A DNA stretch of 63,885 bases, filler included, from Craspedostauros australis (taxonomy: Eukaryota): the NCBI GenBank assembly GCA_030167865.1. It is 9 parts of 9 records of this genome, joined end to end, with 100 filler letters (N's around TTAATTAATTAA, not from the genome) between each part and the next. Parts side by side here need not be neighbours in the genome. Positions count along the whole stretch, not along the records: positions 1 to 17,771 come from JALAGF010002935.1; 8 more parts are not named here. One strand, given 5' to 3'. The position numbers and the translations under genes were made by a program. The notes beneath the pieces are model-generated. The model had not been told where the DNA came from, did no database searches, and was given only the letters and a program-made list of their open reading frames with translations. Positions within the stretch are counted from its first letter, which is position 1, and the number at the start of each line of letters is the position of its first letter. Below are positions 1 through 63,885 of the stretch, in pieces.

Positions 1-1041
1 GGGGAGTAACTCCCTGGTGGATGGGATGAGCGCCCTGTGGTGTCCATTCATGAGGACATGCAGCAGGTACATACCGTACGAATGAATGCATGAGAGCACC
101 GAAGAGATTGAGACGATCTGACGAGCAGCAGAGCCACCGCATATCGAGGGGACCAAGCAGATACGGACGTTATTACCGGTTATTTGAGCGTTAGACTGGG
201 CACTTGCAGCTGAATCGTACGCAGCAGAGTAGAGACCACATGAGAGGTAATTGGCTCGTGCCTTGAGCTCATAATCCGTTGTTTACTTCCAATTCCATGC
301 CTTTTCCCAGTAGGAGAGTTTGGTGGAATGGAATCCCTCAACTTCACACGAGCCTTTTGCCTCTGTTGGATCCGCGGACGAACTCTCTTGGATACCGGTT
401 GGCTGAAGGCGTTCTGATGTCGTCGAAAGTCGTGGAGAACGTCGGCGGAAAGCGCGAAGGAGAACAATGTGACACTCAACGAGCTACACTTGGGTCTGCG
501 TTTTATGTCAATCGACACGCACGAATGCATACAGCAAGAAGATGGCGAAAGACACGAAGCAAGAGGGAACACTTGGCTGTTGATGTGATGTCTGTCCCGG
601 CTGTCTGTTTGACCATATTCAGTCTTGATGATAGTCTGTTCCTGTTTCCACACAACAAGCAACAAGTACGCAAACAGACATATACACCGGTTACTACCGT
701 TATTCTCATCCTCTAACTTCATCTGCTCGATAGACTTCGGACTGCTTCATCCAAGAGAGACCTTGCCACAGAGCCTTGTTCACACAACACTCCTCGCTCC
801 ACTAACTTGACGCGCATGTGTGCACATGTGTGTATGTTTGATTTACAAAACTTCATGTGTTTTACTATCAGACTTCGTTAACTGTATTGTGGGGGACATA
901 GAATGAATGCGCTCGACCAACTCTCGTGCGGCGCGTTGATCTCATCCATTTCAGGATGAGAGACGCGTTCCAGGAGAATGTGCTGCGCGTTCGGTAGAAT
1001 AGTTGGTACGTCAACGTCCTGCAAGAACGAGCAGAGCTCGA

Positions 1042-2766
1042 TTACTGGAATTCCTGACGGATCTGTTCCGTGGCTTCCAACGAGAATTTGGTGACGGACC
1101 CGCGACGCTGCGCACGCTGCGCACGCTGACGCCGTGGCGGCTGTGCTTGTTCGTGCGCATGCGCAGCGGTCTCCGGACTCACGGTGCTCGCCATTTCTCG
1201 CGAGATGTCCTTGACAGGCGCTGGCGCGTCGTCGGTACCTTGCTTGAGGTTGCTGCTGCTGTTGCTGCGCGACATGAGCTTGCGGTTGGAACGTCGGAAG
1301 GCGCCGAAGAGCATGTTGAGCGACTTCTTGCCCAGCAACCGGTGCTTCTTCGTCTTGTGCGGCGACACGGGAGGATTGCTGCCGTTCGTTGACGATGTCG
1401 TGCACGTCGCGAAGCTCTTCTCTTCCGTGGACTTGCTGTTGTTGTTTTTGTGCGCCGAGTGCTGCGCGATGTGCTGGTGCAGGAGATTGGGGTTGTGGAA
1501 CTCATCGAGGAAGCGTTGCTCCTGCTGTCGCTTGTGCTGCATCATCATGTCGAGCGAGGACCGTCGCTTCTGTTTGGTGGGCGACCGCAGCGCTTCAAGC
1601 GCGGCGCCGTCGACCTTTTGCTTGGCCTTCTGTACTGGCGTACATGGAAGGGAAGAGCTCTTGTGTTCGATGATGTGCTGCTGCTGCTGCTCCTGCTGCT
1701 GATGTTGTTGCTGATGCTCCTTGATGGCTTCCGCAGCTTCCAGGGAGAACTTGGTGACGGAGCATCGTCGGCGATGCATGCGTCTGCGGTTTGGTGCGGG
1801 CTTCGGTGACTCGTACCCGTATTCGTAACCCAACGCTGATGCGTCGGCAGAGTTCGTGGGCCTTGACGAGTCCGTGTTGACCGTGGTTGCAGTCGTTGTG
1901 CTGACGATGGACTGAGCATGCTCTATCGGGGCGCGGTGGATCGGTCTCTGCGTGGCGGCAGCGTGATCTGGCTTTGGCTGGTGCTGCTTTGGCTGTTCTT
2001 GAAGCTTGTGCTGCTGATGCTTTTGGCGCAACCGCCATTTCTTCTTCTCGCGCAGCCTCTCCTTGACGCGTTGCTGTTCGCGCTCTCTTGACATGATCAA
2101 CGTGGAGGAGTCCAGAGACCCGCGGCGTGGGTACTTGGCATGCTTGGTGCTGGCTTGCGCCTGATCACCAGAAGAGGGGAACACGGCGAGCATGGAGGAT
2201 GGCTTGGCCTCTTGGCTCGCATCCATGATCAAGGACGACGTGGAATGCGCCATCTCCTGCTTGTGACGGGCGACATCGTTGTCGTCGAAGTCGTTGGCGC
2301 AGTCATCCTCTGGATGGTCAAGGCTGCAAGCCGAGCCATGCAGGTTGGAACTGTTCGGCTGCCGTTCCTGTCGGAATGCTTGGACCATGGCGGCATGGGG
2401 CTCGGCTATCTCGTAGCCGTAGATGTCTCTGGCTCGGCTGGCGTGGCCTTTCCTGCCGCGCGATTGGCCTTGGAGACGGGACGCCTCAGCATGCTCATGC
2501 TCATGTTCATGATGCGCATGGTGCTGGGCCTGCGCCGATGGATCAAGCGAATCGATGGCATCAAAGTCCAGGCCGGCATCGACGCTGACGGTGCGGATGC
2601 GGGATGGCATCGACAGGCTCTCGTTCGTGGACAGCTTGGACGTGCCGCAGACAGGGCCGTCATCTGCCGTCTCCGGGCGTTGTTGCATCCTGCGTCCCTG
2701 ACATTCGTTCGGTTGTATCAGGTTCAGCGCGTGGGTGTTGGCGCCGCTGCTGATGTCGTTCATCAT
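1042..2766 (-). CDS. Low-complexity (Q/H/S-rich) hypothetical protein with a repeated RRxSVTKFSLEA motif
   Basis: 574-aa ORF from ATG. RR[C/G]SVTKFSLEA occurs twice, plus RRGSLD and RRSSLD. No recognisable folded domain. Confidence 0.7.
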   Translation of the reverse strand: MMNDISSGANTHALNLIQPNECQGRRMQQRPETADDGPVCGTSKLSTNESLSMPSRIRTVSVDAGLDFDAIDSLDPSAQAQHHAHHEHEHEHAEASRLQGQSRGRKGHASRARDIYGYEIAEPHAAMVQAFRQERQPNSSNLHGSACSLDHPEDDCANDFDDNDVARHKQEMAHSTSSLIMDASQEAKPSSMLAVFPSSGDQAQASTKHAKYPRRGSLDSSTLIMSREREQQRVKERLREKKKWRLRQKHQQHKLQEQPKQHQPKPDHAAATQRPIHRAPIEHAQSIVSTTTATTVNTDSSRPTNSADASALGYEYGYESPKPAPNRRRMHRRRCSVTKFSLEAAEAIKEHQQQHQQQEQQQQHIIEHKSSSLPCTPVQKAKQKVDGAALEALRSPTKQKRRSSLDMMMQHKRQQEQRFLDEFHNPNLLHQHIAQHSAHKNNNSKSTEEKSFATCTTSSTNGSNPPVSPHKTKKHRLLGKKSLNMLFGAFRRSNRKLMSRSNSSSNLKQGTDDAPAPVKDISREMASTVSPETAAHAHEQAQPPRRQRAQRAQRRGSVTKFSLEATEQIRQEFQ

Positions 2767-5160
2767 GGGGATGCTCTCGAGGTGTGCTCGTCTTTCTTTG
2801 TGAGCATGTGGGTGGGTGGGTGTGAGTGAGTGAGTGAGTGAGTGAGTGTCAACTTCTTCTGCTGCTGCTGCTGCTGGTGTTGTGAGCGTTGTGGCGGTGG
2901 CTTGTCAACGTTGTTGGTGCTGATGCAAAGTCGCGGGCACTCTCTCGATGTGCCGAATTCGCGTGCAGTCTTGTGACACAGTTGACTGGTTTCGCGTTTG
3001 GATGAAAGTAGTTTACGCGGTGGTTGCTGTTCTCGCGAGATTTAGAGGCAGGGCTATTGTATTGTCCGCGTGCAGCGCCGTCCATTAACTATTGTGGGTG
3101 CTGGTGTCACGCTCCCCTTTGTTCTGTTTGGTGTTGATGTTGAGCACCCTTGTGTTGCTCGACGTGGTGGTTTTCGCCAAATGCTGTCCCTTCAGCACCT
3201 CTTGTGATTGCGCTGTTGTCGTTGTTTGTTTTGTGGCTTTGCTCGAGAGGTTGGTGCGGATCCTGTGGTTGTTGGGCAGTGGCGATGGCCGAGATGATGA
3301 TGACGACGATGGCGACGATGATGCAACCAACACTGTGAGAAAGTCACGGCAAGAATCGCAGCGGGTTGGTCTTGGTTGCGATGCTCAATCCCTTTGCGGA
3401 CACAATCCATCGACGCACATCCAGAGAAAACGAAAGAGTCAGACAGGAGTCGGCGTTGTGTTGACTGCTCTTTTTGCTCTTGCGTCTTGTGTCTCCTTGT
3501 TGTTGCGCTTTTTACGCACCTTCGTTCTGTCTGTTGTGACACGACAGACAGCAAATGGAAATAAACCCATCAACGTCACATGACACCAAACAGAGATGTC
3601 CAACAAAGGCGGCATAATTATCGGGGAAACGTTCTCGGCTTCCACGGTGATGTCAAAGTCATTTGTGTACGTATTGGTCTTTTTCACGCGCGCGTCTGGT
3701 CCCGCTCACAAAATGCCAAGCTTCATCGACCACGGTCCGACAGTCCTCTTCCAGCAACAACGACAGCAAGATCAACAACACAACGACGCTCATGTCTCTG
3801 TCAGATGGAGACTTGACAACAACCAGAAGGACATGCGACTGGGAGACATTTCCCACATGCTCGTATTTCAAGAGGAAACACACGAGCACGATACTCGAAT
3901 GTAGAGCACCATCCTTCTCCCACCAACAATCAATCATCACAACCGCAATGTCTCAGACGCGCAAAATCACACCAACTCGATCGACTTTGTGTCTCCGGCA
4001 CCTCCAATCGCTTTGGCCATGCCTCTCTTGCATTCATGTGCCAGATCAACGCGCGAAGAAAGAGTACTCTGCCTTGTACTCGACCTTCTTTGTACTACTC
4101 CTTCCAGTTTATCCGTGGAGCGATTGCAAGATCATCGAGATTCTCGCCCACCACTTGCCTCCAAGCCGTGGGTGCAGCGGGTCATCATTCTGGCTTCTTG
4201 TTCTATCGTGCTGCGTCTTATCTGTTTCTCGCTGCTGCCCCAAAGGAGTTGTTCGGATGCATCCTTGCGTTCGCTCATTCGAGCGATGGTTGATGCCACG
4301 ATGCTTTGTTGGCCGTACGGGCTTGTCTTCGTTGCCATAGATGTTGCTTCCGATGAGGTTCCAAGACCTCTCACGGTCACGGCATTGCGGTTTCCAGGAT
4401 AATTGTGAAGACTCTTTTGTTCTTGTCCCGTCAACTCCAAAAACGAACTGCGGGTACTACCATGCGATGCTCAACCCAAGAGAGGCATGACCACTGTCTC
4501 CGCTTTGGTGTTCTTGGGGGGCATCGGAGTCTGCCAAGAGGCCAACTCCTCGCCGTAATCGTCATCATCTTTCTTGCCTGCCCCCTCTCCAGAGATACTC
4601 CACGAATACGAGTAAGAAACGAGACGAAGCCGAAGAGCGCGGGGGTGTTGCGTGCATTGCAATAACCAGGTATGGGATCCTCGCGCGCTGAACCAGTACT
4701 TCCTCACAACGCCGCGTAGAAGCTTTCTAAACGAGATGGAGAACAAAAGGTCTCCGCAGCTTCTCAGCTTGCCCCCGAGGTTGTGTCCTGTTGGACATGT
4801 CCATCTTGGCGTCGCCCCCCTTTTCGGTCACACCTTCCCACCATCTCACCACCAAAAACGAAGTCCGTGGCACGACGCTGGTTTCTACACTCGGATGGGT
4901 AGCTTCTTTTTGTTGGGTGCTGATTGCAGTCTATCGCCGCGTCTGTGCAATCCACACTCCTTCGATTGACGTGCCCTATGAACCATGCTAATAGCACCAT
5001 GCGTTCTCTATCCACGAGCATGCCCACGTGTACGAGGAGGTCAATCTTCTTTCGAGAGGACACAGATCGATCTGTATTTTACGCTGTCAACATGCGATGT
5101 AATACACGTGTATAATACTAATGTATATTAGCATGCTCCAAACGTCAAGTATCTTCAAGA

Positions 5161-7984
5161 TCATGACCCGGATCTGTAACCATCGAACCTCTCATCGAAG
5201 GATTCGCTTCGTTCGACATCTGCATCTGCGCGATCAAGAGGTCTCTTGTCCACAAGCTCCGTCTTTGCCTCCGCCGCTGCCTCTCCATCACCTGTGCTCT
5301 CCGTACCTTCGAATTTGTCGGCAGTTGGAGCGCAATTTGGGTTGTCCATGATTCCCAATTCTATCTGCCCATCTACATCCTCCTCCGTGCCTGATCGATG
5401 ATCGCCAGTCTCTTCACCATCGTCATGGTAGAATTTCTCTTCGCTTCCACTGTCGCCACCGTCGCTGCACGATACATCTTCCGGAAGCTCGTCGATTGTG
5501 ACTGTCGCTTCCCGGATGGCCACCGACGAATGATTCGAGTTGTAGATGAGCATTCGAGGATTCGAGGATGCCGATGATTCAAAGACCACAGAAGCATTTG
5601 TCGAAGCGGGAGCGCCGAATCTGCTGAGCGATGTGGTGGAGGTTCCTGGGCCCATGAATGAACGGAATCTCCTCGACTTGTTGCCCATGCTACGGTGCGT
5701 ATGTTGGGTTTCATCGCGCGGCTTGCCCGACAGCGCTGATCTGCGGACGTAGACAAGGAAATTGAAGAATCCTTGGATGGGCGAGATCAACGTCATGAGG
5801 GCGAGGACGTGGTAGTTCGAAGGCAACAGGTCGATGAAATGTGATGATACCAGGATCGGGAATGGCACGTAGAAAGCCATTAGATACCAGAACGACTGCC
5901 AGAACACCTGCGTCGCCATTACATTGTTTCTTGCTTCCCTATTCGTCGCGAATTCCTTGGGACGGAATCTCCATCTGGAAGATGACTTTTCCAGCTGAAA
6001 CACGGAGCAGAAGGTGGCGATCGTTGCCGCCGTGGTTCCGAGCAAGGTGAGAGAGAGAGAGGGATCAGGTTGAATACGAGCAGCGGAATCCATGACTCAA
6101 GCAACGGCGGTCCGGTGACGTAGCAGGAATTCAGCAACGGTTCATAGTACCGGATGCCCGCGATCGCCATCACCAAACCTACGGTCAGTATCGTGGCATG
6201 GCTCATCCTTCGGAACATGCCGAGCTGCGACTCTCTCCACCCCCGTGACACGGCCAGCCAAAAGTTGACCGACAGCGCCAAGTTGTAGAACCAAGACGAA
6301 AACGAGAATTGCAACATCACACCTTGGATTTTGCATGTCGTTTCTGTCCCGCTTGCTTCGAACAGCTCGCTCTCCTCTGGCAGGAAGAAGCTTCCGAAGA
6401 TGTAGGCAATGGAACCGATGAGATCGCATGCGCTGACTCCCAGCATCAGTTGCTGATATGTACGTCCCCATTGGGATGGATCTCGAAGGATGCTCACGAT
6501 GATAAAGGAGGATCCCTGTTGTGGACATCGTTGATGTTGGTGTGGATGGTCGTGTGGATGGTGGTGATGGTGAGCAGGTAATGCGGATGGTGAGTGCTCG
6601 AGTCGGGCAGAGCACGGGAAGGGCGAGCAATCACGATGACGATTGTGGCGAGTGTATGGTACAAGCTTGGGCGTCACAACGAGCACCAACTGCTGTTCCA
6701 GCGTATCGGAATGCCATGCCATACATAGTCTGAACTTACCAGGAATGATAGAATGCCTCCAATCCGCTGGCACCAAGCCAACGTGGCAAGTTTCGGGTTT
6801 GGTTCGCAACCGCAGGCATGCCGCTTCAGCTGGCTGTCGAAGCATCCTTCCGAATCAACCTCCAACGACGTTTGCAGAAACGCGTCCATGACATCGCACG
6901 TCATCCCCTCCCGCTCTAGCAGATCCGCTTGATCCGGGTCGGTGCCGTACTCGATCAGGATGTTCCGGTTGAACCATCGAATTCGCTTTTTCGGGTAGGG
7001 CACCGGGACCCCTCCGGGACACATGTGACAGCTGTTGGGCAGCGCGGGACAACCGCAGTACGTGCTCAGCATCTTCGCGGATTGGCACAACCCGTGGCCT
7101 TCGACGAGCATGTGAGCAGCCTCCTCCATCTCACCACACGTTTGAAAGGGGAATGCGATGCCGTCAATCTCCAAGATCTTGTCCGGGAACGCTATTCTGT
7201 CCGTCGGTTCCGCGCACATGTTGCACTGCGTCGCATCTCCTGGACGATCGGCATCGGTGGGGTTACCCTCAGTAGAGTTTGAGGGCCTCTCGCCAACAAT
7301 CGGATCCGTGACGGTGCCGTCATCCTGCGGATTATGTGTTGGTGGAGACGTTGGCGGGGTGTCAGTCTCCTCGTCGGTCACATTGGCGCACACGCATTCC
7401 GATGCCCACCACGATGGTGACGACGCGTCGGCGAGATACGTTGATTGGCAAGTATCCGAAGAGAGCTGTTCCGAATTCAGGATGGATTCCAGCAATCCGC
7501 ATGTTGCCTCCATGCCAGGCGGCATTTCCTGCAGGTCGTCGGGCAAGCTTGATACATCAAGCACGTGGTTTGGGTTTCGTATCAGCGATACGATCTTTTC
7601 GTCTTGCTGCTGTGGTTGCTGTTCCTGCCGTGTTGGCGAGACGTTGCAAATGGAGCAGCGTGCTCCTGCTGTTGCAGCATCCACAGCACAACCACACAGC
7701 GTGGCAAACCTCCTTATACCCTGGCAATTAGTTGATTCCTCATCTCCGACAAACCCGATGACGCTCTGCAACGCGGCGCAATCCTTTAGAGGGACTGGAC
7801 TCGAAAGGCCGAGATGCTGTTCCGGCCTTGTGATGTCGCTGCCGTCCGGGCATATCGTGCAGGGAGCAGCGTGGACTCTCTGGTGCTCGCCATAGCCGCC
7901 GAGAACGAGAAGGAGAGTAAATTGAACGCCGACGACGTTGATGGCACCTCGTTGGAGCATGCTGCCGGCTCGTTTCATGATCAT
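5161..7984 (-). CDS. 7TM GPCR (cAMP-receptor/Git3-like) with an N-terminal Cys-rich repeat ectodomain; one intron and an apparent 2-nt frameshift
   Basis: Hydrophobic N-terminus and four CxxC...C...C..CGC-type repeats. Phase-0 GT-AG intron 6739-6516 joins GGILSFL to GSSFIIV. TM motifs YQQLMLGVSACDLIGS, TCKIQG, YNLALS, QSFWYLMAFY, PIQGFFNFLVY. The frame changes at the (GA)6 tract 6049-6060. Start codon approximate. Confidence 0.8.
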
Positions 7985-9086
7985 GCTGATGCGACAGTTC
8001 AGTTTTTGTGACGACAGCTCGCCTGGGAACAGCACCAGCGGCGTTGATTGTGGTGAACAATCGCTTGGGCGACGAAGATGGATTCACGAGCAGCGCGAGC
8101 GACGCGAGAGCCGATGGAGGTGAAGATGACGGCGACGATAGCGCCGACATCATGCGAACAATGGGAGCGATGGTGACAAAAAAACGTGACGGGCGAAGAA
8201 TCGGGATCGACAGGGCCGAAACGCTCCATGTTGGCGGGAGAAGCAAGGATCTTGTGGCCATGACCAGAAAAGGAAACTCTCCGCGACCACCGTTGTCGCT
8301 TGTCTTCCTCGTCGACTTCACGTTATGGTTGGTAGCTTGTACGTGGCTGTGTTCCATGTTCTGTCCGATGCGCACCAAAGCGCTTTGGACCCTCAGTCCA
8401 TGTTCGCGCGAGCATGTTGCCTCACCAGAGAATCCGAACAAGAGAAAAAAATCCTAGATTGTGTCGGTGAAGCTGTGGTCCCAACAGGTTTCCTTATCGT
8501 GATGTCATGATGAATTCGTGAACCAAAGACAATGGAAAAGTCATTATTAATAAGTGTACCACGTCATTCAATTGAAGTTCTTGGATTTGGTCGATCGAGT
8601 CGAACCGCGTCTCCAAACGTGGACAAAAATACCAAACGTGCTCGTGAATCAAACATCAAACATCCAAATTCTCCAAGATCATATGACATTTCCAAAACTT
8701 CACCGAGGTCCGCCGACACACCCAACCATACCATCTCGCTGTTTCGTCACTCCAAGTATGGTCGTTGGTGGCGATACCCTCTTGATTGCTTTGCCAGGAG
8801 ACAGTGTGAGACGAACTCTCTGGAAAGTAACCAGATCGTGCAACGCAGCGGAGCGGAGTGGAATGAAGGCTCTCTGGTTTGGCCAGTGTGTTGGTTGCTT
8901 GTTGTTGCCTGAGGCGGAAGGGCAATTGGCCGCAATCTGCATCAGCGAGGCAGCTCTGATTTCATTTCATTTCACGGTTCGCCAGCACACGACATCAGAC
9001 CCTCCCCATTCATCACAGTCGACCATTCAGAATCGGAAGAAGCACCATCCATCCCCGTCCACAACATCCAACATCCAACAACCAAG

Positions 9087-10088
9087 ATGAAAGACAGCGA
9101 CGCCAAACCACAAACCGCCCGACTTGCATGGGAAGATGAGCTTCGATCCGGCAAGCTCGAACGTAGCACCTCGGTGTTTCGGCACGTCATTGCAAGTTCG
9201 GACGGCGACGAAGCGCAATACCCGCCCGAAGGCAACGGGCGCTACCATCTGTACTTATCGAAGGCCTGCCCGTGGGCCAGCCGAATAGAGATTGCGGTCC
9301 GGTTGACCGGATTGATCCCTCGCATCGGCATGACCTTCGTCGACCCGATCTTTCAACCCATCGGGGAGGGTCGAACGGGTTGGGTGTTCTCCAAAGAGTT
9401 CCCTGATGATCTTACGCACAAGGCGACGCTGTACGAAGTCTACTTGCACTATCATCCGGATTTCACTGGCAAGGCGACGACGCCCATGTTGTTGGATACC
9501 AAGACGAAGACCATCGTGAGCAACGAGAGCAAGGACATTCTCAAATCCATTTGCTGGGGATTCCGGAAGCTGCATGCGCCGAACACGCCCGACTATTTCC
9601 CCATGGAACGGTTGCCGGACTATGAATCATGGCTGGGAAAGCTGTACGATCCGTTGTTGAATGGTGTGTACAAGGTCGGCTTCACCACGAGCCAAAGCGA
9701 CTACGATGCAGGCATCAAGGCCATGTTTGACGTGCTGGATGAGGTGGACGCGCATCTGGGCAAGAACAAGTGGATGCTGGGCGACGAGTTCTCCGTGGTT
9801 GATCTGATCCTGGGCGTGACGCTGTGCCGGTTCGATGCCGTGTACTACGTCCACTTCATGTGCTGCAAGAAGCACATTCACGAGTACGAGCATCTATCTA
9901 ACTACGTGCGCTGCTTCTATCAACAGGAGCACGTGAAGGCGTCGGCCGATTTGGAGAGCTGCAAGCAGCATTACTTCCAATCGCATCACGTGATTGCGCC
10001 GAACAAGATCGTCGCCGTGGGGAATGCCAACTCAAGTCTAGATCTTCCCCACAATCGGGAGGAGCTCTTTCCATCACCGACGAACTAA
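9087..10088 (+). CDS. Glutathionyl-hydroquinone reductase (Xi-class/omega-like GST, YqjG/ECM4 family)
   Basis: GRYHLYLSKACPWASR active-site motif, TTPMLLD...IVSNES, NGVYKVGF, RFDAVYYVHF, KQHYFQSH. Intronless 333 aa. Confidence 0.92.
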   Translation: MKDSDAKPQTARLAWEDELRSGKLERSTSVFRHVIASSDGDEAQYPPEGNGRYHLYLSKACPWASRIEIAVRLTGLIPRIGMTFVDPIFQPIGEGRTGWVFSKEFPDDLTHKATLYEVYLHYHPDFTGKATTPMLLDTKTKTIVSNESKDILKSICWGFRKLHAPNTPDYFPMERLPDYESWLGKLYDPLLNGVYKVGFTTSQSDYDAGIKAMFDVLDEVDAHLGKNKWMLGDEFSVVDLILGVTLCRFDAVYYVHFMCCKKHIHEYEHLSNYVRCFYQQEHVKASADLESCKQHYFQSHHVIAPNKIVAVGNANSSLDLPHNREELFPSPTN

Positions 10089-10545
10089 GTACTCGTACAA
10101 GTAGAGATACCATGCACTAATACTAACTAATACTTGTGGAGTTGGACAACACTCGTGTGAGTAACCTTGTGAGTAACAGTTGAGCAATGACAACGAAATG
10201 GCTACTTGTGCAGGCGCAGGATGTTGTGCAAAGGACGGCGCGAAGGTGAATGGAGTATGCACTACTTCTCGTAGTGTTAGCCACGAATTCTAGCATTAGA
10301 GCCGTCTGACTTCATGTTGAGGCAACGTAGCAGCGGTCTGATTGAAATGATTGCGCTCGCTGCGGACTGGTGTGGATCGACGATCTGCACGTGTCCTCGC
10401 GTGCGAATAGCATATACGCTCTGCTATGCTGTGATTGCTTCTGTCATTGAGATGCGTGGATGAGTGTTCATCTGCGTGCATCCATCATGCTGCATACTAC
10501 ATACCACATGGTGCCTCAGTTCGTCGATATATGCTCCTTCGATTA

Positions 10546-11460
10546 TTACATGTCGTCGTCATCATCATCATCTTCATCTTCCGCCGTCGTCCCGAATGCT
10601 TGGATGCCCAGCACCGCAGTGATGCCCATCATCGGGACGAGCAGCACGGTCAATGGTTGCAACGGCCACAGGAACATCTTGAAGGCCACGACTATGTAGC
10701 GCTTCCACATGCCAAAGTAGTTCTTGTAGAAGGTCATGTGACGGTTGAGGAAGGAGAGCATGCCCACGAGGATGGTGAGCAAGGCCGAGGATGTGAACAT
10801 GTTCATGCGCTTGGCCGACACGCCTTCCTCCTTCTTGGGGATCATGAGCTCCAAGGCCACGCTGGCCAGCCAATGGAAGAGACCCTGCAGGAAGGTGATG
10901 CGGCTGGTCAGGTACTCGAACTCCCAGTTGCTCTTGAGGAATCCCATCGGGGAATTGAAGCTAAGGTCGACCAGCTGCGAGGCATCGCCGTGGCTCAGCA
11001 GCATGGTGCCCGTGACGGTCGTGACGAAGATGCTGATGATCTCCAACCCGAAGCTCGTGAGGAGAAGGAAGCGGGTCATCTTCTTCGCGATGCGGACGAC
11101 CCGCGTGTCGCTCTTCTTGGGGGACATGTCGCCGCGGCTCTCGACCATGGTGGCCAGCACGGCGCCAGCAACCAGCGCGGCGGGTGCGCCGAGGTTGGCG
11201 GTCCATTCCCATGTGTCGAAGAGCAGCTGCGCATCAACGCCGCGGGCTTCGCCGTAGAACAGAGCCGTGGAGCCATGCGAGTGGGTTTCCTTGCCGTCTC
11301 TGGCGAATGAGGAAAGCTGCGCTTGTGTCTGCGCTTGTGGGTTGGGCAACGGCGAAGCTCGGACTGTCTGCGCGAGGTTCATGCCATTTGGGGCGAAGGC
11401 GCAAGTGTCGTGCAATCCCGCCAAAGCAACAGTCGCAACCAGCAACAGGGTGGGCATCAT
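10546..11460 (-). CDS. Plastid-targeted multi-pass membrane protein of unknown function
   Basis: Signal peptide MMPTLLLVATVALAG followed by the ASAFAP-type motif CAFAP and a transit-like segment; about 5 hydrophobic helices; acidic C-terminal tail. Alternative ATG at 11490. Confidence 0.75.
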   Translation of the reverse strand: MMPTLLLVATVALAGLHDTCAFAPNGMNLAQTVRASPLPNPQAQTQAQLSSFARDGKETHSHGSTALFYGEARGVDAQLLFDTWEWTANLGAPAALVAGAVLATMVESRGDMSPKKSDTRVVRIAKKMTRFLLLTSFGLEIISIFVTTVTGTMLLSHGDASQLVDLSFNSPMGFLKSNWEFEYLTSRITFLQGLFHWLASVALELMIPKKEEGVSAKRMNMFTSSALLTILVGMLSFLNRHMTFYKNYFGMWKRYIVVAFKMFLWPLQPLTVLLVPMMGITAVLGIQAFGTTAEDEDDDDDDDM

Positions 11461-12402
11461 GGTGTTGTGCGATACAAATACAGTCCGCATCTTCTTCGAT
11501 CTTCTTTGATGTGATGTGATGTGATGTGATGTGATGTGACGTGATGAGGTGTGGAACGATATCGTGTGATGTGTTGAATGGTATTGAGATGAGATGTGAT
11601 GTGATGCGTGATGAAACAAGCCATAAAAAGATACGGAACCTCGTAGATGCCGATAAGAAGCCGTGTCAACACTCACCATCATCTGTGATGTTTCTCTCTC
11701 TCTCTCTCTCTGTTCTGCTCTTCTGGCTTCGCTCGCGCAGCAGAATTGCATCTCGTGATGCCATCGAGACGTTGCTCTTGATCGGCAGCGACTTTGCCAT
11801 TCCGTCGGTATCTTTCATGGAACGTCGGATCATGGATCTGATCGCCACTCTTGACACATTCGACTCATTCGAACACATACCATTCACAGGACTCACACAT
11901 CGGGACTCCAACCGGCGGACACATACGAACGATGTCTGTCCGATTGGCGCTTGTTCTTCATTTTGGTCATCTTCCGTTTGCTTTCGCTTGAGACAGGCGA
12001 AATCCGTGACTGGACGCAACTGTGAATTGTCCATCTGCGACTGTTTTCTCCTTTTTCTCCGTTCGCACGAAACAAGATCGGATTGGGACAACACGAACAC
12101 GTACCTACGCACACAATCCTGGGACATGTCTGTGCAGAAGGAGGAGTGTTGCGCCGATGGCCGGCGTGTAGCTCGTACGCCCGTTCGCTGACATCGTGCA
12201 TCAATGGCAGAAGTACTGGAGCGCACAATCCATAGCGGGAGTGCAATACTAATACAGAGTGCTTGCGTGATACTGCAACTCACAGATTCGAAAGGAATCT
12301 CATAATTCGGCATCTGCCTGACGCATCATCACAAACGCTCAACACAGCTCTCGCACAAGGGATCAAACAACATACTCGTACGCATCCCGTCGTGAAGGCA
12401 AG

Positions 12403-15240
12403 ATGACCAAGCTTAAGACAACCATCACCAACGTTCTCCTCCTTGCCATCTTGGTGACGGCCGAAGCGCGCCTCCGAGGAGACAAGAACACGGACTCAGT
12501 CGAGCTGTTGCACATGGCGATGCAAGCCACCCGTATGCTTAAGGCTGGTGTTGGGATCGATGGCGATGGTGAAACGAAGAATATCAAGACGAATAAGACT
12601 GGCGTCTTCAATCCGATCGATCCTCCCACTTCGAAGCCGTCCGCATCTCCAACTTCGATTCCAACCTCCCGGCCGGCCTCATCGCCCACGGTTCTGCCAA
12701 CTGCAACTCCATCAGCTTCTCCAACCGGCTTCGATTCTACCATCTTGGTCAACTGCCTTCCCGACGGTACCACCGCCCTCACACTAGATGAAGCTCGCGC
12801 CAAGACTATCATCTGCAATGCCACCAAGGAATCATGCCGCAAGGCTGTGACTGCCGTCAAAGCATCCAGTCAATTGCGGAACTTCTTTGGATGCGCGGGA
12901 GATCTGGGCGAAGCAGCAGCACGCAAGCTCTTCAATCGATACGCAACGAACGCAGAGCTTGCTGAGCAACTCAGGATGGTCGCTGATGCTGGAATGACCC
13001 TCGTCACTGAACGACCGGACGTGATGAAGGCCGCTTGCATGGCCATCGCACAAGCTCAAACGCTGCCCAATGTCAATCCATGCTGCCAAGGAGCATCAGG
13101 ATGCACGTCAGCAACTGCTTCTGCTTCCACCTACCCACAATTCATGACCGTTGCCGTCGATGCATGTGTGGGAGACTATGCATGCAAGGACATGGGCCCC
13201 AACCCCCTCATCCTCGATTCATCCTGCACTGGCGCAAGTGCATGCGAGTTGATGAATGAGAACGAGGTCAACCCCTCCATCACTGGAGTCACCTTCGTCG
13301 GTGAGATGGCATGCACCACCTCTCAATCTTGTGAGGGAGTGGGACGTCGTTCTCATGGTGATGTCATCATCCAGACCGGCGCATGCATCGGATCAGACGC
13401 ATGCAATGCAGTTGGCCGTCGTGTGGAGCAATCAGCACCATCCTTTCGCTTCCGCAGCCACATCAACATCGGGGCGAATGCGTGCGTCGGCAGCAATGCC
13501 TGCAAGGACGCCCACTCTACTGTCGACCATGGTACTGCTGGCAAGCATGCAGGCAGCCTGACCATTGGTGACGGTGGCTGTGCTCGTGATGACTCATGCG
13601 AGAAGCTGGGTTTCACCGACAGGATGGAGACGGACATTATCATCTCTCCTGGTGCCTGCAGCGGTGCAAGCGGGTGCCGAGGGTGCATGACGAAGTCGGA
13701 GTGCAAGGTCGATGAAGTGTATCTCATCAGCGATGAAGATGGGGCGTGTCCAAAGGGAGGCACAGACACCAACAACAATCCGACAGGAGACAAGGTGGAT
13801 GAATTTTGTGTCAGCAAGGATACATTGCCCACAGATTGCCCTACGTTCTTCCCAACTCCTTTCCCAACGCTACCAGGGACGCCTTCTCCGACCCGCACGC
13901 CGTCCAGTATCCCAACCACATTGCCGTCCCAGTCTCCGTCTCAAACTCCATCCATTCTACCCTCAGACCAACCCTCTGATCTACCATCACATCGGCCATC
14001 GGATCTACCGTCCGAACCGCCATCCAATCAGCCCTCAGATCTGCCGTCCGAACCGCCATCCAATCATCCCTCAGATCTGCCGTCCGATCTACCATCTGCG
14101 ATCCCCTCGGAGGATCCGTCTGATCTACCGTCGGACATTCCAAGTTTAGTGCCTTCCCGCTCTCAAGCTCCCAGCGAGTCCATGGCTCCATCTCTCCCTC
14201 CAGCTTCGTTGGACGTTGGGTGCCTCGCAGATCCTGGAGTTGTGACATCGACCTTCAACCCGGTTTCTGGCCCACTCCTCTGCGACAGCGCTGTGGGCAC
14301 ATGTGCAAACTTCGTCGCTGCAGTCGACGCTTTCTCCGAGAACAGAGGGAGGATGATCAAGAGCATTTTCGCCTGCGACGATTCGGATCCAAACCCGCAA
14401 CCCGTGGCACAGGATGTGGCGCAGGCACGCTTCGACAAGATAAAGAACGACGCGAGTGTGACGGCGGCTCTCCTGAAAACATTGACGGACAACAAGAAGC
14501 TATACACTGCAAGCGCCGGGATCGTGACGACAGCATGCAATGGAAACTGCTGCACGCAGCCGGAAGCCTGCAAGACCAACCCTGCGTCCGGCGTGATGAC
14601 GGTGAGTGACGGATCCTGCATAGCAGACCATGCTTGCGAAGATGTATTCCCGGACATCATCATCCTTAGCAGCTGTGCAAGCCGGGTCTCCTGCTTTGGT
14701 ATCGGTGCATTCATGACTGACCAACCGAATGCTGCTGTCGACATCGGGTTCAGGGTGATTGGGCCGGCAACATGTCTTCGGAACGGAAGTTGCCAAAACT
14801 TCGGGACCAATATTTTCGGCAACATCCGAATCGAAGAAGGAGCATGCAACGGCGACTTCGCATGCTCAGACACTGGGATTCGCACAAGCCAAGGCGCTAC
14901 TACAGCGCCAAATGTGGCCAGCATTGTGGTCAGAAAGAATGCCTGTGAGGGAATGGACGCGTGCAAGTTTACCCACGGCGGATTCTCGAAAACCCAAGGA
15001 AGCTTGCTTATCGAAGAAGGCGCATGCCAAGGAGGGAATTCATGCGTCTTTCTTGGCTTAAACAATGATGCAATCAATGACATAGTGATCAAACAGGGAG
15101 TTTGTGATGTCAGCAAAGGTGAAACCTGCAAGGATTGCATCCGAGAAGAGGTGTGTGGTGGGGACACCGCACTGACATACACCATCGACAATGCAGGCGA
15201 GGATTGCGCTAGCCCGAATCCGCTCGCATGCGCGCCGTAG
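12403..15240 (+). CDS. Secreted Cys-rich repeat protein with Pro/Ser/Thr linkers (cell-surface/extracellular)
   Basis: Signal peptide ending AEA-RLRG. Two homologous Cys-rich regions built from GACxGxxAC repeats, separated by PT/PSDLPS tandem repeats. 945-aa single ORF. Confidence 0.8.
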   Translation: MTKLKTTITNVLLLAILVTAEARLRGDKNTDSVELLHMAMQATRMLKAGVGIDGDGETKNIKTNKTGVFNPIDPPTSKPSASPTSIPTSRPASSPTVLPTATPSASPTGFDSTILVNCLPDGTTALTLDEARAKTIICNATKESCRKAVTAVKASSQLRNFFGCAGDLGEAAARKLFNRYATNAELAEQLRMVADAGMTLVTERPDVMKAACMAIAQAQTLPNVNPCCQGASGCTSATASASTYPQFMTVAVDACVGDYACKDMGPNPLILDSSCTGASACELMNENEVNPSITGVTFVGEMACTTSQSCEGVGRRSHGDVIIQTGACIGSDACNAVGRRVEQSAPSFRFRSHINIGANACVGSNACKDAHSTVDHGTAGKHAGSLTIGDGGCARDDSCEKLGFTDRMETDIIISPGACSGASGCRGCMTKSECKVDEVYLISDEDGACPKGGTDTNNNPTGDKVDEFCVSKDTLPTDCPTFFPTPFPTLPGTPSPTRTPSSIPTTLPSQSPSQTPSILPSDQPSDLPSHRPSDLPSEPPSNQPSDLPSEPPSNHPSDLPSDLPSAIPSEDPSDLPSDIPSLVPSRSQAPSESMAPSLPPASLDVGCLADPGVVTSTFNPVSGPLLCDSAVGTCANFVAAVDAFSENRGRMIKSIFACDDSDPNPQPVAQDVAQARFDKIKNDASVTAALLKTLTDNKKLYTASAGIVTTACNGNCCTQPEACKTNPASGVMTVSDGSCIADHACEDVFPDIIILSSCASRVSCFGIGAFMTDQPNAAVDIGFRVIGPATCLRNGSCQNFGTNIFGNIRIEEGACNGDFACSDTGIRTSQGATTAPNVASIVVRKNACEGMDACKFTHGGFSKTQGSLLIEEGACQGGNSCVFLGLNNDAINDIVIKQGVCDVSKGETCKDCIREEVCGGDTALTYTIDNAGEDCASPNPLACAP
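13900..14160 (+). repeat. Coding tandem repeat (PSDL/PSEP/PSNQ tetrapeptides)
   Basis: 12-nt periodic repeats such as ccctcagatctgccgtccgaaccgccatccaat. Confidence 0.85.
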
Positions 15241-16279
15241 AGAGAGACATGGGTAGAGTGTGAAGTAAAATATGACAATGTATGGTGTTCTAGAATATAC
15301 TGTTTTACTAAATGTACGTGTTGATGTAAGAGCTATATCACCGGCTGCTACTCGGCGATGAGCCAAAGGTCGATCCAGATGAAGAGCAGTACTGTTGTTG
15401 ATGGGATTGTAACCAGATCAATTAAACAGGAATTATGACCAAGTGTTGTGTTCGGCTGTTTTGTTGCTGTTTTGGTTTGGTTTGCTGTCTTGGTGTGGTT
15501 TGCTGGCTTGGTGCTGGTGGTGGCTGCCAGCCATTGTGTTGCACCTGTGACTGACGTCATTGGCTTTCTGTGGTTCCGCGCCATCTGTCCGCACTTTTGT
15601 GCCATCTGCACCAACAGTACGAAGACTTCTTCATGGCCTGGTGCATTCTGTTGTTGTCATGTGCCATCATTAATAGAGCCTAAATGTAATGGCTGTGGTC
15701 TTTTGTTGGCTGTTGTTAGCTGTGGGCAGAGGCTTGATTGGCAAGCAGCCTGGACAAGAGTCTTCTTATCACAAGTAGTGAACTGAGAATACTGATGGTG
15801 CGTGAAGAAATGTGCAGATTTTGAGTGTTAGTGCTATGGTTCTTCTCATTGGGGAGGATCTCCTGTGTTGTTCTAAATAGTGGGGTGTACGGGTCATGTA
15901 GCCTGAGTACCATTGGAGGGATCCTTCTGTTGGGTTGCTGTCAGAAAAGGGCCATAGGGTTGCATAGCTCTGGTACCACGGGAGAGTCTCCTTCATGGAG
16001 TTGGAAGCTGGACGAAGGCCATCTTGCGCGTACTCCCACGTGGAGTCATACTGTCAATCTGGCAGTCTTGTACCGGCATCAAGTTTTTGGTGAGGAGGGG
16101 TTCCGATGACCCGGTCACCAGAACCCTTTTTCCATGGGTCCTGGGTTTCAAAGATTTTCTTCGAAGACTTGTGCCTGCTCCAAACGTGGTTCTGTCCGAA
16201 ACGTGGTTTGGACCAATTCGTGGGAAAACGAGTCATGTGTGCCAGGAAATCCTTCCTTAGCCTAACTTCTAGTTTAGCT

Positions 16280-16624
16280 CTATTTGTCATCATCTTGTCT
16301 TGCGGAGCAGGGGTCACACGATGCATCTTCCTCTGTTGTGAATGCTTTTGCATGACGTGGAATCCGTTCCCTGTGACGTAGTGTCAAAATAGCGCGCTGC
16401 GGAATCGAACCACGGAGCCAGTCCACGCCCTGCATGAACACAAGAAATTAACGCTTATAACCCATGTCGCGACAACGTAGAAGACGGATCATAGAGGCCA
16501 AACACAAAATAACTCGAAATATCCAATCACCGTTGCTCCCAAAAGCAATCAAACCAGTGACAACAAGGGCCAAAAATCTACAACTAGTGCTATCGTGACC
16601 CCATTCTGCATTCTCTGCAGGTAG
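16280..16624 (-). mobile_element. Terminal fragment of the mariner-like DNA transposon family (related to 46022 onward), interrupted by a 93-bp insertion
   Basis: Reverse complement aligns with 46022-46270 and 19446-19670. It begins TA|CTACCTGCAGAGAATG versus TA|CTAGCTGCAGAGAATG at 46020. Confidence 0.75.
16382..16474. mobile_element. 93-bp TGTC...GACA insertion with a 6-bp TSD (solo-LTR/TRIM-like) carrying a Pol III B-box
   Basis: ACGTAG is duplicated at 16376-16381 and 16475-16480. The empty site is visible in the sister copies (CTACGTCACAGG near 19571 and 46167). GGTTCGATTCC on the minus strand at 16411-16401. Confidence 0.75.
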
Positions 16625-17381
16625 TAAACATGTTGCCACTCACAGTAGCAGTTGCAATCGTCCGCAAGCTGGGGATGTCGCCCAGCGGGCGACCTTTTTG
16701 GCGAGAACAGAACACAATCGGTGACGTTCGTGGAGGAGTGCTCAGAATTGTGGCTTGTGCAGTCATTGATGAACTTCGTGTCGCCAACACAGGTGATTAT
16801 AAAACTTGCTCAGTATCAAAAGGACATGCGGAACCACGGATCAGTCAAAAACTCCGACTACAGATGACCCACACCAGAAAGATGCACATGCAACATTACA
16901 GCTTGACATCGAACGCAATGTTCCGTTTATTATGTGGAGTAGTCGTATGTATGTCTGCAGACCAATTGTTTAATCCATTGGTCTTATTGACGGGAAGAGA
17001 ACGGGAGAGAGACAAAACGAGGTGGCAACTTCACAATCGCCACCGTTTCAGGTGATCATGATTCGTGGTTGGAATCGAAAATGCCTCCCGATCTTTCCGC
17101 TCACCCGCATCGGACAAGGATAGAGAGAGGCGCTCGACGCAATGGGTCCAACTTCATGCCGCGCCGATGCATTTGATCCACACACAAGTAGAGTAGAAGT
17201 GCTCATGTTTGAGTGAATCGTGGCACTGCTCATCACACGCTGCCTCTTCATTTGAACAAACAACTTCTCCGCTTCAGAAAGCCATCCTGTCAATCTCACA
17301 AAATCGATCGACCGCCACATTACAAACCATACCATTTTCACTCGTCATCACTCATCACCACTCATCATCGCCCAGCTTCCA

Positions 17382-17428
17382 GCGACGACAGCAACGACAA
17401 CAACGACAACAACGACAACAACGACAAC
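17382..17428. repeat. (CGACAACAA)n microsatellite
   Basis: Direct reading of the sequence. Confidence 0.8.
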
Positions 17429-17771
17429 TAATAACACATCGAACGCTCCAACTACACTCATCTTGGTAGTATTCGAATGAGTCGTATGGTATTCGTGTAC
17501 CACAGGACGAATACTGATGCAGTCACGAGACTCTTCGTGTGTGATGAATCGTAATGTTATGATATCCGCAATTGCCGCAACTCCCATGTGGGATCGCTTT
17601 CTCGTCTCACAGACTGACTNNNNATTCAGATATATTGATTCCTCAATTCCACACCATCTTGTTGACACCTTGCAATTCAGATATATTGGTTCATCCAATA
17701 GATCTGAATAAGAGGTCCTCAATTGCACAGCTTCAGAATTATGGCAGTACTGGTCATCGTGGACCTGAACG

Positions 17772-17871
17772 NNNNNNNNNNNNNNNNNNNNNNNNNNNNN
17801 NNNNNNNNNNNNNNNTTAATTAATTAANNNNNNNNNNNNNNNNNNNNNNNNNNNNNNNNNNNNNNNNNNNN
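17772..17871. other. Artificial 100-bp contig spacer (44N-TTAATTAATTAA-44N); also at 20248, 21655, 45629, 48887, 55321, 60391 and 62286
   Basis: Eight identical spacers. TTAATTAATTAA gives stop codons in all six frames. Confidence 0.97.
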
Positions 17872-19023
17872 CAACAGCTGTTTTTGACTCTTGTCCACAT
17901 CGTATCGCGTACCGTGCTTCCTGACGTGATGTTTCACTTTCCAGTCAGCCAGTTTCGTCGTGCGATTGTTACCATACACACGCGTGATCCAGTCATCGAT
18001 ATACCAATTGTCAAATTCGATCGGATAGTAATAACCGAAGATGTCCAGATGGCTTCGATGGACCATATCGTGTGTCAGAATAGTCACCTTCCCTTGCTTG
18101 CAGGTGGGGCCGACCACACCGATGTTCGGGGGACTGTAGCTCATGAGTCTATCGACACCCTTCGTAGCCCAGTTCTGAGTTTTGAATTCGGAGTCATCGT
18201 TGATACGCACGATGTAGTCAGCGCCATGCTCGTAGGCGGCTCTGCACATTTCGTTCATTGGGATATGATGTTCTTTGGTTTTGGTGATGCTGATGAAGTT
18301 GAGTGTGAACGGCGTCGAATCATCGATCTGCCGACGATGCTGATCGTCTTCCCAGAAGGCATCGCCCACATCGAATGCGATGAGAAGCTCGAAGTTAAAG
18401 CTGGCTCGGTCTTGTTGCGTGACGGTTTTCTCCAAGGATGGGAGGAGAAGATTGCGCAATGTGGTTTCGTTGACACTCTGCCAGTTCGGCAAGGATCTGG
18501 TGCACGACGTGATCATTATCAGCGGTTTGCCACGGGTGGATGCATTCGCACGAAGAGCCACCTTGGTTGTGCGTTCCACCTTTGGTGGTGCCTCTATTTG
18601 ATGAGCAGCAGAGTTCGAATGCTCAGCAGCATTCCTATTCGCATTCCCAATTTCAACAGCACTCTGCGTGTTATCATCTCCGCTTTGCTGCTGCTCCTGC
18701 TGTTCCTCGGAGCCTGTGCCCTCCGAAGGGATGATCCCATCATGCGTGTGATCCAAATCGCTCAAGAAGGAGACGATGGGCATCACATCCAAGACGGACT
18801 GCGATTGCTGGCTGGTGGACCAGATGGAGATCATGGACAAAACCCCAACCATCGTGGCCATGTACAGCGCACGGTTATTCTTGGTTGATCGGCGATTTCC
18901 TCGCCAAGCTTTCTGGTCCTTTTGCTTCCGCCTGGTGGAGGCAGTCTGCGATGTCTTCTTCCCTTTGGTCTTCGTGACGGCAGATGCCGAACCATACTTC
19001 GGACTGTTGCTCTCGCCACCCAT
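17872..19023 (-). CDS. Type II membrane GT-A-fold glycosyltransferase-like protein, 5' part (runs into gap)
   Basis: Basic N-terminus, one TM segment (ALYMATMVGVLSMISIW) and a stem, then LIAFDVGD, ADYIVRINDDSEF (DxD-like), IGVVGP, THDMVHRSH, NWYIDDWITRVY. Confidence 0.75.
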
Positions 19024-19445
19024 CGTTTCAATCCTGCTCGGCCTGCTCTGACTCTTCTTGGTCCGTATGCTTCTTTTGTTCCTCTTGCCCTAATCCACTC
19101 TCATCTATTCTTATGACGCTCTTCTATCCTCCGAGTTCGATCTTGGTCCTCGGTCCTCGAGAAGTCAAGCGAGCAAAAAGGCACAATGACAACATATCCA
19201 TAATGATTTTGGTCCTAGTACGTGACTTGCGTCCCCACGCAAATTGGCGACTCAACGGGCTCGCTAAAAAACGTTTTTGTCCTCTTGCGCCGGCCATCTC
19301 GGCTCACGACATGAATCATATCTTAAATTAATAGAAATAGCCAGAGTTGCGGGAATTGTACCAATTTTTATTTCGCGCCTTGTGCGACGATCCTTGTTGT
19401 GTCACACCGTTGCCCTTTTTTGGTGCGACCTCCACCAAACCATAA

Positions 19446-19670
19446 ACTGGGTCACGATAACGCTAGTTGTAGAGTTTTGGCCCCTTGTTGCCACTGGTTT
19501 GCTTGCTTTTGGGAGAAACGGCGATTGTATATTTAGAGCTATTTCGTGTTTGCTCTCGCTGATCCGTCTTCTACGTCACAGGGAACGGATTCCACGTCAT
19601 GCAAAACGAGTCACAACAGAGGAAGAGGCATCGTGTGACTCTTCCTCCACAAGACAACGTGATGACTGTG
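19446..19670 (+). mobile_element. Subterminal fragment of the mariner-like family
   Basis: High similarity to 46045-46270 and to the reverse complement of 16280-16600 (gggtcacgata..ctagttgtagagttttggccccttgttgccactggtttgcttgcttttggga). Confidence 0.75.
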
Positions 19671-19856
19671 CGAAGCAACAACAGAATGCCAGCAAGGCAC
19701 GGGAAAAACGTTGAAAGTGGGTCTGGACGACGGACAGACTGCTCCGAACAGACATGTTCGGTTTGTCGCATCTGTGGGCTCCATCGAGTCAAGCACTGGA
19801 CGACAGAAGGTGGTCAATGGAACGTTAATACAACGTTATAAGCGATAACCTTGATT

Positions 19857-20000
19857 TTATTACATTCATTGAAACGCTATTACTTTCATTGAATCATTAT
19901 TACTTTCATTGAAACACTACTACTTTCATTGAAACGTTATTACTTTCATTGAATCGTGATTACTTTCATTGAATCGTGATTACTTTCATTGAAACGTCAT
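19857..20000. repeat. 20-bp minisatellite, about 7 copies (ttattactttcattgaaacg consensus)
   Basis: Head-to-tail units with no unique spacers. Confidence 0.9.
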
Positions 20001-20015
20001 CGTGACACTTCCATT

Positions 20016-20247
20016 AGAGAGGTTTCGCTTTCCACTCACCCAGTCACGACCAGTCCCACAAGGGAGTCATAACCTGATAGAGACACTTTCCCGGGGGGCG
20101 GCAAGAAATCACCCCCTCGCTGAGTGGAAATGATTTCCATTTCTGGCGCAGAAGTGGAAATCATTTCCACTCAGCGAGTCCTGGCAAAAGTGTCACTTCC
20201 ACATGGATAATAGACTTTGGCCAATCATGTTGTGTTATTTCGTTCTA
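20016..20247 (+). mobile_element. Left end of a MITE/DNA transposon related to 45024-45627, with a 63-nt internal hairpin
   Basis: Shares ccatt|AGAGAG...ctcacccagtcacgaccagtccc..gggagtcataacctgatagagacacttt and gagtcctggcaaaa with 45019-45215. Palindrome at 20116-20178. Confidence 0.75.
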
Positions 20248-20347
20248 NNNNNNNNNNNNNNNNNNNNNNNNNNNNNNNNNNNNNNNNNNNNTTAATTAAT
20301 TAANNNNNNNNNNNNNNNNNNNNNNNNNNNNNNNNNNNNNNNNNNNN

Positions 20348-21654
20348 AAGACGATCAGCATCGTCGGCAGATCGATGATTCGACGCCGTTCACACTCAAC
20401 TTCATCAGCATCACCAAAACCAAAGAACATCATATCCCAATGAACGAAATGTGCAGAGCCGCCTACGAGCATGGCGCTGACTACATCGTGCGTATCAACG
20501 ATGACTCCGAATTCAAAACTCAGAACTGGGCTACGAAGGGTGTCGATAGACTCATGAGCTACAGTCCCCCGAACATCGGTGTGGTCGGCCCCACCTGCAA
20601 GCAAGGGAAGGTGACTATTCTGACACACGATATGGTCCATCGAAGCCATCTGGACATCTTCGGTTATTACTATCCGATCGAATTTGACAATTGGTATATC
20701 GATGACTGGATCACGCGTGTGTATGGTAACAATCGCACGACGAAACTGGCTGACTGGAAAGTGAAACATCACGTCAGGAAGCACGGTACGCGATACGATG
20801 TGGACAAGAGTCAAAAACAGCTGTTGGGACAAACTGTGAAGCGTGGAAGACATCAACTGATGACGTACTTACAGCTTGGTGCTGTGATTGATCCCTTCAA
20901 GTACAGCGTTCTGGGCACGTCAAGGATAGGTATATCATCGGGTCCAATCCAACAGACGCACGAACGATTGCGGCAAGAGAACGGTTGGTCACCGGGCAAG
21001 CCGCTGNTNATNATCNCNNCNTGCACCAGATCCTTGNCAAACTGGCAGAGTGTCAACGAAACCACNTTGCACAANCTNCTCCTCCCATCCTTGGAGAAAA
21101 CNGTCACNCAANNNGANCGNGNNANNTTTAACTTCGAGCTNCTCATCGCATTCGATGTGGGCGATNCNTTCTGGGAAGACGATCAGCATCGTCGGCAGAT
21201 CGATGATTCGACGCCGTTCACACTCAACTTCATCAGCATCACCAAAACCAAAGAACATCATATCCCAATGAACGAAATGTGCAGAGCCGCCTACGAGCAT
21301 GGCGCTGACTACATCGTGCGTATCAACGATGACTCCGAATTCAAAACTCAGAACTGGGCTACGAAGGGTGTCGATAGACTCATGAGCTACAGTCCCCCGA
21401 ACATCGGTGTGGTCGGCCCCACCTGCAAGCAAGGGAAGGTGACTATTCTGACACACGATATGGTCCATCGAAGCCATCTGGACATCTTCGGTTATTACTA
21501 TCCGATCGAATTTGACAATTGGTATATCGATGACTGGATCACGCGTGTGTATGGTAACAATCGCACGACGAAACTGGCTGACTGGAAAGTGAAACATCAC
21601 GTCAGGAAGCACGGTACGCGATACGATGTGGACAAGAGTCAAAAACAGCTGTTG
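20348..21654 (+). CDS. Internal part of the same glycosyltransferase: two in-frame tandem GT domains (828-bp period)
   Basis: 20348-20826 = 21176-21654 = reverse complement of 17872-18350. The frame stays open across the linker. Both ends run into gaps. Confidence 0.7.
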
Positions 21655-21754
21655 NNNNNNNNNNNNNNNNNNNNNNNNNNNNNNNNNNNNNNNNNNNNTT
21701 AATTAATTAANNNNNNNNNNNNNNNNNNNNNNNNNNNNNNNNNNNNNNNNNNNN

Positions 21755-23093
21755 TGGTGGTGCTGGTGGTGGTGGTGGTGGTGGTGATGCTGGTGGTGGT
21801 GATGCTGGTGGTGGTGATGCTGGTGGTTGTTGTGACCACCTTCTTGGTCTTCTTCTTCTTCTGGTGCTTGGCCTTGGGAGCGCTTTTGTCGCTCGTCTTA
21901 CCAGATGCACTGAAGCGGCTGCTGGTGGCGCTCATTCTTTTTCCCGAGCAGCTCGCCCCGTCGCCAGGACCCTCAGGGAAACACTCACCAAACATGCCAT
22001 ACTGTTGCGAGAAGAAGTCAGCAAAGCAGATGGAATCGCGTGGGTTAGTGTGTGCATCGAGTCATTGCAGATCGTGAAAATTGGCCATCGTGTTCTTACT
22101 TACCTCAACTCTTGTTGGCTTCTCATGAGTAGATAGCGGATGGCATGTCGCGGTTCCAATGCTGGAGTCATCGCAATGGGAGGGCACACATGTTCGGCAT
22201 GTGTTGATGTCAAGCCAGGATTGGGGCGTAGTCGCCCCAACTAGCAACAAGCCAGCGAACACAGTGCGCTCATGTGTAGAACGAGCTTTTGGAGCAAAAG
22301 TAACGATGGGATGAGAACTGTTCTGTTCCACAACGCGCACGATTAGAACAGGTGCCCTTACCATCCCTTCTTTGTCATTTGTTTCAACTTCGAGTTCCAA
22401 GTAGTTAATGCCGCTGAGAACACCATCTGTCGTGCGTTCCCCTCGATTTGTCACAGCAAATGGCAAATTGACCATCTGAGTTTGCACTGGTGCTCCGTCG
22501 CACTGTTTCATGCGAGACAATGACTTCATGGTAGTATCCGCACGTGCCTTCTCGTCGATGAAAGGCGACACCCACCGTCCGTTGGCAAGCGTGAAGTCAT
22601 CGCGCAAATGGTCATGCAGAAGTTCCATGTTCGCAAGAGCAGCGTTTTGAGTCACTTCAAACACAACAGACATGCCGCCAGGCGCGACATGACCACGAAG
22701 GTCTTTGTGGCAAGTGCCACCAGTGAGTTCAGATGCAAGGTCAATGACGCGTTTGCCATTCGCGTTGCGGTAGAAGGTCCGAGTGACAGGAAGTTCATGT
22801 TTGTTGTTGGCGTCGAGCCAATTCATGACATCGGCGTCAGTGGTGGTGACTGGTGGTGGAGGAGTGATTTTGGTCATGGCTGGTGGTGGGTGGTGTGGAA
22901 GGGCGATGGTGGTGGTTGTTTGTTGCAGCGGCGGTGGTGGCAGTGGCTGCGTTGTTCCGTTGTTGTTGTCTAGCTTGGTCAGGTCGATGTCAGTTCGGAT
23001 CATTCGAGAAGCTTCTCGAATCGTTTTGGCGTTCGCAGCAAGCTCAGAAACGGTCGGAGATTCGTCGGCATCTCTCCTGACTGAAAAAGCCAA
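21755..23093 (-). CDS. Hypothetical protein, probably spliced, with a low-complexity K/T-rich C-terminal region
   Basis: 343-aa ORF 22062-23093. Candidate GTAAG donors near 22360 and 22103. Downstream frame reads KHQKKKKTKKVVTTTT. No recognisable domain; start uncertain. Confidence 0.35.
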
Positions 23094-24373
23094 TCACAAG
23101 TCACAAATTATGAGTCACAAATTATGAGTCATGCATACAGTAGTCAAGCAAGTCATGTTTGTACGCGTCATGGATTCAAGGTACTTACTCTATTCCTGGC
23201 AGACCTTGACGCGAAGGTTTGACAGATTTCAAGGGAATTTGCTCGAGATGAACAGCTGAGCGATTTCGGGCCTCTCCCACACCTCTTTTGCACTCCACTC
23301 GGGTTGGATGGCTCCACTCCGGATTTGGGTTTTGAGCTCTTGCACTTGGAAGCTACTGTACACCCAACGTTTGGGTTTGGCCATGTTGCTTTTTGTGTGT
23401 TGGTCCGTGAAACGACAGGTGGTGACATCCTCCCAACCACACCTTTGCGGTGCATCCTGATGTCTTGTTGCAAACCATTGAAACGGCCAGCCTTGTTGTC
23501 GTAGTAGTCCATACGAACAGCAGAGCTATTAAAGTCCTGCCTCTATGTAACAGACTTTGTGGCAGGAACTTCCTGTTTCGGCGCTGTCCCGCATACATGA
23601 CGGCGCGGCACACGACAGCATTTAGGCGCCTCTCTGCGAGAGCGCCTCCCAAAGTCACAACAAATCACGCTGTATTGTTCCCGAGATGTTTCGTCCATCC
23701 CGAATTATTACAATTACAATTCCGGGTAAAATTGTACTATTCATACAGTTTTAACTGTAAACGAATGATTCATATGAACACGACGGATGAAATGTTTTGT
23801 CCCTTCCAAAATATTACAAGTGTACTTTCAGTTGGTATTCCGTGTCTTTTGCACGTTGTCAGGAGGATGGTCTGTCCTTCAACCGGTTTTGACGCCGTTT
23901 GATGTTGAGAACAAAGCTGTATCAGATGATAGTGTAACTGTAGTAGACTCGGAAGTAAGCTGTGAAGATTGTTTCTGATTGCTTGTTTTATGTGTTAAGC
24001 TTACTGTTGATAGGACGATCGAGTAAAAGGGCAGGGTTCATGCTGTCGTACTTCAGCCGTTCTTGTTGCACAGCAACATGTCGTGATGGTTCTGCACACT
24101 CACAGCTGTTCAGTAGCCCCATCCGTAGAGCAGTACTTGATCCATGGGTGTGGATATGCTTCAAGATGCTTGTAGGTTTTGCAAGATGGTTAACTGGACA
24201 GGTGGCGTGGGTGCATGAGCTGGAGGGTGAGCAGAGCATGGATCGTGGTTCAACTACACACCATGCACGTGGTAGCCTTTCATCGCGGTATCGGATTCGG
24301 ATACTGGGTACCGTGTACGCGACATGGACGATTGAGTCCTGGATAGGTCCTGTACCAAGTCTGTCCCAACTCA

Positions 24374-24911
24374 CCACATCAACAGAGTCTGTTGCGCAAG
24401 CATGATGGAGTGCTGTTCTTCCGAATATGTCTTGGAGGTTGAAATTGATCTTGGTGCCATGTGTGTCGCGCGCCAATCCAAGCAAGCATTCCACCGTCTC
24501 TGCATCGCCCACCTCACAAGCAAATTGAAGAGGTGATGTACCGTTTAGGTCTTGTTCGTTGATGCAGGCAACGCCGTTTGGCATCCCATTTGGGCTCTCG
24601 TGGTAGAAGTCGAACAGGCGCTCAATGATATCCAGATGGCCAATATGGTAAGCCATATACAGCAGTGGTTCACTATATGTGCGTTGCATGATGACATCAA
24701 ATGTAATGTGTTTGCTGTCTTTGCTGAAGTCAAGCAGGCAATCCAGCACCTCAACATGACCAATCACGCAAGTACATTGGAGTGGTGTTTCACCTTTGCT
24801 GTTTTGAGCCACGATGTCCATCTCTGTCCCATTCTCAATCAAAGAATGGACAGTTGCCACATTGCCCGATCTGCAGGCATCATGTAGTGGCCAATATACT
24901 GCCCTGCTCAT
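24374..24911 (-). CDS. Ankyrin-repeat protein (3' part degenerate or unresolved)
   Basis: PLHDACRSGNVATVHSLI, GETPLQCTCVIGHVEVLDCLL, GTSPLQFACEVGDAETVECLL, GRTALHHAC. GTGAGT donor near 24373; similarity is lost afterwards. Confidence 0.7.
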
Positions 24912-25659
24912 GACTGGTATGATTGTGTGTTGGTGTGTGGGTGTGTATGTTTGTGGATGTGTTGATCTGTACTGTCAGTAGAAGCAACATGAGGAAGCAA
25001 AAGCAGAAAGTCTGCAATCATCTGCAACGACATGCATGCATGAAAGCAACACCAAATGAGTGTGATGAGATCAAATGTACAAGCACGAGCACCAGCTGTG
25101 TGAACCAGCTGCATGCAAGCCAGAAGCAGAAGAGAGACGACAAAAAAGGCAAGGCCAAGGCAAGGTCAAGGTCAAGAGACAGAGACAAGACACAGTGACC
25201 TCCATCTGCCCAATCAGCCATCCACATGCGCATTCATCGAACAACTAGGCAGTTACCTTCCTCAACGCTGACACGTTTCAAACCCAAAAGCGAACACAAT
25301 TCACTTGCTTCTGTTCTGTCCTGCTTGATCAGACACACTCTTGCTTTGCGCCGAAGTGGATTGTCCTCGACAGATCTTGGATGTTGCAATATGGATGGAA
25401 TGAGATTCCTTGTGTTGTAGAATAGATGGATACCATGCGACTGGAACTGTTGTGTGTAACCCCTTTCTTCCTTCTTGACTTCTGTCGGTCTTGCTGTGCG
25501 ATGTGTTGTTGGGTTGTTGGGCTGTTGGATTTGTGTGTCGTTGTGGATCTTTCCGAAGCCGGACAAGTTGGTGTGATTTGTGTCTGAATTGTTGACACTC
25601 TTTTCTCAATTCAATTATTTTGTACACAATTTTCGCCCGAGTGGGTAGCAAGGAAAACA

Positions 25660-25732
25660 GCCTAATTAGCTCAGTCGGTAGAGCGCACGACTCTTAATCG
25701 TGTGGTCGAGGGTTCGATCCCCTCATTGGGTG
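25660..25732 (+). tRNA. tRNA-Lys (anticodon CTT)
   Basis: Acceptor GCCTAAT/ATTGGGT, D-arm GCTC..GAGC, anticodon arm CACGA-CTCTTAA-TCGTG, T-arm GAGGG-TTCGATC-CCCTC, followed by an oligo-T Pol III terminator. Confidence 0.97.
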
Positions 25733-26223
25733 CCTTTTTTGCTGCGCACAAACCTTCGGCATCCTATTTTGTCATGTGGATCGTGGCTCATTTTTGTTGG
25801 TCTTTTTGTTGTGCGAGATAAGATTGGATGACTTGGCCGACGCACCGCTCTCTCCTCTAAAGTTCATAGGTCGTACGAATACAACCATCACACTGAAGAG
25901 CAATGTGTGACACTCAGCAATAACATAATGTGGTACATATACTGGCGCTAACTGGAGTCCATCCTACCGTGATGTGAGCAGAACGCCCTCATCTCTTGAA
26001 GTATCCTATGCGACTCTGCTCTAAATACATCTGATGCATCAGTTTTCAAAGCACGCGCAATCAACATTCTACTTCAGGAGAGTATTGTCGCTTGCAACAG
26101 ATGCACCCAACAAATGCACATTCGTATGAACCGGCATTTTCTTATGTCTCAATACATCTCGGGGTGTCCGGCATTCCGATCAACCTGGGATCAACTTCAC
26201 ATCGACCTGACATCAACAGGCTG

Positions 26224-27643
26224 TCACTGCACAACAGTGAACTCCCTATCGTTGCACCCGACCTCCAGCTTGCCTTGATCATTGTACCTGGCGTAGCAAC
26301 CGTGGACAGTCTTGCACAAGTCCACCTCCCTGTAGAAATCCGGGTCCGTGATGTTCTTCTCGTGGTACGCAAAGGCGTGCTTTCTCAGATGGTCGTACTT
26401 GCCGCCGGTCTGATCCAGCTGCAGACCAAGGCCACCGCGGCCGTGCGCCGAGGACTCTTGAACGTCGGTGCAAAATATGATGGGCTGGTCCTTCATTTGC
26501 ACAAGTGCATCGCCGTGATGGCCCTTCACGATACCAAGATTCCTGAAGTAGCGGAGGGCTGCCTGGCCGTAGGCGTATTTGCCAGCGACGTAGCCGGCAT
26601 CCGGGTCGCAAACCGGCTTCAAGGTTTTTGTTTTGTATGTCTGCTCGTACGTCTGAACGAGGGCGTACCAAAGGCCCGGTTGATCTGTGTCGCCACCGTG
26701 GGTTGAGTCAGGTTGATTGTTGATTGATAAGAAACGTGAGTTGACGAGCAAATACAAACAATACCGGCGCTTCAGACACTACCATCAATGGCGACAATAG
26801 GGGCAGGCAAAGAAGACAGGACGTACCGCTGTGATGCCAATCGTACTTGGGCTTTCCATCGGCCATGGATTCCATGGGGAAATTCCCCTTCGGGCAGACG
26901 CCACGGCCAAACTTCATCCAATTGTCCAAAGTGCGATGGCCGAATTCCGAATTCTTGACCATGAAGGTGAAGGTGGAGAAGAGGACCTTCGGGCGGATGT
27001 CCGCCGGGGCGATGATGCTGGGATTCTGCTTGTACAACTCAAAGTCTTTCAAGAACGCCTCGAGAGGGCGCGACAGGTCCCGGATAACATGGTCGAGATC
27101 GCCGTAGAAGATCCAGTCGTAGTTGCTTAGCTGCGATTTCAAGTGCGGGACCCTGTTCCATGACCCGAAACTCAGCCAAGGCGCCTGCGCTCTGTCCTCG
27201 TCGCTGAATGCGCTGGTGGTATTGAAGATGAAGTCGTACCCCCACATGTAGGCGTAGCAGGCCTTGTTGATGGTGTTGTCGAATTCAGTGACCTTGGTGT
27301 AACCACCGCCTTCTATGGCCTGCGGCACAAAGGACGCCAGTAGGGCGATCCTCGGTCGGCCTTTGGCTGGGTTGCTGTTGGCAATGACGTCGCTGCCATG
27401 TTCGTGGGGATCTCTCTGACTCCGAAGAGCTGCTCCAACGGGCTCCTGATCATCGTGTGGCATCCACCCCTGCTTGCTTTCTTTGGAGCTCATACTTGGG
27501 GAATGAGCCAGCTCTCTCATCCACTTCTGTTGCAGTATTATGTAGACCAAAACGACGATGAACGCAAGCAGGTTCCGGAAGGTCCTCATCCCCATCCTCG
27601 GCCGTTGCGCGGCCAATCGGAGTGGCGTCCTCCTCGGTTCCAT
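26224..27643 (-). CDS. GT34-like (galactosyl/xylosyltransferase, GMA12/MNN10-like) Golgi glycosyltransferase, 2 exons
   Basis: N-terminal TM anchor; INKACYAYMWGYDF, WNRVPHL, YDWIFYGDLD (DxD). GT-AG intron 26826-26685 creates HHSDQPGLW. Confidence 0.8.
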
Positions 27644-28552
27644 GCTTGCAGATCGGATCAGAAGTGCTGCCAATCGCCGAACCAACGCTCTTCCCAGAGT
27701 TCATCCACGGATCATCCAGAGACCGTCCTGCCAATGGCACACCTGTCGAATCCACGAAGCACAGAATGCTTGCGCAGCTTCCTAGTGCCTAAGCGTTCGA
27801 TGGTGTTGTCTGATTCCTTTCAAGCGCTGTTGTCTGCTTGCTATCGCCTGCTCAACCCAATGGCCGATTTGCTCGGCGTATCCGACGACGATCTCGTTGC
27901 GTTCTATGCCAAGTCTAGGTCTGTGGCAACAAACGCTTGGACCTGAAACCGCATCAGCACTCGCAGCAGCAGAATGTTCTACTCTGTCGCTATTGTGCGA
28001 CAATGACAATGACAATGATGATGTGCAGAGAAAGATGGCAAGAGTGATGGCAAGGAGTCTGGTAATCACAAGAATGATCGTCACATCGCTCACCACAAAC
28101 AAATGACACCGAAACAACACTGTTGTTCCTTTCAACGCATACGGGATTCAATCTGGTTGCTCTCCGTGACTCAATTGGTTCCAACACGCGCTCCTCCCTC
28201 TCCGGCTGTTGGCGTGAACTGCCGATCACAATCAACACGATCAGCAACTCCTCATCTCCAATCTTCGATCAGCAACCCATTGGAGAACATCACACCCTTC
28301 ATCGGAGTCTACAATCACTCCCAGAAGTACGAGACGAACACTGATGGAAGCGCGATGTGCGCTCCATTCGATGGGAATGCTCTACGACTATAGTACTCTG
28401 CTATGCTTCATACTGATATTATACAAAACTATTCGTGCTCATTCGTCCACGTCGTCGAGGGACGGGTATCTCTCCATATCCGCAGGCTACCACCAACATT
28501 AATACCAACACCAATACCGGCGCCAATGACAGTGCCAACCTTTCAGAGAGCA

Positions 28553-29912
28553 CTAAAACCGACTGGCGGCACCGATTGAGTCTGCGTCCCCGATCCATTT
28601 GACGATGTCGACTGTGATGCCCGCGTAGAACGGGGTGTTCTTGGGCAGGCAGGCCACGGCCAGGATCTTCGTGATATCCATGGGGACACCGATCTGGAAC
28701 TTGACGGACTGCATCGACGGCCGGTTGTCGTTGTTGTACACCCAGACGTCCACCATCATTCCCTTGCCGACTGGATCCCACAGCGTCACTGTGCCATTCA
28801 GGATGCGCGCGCCTCGGATGAATTGGCACCAGCCGCTGCAGTAGTTCTTCCGTCCGTGGATTCCGGCGGAACAGTTCCCGATCAGCGCCGATTTGCCCAG
28901 GTTCTGGTTGAACTTGAACCCCGAGATCTTCTTGCCCGCTCCCGGCACCCACATCCCCACGGCGCACTTCAGTGGCGTTTTGCTGTAGTGCAGCACGAGC
29001 CGACCGGACGAGTCCGGTTCGTACACAAGGTAGCACACGCCTGTGGGAGGAACAAACACGCTCTCAGATGTCAGGTGGATGTTGCTGTTCTCATCGTCGT
29101 CACCATCCGCCGCAGGCTGCGGGGCGGGTGCGGGCTTCGGTTCGGCGATGCTGGGCGATGGTGGGACTGGAGCAAAGTCAGGCATGACGGCGCGCTTCGG
29201 TAGCGGCACGCCCTGCTCATCCTTCTCGTCGTCATCGTCGTCCATCGTTTCGTTTGTTTCATGGCTCACCGCGATGGACAACCCGACGTCTGCGTTGCCG
29301 CCGGCGTGAACAGTCATGCTGGAACCACCTATGGGTGCTGCTGCCGGTGTCTCCGAAGCACTGCCATCCACCGCATCGGTAGTCAGCGACTCCGCTGCCT
29401 TAATTTCGCTGAGGATCGCAAACTCCGCCAGCGCGCCGACCTTCCTGGCCTTCTTCTTGAACTTCTTCCCGTCCAGCGGTCCGCTCCCGTAGAACTCGGT
29501 GTTCTTAGGAAGGCATGCGACGCCATCCACCATGGTGGTGTCGAACTTGGGTGCCGCTTTGACGCAGGTTCCAGCAATGTAGAGATAGAAGTCGACGGGC
29601 AGCCCCACGTTCAGCACCGTGACGGTGGCATCCATGCTCCTCGCCGCCTTGACGAACTGGCACCATCCATTGTAGTAGTTCTTGCGTTCCTGGGTGACGC
29701 CCATGGCGCAGTTACCGATGAGCTCGGATGATCCGAGGTTCTGCGCGGTCTTGAAGGCATGAATGTCGGGTGTGGTCCAAACGCCGACGGCTCCATCGAT
29801 GGGGAATTCGCTGTAGTGGATGTTGAGCTCGCCAGAGACGGGATGGTAGACCAGATAGCAGGCACCGCCTTGTGGGAAGCCATCGAAGACAGACTTTTGC
29901 TTGTCCGGTTCG

Positions 29913-29943
<31 letters not shown>

Positions 29944-32479
29944 CCTCCTGTCGCTGTTGCTCGGAAGCGGGAGCATCTGAACTTGGCAGCGCCATGTCTT
30001 CTCCCACGACACCCTGGCTGCTGAAATTTGCAGACGATGATGATGATGGTGGTGATGTGGATTGTCCCAACGGTTTGAGCTGCACGACGATCTTGTTTGA
30101 AGTCGATGGCTGCGTTTCGGCAGGGAGTTGATCGTTGGAAGACTTGAGACCTGCCATGGTATGTCGCAAGATGCTGTGGGTTGGTTTTTCACTTGGCACG
30201 ACAGGTTGCGTGGTATCGTGGGCGTTACCACTTCCGCCGTTGTTGCTATTGGTATCGCTGGGCATGACCGATTCTGGTTTGCGCGTCACCTGGTCGCTCT
30301 GCTGGTGCTTGACTTTGAGCGCTGCATCCAGCACGGGTGTTTTGCTGGGCACAGGCGTGGGTTCGTCAAAGAGATCCATGTCATCCAACGACTTGATGTC
30401 GTCTTCGGTTACCGGGCGCGGCTGGTTGGCCGTGATGAGATGATCGGGGACGTTGACCTGGAGTGTTGCATTGCCGTTATGATGATTGGTTCCCAACCCG
30501 TTGATGTACGCCGAAGAATCCGTGCTGGATTGCTGCTGCTGCTGCTGCTGCTGCTGCCGCCTCTGTTCGTCGAGGTCGTGCTTGGCTTTAAGCGCCGCGT
30601 CCATGATCGTGGTTTTGGACGTCGAGGCTTCGTCAGCGGAATCGAAGATCTGCAGTTCGTCGAGCGATTTTTCATCCGAATACGTTCGAAGCTTGGGCTG
30701 ATTCATGGACAAGAGATAGTCAGGCACGATGGGCTTGTCGGACTCCTGCGAGTCGAGGTTCTGTAGCCTCGCGCGATTGTCGGCACCATTGCCATGAACA
30801 ATATGACCATTCAAGTTGACCTCGTGGTCATGGCCATTGTTATCGTCATCATCATCATCATCATCATCATATTCATATTGAGGTTCAAAGGAATTTTGTG
30901 TTGCTGCGGACGAACGTGAATGTACGTTTGCATGTACGTTTGCGTTTGCGATTGCCGTGGTTGTGCCAGGGGCATGATCGACAATAGATTGACTGTGGGT
31001 CGATTGCTGCTGCGAATCCAAGATCTGCTTTGCCTTGTGAGCTGCATCCTGCATTGGCGTTCTAGATCTTTGCTTGGTCGTAGGATCCTCCTCGACATCG
31101 ATGAAGAGATCGGCGTCGTCCAAGGATTTGTCATCGTCATACTTCGTCTTCGGCTGGTTGAGCTTCGTGAGGTGTTTTTGCATGGTAGTTGGAGGCTGAT
31201 GGTCACCGCCCGTGCTGACAGTGGAATCACCAGCAGGCTCAGCATTGTTACCAGCATTGTTACCAGCATTGTTACCAGCATTGCTACCAGCATTGCTACC
31301 AGCATCGTTGGTTGGATCAGAGAGGAGATGTTGGAACGTGAAGAGCCCCGTTTCGTTGAGGTATTCAATGTGATCGAAATCCCCAATATAGGTGTAGCTG
31401 TACTCGACATTGGGATCAACAGCATCCGAGTGTTGATTGTCTTGCGTGACCACCGATTGGAGGAAGAACTGCGGATATTGTCGGATGCCAGACAAGGCGA
31501 AGAGGTGCTTGCGGCGATCCATCTGCTGATCCCCGTAGACGATCGAAACGACTGCGTCGAATTGCAAATTGGCCCTGTTTGCAGCTGCTTTGCACATTGT
31601 GAGCGCCCGATCCTGGTTCGCCGACTGCTGTCTGGTGGATGTCATGGTGGAGCACAGAATGAGGAGTTGCTTTTGTGTGGCCGTGGTTGTGGCTGTGGCT
31701 GTGGTTGTGGTGGAAGCAAGTCCAACAGGATGATTGACAGTAGAGGCAGCAGAAGCGGTGAAGTTGCGGGTGTTGGTTGAGTTGGCTGAGTTGGCTGAGT
31801 TGACGAAAGGCTCCGTCGACTTTGATCTGGAAGGAGTGGTGGTGGGTGGAGCGAGATCATCTTCACCATCATCGATGATCCTGCGTCTGGAAGCGGAGAG
31901 CGGTGGATCCGCAGCAACCCCATGATCCGGCTGATCGTCCTCCATGCCGCCTCTGCGAGGAAGGGAACCATGGCTGGTGTCGCGATGCTGCTTTTCGAAA
32001 TCTGCCATGGACTCTGCGGATGATGTTGCAGTTGGAGTCGCAGCTGGAGTTGATGGGACCGGTCCTTCGTTGGTCTCCATGGTGTGTGTGCTGCGTGTGG
32101 TGTCCCTGGTGTCCCTGTTCGATGTGACAACAGTCACGATGCTGGCAACAGTGGATCCTCTATTGAATGGAGTCGGAGATGGGTGAGCATCATTGTTGGC
32201 ATCATTGTTGGCATCATTGCTGGCATCATTGGTTGCAGTCGTATCCACGTTTGCATTCTGAATTGCATTCGTGTTTGTGCCTGTGGTTGTGCCTGCTGTG
32301 GCAGCTGTGCTTGTGGTTGTGGCAGCGACGGCATCAGCCATGGCCGCACTCGCAGGAGCTGACCTCTGAACATAGTGAATGGCGTTCTCAACAGCATCCT
32401 GGTTGAGAAGCAGCAGGTAGTTCAGCACATCCCTCAGCTGAGATTCATTCAATCGATCAATTGTCGTTGAGAGATCCAT
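28553..32479 (-). CDS. 1308-aa protein: SH3BGR/glutaredoxin-like domain, three internal NQP..KSLD..D.FD repeats, and two tandem IMP2-N-like C-terminal domains
   Basis: LLILCST..QDRA..SGIRQYPQFF..YIGDFDHIEYLNE resembles SH3BGR. The duplicated CYLVY..SG.L..HYS..AVG.W..FK..GNC..KNY..GWCQF..A resembles apicomplexan immune-mapped protein domains (recognised by eye). Confidence 0.75.
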
Positions 32480-33467
32480 TGTGCTTTTCTGTCGTTCTGT
32501 TGTGTTCTGTCGTACTGCTCTGTCCTGTCGTACTGCTCTGTTGTGAAGTGGTCTTTGCAGGGTTCCTTTTTGTTTTCTCTCGCTAATTGGATGGTGCTCG
32601 TACGATAGCTGATATCAAGGGCAAGAGTGAATATATGGTACGACTATGGCACCAAAGCTGAGAGCGCAAGCGAGAGCACAAGTGAGGGCGCAAGGACTCA
32701 ACACCAAAGATCGTCAGATAATGCGAAAGATCTTCCCAAGTCCGACACCAAGACCAACACCAACTCTGATGCAGAGACGACAACGACAACAATGAGCCAT
32801 TTTGCGCACATCACGCACCTCGCTGCGATTCGCGTTTTTTCTTCTTTTCCCTCCCACACATGTGCGTGACATGCTTTTTCAAACAGCGCGAATCCTTGCA
32901 ATGCTGGCGCCAATTTTAACGGTCTTCCGAATCGACCTCAACTTCAACCGTTCGAAACCGATATTGCGAGGTCTCTCTTCGAGCTTTTACTGGTTACCTC
33001 CTTACCACATGTCCAATCACGAGTTCTGTTCCACGTTTGATTCGTTCGAGTACACCTGTCAACAACAACAACAACAAGATGAAGTTGCCGTGTGTTGCGA
33101 CGCCGTGTTTTCCATCGACACGCCAAGGGATCGCCCGAGTTGCCACCGACGCAAATGAGAGGCGCCGTGTTCCCGATCGCTCCGCCGTTGACCTCTTCGT
33201 CTCCTGTGTCCTCTTCTGGTCTCTCTCTCTCTCTCGCTCGCTTTGTTGGCTCTTCTGTCTGTCACCACCAACCTCCGCAGCCACCCGCCTCAACTTCCGC
33301 ACCAAACCAACGGCCTCAGCTTCACAAATCAACACGTTTGAAGAACTTGCTGGCCGCTTCCGTAGCTTAAACCTGCTAGCAATCCGACAAACACTACTGC
33401 GACACCTCTCCACTGCACTCCCACTACACTATCAAATACCCCACCAGTATCCCACCAGCATCCCATC

Positions 33468-34151
33468 ATGAAGCACATGGCTGTCTACCTCCTCTGCGTC
33501 CTTGGCGGCAAGGAAAACCCAACGAAGGACGACATCAGCAAGGCGATGTCCACCGTCGGACTTGAGGCCGATGATGCAAGCGTGGATGCCCTCCTCACCG
33601 CCCTCGAGGGCAAGGATCTCAACGAGCTGCTCGAGTCCGGAAAGGGCCTCCTTGCCAAGATCGGTGGAGGTGGCGGCGGCGGCGGTGGTGCTGCCGGAGG
33701 CGCTGGAGGCGATGCGTGAGTTCAATCCCAGTTTCATTTTGTGGTTGTGGCTGCTTTGCTTTGGCTCTCATGGTTGGGCTACTTACTGTCTTGGCATCCG
33801 CTATGGCTCGGCCTTTCCATTGATCTTTACTGCGATTCTATGCTTCTGCTCTTTGGGAATGCGGTTGCGTTGGTACCTGCGTATGAATTGATAATTGCTC
33901 AACACATCAACGCTCGCTCGTCCAACCACTCACACCATGCACTTGTGCTGCTACCTTGTCCCCAACCCTCACACGCACATACACAACACCTATGTGTATC
34001 TGCAACGACGACAACAATGACCACAACTGATTCCATCAAACACAGCGAGGCCGAAGAAGAGAAGGAGGAAGAGAAGGTCGAGGAAGAAGAGATGGACCTT
34101 GGCGGCGGCATGGACATGTTCGGAGGAGATGAAGGAGGCGGCGACTATTAA
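33468..34151 (+). CDS. RPLP2: 60S acidic ribosomal protein P2, 2 exons
   Basis: MKHMAVYLLCVLGGKENP...LEGKDLNELLESG, a Gly/Ala hinge, intron 33716-34045, then acidic tail EEEEMDLGGGMDMFGG..DY. Confidence 0.95.
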
Positions 34152-35591
34152 GCAAACGGTGAGCTTCGGGTTGTCATCCAATTGCAACCCAAGGTGTTGT
34201 CTGCGAAATAAAACAAATAGCCAAACCACTTCATTTCTGGGAAATATAATATGCATGTACTATACTATATCATCCCTTTCTGCTTCTTCATCGTCGCTTA
34301 GGGCAGACCACAGAATGCACGCCAGGCCGCGGCAAGTTGGTTGGTTGTGCGAATTCAATAGTCGTAGGTGCATCGTGTCCGCAGCATCCCCAGACCATGG
34401 TATTAGAGAGAATGCAAGTCACAGTCCATGGACTTCACATTCACAATCATCCATTTCACGGCGGCACAGGAGGACCACCTATCATACATACCCTGTGTCT
34501 CCAGCCTTCATGTGATAGATCGTGGAACGCGATATGGAGTTGTCTAATGCGCATTGCGTGTATGAAAAGTGCTCGAACAGTATGATTATGATATTGCAGA
34601 GCAACTGTGGGTGGAGCAACAGTGGCTCGTCGTCATAGTGCGACTAGTCGTATAGTAGCTAATGCTATTCTCCATTCTGTAGCAGCGTCTCCACAGGCAC
34701 GTATACGTGCCTGTGTGCCGCTCAGCGCAACGCATTCATGAAACAGTCATCAGACCCAAAGCAAACGGATAGACTGACAGACCTCGCAAAGAAACACGCT
34801 GCACGACACGGGAAGAACAACCACGATGATGAAGTTCCGTGATTCAGCCCCGACTCAATGCGCTACAACAAAAACCGCAGCACGACACGACACGACACGA
34901 CACGACTGTTCCTGAGCGAACAAGCGAGAGAACGAAACAGAAGTCAGCACAACACGAGATCGCACAACACACGCTTCGCTCCTTTTCTGTTTCCTCCCAA
35001 ACACTCTTCGGCGCCATTGTGCAATCACTTCATTGCAAACTCCAACGAAATCATAGTCGTACCATCACCACACACGTTCACTCATTGATCCAGGTATGTT
35101 GACAGAGGATGTTGCTGTGGTTATGATTATGGTCGTGTGGTCGTGTAGCTGTGGTCACGGTGGTGTGAAATGCAAGAATTGGGAGAAGCGCATCATCAGC
35201 CAAGATGAAGATCTGCAAGAATGGCACCGCCCGCAGCGCTCTTGATCTTGGTCGCACCTGCGGCCATGCCTCCCTTTCCTCCCCTTGGAGACCTTCCTTC
35301 ATCAAATACCTCTTGCGATCTCTTTCCCCCCCTCTGGTCCATTTGATTGTGTCCATCTGATTGTGTTCGTCTGATTGTGTTCATCTGCTGCCTCTGCTCG
35401 CAACAGCCACAGTAACAGTCATATACGTAAGATGCGCTCCTCACCTACGCCATCTCCCACTTGAATACTCAACTTGCATGTTTCCAAATCTGACCCGCTC
35501 CAGAACAATCAGACGGCCACTGCAACAAACAGCATCCAGCAACCCATTCAGCTACTCATCCAACGAACGAGAAAGCAAAGTCACTGAAACA

Positions 35592-37680
35592 ATGAAGTCG
35601 TGGTTCGAAAAGAAGCCAACGGCGAAGGATGCAGCCAGAAAGGCCAAGCGCCAAACTCAGCGCGAAGTCAGAGTGAGTATATTATAATATCATATTATAT
35701 TATATGATACACGTGAATGGTCAATGCAGTGTGACTTCTGATGCAGCGAGAATACATGGCAGCAACCCAACGCTCTGCTGTCCACCCACCCATGCTTGAT
35801 TGATTCAGTCTTGTTGCCGTGTCTTCCGTCTGTATCTTGCTCGCAGACGGCCGAAGATGGCGCCAGGCGGGGGTTGGTCTTCATCCGTCACCGGCCATCT
35901 AACTACCAACTGTCAGCTGTTAGATGTCACGTATCGGCGTTCGTGATATGCTGGGACTCTTGGCACGGTTCCTTCAGTGCGCCATTCAAGGGCAGGGCAT
36001 GCGGCGGAGCGTGGCGTGGCGTGAGGCGTGTGGAATCGGTGTTGGTGCGCACTCGCAGCATGATGTGCGTGGCAGGTTTCGAATGTATCAGGAGATATGG
36101 ACAGCAGCCGTTCAAAATCATGGAATGGCCACCACACAGTCAGTCAGCTATTCAATCAACCACCCAATTGGTGATGATACGGCACGGCAAACAACGATTG
36201 TGCCAATCATTGCGGCGCAGCAGCAGCAACATCCAGTCGTCACACGCTGTGATTCAGAAGTCGTCATTTGTTGCATCGCATCGCGCCATCCAAGATGACC
36301 GGATCGTCGCGTCTCGGATCGCATACTCGTCAATTGCAACCGCAACTGTAAATGCAAATGCAACCGCAACTCAAGCGTCGTGATCATGAGCCTGGCCATC
36401 AGCACGAACACGACAGAGAAGAGCAGAGCAGAGCAGAGCATTGGCAACAGTCGTAGCGCTTGCGTGTGATGAGGCACAGCATCAACATCCCATGTCGCAC
36501 AACATGAGGTTTACTCCGCAGCCAACCGAACGGTTCCGCCACCGCCAAAAAGCAGCAGCCGGCCACAAGACATCAACAAAGCGAAACCGGCACCAACATC
36601 AATCAAGACGCACTGCATTGACTTTCAATCTTCTACTTCCCCATGTCACGAACGCATGGGCTCGTCTATTGTGCTAACACAGATTATCACTTGATATCAC
36701 TTTGCTTCCTTCTTTCCTTCATGCAACGTCGTCCATGCAACACCAACACAACACACCTGCATCCAATTCGACACAACACCCACATTCGGATCATGTCGTT
36801 CTGTGCGCATCTATCATACGTTGTTGCCGTTGTCCCCTGCCAATGTCAACGTCAACACCAATGTCAATGTCATTAACCATGACCGCGATCACGACCATAC
36901 CGCTGGTGCCAACAACGACCCGCTTGCGAACCTGATGCAACCATCATCTCCATTCTCATGACGTCACCGTGCCAATGCGTCACCGTGTCATTTTTCATCC
37001 GATTTTACTTTACTTTTACTTTGCTGCACATCGACTTTGCTTTCTGTATCATACTCGACTCTGGTCCACTCCAATATGCTTGACTGTATGTGCAGTCCTC
37101 ACAACGCGAGATGGAGCGTGAATCCCGCGAGCTGGATAGACTGGAGAAGCAGATCATGCTGGAATTGAAGCAGCGGGCGAAGAAGGCGGGCAACAACGGA
37201 AGCAAGGATACTGCGTTGACGGCGCTGGCGAAGCAGCTTGTGCAGGTGCGGCAACAGCGGGAGAAGCTGCAGGCGACCAAGGCCCACATCGGCGCCGTCG
37301 GTATGCACGCCTCGAGCATGGCATCGCAAGTCGCGGCGGCGTCCGCCATCGGTTCCGTGACGCAGGCCATGGGAACCGCGAACGGCGCCATGGACGCCAA
37401 GGAGACCATGAAGATCATGCAGGAGTTCCAGCGCGAGAACGAACGCATGGAGGTGAAGCAGGAGATGATGGACGATGCTCTCATCGATGCGTTCGACAAC
37501 GACGAGGTGACGGAGGAGGCCGACCAGGTGACGCAGCAGGTGCTGGCGGAGCTGGGAGTGGAGATGGATTCCAAGATGGTTGGATTGGACGCGCCATCGC
37601 AGAAGCTGCAGCAGCAAGAGCAGGAGGCCCTGGAGGACGCTCTGCCAGACCTGAAGGCGCGTTTGAACGCGTTGGGTTAA
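35592..37680 (+). CDS. VPS2: ESCRT-III subunit VPS2/CHMP2 (Snf7 family), 2 exons
   Basis: Exon 1 35592-35672 MKSWFEKKPT..REVR; intron GTGAGT..TGCAG 35673-37095; exon 2 QREMERE..LAKQLVQVRQQ..MQEFQRENERMEVKQEMMDD..QVLAELG..DLKARLNAL (MIM1-like end). Confidence 0.9.
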
Positions 37681-40114
37681 GCCATTCGGTGAGTTCGGCT
37701 CGCCCTCACTGTTGGCAGTATGCGGCTGTTGGCCCTCCTGGCTCTTGCATGTATGATGAAAGAACGAGATCACGATGGAAGGGAGACGTGGCGGCGGTGG
37801 CGCCTCCGGCAACGGCAACAACAGCGCATGATCATGCGGATGTATCAAATAATACCATCCAAGTAATACACTCGACTCTATACTCAATCTAGCTTGCAGA
37901 TAGTGCTCTCTCCATAGTATCATGTCATGTTATGCAATAGAAAGAACCGTGAGCGCCAATACTCGTACGTGCACAGTCGCCCACTCACTCCATCCATCCA
38001 TGCATGTCCGCTCCATCATGGCCAAGCTGCTGCCAACGAGGCGCATGTGTGCAGGATGCCTTGCGTTCCGTTTGGATACCAACTGGAATTGTGAGAGAGG
38101 AGAATCCAACACAACAGTTTATGCCTTTTGGATGTGTTGTGTTTGGATGGTGTTCGTGGCTGGGGAAGGCACATGATTAATAAATGTCAATGGCTATTGG
38201 ATGACCCCAATTGTCTCTTCGTATTTGCTTCATGTCGTAGTGTTAACAAGATGTGACATAGTCTCGTCATTAGACGTTTCATAAGTAATGAAATAGAATA
38301 CCTGACATGTCGTATCGTGTCCCGGAACGACCAAATGAGCGGTTGGTTTTGCACACAAAATGGCAACAGGACACGACAGGTACAACCAGAGCAGAAACAC
38401 CGAGAGCTTGGCAGCGCTTTCTGCGTACTGTGTTGTGTTTGGATGTGGTTGACCTTTGTCCTCGTTTTCTTGGGTTGTGTACGGCTTCAGTAATGCTGAA
38501 CCTGGAGGCAGCGTTCGTGCACACACAGAAGGGGCGGCCAACTCCGAGAAGCGAAGAAACAGCAAGAATGGAAAGAAGGTGAGAACGTCAAGAAACGCAA
38601 GATGCGGAAGGACAAGAAACGAGAGAAAGGAGGAAAGGAACAAAGACGCAGAGCGGTGCCCAAAAGCCTCACCAAAGCTGTGGCTGTGGTGCTCGGTCGA
38701 TAGATCGTGAACAGCAAAGCGGCACACAACAAGAAGGGAGGCCAGGTACGAGTGGAGGGCAGCAAACCAGCGAACAGGCAGCAAGGGACAGCGAAAGAGG
38801 GGAACGGCGATCTGGATTGTGCGTCCCGTTCTTGTGGATCGTGGCTTGTACTTCTACTTCTACTTGTACTATACTTGTACTCTACGCTTGTACTCTACTA
38901 TGCTTGTACTCTATTTGTAGTAGTACGGCCTCCCACAGAGAGGAGATCACCAGGACTACTACCCCACGTTGGTTCGTCACCATCCATTGATCCTGTATTG
39001 CGCCATGCTAATGCTCGAACTGTTGGTACACACGCAGGCACAAGCACAAGCACTCTTGAGAGACCGAGGTTGTTGGTCATCAGCACGATCGAACGGGTGC
39101 GAAGAAAGGGTGCTGAGACAGGAGCATTGAAGGTCTTGCATCATTCTTACTGTGCTTCCCCGTTCCTCCGTTCTCACCCGCCCCCATCTCCATCTCTGTC
39201 TCCAGCTTCACCGACAACATCGTGGCGCGAAACCGAAGCAACGCCGGACTTCGCCACGAACATCCATCGATTCAATCATCATCTGAGAGGAGGCACTCGC
39301 GTTGGTGGAGAGATACCATACGTGTAGAGTGCAGAGTGAAGTGTGTAGAGGGAAGGGACAGTTACAGTTACGCGCTAGGGGGGACACAGCGAGAATGCAA
39401 ACAGAGGCAACACAGAGGCAACAACCACATCAAACGAAGGTCCAGAAAAGAACGCGCCTCGCGCAACAAGGAATCGTGCATTGTGGCATCTGGTTCGCTT
39501 GCTCTGAAGCCTCTGACCCAACAAAAAGACAAGTGGGAAGCTGCTCAGGACACACCCCAACACACCCCACACGCCTGCAGAAGCCCACCTCCGTGACCCT
39601 TCGCCATCATCAGCCTCTCACGAAGTTCTTACAAAGTGTTCGCGACGCTCCGGACTCTCCACCGTGTACTGCCACAACAATGATGACGGCAGTAGGGGCA
39701 ACAGCGAGAGTGAGAGCGAGAGCGAGAGAAGCAGCTACACATGCAACGACAGCTACAGGTGCAACTGCGACTGAAAGCATGGAGACGAATGAATCACAAG
39801 CCACCAGCTTGTGCTCAGACTCAGTGAGGCTCATCGAGACGACGGCGATGCATGCGGACCCTGAGATGGCCACCTGCGCAGGCCCAAGCGTTGATGTGAG
39901 CGTTGATGCAACAATGGAAAGTGGCTGTGACTGTGACTGCAGCCACCACCACCAACGGCAGCAACATCGTCACCAACACCACCAGCAACATCACCTCCAA
40001 CGCCACCTCCAACAACAACACCAACAAACCCACAATGATGACCGACATCGCGACAAAAGGAAGCGCTCCTCGTATCACAACAGCCCCGGCCAAGTACATG
40101 ACCTCTTTGCCATC

Positions 40115-43100
40115 ATGCAGCGGGCGCTGTTCATCCTGTCCTTGCTCTTTGTCCGTGCGGCCTCCACCCCAGCGAGCATCGCCGCCGTCAATCCAGAATC
40201 CTTACGTCGCGCCGCGGAAACACTGGACAACTTCATGCAGGAGCCGGTCCAAGCGTTGGACATATGGCAGCACTACAGGCTGCTGGGTGGATTCGAGGAT
40301 GCAGCCGCAACTACCAAGCCAACTTCCAACACCAATGGCAACAACACCTCCACATCCAAGCCATCCTACGGCCTGCCTCCATCCAAACGAGACGAGATCC
40401 TTCGCTACCAATTCAGCTTTGCATTGGCGAAGCAGTTCAAAATGTACTACGGTGACGAGGACGGCACCTTCCTGGCATACGACGACTTCTTCGTGGATGC
40501 CAGCTACCGCGAACCCAGGGATTCCGGCTACGATATCAACGATCCCACCATGCAGCATTACTACAACTCCTGCGTCGACATCGTCACTGGTGCACCGACG
40601 ACGTGCGACATGCAAGAGGGCTCCTTCTACATCAACTGCATCGACAACTGCACCTATGTCCCCTGCGATCAGATCAACAACGAACCACACACCACCAACA
40701 CCAACGCCAACACCAATACCAACGACACATCTTCATTGTCACCCAAGGCCTGGTGCAAGTCCTACGAAAAGCGCACGGCCAACGAACAAGATGCAAGAAC
40801 GAAGGGATTCGTCCCCAGAACCTACTCTTGCATCGACAGGAACGGACAGTTCACGGAACAGGACGGGGAGACCATTCAGCTCTCCACCTTTGTCTCGCAG
40901 CAGCAGCAACAGCAGCAGGAAGGTTCGTCTCTTATGGATGGCATGCAAAATGCATTCACGTACACAGTCCCAAGATCATTCACGCTGGGCGATTGCACCT
41001 TCCGAGACGGAACCAAGGTGAGACGGAGCTCCGAAGAGGGGCAATATCATTACTGCGGAACCGACGGCAATGGCGTCGCTGGTTTGGATGGTCAGAATAC
41101 CAACAACAACTGCGCCAACACATTCATAGGGGGATTCCGCAGCCGCGATTACGATCCACGTGTGCGGGGATGGTATGAGCAGGTGCGCAACTCGCAGCAG
41201 CCCTCATGGTCCAATCCCTACACCTTCTTTACCACGCTTGAGATGGGCATCACCTACGGTCAGCCGATGTACGTTCTCGATCATGCCAACGGCAACGAGA
41301 ACAATGGCGAGGCAAGGGCAGTGTAAGTGCCAGTGTTGCAGGTCCCATGAGCGTTGTCTTTGCAACGTTCAAGATAGTCCGCATCGTGCCTTGCGCTTCC
41401 ATGCAATTCAATTCAATGTCACGCCACACAACACCATGCCAGTTTTGTTGTGATTCCACGGCAGGTGGACTGGGCACAGGGAACGCATGAGGTAGTGCCA
41501 CATCCGCACTCACTGTCTCGCCAACTTGCGATTTTGTTCCATCTACACGTGCGGACCCCTCCTCTTTCTCCACTTAATGCGCCATGATTCCTTCTCTCAA
41601 CTTCTCTTCACTCACCCTCGCAATGCAGATTTCAAGGAGTTTTGGCCGTCGACTATCCCCTGTCAGGTGTCTCGGGATTCCTCCGAGAATTGTACGGTCT
41701 GATGGATACCAGCAGTGGCGTGGATACGGACGGCGGCGCAACAGCGATGAATGGCGATACCTCGACGTTGCCGAGTTCAACTTCCACCTCAAGCGCAACC
41801 ACTAATCCATTGCTCGTTGCCATTGCAGAAGATGCAGCACCGCATTACCTGATTGGGATTTCAACGTCAAGGAAGACTGCCCAAACGGTACAAAAAAAAG
41901 ACCCCACAAAGCCATGTCCAGCCGATGCGGGTCCTGACCAATGCAGCGATGTGCGCGTCTCCATGCTCGACGAAACAGACGCGCTTGGCCAGCCACTATC
42001 AGACGCCGATGATGTCCTGCGCCGAGCTTTTCAGGCGCAGGCCGAGGCCAACTTCGACGAATCGCTGCTGGTGCCGGTGCCATCTGGATCAGCCACGGTC
42101 CAGCATGTCTGCCAATCCTTGGTGTACGAGCAAGACAACGCCTCCAACTTGAAATGGCAAATCGTGGTGGTCTTCGAAGTCACCAATTCCGAGGCCGACA
42201 GTCTGGAGATAGGCAACCCGCTGATGATCATCGTCATCGCCTTGGGTTCTCTCGGGTTCCTCCTCTGCATGGCGATGTGGATCCAATTCTACAACTGGAG
42301 GACGGAAAAGGCAATCGTGCATGCGGACTGGAGATTCACGCTGGCGTTTTTGATGGGATGCGCACTCATGAATCTGGCGTCCTTCACAGCCTTGGGACCC
42401 AACACCGACGAGAACTGCATGCTCCGAATGTGGTCCTTCAATTCGCTCTTCGCGGTCGGTACGTTCATTCACACAACTCCGATGTTTTGCTCCATTTCAT
42501 GCCACTCCATCCTATTTGTGGGTGGAATCACGGGATGGAGCATCTGCTGACAGCGTTCATGAGCGGGTGCTCGTGAGCGTTACCGAAACAACTTGACTTC
42601 ATTTCATTGTATCTCACCGTGTTCCAATTCTTTCCACCCATCAACCCCCGTGCTCCTGGAACTTCATATTGCACACCTGTACGTAACGCGCAGCCTTGGC
42701 GCCGTTGCTCATCAAGGTCTGGAGGATGTATTCGTTGATCGGTAAATCCAGCGGTTTTACCAGGAGGGCCATATCCAACACACTTGCCGCAATGTACACG
42801 CTGCCGATCATCGGGGCTCAGCTAGTCTTTCTTCTGCTTTTCGCGATCCTGGATCCACCGCGGCAGGTCGTCAGCCTCGAGGCTGATGGACTTGACATCG
42901 TTCAGCACATCACATGCGAACAAGATTCGGATGCGTTCATCTACATTCAGTTCGGAATTGGTGGTGAGTGAGACCGTGTCGCGGAACAATCAACCGTCTG
43001 AACTTCGTGCGATCTTCGCTACTATGCTCCAACTCGCTCTTCTTAGGTCCAGAGGAGTACGATGCGTTCGATGGATGATGCACCATGTGTGTCTCCTGTG

Positions 43101-44495
43101 TTGTATGTCGTGTGTCGAAGCAATTCATTCCATTCCACACCATTCAATTCCACCTCGTCTCATCCAATGCATATTCGAACCCCGCTCTGTCTTTCTCATC
43201 TCACGGGGTGCTTTGATTCGTCCACTTCGATGCATTTGCTCTGTCGGGAATCTCTTCGCCCGAATGTTTCACATCCAATCCGATGCAATCCAATCCAATC
43301 ATTCGAACGCACAGCCTTCCTCGTGCTGATAGGGTGCGTGCTTGCGTACCTGACCCGCAACCTCGATTCCAACTTTGGAGAGGCCAAGCAGCTCATCTTT
43401 GCCATGTACAACGTCGCATTTACAGGCATTGTAATCGTTATCATCGCTGCACTGGTGGACATCGACCAGTCCGGACAGCTGACGGTGAAGGTGATCGGGA
43501 TCTTCTGGGGAACGCTCTTCTCAAGCAGTGCCTTCGTGGTACCAAGGCTTTTGCAAGTCAAGGAAAGCCGGCAGTCATCTGTGTCAGGTCGCAGAGGTCC
43601 AATGTCCTCCTTTCGAAATGTGCATGTATCGGGCATCGATTTGCAAGGCGTATCGAACAACAACATGGTGAGGCGATCCACGTTCGGCAGTAGTTCAGGG
43701 AACAACAGTGGATCGAATCTGTTCCGCCGATCTCTGGATGCTCTCCGTCTGGCGCCGAAGCTTCAGCAAGAGCTATCCAACCTCGAGGAGGAGGGAAGCC
43801 AGATCTCGGGCCTCGAAGATGCGAGCAACAGCCAGAGACGCAGCATCCTCAACTCCTCCAGGCATTCGCAACGGGAAAAGTCAATGAGGATCGACCAAAT
43901 CTTCAGCACTGACGCGATCCCCACCAACAAAGATGTGTTTGGTATAAGTCACAGCCATGACAATGAGGCACAGGACGAGTCGCTGTCACAATCGGAGGAA
44001 GACTACGACGAAGGGGGTCCCCAATGGGACGGCGGGGAAGATCTGAACCAGGAACTGAATCGATCATGCCGATGGAGCAGTCAGGAAGCGTCGTCCTCAA
44101 GCTTCTCCGTCGGTCTGGAAGGACCACGGGTCCACCGCTTTAGCAAGGAAGGCAGCACGTTGGCCTTCTCGGTGGGCCAACCACAACCAGGGAGCCGCTC
44201 AAGAAGTCGCATGCGATCCATCGAGACGCAGATACGGAATGTGCATTCGCAGATGGAGAGCATCAATGAGGAGGTCCCCCCGACAGAAGAGGACTCCGAC
44301 GTGCCCCCCGTGGACGGTAACAACACCCACGATGTCGGCAACAACGTCAACGCCAACGACGACGCCAATGCTGACGACAACGACAGTGCCGGAAGACAGC
44401 GAGGCGGTCGAAGTGATAACGACTGTGATGATGAGTACCATTCCGGCGATGCATCGACGGAAACAACAGTTCCGAACAGCAGTGACTACGCATGA
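40115..44495 (+). CDS. Class C (GABA-B-like, 7tm_3) GPCR with a Cache-like extracellular domain, 4 exons
   Basis: Signal-like MQRALFILSLLFVRAAS (upstream ATGs are possible). Cache motifs YDPRVRGWY, WSNPY, FQGVLAVDY. Introns 41323-41628, 42459-42693 and 42964-43314 all keep the frame. 7TM motifs CMLRMW, IKVWRMY, LAYLTRNLDSNFGEAKQLIFAMYN, FVVPRL. Confidence 0.88.
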
Positions 44496-45023
44496 CATAA
44501 GTCCATGAGGGTACTTTGGACCGCTGATGTGGCGATACATGAGGGATGATCGTCTGATCAACTCATTGCCTGGAGAGATCATGCGGATGCGAATACTTGC
44601 GCGCCACAGTACCCACTCTGTTTTCTGCTGAGTGAACAGAGCCGAAGAAGCTGTTTGGGAAAGCAGAAAACCGCTATGGTAATCTACGTAATTCGGTTGG
44701 TTGAATCACCTTTGTTCTCTGCATGGATTACATAATCTACTCTGTTGACCGTGCCGCTCGTCGCAATTCAAGTCTGTTTGCACCGGAGCGTCCATCCTCC
44801 GCATTCACCATTGGGCGATCTCAAGAAGAGGACAGCAGCGTCTGCTGTCCATCTACGTCATCTCATTGCGTGGACTCACACTCGCGTTTATTCGCCCTGA
44901 TTCTCCGTCCATCACCTGTCCCATGGCTCGGCAGAATGCGAGCGGACTTGCTTCATGGTTGCATCTTTTCAAACCATCGTAGAAGCGCGCTTGTTGTGCA
45001 GAGTGTTGGCAGAACAGTCCATT

Positions 45024-45627
45024 AGAGAGTTATCGCACTCAGCTCACCCAGTCACGACCAGTCCCAGGAGGGAGTCATAACCTGATAGAGACACTTTTCG
45101 AGGGGCGGGATGCGAACTTCCCCCTCGGCGAACTGATGAGAACTCAGTTCCGACGCTCTGAACTGAAATCATCTCAGCTCGTGGAGTCCTGGCAAAATTA
45201 TCACTTCCACGCGTAACTAAACTTGTAGCCAATAATATTGCTTCATTTTGACCGTTTTGGTCGTTCTTGTCGTTGTCAATGATCTATGTTTGTCGCAACG
45301 CTACACTGTATGCATTCAATTTCGGACACCAACATCCAAGAGAACAACGATGACACACCCATCACAACGAATTAATATATATTTCTATTCCCTGGCCGTC
45401 ATCTACAATCTCAGAACAGGAATGACCAAAATAGGATGTTGCCAAACCGGAAATGCAACGAACTTGTCTAAACTTGATACCTTGGGAATAGGATAGACTC
45501 AAAAGCGCTCGAGTTAATCCATGCAGTATTATGTCACGAATCAGTCCTGTGCAGTTTCTCTGCTCGAGAGTCAATGCGAACTGTGACAATTGACATCAGC
45601 TGAGGGAGCTGAATGCGATAACTCTCT
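45024..45627. mobile_element. 604-bp MITE with about 22-bp terminal inverted repeats
   Basis: Left AGAGAGTTATCGCACTCAGCTC; right GAGCTGAATGCGATAACTCTCT (1 mismatch). Left flank ATT; right flank A then gap. No coding capacity. Confidence 0.85.
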
Positions 45628-45728
45628 ANNNNNNNNNNNNNNNNNNNNNNNNNNNNNNNNNNNNNNNNNNNNTTAATTAATTAANNNNNNNNNNNNNNNN
45701 NNNNNNNNNNNNNNNNNNNNNNNNNNNN

Positions 45729-45933
45729 GTCAAAGGCTGAGTCCCTAAATCAGTCTAAAAATTAGCACCTTGATGGGACCATAAAACTTAAACTAAGGTC
45801 TAACCGGAAAGTAATTTGAATCATTATTTGGTTTTAGAATATGAGGATTATGAATATGTGATTTGTTTGGATATCCGAGAAAAAAGATGTTGAGTCCCAG
45901 GACAAAGTGCAGGTCGACTCACTCGGGGGGCTC
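45729..45933. repeat. About 205-bp AT-rich element terminus, identical copy at 48987-49191 and diverged copy near 63643-63801
   Basis: The two copies are identical up to GGTCGACTCACTCGGGGGGCTC and then diverge abruptly. The third ends GGTCGACTCACTGATCAGGCTC. Confidence 0.85.
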
Positions 45934-46021
45934 CTAGTCCACCACGGGGAACATCTGGCTGTCGTCTTGGTCCCTGCCTTCAGTATTGGGACTCCTGCAG
46001 CTGCTGCTGCTGCTGCTGTTA

Positions 46022-48886
46022 CTAGCTGCAGAGAATGTAAAATGGGGTCACGATAGCACTAGTTGTAGAGTTTTGGCCCCTTGTTGCCACTGGTTTGCTT
46101 GCTTTTGGGAGCAACGGCGATTATACATTTAGAGCTATTTCGTGTTGTTCCTCCCTGGTCCGTCTTCTACGTCACAGGACGGATTCGACGTCATGCGAAA
46201 CCAGTCACAACACAAGATGTGAGTGCGTCTCGCAGCACGTGGCCCTTGCTTCGCGACACAACGTGATGGCCAATCGCGCCGCAACACACGCGGACCGTTC
46301 CACGACGCAACGTGACGGCTTCGCGACACAACACACCGATCGTGTGGCGACGCGCACCAACCACGACACAAAAATTATGGTCCCCGTCACAAAAAAAACA
46401 CAACACATCACATCACAATCCTCCATGCCATCAAGCAAATGATGCGCACACCACCATTCGAACCACAGGTGTACCTCACACATATAATACTACTACTACT
46501 ACGATTTGCAGCTACACCTCTGCTGTGTTGGCATCCTGCTCTGCTTTGCTGTGATGCTCGGTCTTGCCAACGAACATGGCCACTTCGAATGTGTTCATGG
46601 TGGGTGCTGCTTCGGTCTTGCTCTTGTTGTTGTGAGGCCCACTAATCTCAGCTTTGCTCTTGCTGGGTGTCTTCTTCTTCTGGCCTTTTTTCTGTTGCTC
46701 AGCCTCCTCATTGGCTTTGGTGGTCGCAACGATTTGCTTCTCCAGCAATGGAATGAGGCTTCTGGTTGTTCGCAGGTTCGTTTTAAGGCACTGCAGTCCA
46801 CTGACAGCCATCACCTTGAGCGCATCATCGTACATACCTTCGATGTTGGGCTTGGCATATTTGAAGCCAGCTGATTTGTCTTTCTTGCCTGTTGCAGTTG
46901 GTTTCTTGGAAGCATTGTTGGTTGCCTCATCCTCCTCCTCCAACGTGAAGTCCGTGTGAGACACAGTAACGCCGATCTTGTTGCCGTCCTTGTCAGTTTC
47001 GGTGAATGTTTGCTTCCGCACGTTCATGCTCAGTCCCTTGCGCTCCGTCACAAATTCGTCACCTCCTTTCGCAGCACAAATTGCGTAGGCGATCTGATGG
47101 TGGCGAACATACGCGCGAGCTACCTTGTCCAGCCCAAATTGCTCCCAACAGGTTTTGCAAGCACCCCACAACGCATCAGTGGTGAACATGCGACTCCTGT
47201 TGTGCTTACCTTGATGCGCTGACACGTGTTTTGACATTGCTGGGAATATCGTATCGTCTTTCACGTTCGTGATGGGAGAATTCGATGGTTGAAATTGGAG
47301 GTGCCACCTGCGACTGTCGAACTCCTCGTTGATGAACCTGAGCAGTTCCATCTCTCTGTGTGGCCCTGCGCCATCCATCTGGTACCGAATCACCACGTTC
47401 TTGCCCGTTTTGGCCTTGATTTTGCTGGCAAGCGAATCCAGTGCTGGGAGTTCTTTTTCGCGGAAGAATTTCTTGAGGCTGTATTTTGGCTTGGGCTTAA
47501 CACGATGGCCATCTGTTTCCTTGCTGCCCATGATTTCCAGTGGTTGAAAGTACAGTTCACCCTTCTTGCAAGAGATTTTGTTCTTGTCAGGAAGGTGCTT
47601 GTACTTGGTTGGCGAGACCCAAGTTCGCTTGTATGTAGTCTTCTGCGCTCGAACCTTGCGCCCAACACGTTCGAAGCTGACCTTATACGCCTTTCCTCCT
47701 CGATCAAAGCGGTTGTCTGTTGGAGCGAACGCTGTTGATGCAATCACCATGGTCTTTTTGATGTGGCACTTGTGGTGCACAGCATGATTCACAGGCTTAA
47801 CCCCCATTTGGGGCACATGTTTGAGATTCTTCCAAGCAACAATAGAGTAGAACCACTTCTCATCCATGTGGACAACAACAACTTGTGTATTCTCAAGCTG
47901 CTCAGCTGCTTCCCAGAACACACAGAAGTCCTTGGCCCAGATCTCGCGCTTTGCCTTCGTGTCGCCCTTGATCTTGGGGAGTATTGTTGTAGAATGGTAT
48001 TTGCTGCCCTCCAATCCCATGACGTATGTTCGGATGGTGTCTTTGCAGACGCATTGGACGTTGCCGTTTCCTGCTAGTTCGCGTGCAACATCGTCCCACG
48101 AGATTGCGCCATTGCATCATTGCAACACATCCTGGAGCTCAACTTGCAGGAAGGGACCACGCTCCAACCACGAATCAGACAGGGATTTTGCGGATGCCAG
48201 CTCTTCAGGCGAAGCATGGTCAAAGGCATAAGAGATGTCCTCAGTCGTCAACCGTTGTCTGGGATGCTTAAGCCGCAGTTGCTTTGCGAAGATGGCACGC
48301 GGCGTGAAGCATTGCTGTTGCTTCTTGGAGCAGGTGAAGATGGTGCTGCCCGCATTGCTGCGCTTCTTCCATTCCAGGTTGTTCTGTTGGAATTTTTTGA
48401 TGTTGCGTTCGACAGTGCTAGTGCCAATATCCCATGCGTGGGCGATCAATTTCATGTTGGCTGGGATCCCACCCAAATTGAAATAGAGAACGATGTAGTT
48501 TTGGNTGTCTTGCTTATCAAGTTGTTTCTTTCTATTGGTGGGCTTAGTGTTGCTATGCCCTCCATCCTTTCGCAACCATCCTTTTGTTTTCGCGCCTTTC
48601 TTCATCTGCTTCGTGAGCTGGGCGATGGCTGCTGTCCTGTGCTCTCGTGCCAGCTCGAGAAAAGCAGCGATGTTGGCTTCTTGCGGTTCCGTGGTAGTTG
48701 GGGATGGTGTGGGGGGCTTAGCCTTGTTGTTGACACGCGCAGCAGCGACAGAGTGATGCTGGGGAGAAAGGAGGGAAGGCTGAGCAAGGCCACCAGCAGC
48801 GCGAGTCCGTGCGAAGGTAGCGAGGCTGTGTGGTGCGCACAGATCCTCACGAACGATGTACATGTGCCCTCTGGACATCACTGGGG
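46022..48886 (-). mobile_element. Tc1/mariner (plant-mariner/DD39D-like) DNA transposon; the other end is lost in the gap
   Basis: TA followed by terminus CTAGCTGCAGAGAATG shared with the copy ending at 16624; internal transposase gene. Confidence 0.8.
46512..48881 (-). pseudogene. Mariner-like DDD transposase with one in-frame TGA at 48119-48117
   Basis: HMDEKWFY, YQMDGAGPH and QPSNSPITNVKD catalytic motifs. ORFs 48117-48881 and 46512-48020 are in the same frame, separated only by DVLQ*CNG. Confidence 0.85.
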
Positions 48887-48986
48887 NNNNNNNNNNNNNN
48901 NNNNNNNNNNNNNNNNNNNNNNNNNNNNNNTTAATTAATTAANNNNNNNNNNNNNNNNNNNNNNNNNNNNNNNNNNNNNNNNNNNN

Positions 48987-49191
48987 GTCAAAGGCTGAGT
49001 CCCTAAATCAGTCTAAAAATTAGCACCTTGATGGGACCATAAAACTTAAACTAAGGTCTAACCGGAAAGTAATTTGAATCATTATTTGGTTTTAGAATAT
49101 GAGGATTATGAATATGTGATTTGTTTGGATATCCGAGAAAAAAGATGTTGAGTCCCAGGACAAAGTGCAGGTCGACTCACTCGGGGGGCTC
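48987..49191. repeat. Second copy of the 205-bp element terminus, about 1 kb upstream of TERT
   Basis: Identical to 45729-45933. Confidence 0.85.
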
Positions 49192-50192
49192 GTATCACTC
49201 CACCCATTGTGCTCCACAAATCGAGATACTGCTCGATAGTAGAGTTTCAGACCTTTCTCAAGACTGGACTCACCAAGAAACAACAAGTTTTTGTGCCCAG
49301 GGACACAATTCGTGGCGAAGCTGGGTCTTCGTGTGACTTTGTGTGGAGGCACGACGACGTTCTCATCGGTTCTTTACACCTCACCGGTACTCGTATTCTT
49401 TTTTCGACCATCGCAACGTGAGCAAGCAAGCGAGAAGCTGCAACAACAAAACTCTCTGACACTTTACTCTTTTGGTTGTGATGACTTTTGGTTGCATTTG
49501 ACACAGTCCAAACAGATGGCAGCGGCACGCGTCCATTCCGGTCCCGGTGGAACCCACAATCGGTGGCGTCTAATCGCTTTTACCGTTTTTGGGCGGTATC
49601 ACGAGGGCACCAGCAGTTGTATGGTGCGACCTGTCGGTTTGGAGGCGGAGACAGATGTGCACAAACACTTTCGTAGGAGGGCAACGACAGGGCAAAGAGG
49701 TTTACTCCGACCAGCACACGCATCACGCCATGAGCACAGAACACAGACAGCAACAGAAAAATCCGATCACCAACAGCGACAGAACAGTAGCAACACCAAT
49801 CACACACGCAGAACTGCGAACGTTGCTGCCATCGCAGCTCTACCACCCACCTCGGCGACTCGGCCAACACAACCTGCATCCTCGACGAAGACCGGCCGAT
49901 CCGGAAGTATGACCAAGAGGTCGCCACAAGGACGAAGAGATTAGGTCGCAGAGTGAATCACTTCTGCGGGGACTTTCGGTTCGATTTGACTCCGGCCTTT
50001 GTGCACACATGCAGACATACGCGAATAGTTGTACGCACCTGGTATACGTACTCTCGCACCATACAAGTGGCATACGCAAATATAAGTACGGTTGAACTTG
50101 TGCTTCGAGCCCATCTCTTGTGTTCCAGCATTCGCAGGAGGACTCTCGTATTCGCACTCCGCGCGGAGCCAACAGCATCGACACATCCATCC

Positions 50193-53100
50193 ATGAGGAG
50201 AAGCCAAGGAAGAGCGCCACGCGAACAGAATCCTCACCACCATGGCATCAAACGAGCGATCCGGTCGATGGTGGAGGATCCAACACGACAGAATCCAGAA
50301 TATCTGAGCGACTTCTTGCGACGACACTGCCCCTCGCTGCTGGACAATGACCAGCGACGGCAAGGCGTCTCACCATCCACCGCCATCGACGTTGACGTTG
50401 ACGTTGACGTTGACGTTGACAACCAAGGCAGTCAACGACCCGCCATCTATCTCGACGCCCAGCTCTCGGGAGTCATCGTGGCACCATACCGCGAAATCCC
50501 CCAAGGCCTGGATCGATCTGCTTCCCCAACCTGCCACGAATCAGTTTCGAGCCTGGTGGATGGGGCTATCGCTGCCATGCTGTCCAGGCATCGAAAACCG
50601 CGGGCCACATTACTTCAGAATGCGAAGGAGTCTGCTGCAACACCGAAGCGCAACAGGAATCGCCAGCGGCGTGCCCCAAGCAACGAAAAAAGGGCACGCA
50701 ACATTGAACCCCAATTTGATTCAATCCACCGACGCAATGTTCTCATCGAAGGATACAACATCGCCTCCGACCATCAACAGCGCTCCGATCAAAGCTACCA
50801 GCCTTCAGCCCATGCTGCAGCGGGAATCGTCTGCACTATCCCAAACCCCAACGTCACATTCTGCAAAACATCCAACTATTGCCGGTTGTTGCATGCGACG
50901 GTGGGCGATGAGATCTTCAGGGTCCTGCTGTTGTACACCAGACTTTTCATTCCATTGAAAAATCGAGACAGCGCCGCGGATGGCTTCGCTACGATTACCC
51001 ATGCCAATCGCAACTACATCCTCCTGTGTGGACCGCCATTGCCTCGGCAATATAGCCCTCCTATGAGTACGCCGAGAGCGAAAGCAGCCACTGATCACTC
51101 CATTCGCGACCAACGGTGCCATTCACAGAATTCGACGAAGAGGAAAAGAATAGATGAAGACGGCACAAACCTCATGTCGGAACCTGCGCCGCCAATGCTC
51201 AAACAACCCAGAGCAACAAAGCGGAGAAGACGGCAGTCGCTCGCTCAGCCCAATGCGTCATCAAATGCTTTACACGCCAACGCAAGTTCATGCATTGGCT
51301 CCGGCTCACCATCACCAGCGTATTCCAACCCAATTTCACACACGCACTCGAACACGTACACCCCGACGGTTGGGCTCCCACGTGACAACATCCTAAATAC
51401 GGCCATTGGCGGGAGGCACTTGCTGCGAGCGATGATCCCGCTCCAGAACAGCAATGGCACCGCGCTGCGGAAGAGAAGGCGGCGTCTCGCAACCCAAGGG
51501 CCGCAAATGTGTGTCGAGATCCTGAGGAACCATTCCAAATGCAATTTCCATCGCATCTTGGAACGCTATTGCCCGCTGATTGAGCGGTTCCAACCCACGA
51601 CATCGGCAGGTGGCGCAAGCGCAACTAAGTCACGGGATGAATTGGAATTGACCGATGTGGTGAAGCTCCACACCCAATCGGACAGGGTCGCGTCATTCCT
51701 CAACAGTGCATTGAGAGCAATCTTCCCGATCAACTTTTGGGGTTCGAAACAAAACTTCGACGTCGTTGTACGGAATGTCCAAGCCTTGGTTTCTCTGCGA
51801 AAGAAGGAAAAGCTTGCCAACAAGAGTTTAATGCACGGCTTCAGGACGAAGCAGATGAAATGGTTGCACTCAGCACCGAACACTTTCGAATCCAAGAGTA
51901 ACAATTCCAGTCGCGGAACGCAAACTCAGAGCACGATGCCATTCCAGCGCCAATGCCAAGCGGAGCGGCAGAGGTCATTCAAGCACAGAATTCGCAGATC
52001 GATCCCAGCAGCTCCGGCTTCCAAATGCACACCCAGCAGGTCCAAATTCTCAAGAACCGACCACGATGCTATGCAACGTTTGGCCTTGACGGTGCTGCGA
52101 TGGGTGTTCCGAAACTTCATCATCCCACTGATACGATGCACGTTTCATGTGACTGACACAGAATTCAGCCACAATCGTCTGGCGTACTACCGCAAGCCAG
52201 TGTGGTCTCTCTATCGATCATTGGCGATGAAGAAGTTGACACACGACCACTTCCAAATCCTCTCACGCAAGAAGCTACAATCTGTGCTGGCACAAGAGAA
52301 CGCATTGCACGCATCCTCACTAAAATTATTGCCGAAGGCCACAGGCGTGCGACCGATCATCGACATGGCTGGACGTCCCGTCGATCACAACCAAATAGCC
52401 TCTCGACGTTCGACAAACTCGCGCCTGAGGCCCTTGCTTCAAGTGCTCCAGTATGAGATAAGAAGGAAAACAGGTTCCACCGGCTCGGGCTTAGATGGGT
52501 TCATTGAATTCTACCCTCGTTACCGGCGCTTCATCACCGCATGGAAAGCAGTTCCAGCGCCGCCCAACGGGTCTCGCAGTCTCCACTTTGCCAGCATCGA
52601 TGTGAAAAAGTGCTATGACACCATCAAACAAGATCATCTTCTGCGACTCGTGGAGAGCCAGCTGTCAGATTCCGAATACATGATCGAATCATCATACGTC
52701 GTGATCCCTGCAGCCGGCGATGCTGCTGTCCGGTCCAAGACTGACACCGGCACGAGCGGCAAGGATGCTCACCGACATGCGCTGTGGAACAAGGTTGCTC
52801 CAGTCCACAGCTACCGCTCTCTCCTCAGCAACTGTACAGCGCCGGAACGTGGCAGACAGATCCTCGCCGGTTCTTCCATTCTGATCAACAAGACCAACAT
52901 GAAGCTCGCGAACAAGATCGCTCTGCTGGATCTCCTCAAAACACACATCCAGCAAAATGTGGTGGTAACGTGCGGGCGATTTTGCCCGCAGTACCTGCTG
53001 CAATGTAGCGGGATCCCACAAGGCAGCATTATCGCCAACCTGTTGTGCAACTTGTACTACGCGGATGTGGAGACACACCTTCTGCCTCGGCGATTCCGCG

Positions 53101-54155
53101 ATGCACGCTGGATCTCCAACGATGACAATCACTCACCAATTCTACATGCCAAGCAGCCCCTTTGCCTCTTGGCAAGGCAGGTGGATGACTTCCTGCTCAT
53201 CTCGACTGACAAGGACGACATCAAGAAATTCGTGGCACAGACCCGAAAGGGCGTCCCCGAGCTTGGCATGAGCATCAACACAGACAAGTCCACCGTCAGT
53301 CACAGCTTCGCTTACGCGGCGCAAGATCCACACGCCGACAGGCGAGAGCAACCGACCTTTCACTATGGCCAGGACGCCGAGGGTGCCATAGAAATCGACA
53401 CCAACACCGACATTGACACGAACACTGATGTCGCCGTGGACATGGACATGGACGATGCTGGTGTCAACCGTATTGAGTCGCCCAGAACATCATGCATTGT
53501 GTCATCGTCCGGGGCACGCCTCTTCCCATGGTGCGGCCTCCTTTTTGACATTAACACGGGCGATGTGATGATCGACTACTCTCGCTTCGACAACGGCAGG
53601 GTTGAGAACAGCCTCACCATTGACAGCGATGGCCATGAAGGTGATCAATTCTTTCGCAGGCTGCGCACTTTCGTCCGGCCAAGATGCACCCCGATCCTGT
53701 ACGATCCTGCCATAAATCGGGTGGACGTGGTCATGACGAACTTCTACCAAATGATGCTGTACTGCGCAGTGAAGACTGTGGCGCATCTGAGATCCAGTGC
53801 GTACAAGGTCACGCACAACCCCGCACACACAACCAAGGCCATTGGCGATACAATCTTGTTCGCATTCCGTTTGATACGATCCAGCCTCGGCATGTCAGCA
53901 ACCAAGGCATCCGAAAATGTAGCTGGAAGAAGACCTTCAGACTTCCCTCTCAATCTGGCTGAGTCGCTTTGGCTTTCTTGGAAAGCATTCCACGATGTGT
54001 TCTCGAGGCTGTCGGATCAGCAAGAAGTCCACCGCGTCTTGATACATCCAGCTCTTGAAAGAAGCCACGGCATGCCCAAACACCAGAACACTTCTATTCT
54101 TTTGGAGCACGCATTCAATGACTTCGACATGAGCAGCAAGATCAGGGTGGACTGA
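50193..54155 (+). CDS. TERT: Telomerase reverse transcriptase
   Basis: TEN/GQ-like LLHATVGDEIFRVLL; CP (ILERYCP); QFP (IFPINFWGSKQN); T motif (FHVTDTEFSHNRLAYYRKPVW); motifs 1/2 (LKLLPK..RPI), A (FASIDVKKCYDTI), B' (GIPQGSIIANLLCNLY), C (RQVDDFLLI), D (GMSINTDKS), E (FPWCGLLF). First in-frame ATG at 50193; frame open from 49953. Confidence 0.95.
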   Translation: MRRSQGRAPREQNPHHHGIKRAIRSMVEDPTRQNPEYLSDFLRRHCPSLLDNDQRRQGVSPSTAIDVDVDVDVDVDNQGSQRPAIYLDAQLSGVIVAPYREIPQGLDRSASPTCHESVSSLVDGAIAAMLSRHRKPRATLLQNAKESAATPKRNRNRQRRAPSNEKRARNIEPQFDSIHRRNVLIEGYNIASDHQQRSDQSYQPSAHAAAGIVCTIPNPNVTFCKTSNYCRLLHATVGDEIFRVLLLYTRLFIPLKNRDSAADGFATITHANRNYILLCGPPLPRQYSPPMSTPRAKAATDHSIRDQRCHSQNSTKRKRIDEDGTNLMSEPAPPMLKQPRATKRRRRQSLAQPNASSNALHANASSCIGSGSPSPAYSNPISHTHSNTYTPTVGLPRDNILNTAIGGRHLLRAMIPLQNSNGTALRKRRRRLATQGPQMCVEILRNHSKCNFHRILERYCPLIERFQPTTSAGGASATKSRDELELTDVVKLHTQSDRVASFLNSALRAIFPINFWGSKQNFDVVVRNVQALVSLRKKEKLANKSLMHGFRTKQMKWLHSAPNTFESKSNNSSRGTQTQSTMPFQRQCQAERQRSFKHRIRRSIPAAPASKCTPSRSKFSRTDHDAMQRLALTVLRWVFRNFIIPLIRCTFHVTDTEFSHNRLAYYRKPVWSLYRSLAMKKLTHDHFQILSRKKLQSVLAQENALHASSLKLLPKATGVRPIIDMAGRPVDHNQIASRRSTNSRLRPLLQVLQYEIRRKTGSTGSGLDGFIEFYPRYRRFITAWKAVPAPPNGSRSLHFASIDVKKCYDTIKQDHLLRLVESQLSDSEYMIESSYVVIPAAGDAAVRSKTDTGTSGKDAHRHALWNKVAPVHSYRSLLSNCTAPERGRQILAGSSILINKTNMKLANKIALLDLLKTHIQQNVVVTCGRFCPQYLLQCSGIPQGSIIANLLCNLYYADVETHLLPRRFRDARWISNDDNHSPILHAKQPLCLLARQVDDFLLISTDKDDIKKFVAQTRKGVPELGMSINTDKSTVSHSFAYAAQDPHADRREQPTFHYGQDAEGAIEIDTNTDIDTNTDVAVDMDMDDAGVNRIESPRTSCIVSSSGARLFPWCGLLFDINTGDVMIDYSRFDNGRVENSLTIDSDGHEGDQFFRRLRTFVRPRCTPILYDPAINRVDVVMTNFYQMMLYCAVKTVAHLRSSAYKVTHNPAHTTKAIGDTILFAFRLIRSSLGMSATKASENVAGRRPSDFPLNLAESLWLSWKAFHDVFSRLSDQQEVHRVLIHPALERSHGMPKHQNTSILLEHAFNDFDMSSKIRVD

Positions 54156-55420
54156 TTTTGCTTTAGTTGGCAAATCCAGAAGCACTCTTCTATTCTATTG
54201 AAATAGTCAGTCTCGTGAAACCGTTTGTGAATTCGATCAAGACACAGCCAATTTCATTCGAACGGGTCGACCACGTGGTTTACGCAAGTGTAGAGTGTCG
54301 TTTCGAAGTAGGAGCGCAAAGAACGCGGTCCAGGCATTGGGCAGTTGAATCCAATCTCTCTCTCCAGAGACAACATCAAGGGTGGAAATAACTATGCAGC
54401 TGGAACATGCATGAGCCATCGTGCTTGAACCGCTCTTTGGATATCTGGAATGTCAACACGCGTCCAAATGTTGTTCTCCTCGATCGAAATGAAGGAGATA
54501 GTAGTATGCTGAATAAAAGCGCATTCCGAAGCGAGAAAGCATGTTAGAGAAGAATAGAGCAGTGGCTTTGACGACTCGATCGAGAACCGCGCTGCGTTTC
54601 GTTGCAAGTCTCTCCTCTTTTCGCATCATTGCACGTGAATCTCCGATGCTTTTCGATCGTCAGGTCGACCATGGTGAGATGGACAGATGGAAGTTGGTCG
54701 TCTTTCCCGAACCTTCTCGTTCGCGGCGCAATTGCGTTGATGTCATGTGAAGTTCGTCACACATCCGACGCAAAATTTCTCACCACAAAACGGACCTCGC
54801 AACAACACACAACACAACGCAGCCAACCAAAAAGAAACAACAGCCGCAACATCAGCAACTCGCAACAAGAGCAAGAACTACGATGACGACCATGATGCAC
54901 AATGTACATGCTCCGCTTGCAACCTTGGCATAAAACGAAGTCAGCCATAGACTCAAGCAGGTACTGCGTCGATCAAGCAACCATCAATGCAAACAACAAA
55001 CTGATTGCCAATCCTCTTGTTGATTGTCATCATCATACTAGTGCACGTACAACGAGAGACCCTTCAGCCAGAATTGCTCCAATTTGATCCAATCAGCGCT
55101 GGTCTGCAATTGTGAGGTACGACGGAATCCACGTTGCACCACATCCCATCACAACACAACACTCAAAGCGCTCATCGTAGCACAGCTATCGACTCATCAT
55201 GACAAAGCATGCCCACTCATCAGCAACACCGTCGCAAATTGCGACAGCGCAATGTGACTACGATGAACTGTCGAAGCAGGAAAAGAGCGAGCTGATCAGG
55301 GACGTTCTTCCGCAGTGTCANNNNNNNNNNNNNNNNNNNNNNNNNNNNNNNNNNNNNNNNNNNNTTAATTAATTAANNNNNNNNNNNNNNNNNNNNNNNN
55401 NNNNNNNNNNNNNNNNNNNN

Positions 55421-58400
55421 ATACAATCACACAGTAACATCGTCTGGAACTGTCCTTCGGCTCAAAGCCGGGTAGAGACCGGCGAGAGCGCTGTTGTTAC
55501 AACATAGTTACAATTGATTTTTGCTCTATCAGCAAAGATGAGCACCGAGAGTAAGCCGGCTGTGCCGAGAAAGTCAGCGCCGGACAGCAACAACAAAACA
55601 AACAAGCCACATCGACCACCGTTCGTGCGTCCAGCCAAGTTCGAAGGAGCATGCTCTGGCCTGAAGGGATTCGTTTTCGACTGTGTAGCGAACCGATCCA
55701 AGCAGGTCGATGAATTCACTCGCACACTCGATGCAGTCAAGGTGTACGTCGGATCGGAATACGGACCAGCCGTCGCACTCGCCATTGAAAACCTCCAGCC
55801 GCCGTCCATCCCCGAGCCAGCCGACTACCCGAGCAACGCCACCGAGATTCAGAAGGAAAAGTGGAAGCGCAAGTATGCCCTCTACACCACCCGGCTTGCC
55901 AACGCCGAGGTGGACCTCCAAAAGGTGTACGCCCTGATCTGGGGCCAGTGCTCAGAGATCATGCGAAGCCGCCTACAAGAGATGACAGAATACTCTGCAG
56001 CCAACAGCAGCATGGACACAATCACCCTCATCAAGATGATAAAGAGTGTTGTTTTCAATTTCCAAACACACCAACACCACTTGGTCGCCGCACACATGAT
56101 CATGAAGGACCTTCTCACCTTCCAACAAAAGAGAAAACAAACCACACAAGAATACTACGAATCCTTCATCAATCTTGTCGATGTGAACGACACACTCATG
56201 ACCAATGTCACAGAGGTGACCAGCGCAGCCCTTCATGTCCTCAAGGAGCGTAACCTCAAAGACCCAAGCGAGGAAGAGCGAAAGGAGATCAGGAAGGATG
56301 CCAAGCAGCGCTTCCTTGCCGTTGCTTTCATCCTCGGCGCAGATCGCCACCGGTACGGATCCCTCATCGAAGAACTACAGAACGACTACCTCAAAGGTGA
56401 TGATCGATACCCCAAGACCATGGCGGAGGCGTTCACAATGCTGAACCACTGGTCGAAGGATCCAAGGAATCTTCCAAGTCACAACACTCCAAAGGATTCA
56501 GGCATGGCATTCGTGAACACACACGAAAACGACACCAAGTGTGAGCGATGCGGTCGCAGCAACCACACAACCGACCAGTGTCATGCCAAATACCATGCAA
56601 ATGGAACTGTCCTCGTCCATGCGACGACTGTGGGGGATGATGAAGATGAGTTCGTTTTCCTCACCAACCACCACAATCACAACAAGCACAGCCCTATTCC
56701 CAACACTTGGATTCTGCTGGACAATCAATCCACGGTCGACGTCTTCTCCAACGCACAACTCATCCGCGACATCCATGATGTTGACACCGCCCTGACCATC
56801 CATTGCAACGCTGGCACCACCACCACCAACAAGAAGGGTACACTCCCTGGATATGGCGCAGTGTGGTACCACCCATCCGGCGTGGCCAACATCCTCTCAC
56901 TCAGCCGCGTGAAATCCATGTTCCGCGTCACATATGACAGCAGTGGTACCAACAGCTTTGTGGTACACAAGCCGGATGGATCAACCCGGACCTTCGTCGA
57001 GTCCCAACGCGGACTGTACTACCTGAACATGGCAAGCCCCAGCGAAGTAGCTCTCGTGACTACAGTGGAAGATAACAAAAATAGCTTCTCCACTTACGAC
57101 TACTCGCAGGCCCAACTTGCTAGATCTATTCAGAAGCGCATTGGACATCCAACCACGCGCAACTACATCAAGTACGTGAAGAATGGGATGATACCGAACT
57201 GTCCCATCACAACCAAGGACATTCGCACTGCCGAGCTCATCTTCGGTCCGGATGTACCATCACTCAAAGGAAAGACAACAAGGCAGGTACCCCCGGCCGT
57301 CCGAGCAAAGATCGCACATTTGCCAGCCAGTATCATGCAGCAATATCGTGACGTCGTGCTCTCTGCGGATATCATGAAGGTGAACGGTATTCCATTTCTG
57401 GTGTCCGTATCCAAACACCTCAAGTTCGGAACCGTCGTCAAGCTCAACTCCGAGTCGAATGCAACGCTCGTGAAGCAGTTCAGGAACATCATCCAGCTGT
57501 ACAAGCAACGAGGGTTCAGGGTTGGTATCATGCTGACTGACAACCAGTTCAGCTCGCTCCGTGGTGACATGTCTGAGGTTGGTGTGAGCATCAACGTGAC
57601 CTCTCGTGATGAACACGTGCCGGAAGTCGAGCGCTATATTCGAACAATCAAGGAGCGCACTCGATCTACATACCATGCTCTACCATTCAAGGCGTACCCA
57701 CCATCGCTCATCATTGAAATGGTGTATCATTCAGTCTACTGGATGAATATGTTCCCACATCCTGATGGCGTATCAAAGCGCATGAGCCCAGCAGAAATTG
57801 TGGTCGGGAGAAAGCTCGATTACAACGCGCACTGCAGAATCGAATTCGGCAGCTACGCGCAAACACATGAACAGCACGATAACTCCATGCAACCACGCAC
57901 CGTTGGAGCAATCGCTCTGCGACCATCCGGCAACATCCAAGGTGGCTACGTCTTCTACAGCCTGACTACCGGACGCTGCATTCATCGCCGCAGCTGGACA
58001 GAGATCCCCATGCCACAATCAGTGATAGACCACGTACATGCACTGGCCAAGGCATCCAAATCCGAGAAGAACCTCCATTTTACCACCAGTCATGGTATCG
58101 AACTATACCCCGACACCGGCAACAACGATGCAGGCCACAATGAAGACGAAGACAATGCATCAAGTGCAAGCGACGAATCACTGGATGACGAGATGGATGA
58201 TACCAGNNNNNNNNNNNNNNNNNNNNNNNNNNNNNNNNNNNNNNNNNNNNNNNNNNNNNNNNNNNNNNNNNNNNNNNNNNNNNGCAGCAACCATGACGGC
58301 GACGACTATGACGATGGTGGAAGCAAGACAGATGACAGTGTCTCCAGCGAAACAACCGATCATAATTGCGATGTGATCGCCGACGAAGAAGATGACGATA

Positions 58401-60390
58401 TCGATATCGCCGCCGACTCACGCGATAACAACACACTCATCACCCCAACCCCAATCGTCGGAAATGAACGCGGGAACCGAGACAACACTCCAACAGAAGA
58501 ACAACACTCCAACACAGACAACAATCGCATGCGTACAAGACGCGGTCCACGAGTGGACTACTACAAGCTACACCATACAGGACGGGATGGAGCACACGCC
58601 ACGATGATACAGTTGGGTGCACCGAACAACGGAATACCGGAAAATGAGACATCGGCATGCACTTTTGTTACAGAGCAGATGAACTGGAAACAAGGACTGA
58701 AACAATTCCATGAGCGAGGCGAAGAAGCAATCAGCAGAGAACTCCAACAGGTCCATGATATGGAGGGCTTCGAGCCCAAGCACTGGCATCAGCTCACTCA
58801 TGACGAGCGAAGGAAGGCACTGCGATATCTCATGTATTTGAAAGAGAAAAGGAGTGGGATTATCAAGGGTCGTGGATGTGCTGATGGGCGCAAGCAGCGT
58901 CTATACATGACAAAAGATGAGACGAGCTCGCCCACAGTATCACTGTTGGGACTCATGTTCACTTGTGTTATTGATGCACAAGAAAATCGTGATGTCGCAA
59001 CCGTTGATGTGCCAGGCGCATTTCTGCACGCAAAATTCGACGATGACGATGTTGTGCACGTTCTCATCGAGGGAAGAATGGCTGAAATCCTGGGGAAAAT
59101 CGCCCCAGACGTGTATGATGAGTACATCCACAAGAAACGTGGACAATCGGCTATATACGTCAAGCTCACAAGGGCACTCTACGGTACACTCAAGGCAGCT
59201 CTATGCTGGTGGAAACACCTCACCACAACGCTGGAGGAGGACGGGTTCACTATTAACCCATATGACTGGTGCATCGCGAACAAGGTTGTGAACGGTAAAC
59301 AGTGCACAGTGGTATGGCATGTGGACGATCTGAAAATATCACATGTGGATGAGCATGTCGTGAGTGATGTCATCGGTATGTTGAACAAAGCATATGGACA
59401 GAGAACACCGCTAACAGTCACTCGAGGCAAGGTACACGAATACTTGGGGATGCGACTCGACTACTCTACGCCAAACAAAATCATCATCGACATGGCCGAA
59501 TACATCGATGGCATCATTGAAGGAGTGCCTGGGGACATGTCGGGCATAGCAGCAACTCCAGCTGCGAATCACTTATTCAACATCAATGAGGACAATCCGA
59601 CCAAGCTAGACAGTGACACTGCCGACATGTTTCATCACAACGTCGCAAAACTGCTATTCCTCTGCAAGCGAGCGAGACCAGACATCCAAACCGCAGTGTC
59701 TTTTCTATGTACTAGGGTCAAATCCCCTGACACTGACGACTACAAGAAACTCGCCCGTGTTGTCAAATACCTACGCGGAACACGCAACCTAACACTTGCG
59801 CTCGGTGGGTCGGCGCTCAAGGACATCAGATGGTGGGTTGACGGATCATTCGGTGTCCATGACAACATGCGCAGCCACACAGGAGCATGTCTGTCCGCAG
59901 GAGGAGGTGTGATATACGCCACATCATCCAAACAAAAACTGAACACCAGGAGCTCCACAGAAGCCGAACTTGTGGCAGTCGACGACGTCATGCCGCAGGT
60001 GTTATGGGCACGCTATTTCCTACAGGAGCAAGGTGTCGACCTTGGTCCCACGACCATCTATCAGGACAACCAGAGCGCAATGCTCCTGGAACAAAATGGT
60101 CGGGGTTCAAGCAGCAAACGAACTCGTCACATCAGCATGCGGTTTTTCTTTGCCACAGACCGAATTGAAAAAGGAGACATCACCGTCGAGTACTGTCCCA
60201 CTGATGACATGCTCGGAGATTTCTTCACAAAGCCATTGCAAGGGACCAAATTCAGAATGTTCCGGGATATCATCCTCAACCACCATGCTGGTGATACCAC
60301 CAAGGTCAAGTCATACAAGGAAGCCTTGGTGGGATCAAAGGAGTGTGTTGGGGAAGACACCTACATTCCCGGTCTACCTGTGGTTTCGGA
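55421..60390 (+). mobile_element. Ty1/copia LTR retrotransposon (CoDi-like); LTRs mostly lost in gaps
   Basis: Candidate 5' LTR end AACA at 55439. PPT-like AAAGGAG followed by TGTTGGGG (3' LTR start 60346). Full gag-pol between them. Confidence 0.93.
55538..60390 (+). CDS. Copia Gag-Pol polyprotein (gag CCHC, protease, integrase, RT, RNase H)
   Basis: CERCGRSNHTTDQC; ILLDNQST; SADIM..LTDNQF..EVER; DVPGAFL..ALYG..WHVDD; VDGS..TEAEL..QDN..DFFTKPL. INT precedes RT, which is the copia order. The internal N gap 58207-58283 prevents confirming frame continuity. Confidence 0.93.
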
Positions 60391-60490
60391 NNNNNNNNNN
60401 NNNNNNNNNNNNNNNNNNNNNNNNNNNNNNNNNNTTAATTAATTAANNNNNNNNNNNNNNNNNNNNNNNNNNNNNNNNNNNNNNNNNNNN

Positions 60491-62285
60491 CCGATGGCTT
60501 GAGCACCTTCTCCTTCACACCCCCGTCCAGGATCTGCTGCAGCTGAGAGATGCTGAGCGACTCCATAGCGCTGGCGCTGCCGTTGGCAGTGGCACTACCA
60601 TTGGTGGTCCCATTGCACGATGCTGGACCGTGCTCGATATGACCATCATCATGACCTTCCAGAACGTTGCCGTGCAGGATGGCGAGCAGCGTGTAGATAT
60701 GAAACTCGGAACGTTGGAGGTAGGATGCCACCGTCAGCACACAGCGCAACATGGAGCATGACAGCTGCTGCAGCTTGAGGGTCATCATCTGGACGACGGA
60801 GTCGGCGATCATTGGCAGCGGATCTCCATCTTCCGCTTTGACGTGGTTGAAGTTCCACTCCCACTGGAAGAAGATGCGTGAGTAGACCAGACAGTTGTGC
60901 CTCTCGAGCTGTTCCAATGCTTGCATCATGAAGAGCCAGTTGCCGTGTGTTTTGGAATAGAGCGGCTCCGACAGTTCATCGATATCATTGCGACCAAGGA
61001 GCTCCGACAGCCACATCTGGAAGTGTTTGTATGGCAGTGCGCAGAGTGATATCGACGTACAACGTTTGCGCTGTCTCCTGGAAATGTGTCTGATCCGTTT
61101 GAGGAACCTGGACAGAGGGTGGTCAGCTGCGTAGCCATGGTGGGTGGTGTTGCTATCGATGTCGGTGTTGAGCCTGGTTTGGCCGCTTCTCTGTCTATCT
61201 GTGTCACTGTTGTCATTGCGTCGCCTTGGAGCACTACCTGTGTGCCTACGCACATGCGTACTAGTGAGTGATGATTGCTCCTGGTTGGACTGGCTGTCCT
61301 GGCTGTATTGTGCATCCTCGTGTATCGTGTCTGGTGTACCCCAATTCTTCTGCGATTGCCGTTGCTGTTGCTGCTCTTCATGATCGCGGATTGTGGCCAC
61401 GATGAAGCAGTGCTTCAAGTCCGCATCCTTGATGATGAGTGAGATCAAGTCGAGACAAGCCTCCGAGCACCATTGCAAGTCTTCCAGCAGCAGGATGAGA
61501 GGTCGTTCCTCCGTGCATATGGTGCGAAGGAACTGCACGAAGTTGTATTGGTACTGATTGGAGATGGCGACCGATGAGGAGTTGGAGCTGACCTTGTTGG
61601 TGCCGTCACTATGTTCAGATTGATCGTGATCGCTTGGAATGGACACAAGTGCTTTGGGATGCCGCTTGTCTCTCTTGTATCTAGGCGCCTTGGTGGACGA
61701 TCTTGGCTCATCGACGTTCGTTGTTTCTGGTTCGTGCGAGAGTGATTCGGCGGCCGTGGAACCATGATCATCCGACTCGCCAGCAGGAGAATCAGGAATG
61801 TCGTCCCAAAGGAAGATGGATAGTGAGGGGATGGCATGACAAAGACCAACCATCGCGGATGCATTGACCTTGGTCTTTGGGGACAGCAGTGGTGCCGCTC
61901 CCAAATCACGCGGAACTGGACCACCCGTTTGCCGCTGCGTCTGTCGCTGACGTTGTCTCTGTCTCTGTCGCTGGGTTGATGCTTGATCGCTGAATGTCGT
62001 CTGAATGGCAAACCTGGCCTGGTTCAGATCGTACGTGGATCCATCGAGACTGTTGATCTGATCGTCATCCAGATGATGCTGCTGTCGGTGAATCTGTGCC
62101 ACGAGATGATCCATCGCTTGGATGATCCCGGAGAACATGGAGGTCGCGGTGGATGCGGCATCGTATTGCTCATCGAACTTTCCACGAGCGACGAAGGGCA
62201 TGCTGGCGTCATCCGCACCTCTGCTGTCTTGTTGTATGAAGTCGACAAACTCTTGGGCGAGTCTCGATTTGCCTGTCCCACTCGT
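60491..62285 (-). CDS. Partial AAA/STAND ATPase domain protein (AAA_16-like)
   Basis: FVARGKFDEQ, Walker B PLILLLEDLQW, IVATIRD, KTHGNWLF (GxP-like), VLTVASYL. Both ends lie in gaps. Confidence 0.75.
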
Positions 62286-63210
62286 NNNNNNNNNNNNNNN
62301 NNNNNNNNNNNNNNNNNNNNNNNNNNNNNTTAATTAATTAANNNNNNNNNNNNNNNNNNNNNNNNNNNNNNNNNNNNNNNNNNNNATCGTGTTGGCCTGT
62401 GAGAACGAATCCTGTTGTCGGCATTTGCTGGAGGATTGTAGGATCTAGGTTAGATCGAAGCGCTACCATGATACGACCGATCGCATCACGCCTCCAGTTT
62501 CCCGCCTCTTCCTGGTCGTACCCGAACTGGCCTCCTCTCCTGTTCCTGCTGGCGCGTGTTCGTTGCTCCTTGCCGCTGTCGTCGTACGTGCTGTCGCTAT
62601 NNNNNNNNNNNNNNNNNNNNNNNNNNNNNNNNNNNNNNNNNNNNNNNNNNNNNNNNNNNNNNNNNNNNNNNNNNNNNNNNNNNNNNNNNNNNNNNNNNNN
62701 NNNNNNNNNNNNNNNNNNNNNNNNNNNNNNNNNNNNNNNNNNNNNNNNNNNNNNNNNNNNNNNNNNNNNNNNNNNNNNNNNNNNNNNNNNNNNNNNNNNN
62801 NNNNNNNNNNNNNNNNNNNNNNNNNNNNNNNNNNNNNNGCGAGCGTGCGCATGCGTACCGTTCGGGACGAGGCCGCCATCCGCTGCGAGCATCGGCTTCA
62901 CATCGATCACTTGCGTGATGGTGGTTGGCTTCCGCAATGCAGCGGATGGCTTGTCAGGCAACAGTTGCTCTGCAGTAGGCAGCAGGAACCCTTTGGAGTC
63001 GAATGGAGGAGCAGATACAGGGTAAGCAGAACACGGCTTCTTACGAGGAGAGGGGTTGCCGTCCTTGGAGAGGGCCTTGGCAGCAGCAGAGGGAAACATG
63101 GTGGGATTGTTGGTGGAGAGTAGTGTTGTTTGCTAGGTGGATGTGATNGTGTGCACTGGTCTGAGACGAAGTGAGCAAGGAGAGCATCCGATGAAAGGCA
63201 AACCAGCTTG

Positions 63211-63277
63211 CAACAGCAACAACAACAACAACAACAACAACTACTACTACTACTACTACTACTACTGTTACTGCTAC
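63211..63277. repeat. (CAA)n/(CTA)n compound microsatellite
   Basis: Direct reading of the sequence. Confidence 0.9.
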
Positions 63278-63383
63278 TCTGACGAGAACGTGCATGGAGC
63301 GAAAGGGCGAGTGTGCAGGGCATCGGCGAGGAAAGTTGTGAATGGAGCCAAAGTGTGGCGCGATTTTGCGAAATGATGGAGAT

Positions 63384-63452
63384 GATGTGTTTTGTGTGAT
63401 GTGTTTTGTGTCATGTGTTTTGTGTGATGTGTTTTGTGTCATGTGTTTTGTG
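63384..63452. repeat. 14-bp tandem repeat (atgtgttttgtgt[g/c]), about 5 copies
   Basis: Direct reading of the sequence. Confidence 0.85.
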
Positions 63453-63642
63453 ACGAGCAGAATGTGGAATCATGCGCCACATGCTAACGTGTAATTAACG
63501 CGTACCAAACGACTGACACCTTCGGAAGCTAGTCCGTGACTGATCACCTCACGATAAATACATGAGAACAGCATAGAACCTTCGGCGAAAAACAACGGGC
63601 TTTGTGCTGTTGGATCCACGCGACTGGAATGAACATATAGAT

Positions 63643-63801
63643 CGATCCATAAAACTTAAAAAAGTATATACATCAAAAATCGATCGGTTAATTATTTATA
63701 ATGAGATTATAAGGAATACGAATATGTGCTTGGTTTGGATATCACAGATGAAAAGTTAGAATGTCCATTTCAAACGATTGGTCGACTCACTGATCAGGCT
63801 C
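63643..63801. repeat. Diverged third copy of the element terminus seen at 45729 and 48987
   Basis: Shared blocks ccataaaacttaaa, gaatatgtg.tt.gtttggatatc, ggtcgactcact and terminal ggctc. Confidence 0.7.
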
Positions 63802-63885
63802 ATATACCATGATGTCACTGAAAAATTGCTGAAAATTGGTATTTTCCCTTCATGTCCCCATTGACCGGTGACCGAATTGTCTGTA

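Follow-up and report, generated by a model that had tools for sequence, protein, structure and literature searches.

The window analysed here is the whole stretch of 63,885 nt of Craspedostauros australis DNA, of which the first 17,771 positions are contig C2935. The best matches among solved structures for the plastid PsaB of this genome are 6LY5, 6L4U, 8XLS and 8ZEH, photosystem I entries of diatoms. The window contains a 93-bp insert between two copies of the hexamer ACGTAG (Table 1), and reading of the sequence confirmed both the insert and its 6-bp duplication as they had been given in the first-pass annotation. The insert lies in a dispersed host repeat, and the empty site that had been proposed is indeed found in two sister repeats, each of them lacking the insert and holding the target hexamer once. 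The orientation of the insert was set by the full copies of its family, in which the PPT comes before the LTR and a PBS starting with TGG comes after it. On the minus strand, as also described before, an exact B-box, GGTTCGATTCC (16401-16411), is followed by GCAGCGCGCTA and then by TTTT. The TGTC/GACA ends hold for the window copy and not for the family, in which AACA is the end in 12 of the 13 full copies (readable U5); the 4-bp symmetry is a peculiarity of the window copy's variant, and the terminal inverted repeat is only 3-4 bp. The absence of a convincing A-box, judged by the A-box consensus and its spacing to the B-box, stands in part: an A-box-like word, TGGCTCCGTGG, does exist, but it shares GG with the B-box and therefore cannot partner that B-box. 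No tRNA was found at the insert by ARAGORN at default settings, and the calls made at a lowered threshold were set aside for their spurious long introns.

Table 1. Insert, target site and sister repeats, in positions of the window
Feature	Position	Strand	Remark
Dispersed host repeat, the insertion target	16286..16601		Outside the element
Left TSD copy ACGTAG	16376..16381	+	Single copy at the empty sites 19571-19576 and 46167-46172
Solo LTR, 93 bp, TRIM family A	16382..16474	-	Element sense is the minus strand
Putative U5	16382..16389	-	T4 tract directly after A73, then CA end
tRNA top-half mimic, 40 nt	16390..16429	-	Acceptor stem, short linker, T-arm, discriminator A73
Acceptor 3′ strand and A73 (CGCGCT-A)	16390..16396	-	
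B-box / T-loop GGTTCGATTCC	16401..16411	-	Read from the sequence
A-box-like word TGGCTCCGTGG	16410..16420	-	Overlaps the B-box
Acceptor 5′ strand GGCGTG	16424..16429	-	
TATA-like word	16455..16459	-	30 nt upstream of mimic position 1
Right TSD copy ACGTAG	16475..16480	+	
Sister host repeat with empty site	19449..19666	-	88%
Second sister host repeat with empty site	46019..46212	-	87%

Elsewhere in the window, an ordinary tRNA-Lys(CTT) gene with a T6 trailer lies at 25660-25734 (+), and an ORF of 945 aa at 12403-15240 (+) is rich in cysteine, has a probable signal peptide and contains a PSD/PSE repeat tract, similar ORFs being present in loci L061 and L159. One ORF recurs between N-runs at positions 17772-21754 in near-identical copies, both inverted and direct, which may be an assembly artefact, and a 20-bp AT-rich tandem repeat in seven copies spans 19837-20015.

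The 93-mer has at least 34 matches in the genome, 26 of which form 13 pairs spaced 264-276 bp apart, with 8 singles, and this is more than chance would give. These are the paired copies around a PBS- and PPT-bearing interior that a BLASTN-type check was expected to find, and they define family A, with 13 full copies of 357-359 bp, 93-bp LTRs and a non-coding interior of 171-173 bp that is too short for an RT. On the element strand, the order is LTR, PBS starting with TGG, interior, purine tract (a run ending GGGAGGG) and LTR. A perfect 6-bp TSD, different at each locus as had been anticipated, flanks all 13 full copies and 2 of the 7 solos, the window copy included; five diverged solos have imperfect TSDs, four of them at one common site in a duplicated host region. 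Both LTRs are readable in 10 of the 13 full copies and differ at no position in six, at one in three and at two in one, which indicates recent movement of the family. Direct terminal repeats, a PBS, a PPT, a length below 1 kb, a non-coding interior and a locus-specific TSD together mark family A as a TRIM, and the B-box is kept in nearly all of its copies. LTR-LTR recombination of this non-coding TRIM left the window insert as a solo LTR, which bears out the initial view of it as the solo LTR of a miniature LTR retroelement; it may otherwise be the assembly collapse of a full element, against which it carries a variant base absent from all full copies.

Two family A copies lie inside Copia LTRs (L016/L026 and L024/L025). 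Changes from TA to CA or from TA to TG are frequent in older LTR copies (L027-L029, L039, L040, L031, L038 and window position 16385), where the distinct change sites, small in number, comprise 7 in 13 TA dinucleotides versus 4 at 14 CpG and 15 elsewhere. A box in LTR-A complementary to the iMet anticodon arm was dropped as a candidate: it pairs at 10/10 positions in one old copy and at 9/10 in young copies, its perfect match stems from the TA-to-TG change in old copies, and it is absent from the other families.

The B-box of family A belongs to a larger structure, the mimic, whose positions are numbered as in a tRNA from the 3′ end. It consists of a 6-bp acceptor stem GGCGTG/CGCGCT (6/6 pairs), an 8-nt linker, a T-arm with a TTCGATT loop, A73 and a T4 tract, while the D arm and the anticodon arm are absent; fold prediction gave P = 0.88 for the acceptor stem and P = 0.38 for the T-stem. 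This layout is common to seven families (A-F and X), of which A, B and X are in this genome. Family B (97-bp LTR, 364 bp) comprises two intact copies, one chimera, three solo sites and one decayed copy (L036, L037, L031-L035 and L038, on C4945, C6484 and others), and all that it has in common with A is an interior motif and the T-arm region. The acceptor stem of B is AAGGTG/CACCTT, its mimic lacks a T4 after A73, and its PBS, TGGTAAGGT, makes a 9-nt match to its own end. Two imperfect family B TSDs show one A/G change each, and the decayed copy (L061, on C4403) continues after A73 directly into about 190 bp of other sequence and lacks the 3′ LTR beyond its first bases. The interior motif, 27 nt long with a TATAAA-like core and possibly a packaging or dimer signal, occurs in A and B and nowhere else in the genome, all 13 matches of the search being A, B or one decayed B; a genome search for a B-box plus PBS pattern likewise returned A or B in 16 of 16 matches and no further family.

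Family X (165-166-bp LTR, 685 bp, 6-bp TSD) was found through an 18-nt PPT junction common to A and X, so that the B-box was not in the query, and shows 9 junctions among 25 matches (L189:1339-2023, L169, L170 and L171). It has an AACGTG/CACGTT stem, a 12-bp acceptor/T helix, A73, CTTTT and a PBS, TGGTAACGT, with a 9-nt match to its own mimic; the loop of its T-like arm, AGCGTTA, is not a B-box. The start of the family X LTR has 13 of 14 bases in common with one Copia LTR type.

The remaining families came from metagenomes, in which a pattern of a B-box, TA at 72-73, a gap and ACATGGTA, itself fixing five pairs, gave 70 loci. Candidates were first picked by pair count and direct repeats were then checked in 25 of the 70 loci, and they are present in 10, while the LTR of L087 recurs in 3 more and 12 have none; LTR elements of the same build make up 13 of the 70 loci and fall into families C, C′, D, E and F. 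The run of pairs between own mimic and PBS reaches at least 8 (8-14) in 11 of these 13, and at most 7 in the other 57 loci, among which L090, L092 and L121, with a repeated 20-mer, are counted. The two LTR-type loci below 8 are D copies (a changed base in the 5′ mimic; a duplicated PBS start), and the PBS of one D copy forms a run of 15 with the mimic of the other. The TSD is 5 bp in C and C′ and 6 bp in A, B and X. C and C′ (L097, L063) contain a longer tRNA-like interior stretch with A-box-like and B-box words. The family F copies L087 and L106 lie in or beside similar ORFs, and L106 is cut after 8 PBS bases; it was rejected as an autonomous F element, its ORF having no Pfam match and resembling the ORF interrupted in L087. 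Viral contigs gave 4 matches, none with LTR anatomy in the inspected context.

Across the seven families, all 42 of 42 acceptor positions are paired. Folded alone, the mimic forms the acceptor stem with P = 0.84-0.96 in 8 of 9 sequences, the ninth being the D copy with the changed base, and the T-stem of mimic E is not predicted at all. CCA is encoded in none of 8 mimics, yet every PBS starts with TGG, in register with A73 plus CCA. An exact B-box is present in the LTRs of families A-F, a second one lies in the family A interior, 66 nt from mimic position 1, and TATAA is found at -28 to -30 in A, D and E and is weaker or absent in B, C, F and X. The stretch from the PBS to the next mimic is free of T4 in A and B and has one T4 each in C and X; a T4 trailer is usual for tRNA genes here, being present in 8 of 14 sampled from the host. 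The T4 after A73, the TATA-like word and the second, interior B-box make an involvement of Pol III with the LTR plausible. Part of the element is present in one sequencing run as contigs, a form in which RNA ends do not show. The first-pass annotation had gone further and treated the LTR B-box as simply a captured promoter, which does not hold as the main reading: an A-box at a workable distance is missing, the B-box is part of a conserved fold, a tRNA top half with a 3′ end that matches the PBS, and family X keeps both the fold and the PBS match though it has no LTR B-box. The TRIMs Cassandra and Ajax carry in their LTRs the remnant of a Pol III small-RNA gene, derived from 5S, and the Ajax PBS corresponds to host tRNA-Leu, according to the accessible part of one source (PMC10886601). 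Unlike in Cassandra and Ajax, no 5S rRNA match was obtained here with Rfam in 7 loci up to E = 1.

The mimic 3′ end with an added CCA was shown to be complementary to the element's own PBS and to change in step with it across the families. In family A, the two form 8 Watson-Crick pairs, or 10 with one G-U, and the Watson-Crick runs are 8 in A, 9 in B, 14 in C, 15 in D, 8 in E, 9 in F and 9 in X. Only 6 of 5040 family permutations score as high as the own-family match, a figure that is not a probability because the seven families are related. PBS nucleotides 6-9 alone, fixed by no search pattern, form 26 of 28 pairs, and again 6 of 5040 permutations are as high. Since the families are related and E, F and X have mostly the same strand, the evidence amounts to some four independent changes. 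In the families with a G-U at position 71 or 72 of the acceptor stem (A, C, D, E and F), the PBS carries the Watson-Crick A in 5 of 5 cases.

A 450-bp head-to-head chimera of A and B (L001, 1144-1593), integrated as a single unit, has one 6-bp TSD and a U3 end at both sides. At its junction, LTR-A and TGG are followed by an antisense B element with a 3′ LTR that ends precisely at position 73; read in the B sense, CCA occupies positions 74-76, where U5 is expected. This fits the product expected if a CCA-tailed B RNA had primed at PBS-A and had then been copied. Counted over the six bases adjoining TGG, there are 2 differences from mimic B, 2 from mimic A and 1 from PBS-A, and as the junction is closest to PBS-A, a template switch at shared bases would fit too. 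The mismatch does not decide the matter, because the PBS of Ty1 and Ty3 does not inherit the sequence of the primer, as stated in the available portion of PMC5371799.

Since the mimic fits the element's own PBS, the element may make its own primer and not borrow that of the host. The minus-strand primer of LTR retroelements is generally taken to come from the pool of host tRNAs, Tf1 being the known exception. We put at roughly 55% the probability that the LTR encodes its own CCA-tailed primer, and the broader proposal, a diatom lineage of mini-LTR-elements with its own primer gene giving a 40-50-nt top-half RNA that is host-trimmed, CCA-tailed and annealed to the PBS, would deserve about even odds. 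The LTR would then act as a mini-tRNA gene, transcribed, probably by Pol III, from near mimic position 1, a start that lies about 30 nt upstream of the matching strand and to which the TATA-like word would point. The RNA would end, or be trimmed, at A73 and be tailed by the host CCA-adding enzyme, after which it would anneal to the PBS and prime minus-strand synthesis; the equally processed 3′ end of the full-length RNA could serve as an alternative primer. In the full-length RNA, the 5′ mimic copy would pair in cis with the PBS and so be unfolded there, which could spare the genome RNA from cutting. RNase Z and the CCA-adding enzyme recognise the 12-bp acceptor/T helix, and because they read such a helix, A73, the helix and the missing CCA would fit the processing of a mini-tRNA. 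A mini-tRNA gene with a trimmed and CCA-tailed RNA, processing steps that we infer, would be the simplest account of all these features. A comparable RNA is mascRNA/menRNA (RF01684), which is processed by RNase P, RNase Z and the CCA-adding enzyme and is, like the mimic, short, with an acceptor stem and T-arm and the other arms reduced. It is the best Rfam match of family C, over the mimic, although at 24 bits against a threshold of 42.5 (E 0.35) this lies far below the threshold, and mascRNA derives from vertebrate lncRNAs and is not known to be a primer. At gathering level, Rfam gave no match in a full family A copy.

Because the LTR-PBS pairing also forms in cis, it could be kept for the RNA fold alone. 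On this basis a host tRNA could prime, with the LTR-PBS match serving a cis RNA switch in which the 5′ LTR folds back on the PBS and hides or presents it, and with the tRNA-like fold serving transcription or 3′-end formation; we consider this unlikely. The predicted leader fold is dominated by pairing in cis between the mimic 3′ strand and the PBS in 5 of 8 sequences (A, B, C, E and X, P = 0.85-1.0), and all PBSs start with TGG, as a host primer would have it. Against a cis role, this pairing is weak in F (0.02), C′ (0.39) and D (0.49), and the bases after A73 are not tuned to pair in cis with TGG, A74 being present in 4 of 8 sequences. Host tRNAs do fit E (Arg-TCG, 10 nt), F (Gly-TCC, bulged) and A, in which nuclear iMet, present in three copies, makes 7 consecutive pairs with PBS-A, and PBSs that are short and bipartite are known from Ty1 and Ty3, by the part of PMC5371799 at hand. 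In B and C, by contrast, the best sampled nuclear tRNA makes 6 consecutive pairs and would have to open a cis helix of 9-14 bp.

The host sample behind these comparisons comprised 14 nuclear tRNA 3′ ends (63 of 1301 candidates scored) of this diatom, which is the wrong organism for the metagenome families C-F. The best sampled nuclear tRNA makes 6 consecutive pairs with family C and 6 with family B, as against 9 for the B mimic itself, and no host tRNA fits family B beyond 7 nt. Genome-wide, no nuclear tRNA gene ends in CGCTA after the T-loop, the one tRNA match being the plastid Met tRNA, and none ends in CCTTA or, allowing wobble, in RYYTTR; the non-element matches to CCTTA (10, with 6 loci inspected that stand for all but repeats of one sequence) and to RYYTTR (3) are not tRNAs. 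An iMet-like match at C4466 was rejected as a primer, since it is not a tRNA gene. Duplex energies, anchored at CCA:TGG over 18 PBS bases, were compared between the own mimic and the best of the 14 sampled nuclear tRNAs, and were, in kcal/mol (own/host), -17.0/-13.7 (iMet) for A, -21.0/-18.7 for B, -18.9/-9.7 for X, -20.1/-8.0 for C, -27.9/-14.8 for D, -16.5/-21.7 (Arg-TCG) for E and -20.9/-26.0 (Gly-TCC, 2-nt bulge) for F. These 18-nt energies therefore favour self in five families (A, B, X, C and D) and a host tRNA in two (E and F); family B gains only 2.3 kcal/mol over its best bulged duplex with a host tRNA, and over 18 nt mimics A, X and F fit PBS-A equally well. A T-arm-like hairpin follows the PBS in A, B, D, E and F, and its 5′ strand is complementary to any similar T-stem, which may in part be why E and F match host tRNAs; the match may also record descent from Arg-TCG or Gly-TCC.

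Descent is central to another explanation, somewhat less probable still, in which a Pol III promoter was captured into the LTR, the primer is a host tRNA and the PBS match is inherited from a common tRNA ancestor (Arg-TCG, Gly-TCC or iMet). Its model is Helenus/TRIMp3, a TRIM of 311-1263 bp that is non-coding, has a tRNA-like sequence in both LTRs and is known from fungi, animals and Selaginella (Kojima 2024, PMC10886601). In the accessible part of that paper, Helenus has conserved A and B boxes, PBSs matching host tRNAs and a TSD of 4 bp in animals and 5 bp in fungi and plants; Kojima looked there for LTR tRNA-PBS complementarity and found it absent. The very existence of such elements (PMC10886601) favours this explanation, as do the exact B-box in the LTRs of A-F with the TATA-like word at -28 to -30 in A, D and E, the T4 after A73, the T4-free stretch that follows the PBS up to the next mimic in A and B, the presence of TGGTAACG in D, E, F, X and the complement of Arg(TCG), and the resemblance of the 3′ end and trailer of mimic X to the Gly(TCC) gene minus two bases. 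The elements described here share with Helenus the PBS, PPT, solo LTRs, several families per genome and a tRNA-like LTR sequence (PMC10886601, as far as it was available), which here consists of acceptor stem, T-arm, A73 and T4. Unlike Helenus, the mimics keep the tRNA top half only, the A-box-like word overlaps the B-box in A, X lacks an LTR B-box, and no A-box lies at a usable distance from the LTR B-box; the TSD is 6 bp in A, B and X, the host is a diatom, and the PBS matches the own mimic plus CCA in all 7 families. They work like a Helenus-type TRIM but fail three Helenus features, namely boxes, PBS and TSD, the conserved boxes and missing LTR-PBS complementarity reported by Kojima in the sections at hand (PMC10886601) being what is not found here. 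Shared ancestry, moreover, leaves unexplained the joint change of the PBS and both acceptor strands in A, B, C and D.

Very improbable is self-priming of the Tf1 type from the element's own LTR. Tf1 primes with the cleaved 5′ end of its mRNA, which has neither a tRNA fold nor a CCA, and none of the tRNA-like stem, T-arm and A73 is needed by that mechanism. Elements of this type, named tRNA-independent in the part of PMC5371799 available, resemble the present ones in that the PBS pairs with the element's own LTR sequence, and pairing in cis is predicted here as well. Unlike in Tf1, the PBS here begins with TGG and needs a CCA that is not encoded: in 8 of 8 sequences, nothing encoded pairs with its first three bases. 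What the PBS does match is the 3′ strand of a tRNA-like stem, of which the 5′ partner, the T-arm and A73 are all preserved. Finally, a miniature DNA transposon (MITE), or a pattern arisen by chance, can for practical purposes be discarded, for short size and TG..CA ends with 4-bp symmetry in the window copy alone are outweighed by 13 elements with direct terminal repeats, PBS, PPT and a 6-bp TSD each of their own, and by a terminal inverted repeat of merely 3-4 bp, so that the insert is not the end of a DNA transposon.

Whatever primes it, the TRIM is probably copied in trans by an autonomous retrotransposon, for which a Copia is the candidate. Copia elements are abundant in the genome (RVT_2 match, E 4e-41), with a similar PPT-LTR junction in 109 matches versus 29 in the control. 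Unlike family A, they are autonomous and have LTRs of about 570-800 bp, and diatom Copia (CoDi) elements are like family A in their TG..CA LTR ends, by the available part of PMC2806351, in which PBS data are not given. In locus L177 a Copia RNase H sequence is fused to the X interior at the PBS, and in L169 the X interior is joined to a Copia LTR at a contig end; these recombinants could be misassemblies, and they point to Copia as a candidate helper of X. As the 18-nt PPT junction is common to A and X, Copia is perhaps also the helper of A. No Copia 5′ LTR junction was found among the inspected loci, two complete stand-alone Copia LTRs have no TSD, and none of the 25 matches to ACATGGTAACG is a Copia junction.

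The suggestion that such an element was possibly undescribed in diatoms needs narrowing: TRIMs with tRNA-derived LTRs are known as Helenus, and those in the accessible part of that source are not from diatoms (PMC10886601), nor does a diatom term occur in the portion of its supplement available. A 2026 sugar beet paper, in the part at hand, cites Helenus without addition on this point (PMC13570524). No report of a self-encoded tRNA-like primer was found in open-licence PMC papers or bioRxiv, Helenus being the nearest. What the sequences present here is a set of tRNA-bearing TRIMs in a diatom with an unusual, conserved LTR-PBS fold.

If the self-encoded primer is true, it would add a priming route to those by whole host tRNA, by half tRNA and by self-cleavage of the Tf1 type, and the parasite would no longer depend on its helper's choice of primer. 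It would explain how non-autonomous elements can change their helper or PBS, and it would link retroelement priming to tRNA-like 3′ tags. The primer idea aside, their recent activity makes these TRIMs matter as insertion markers.
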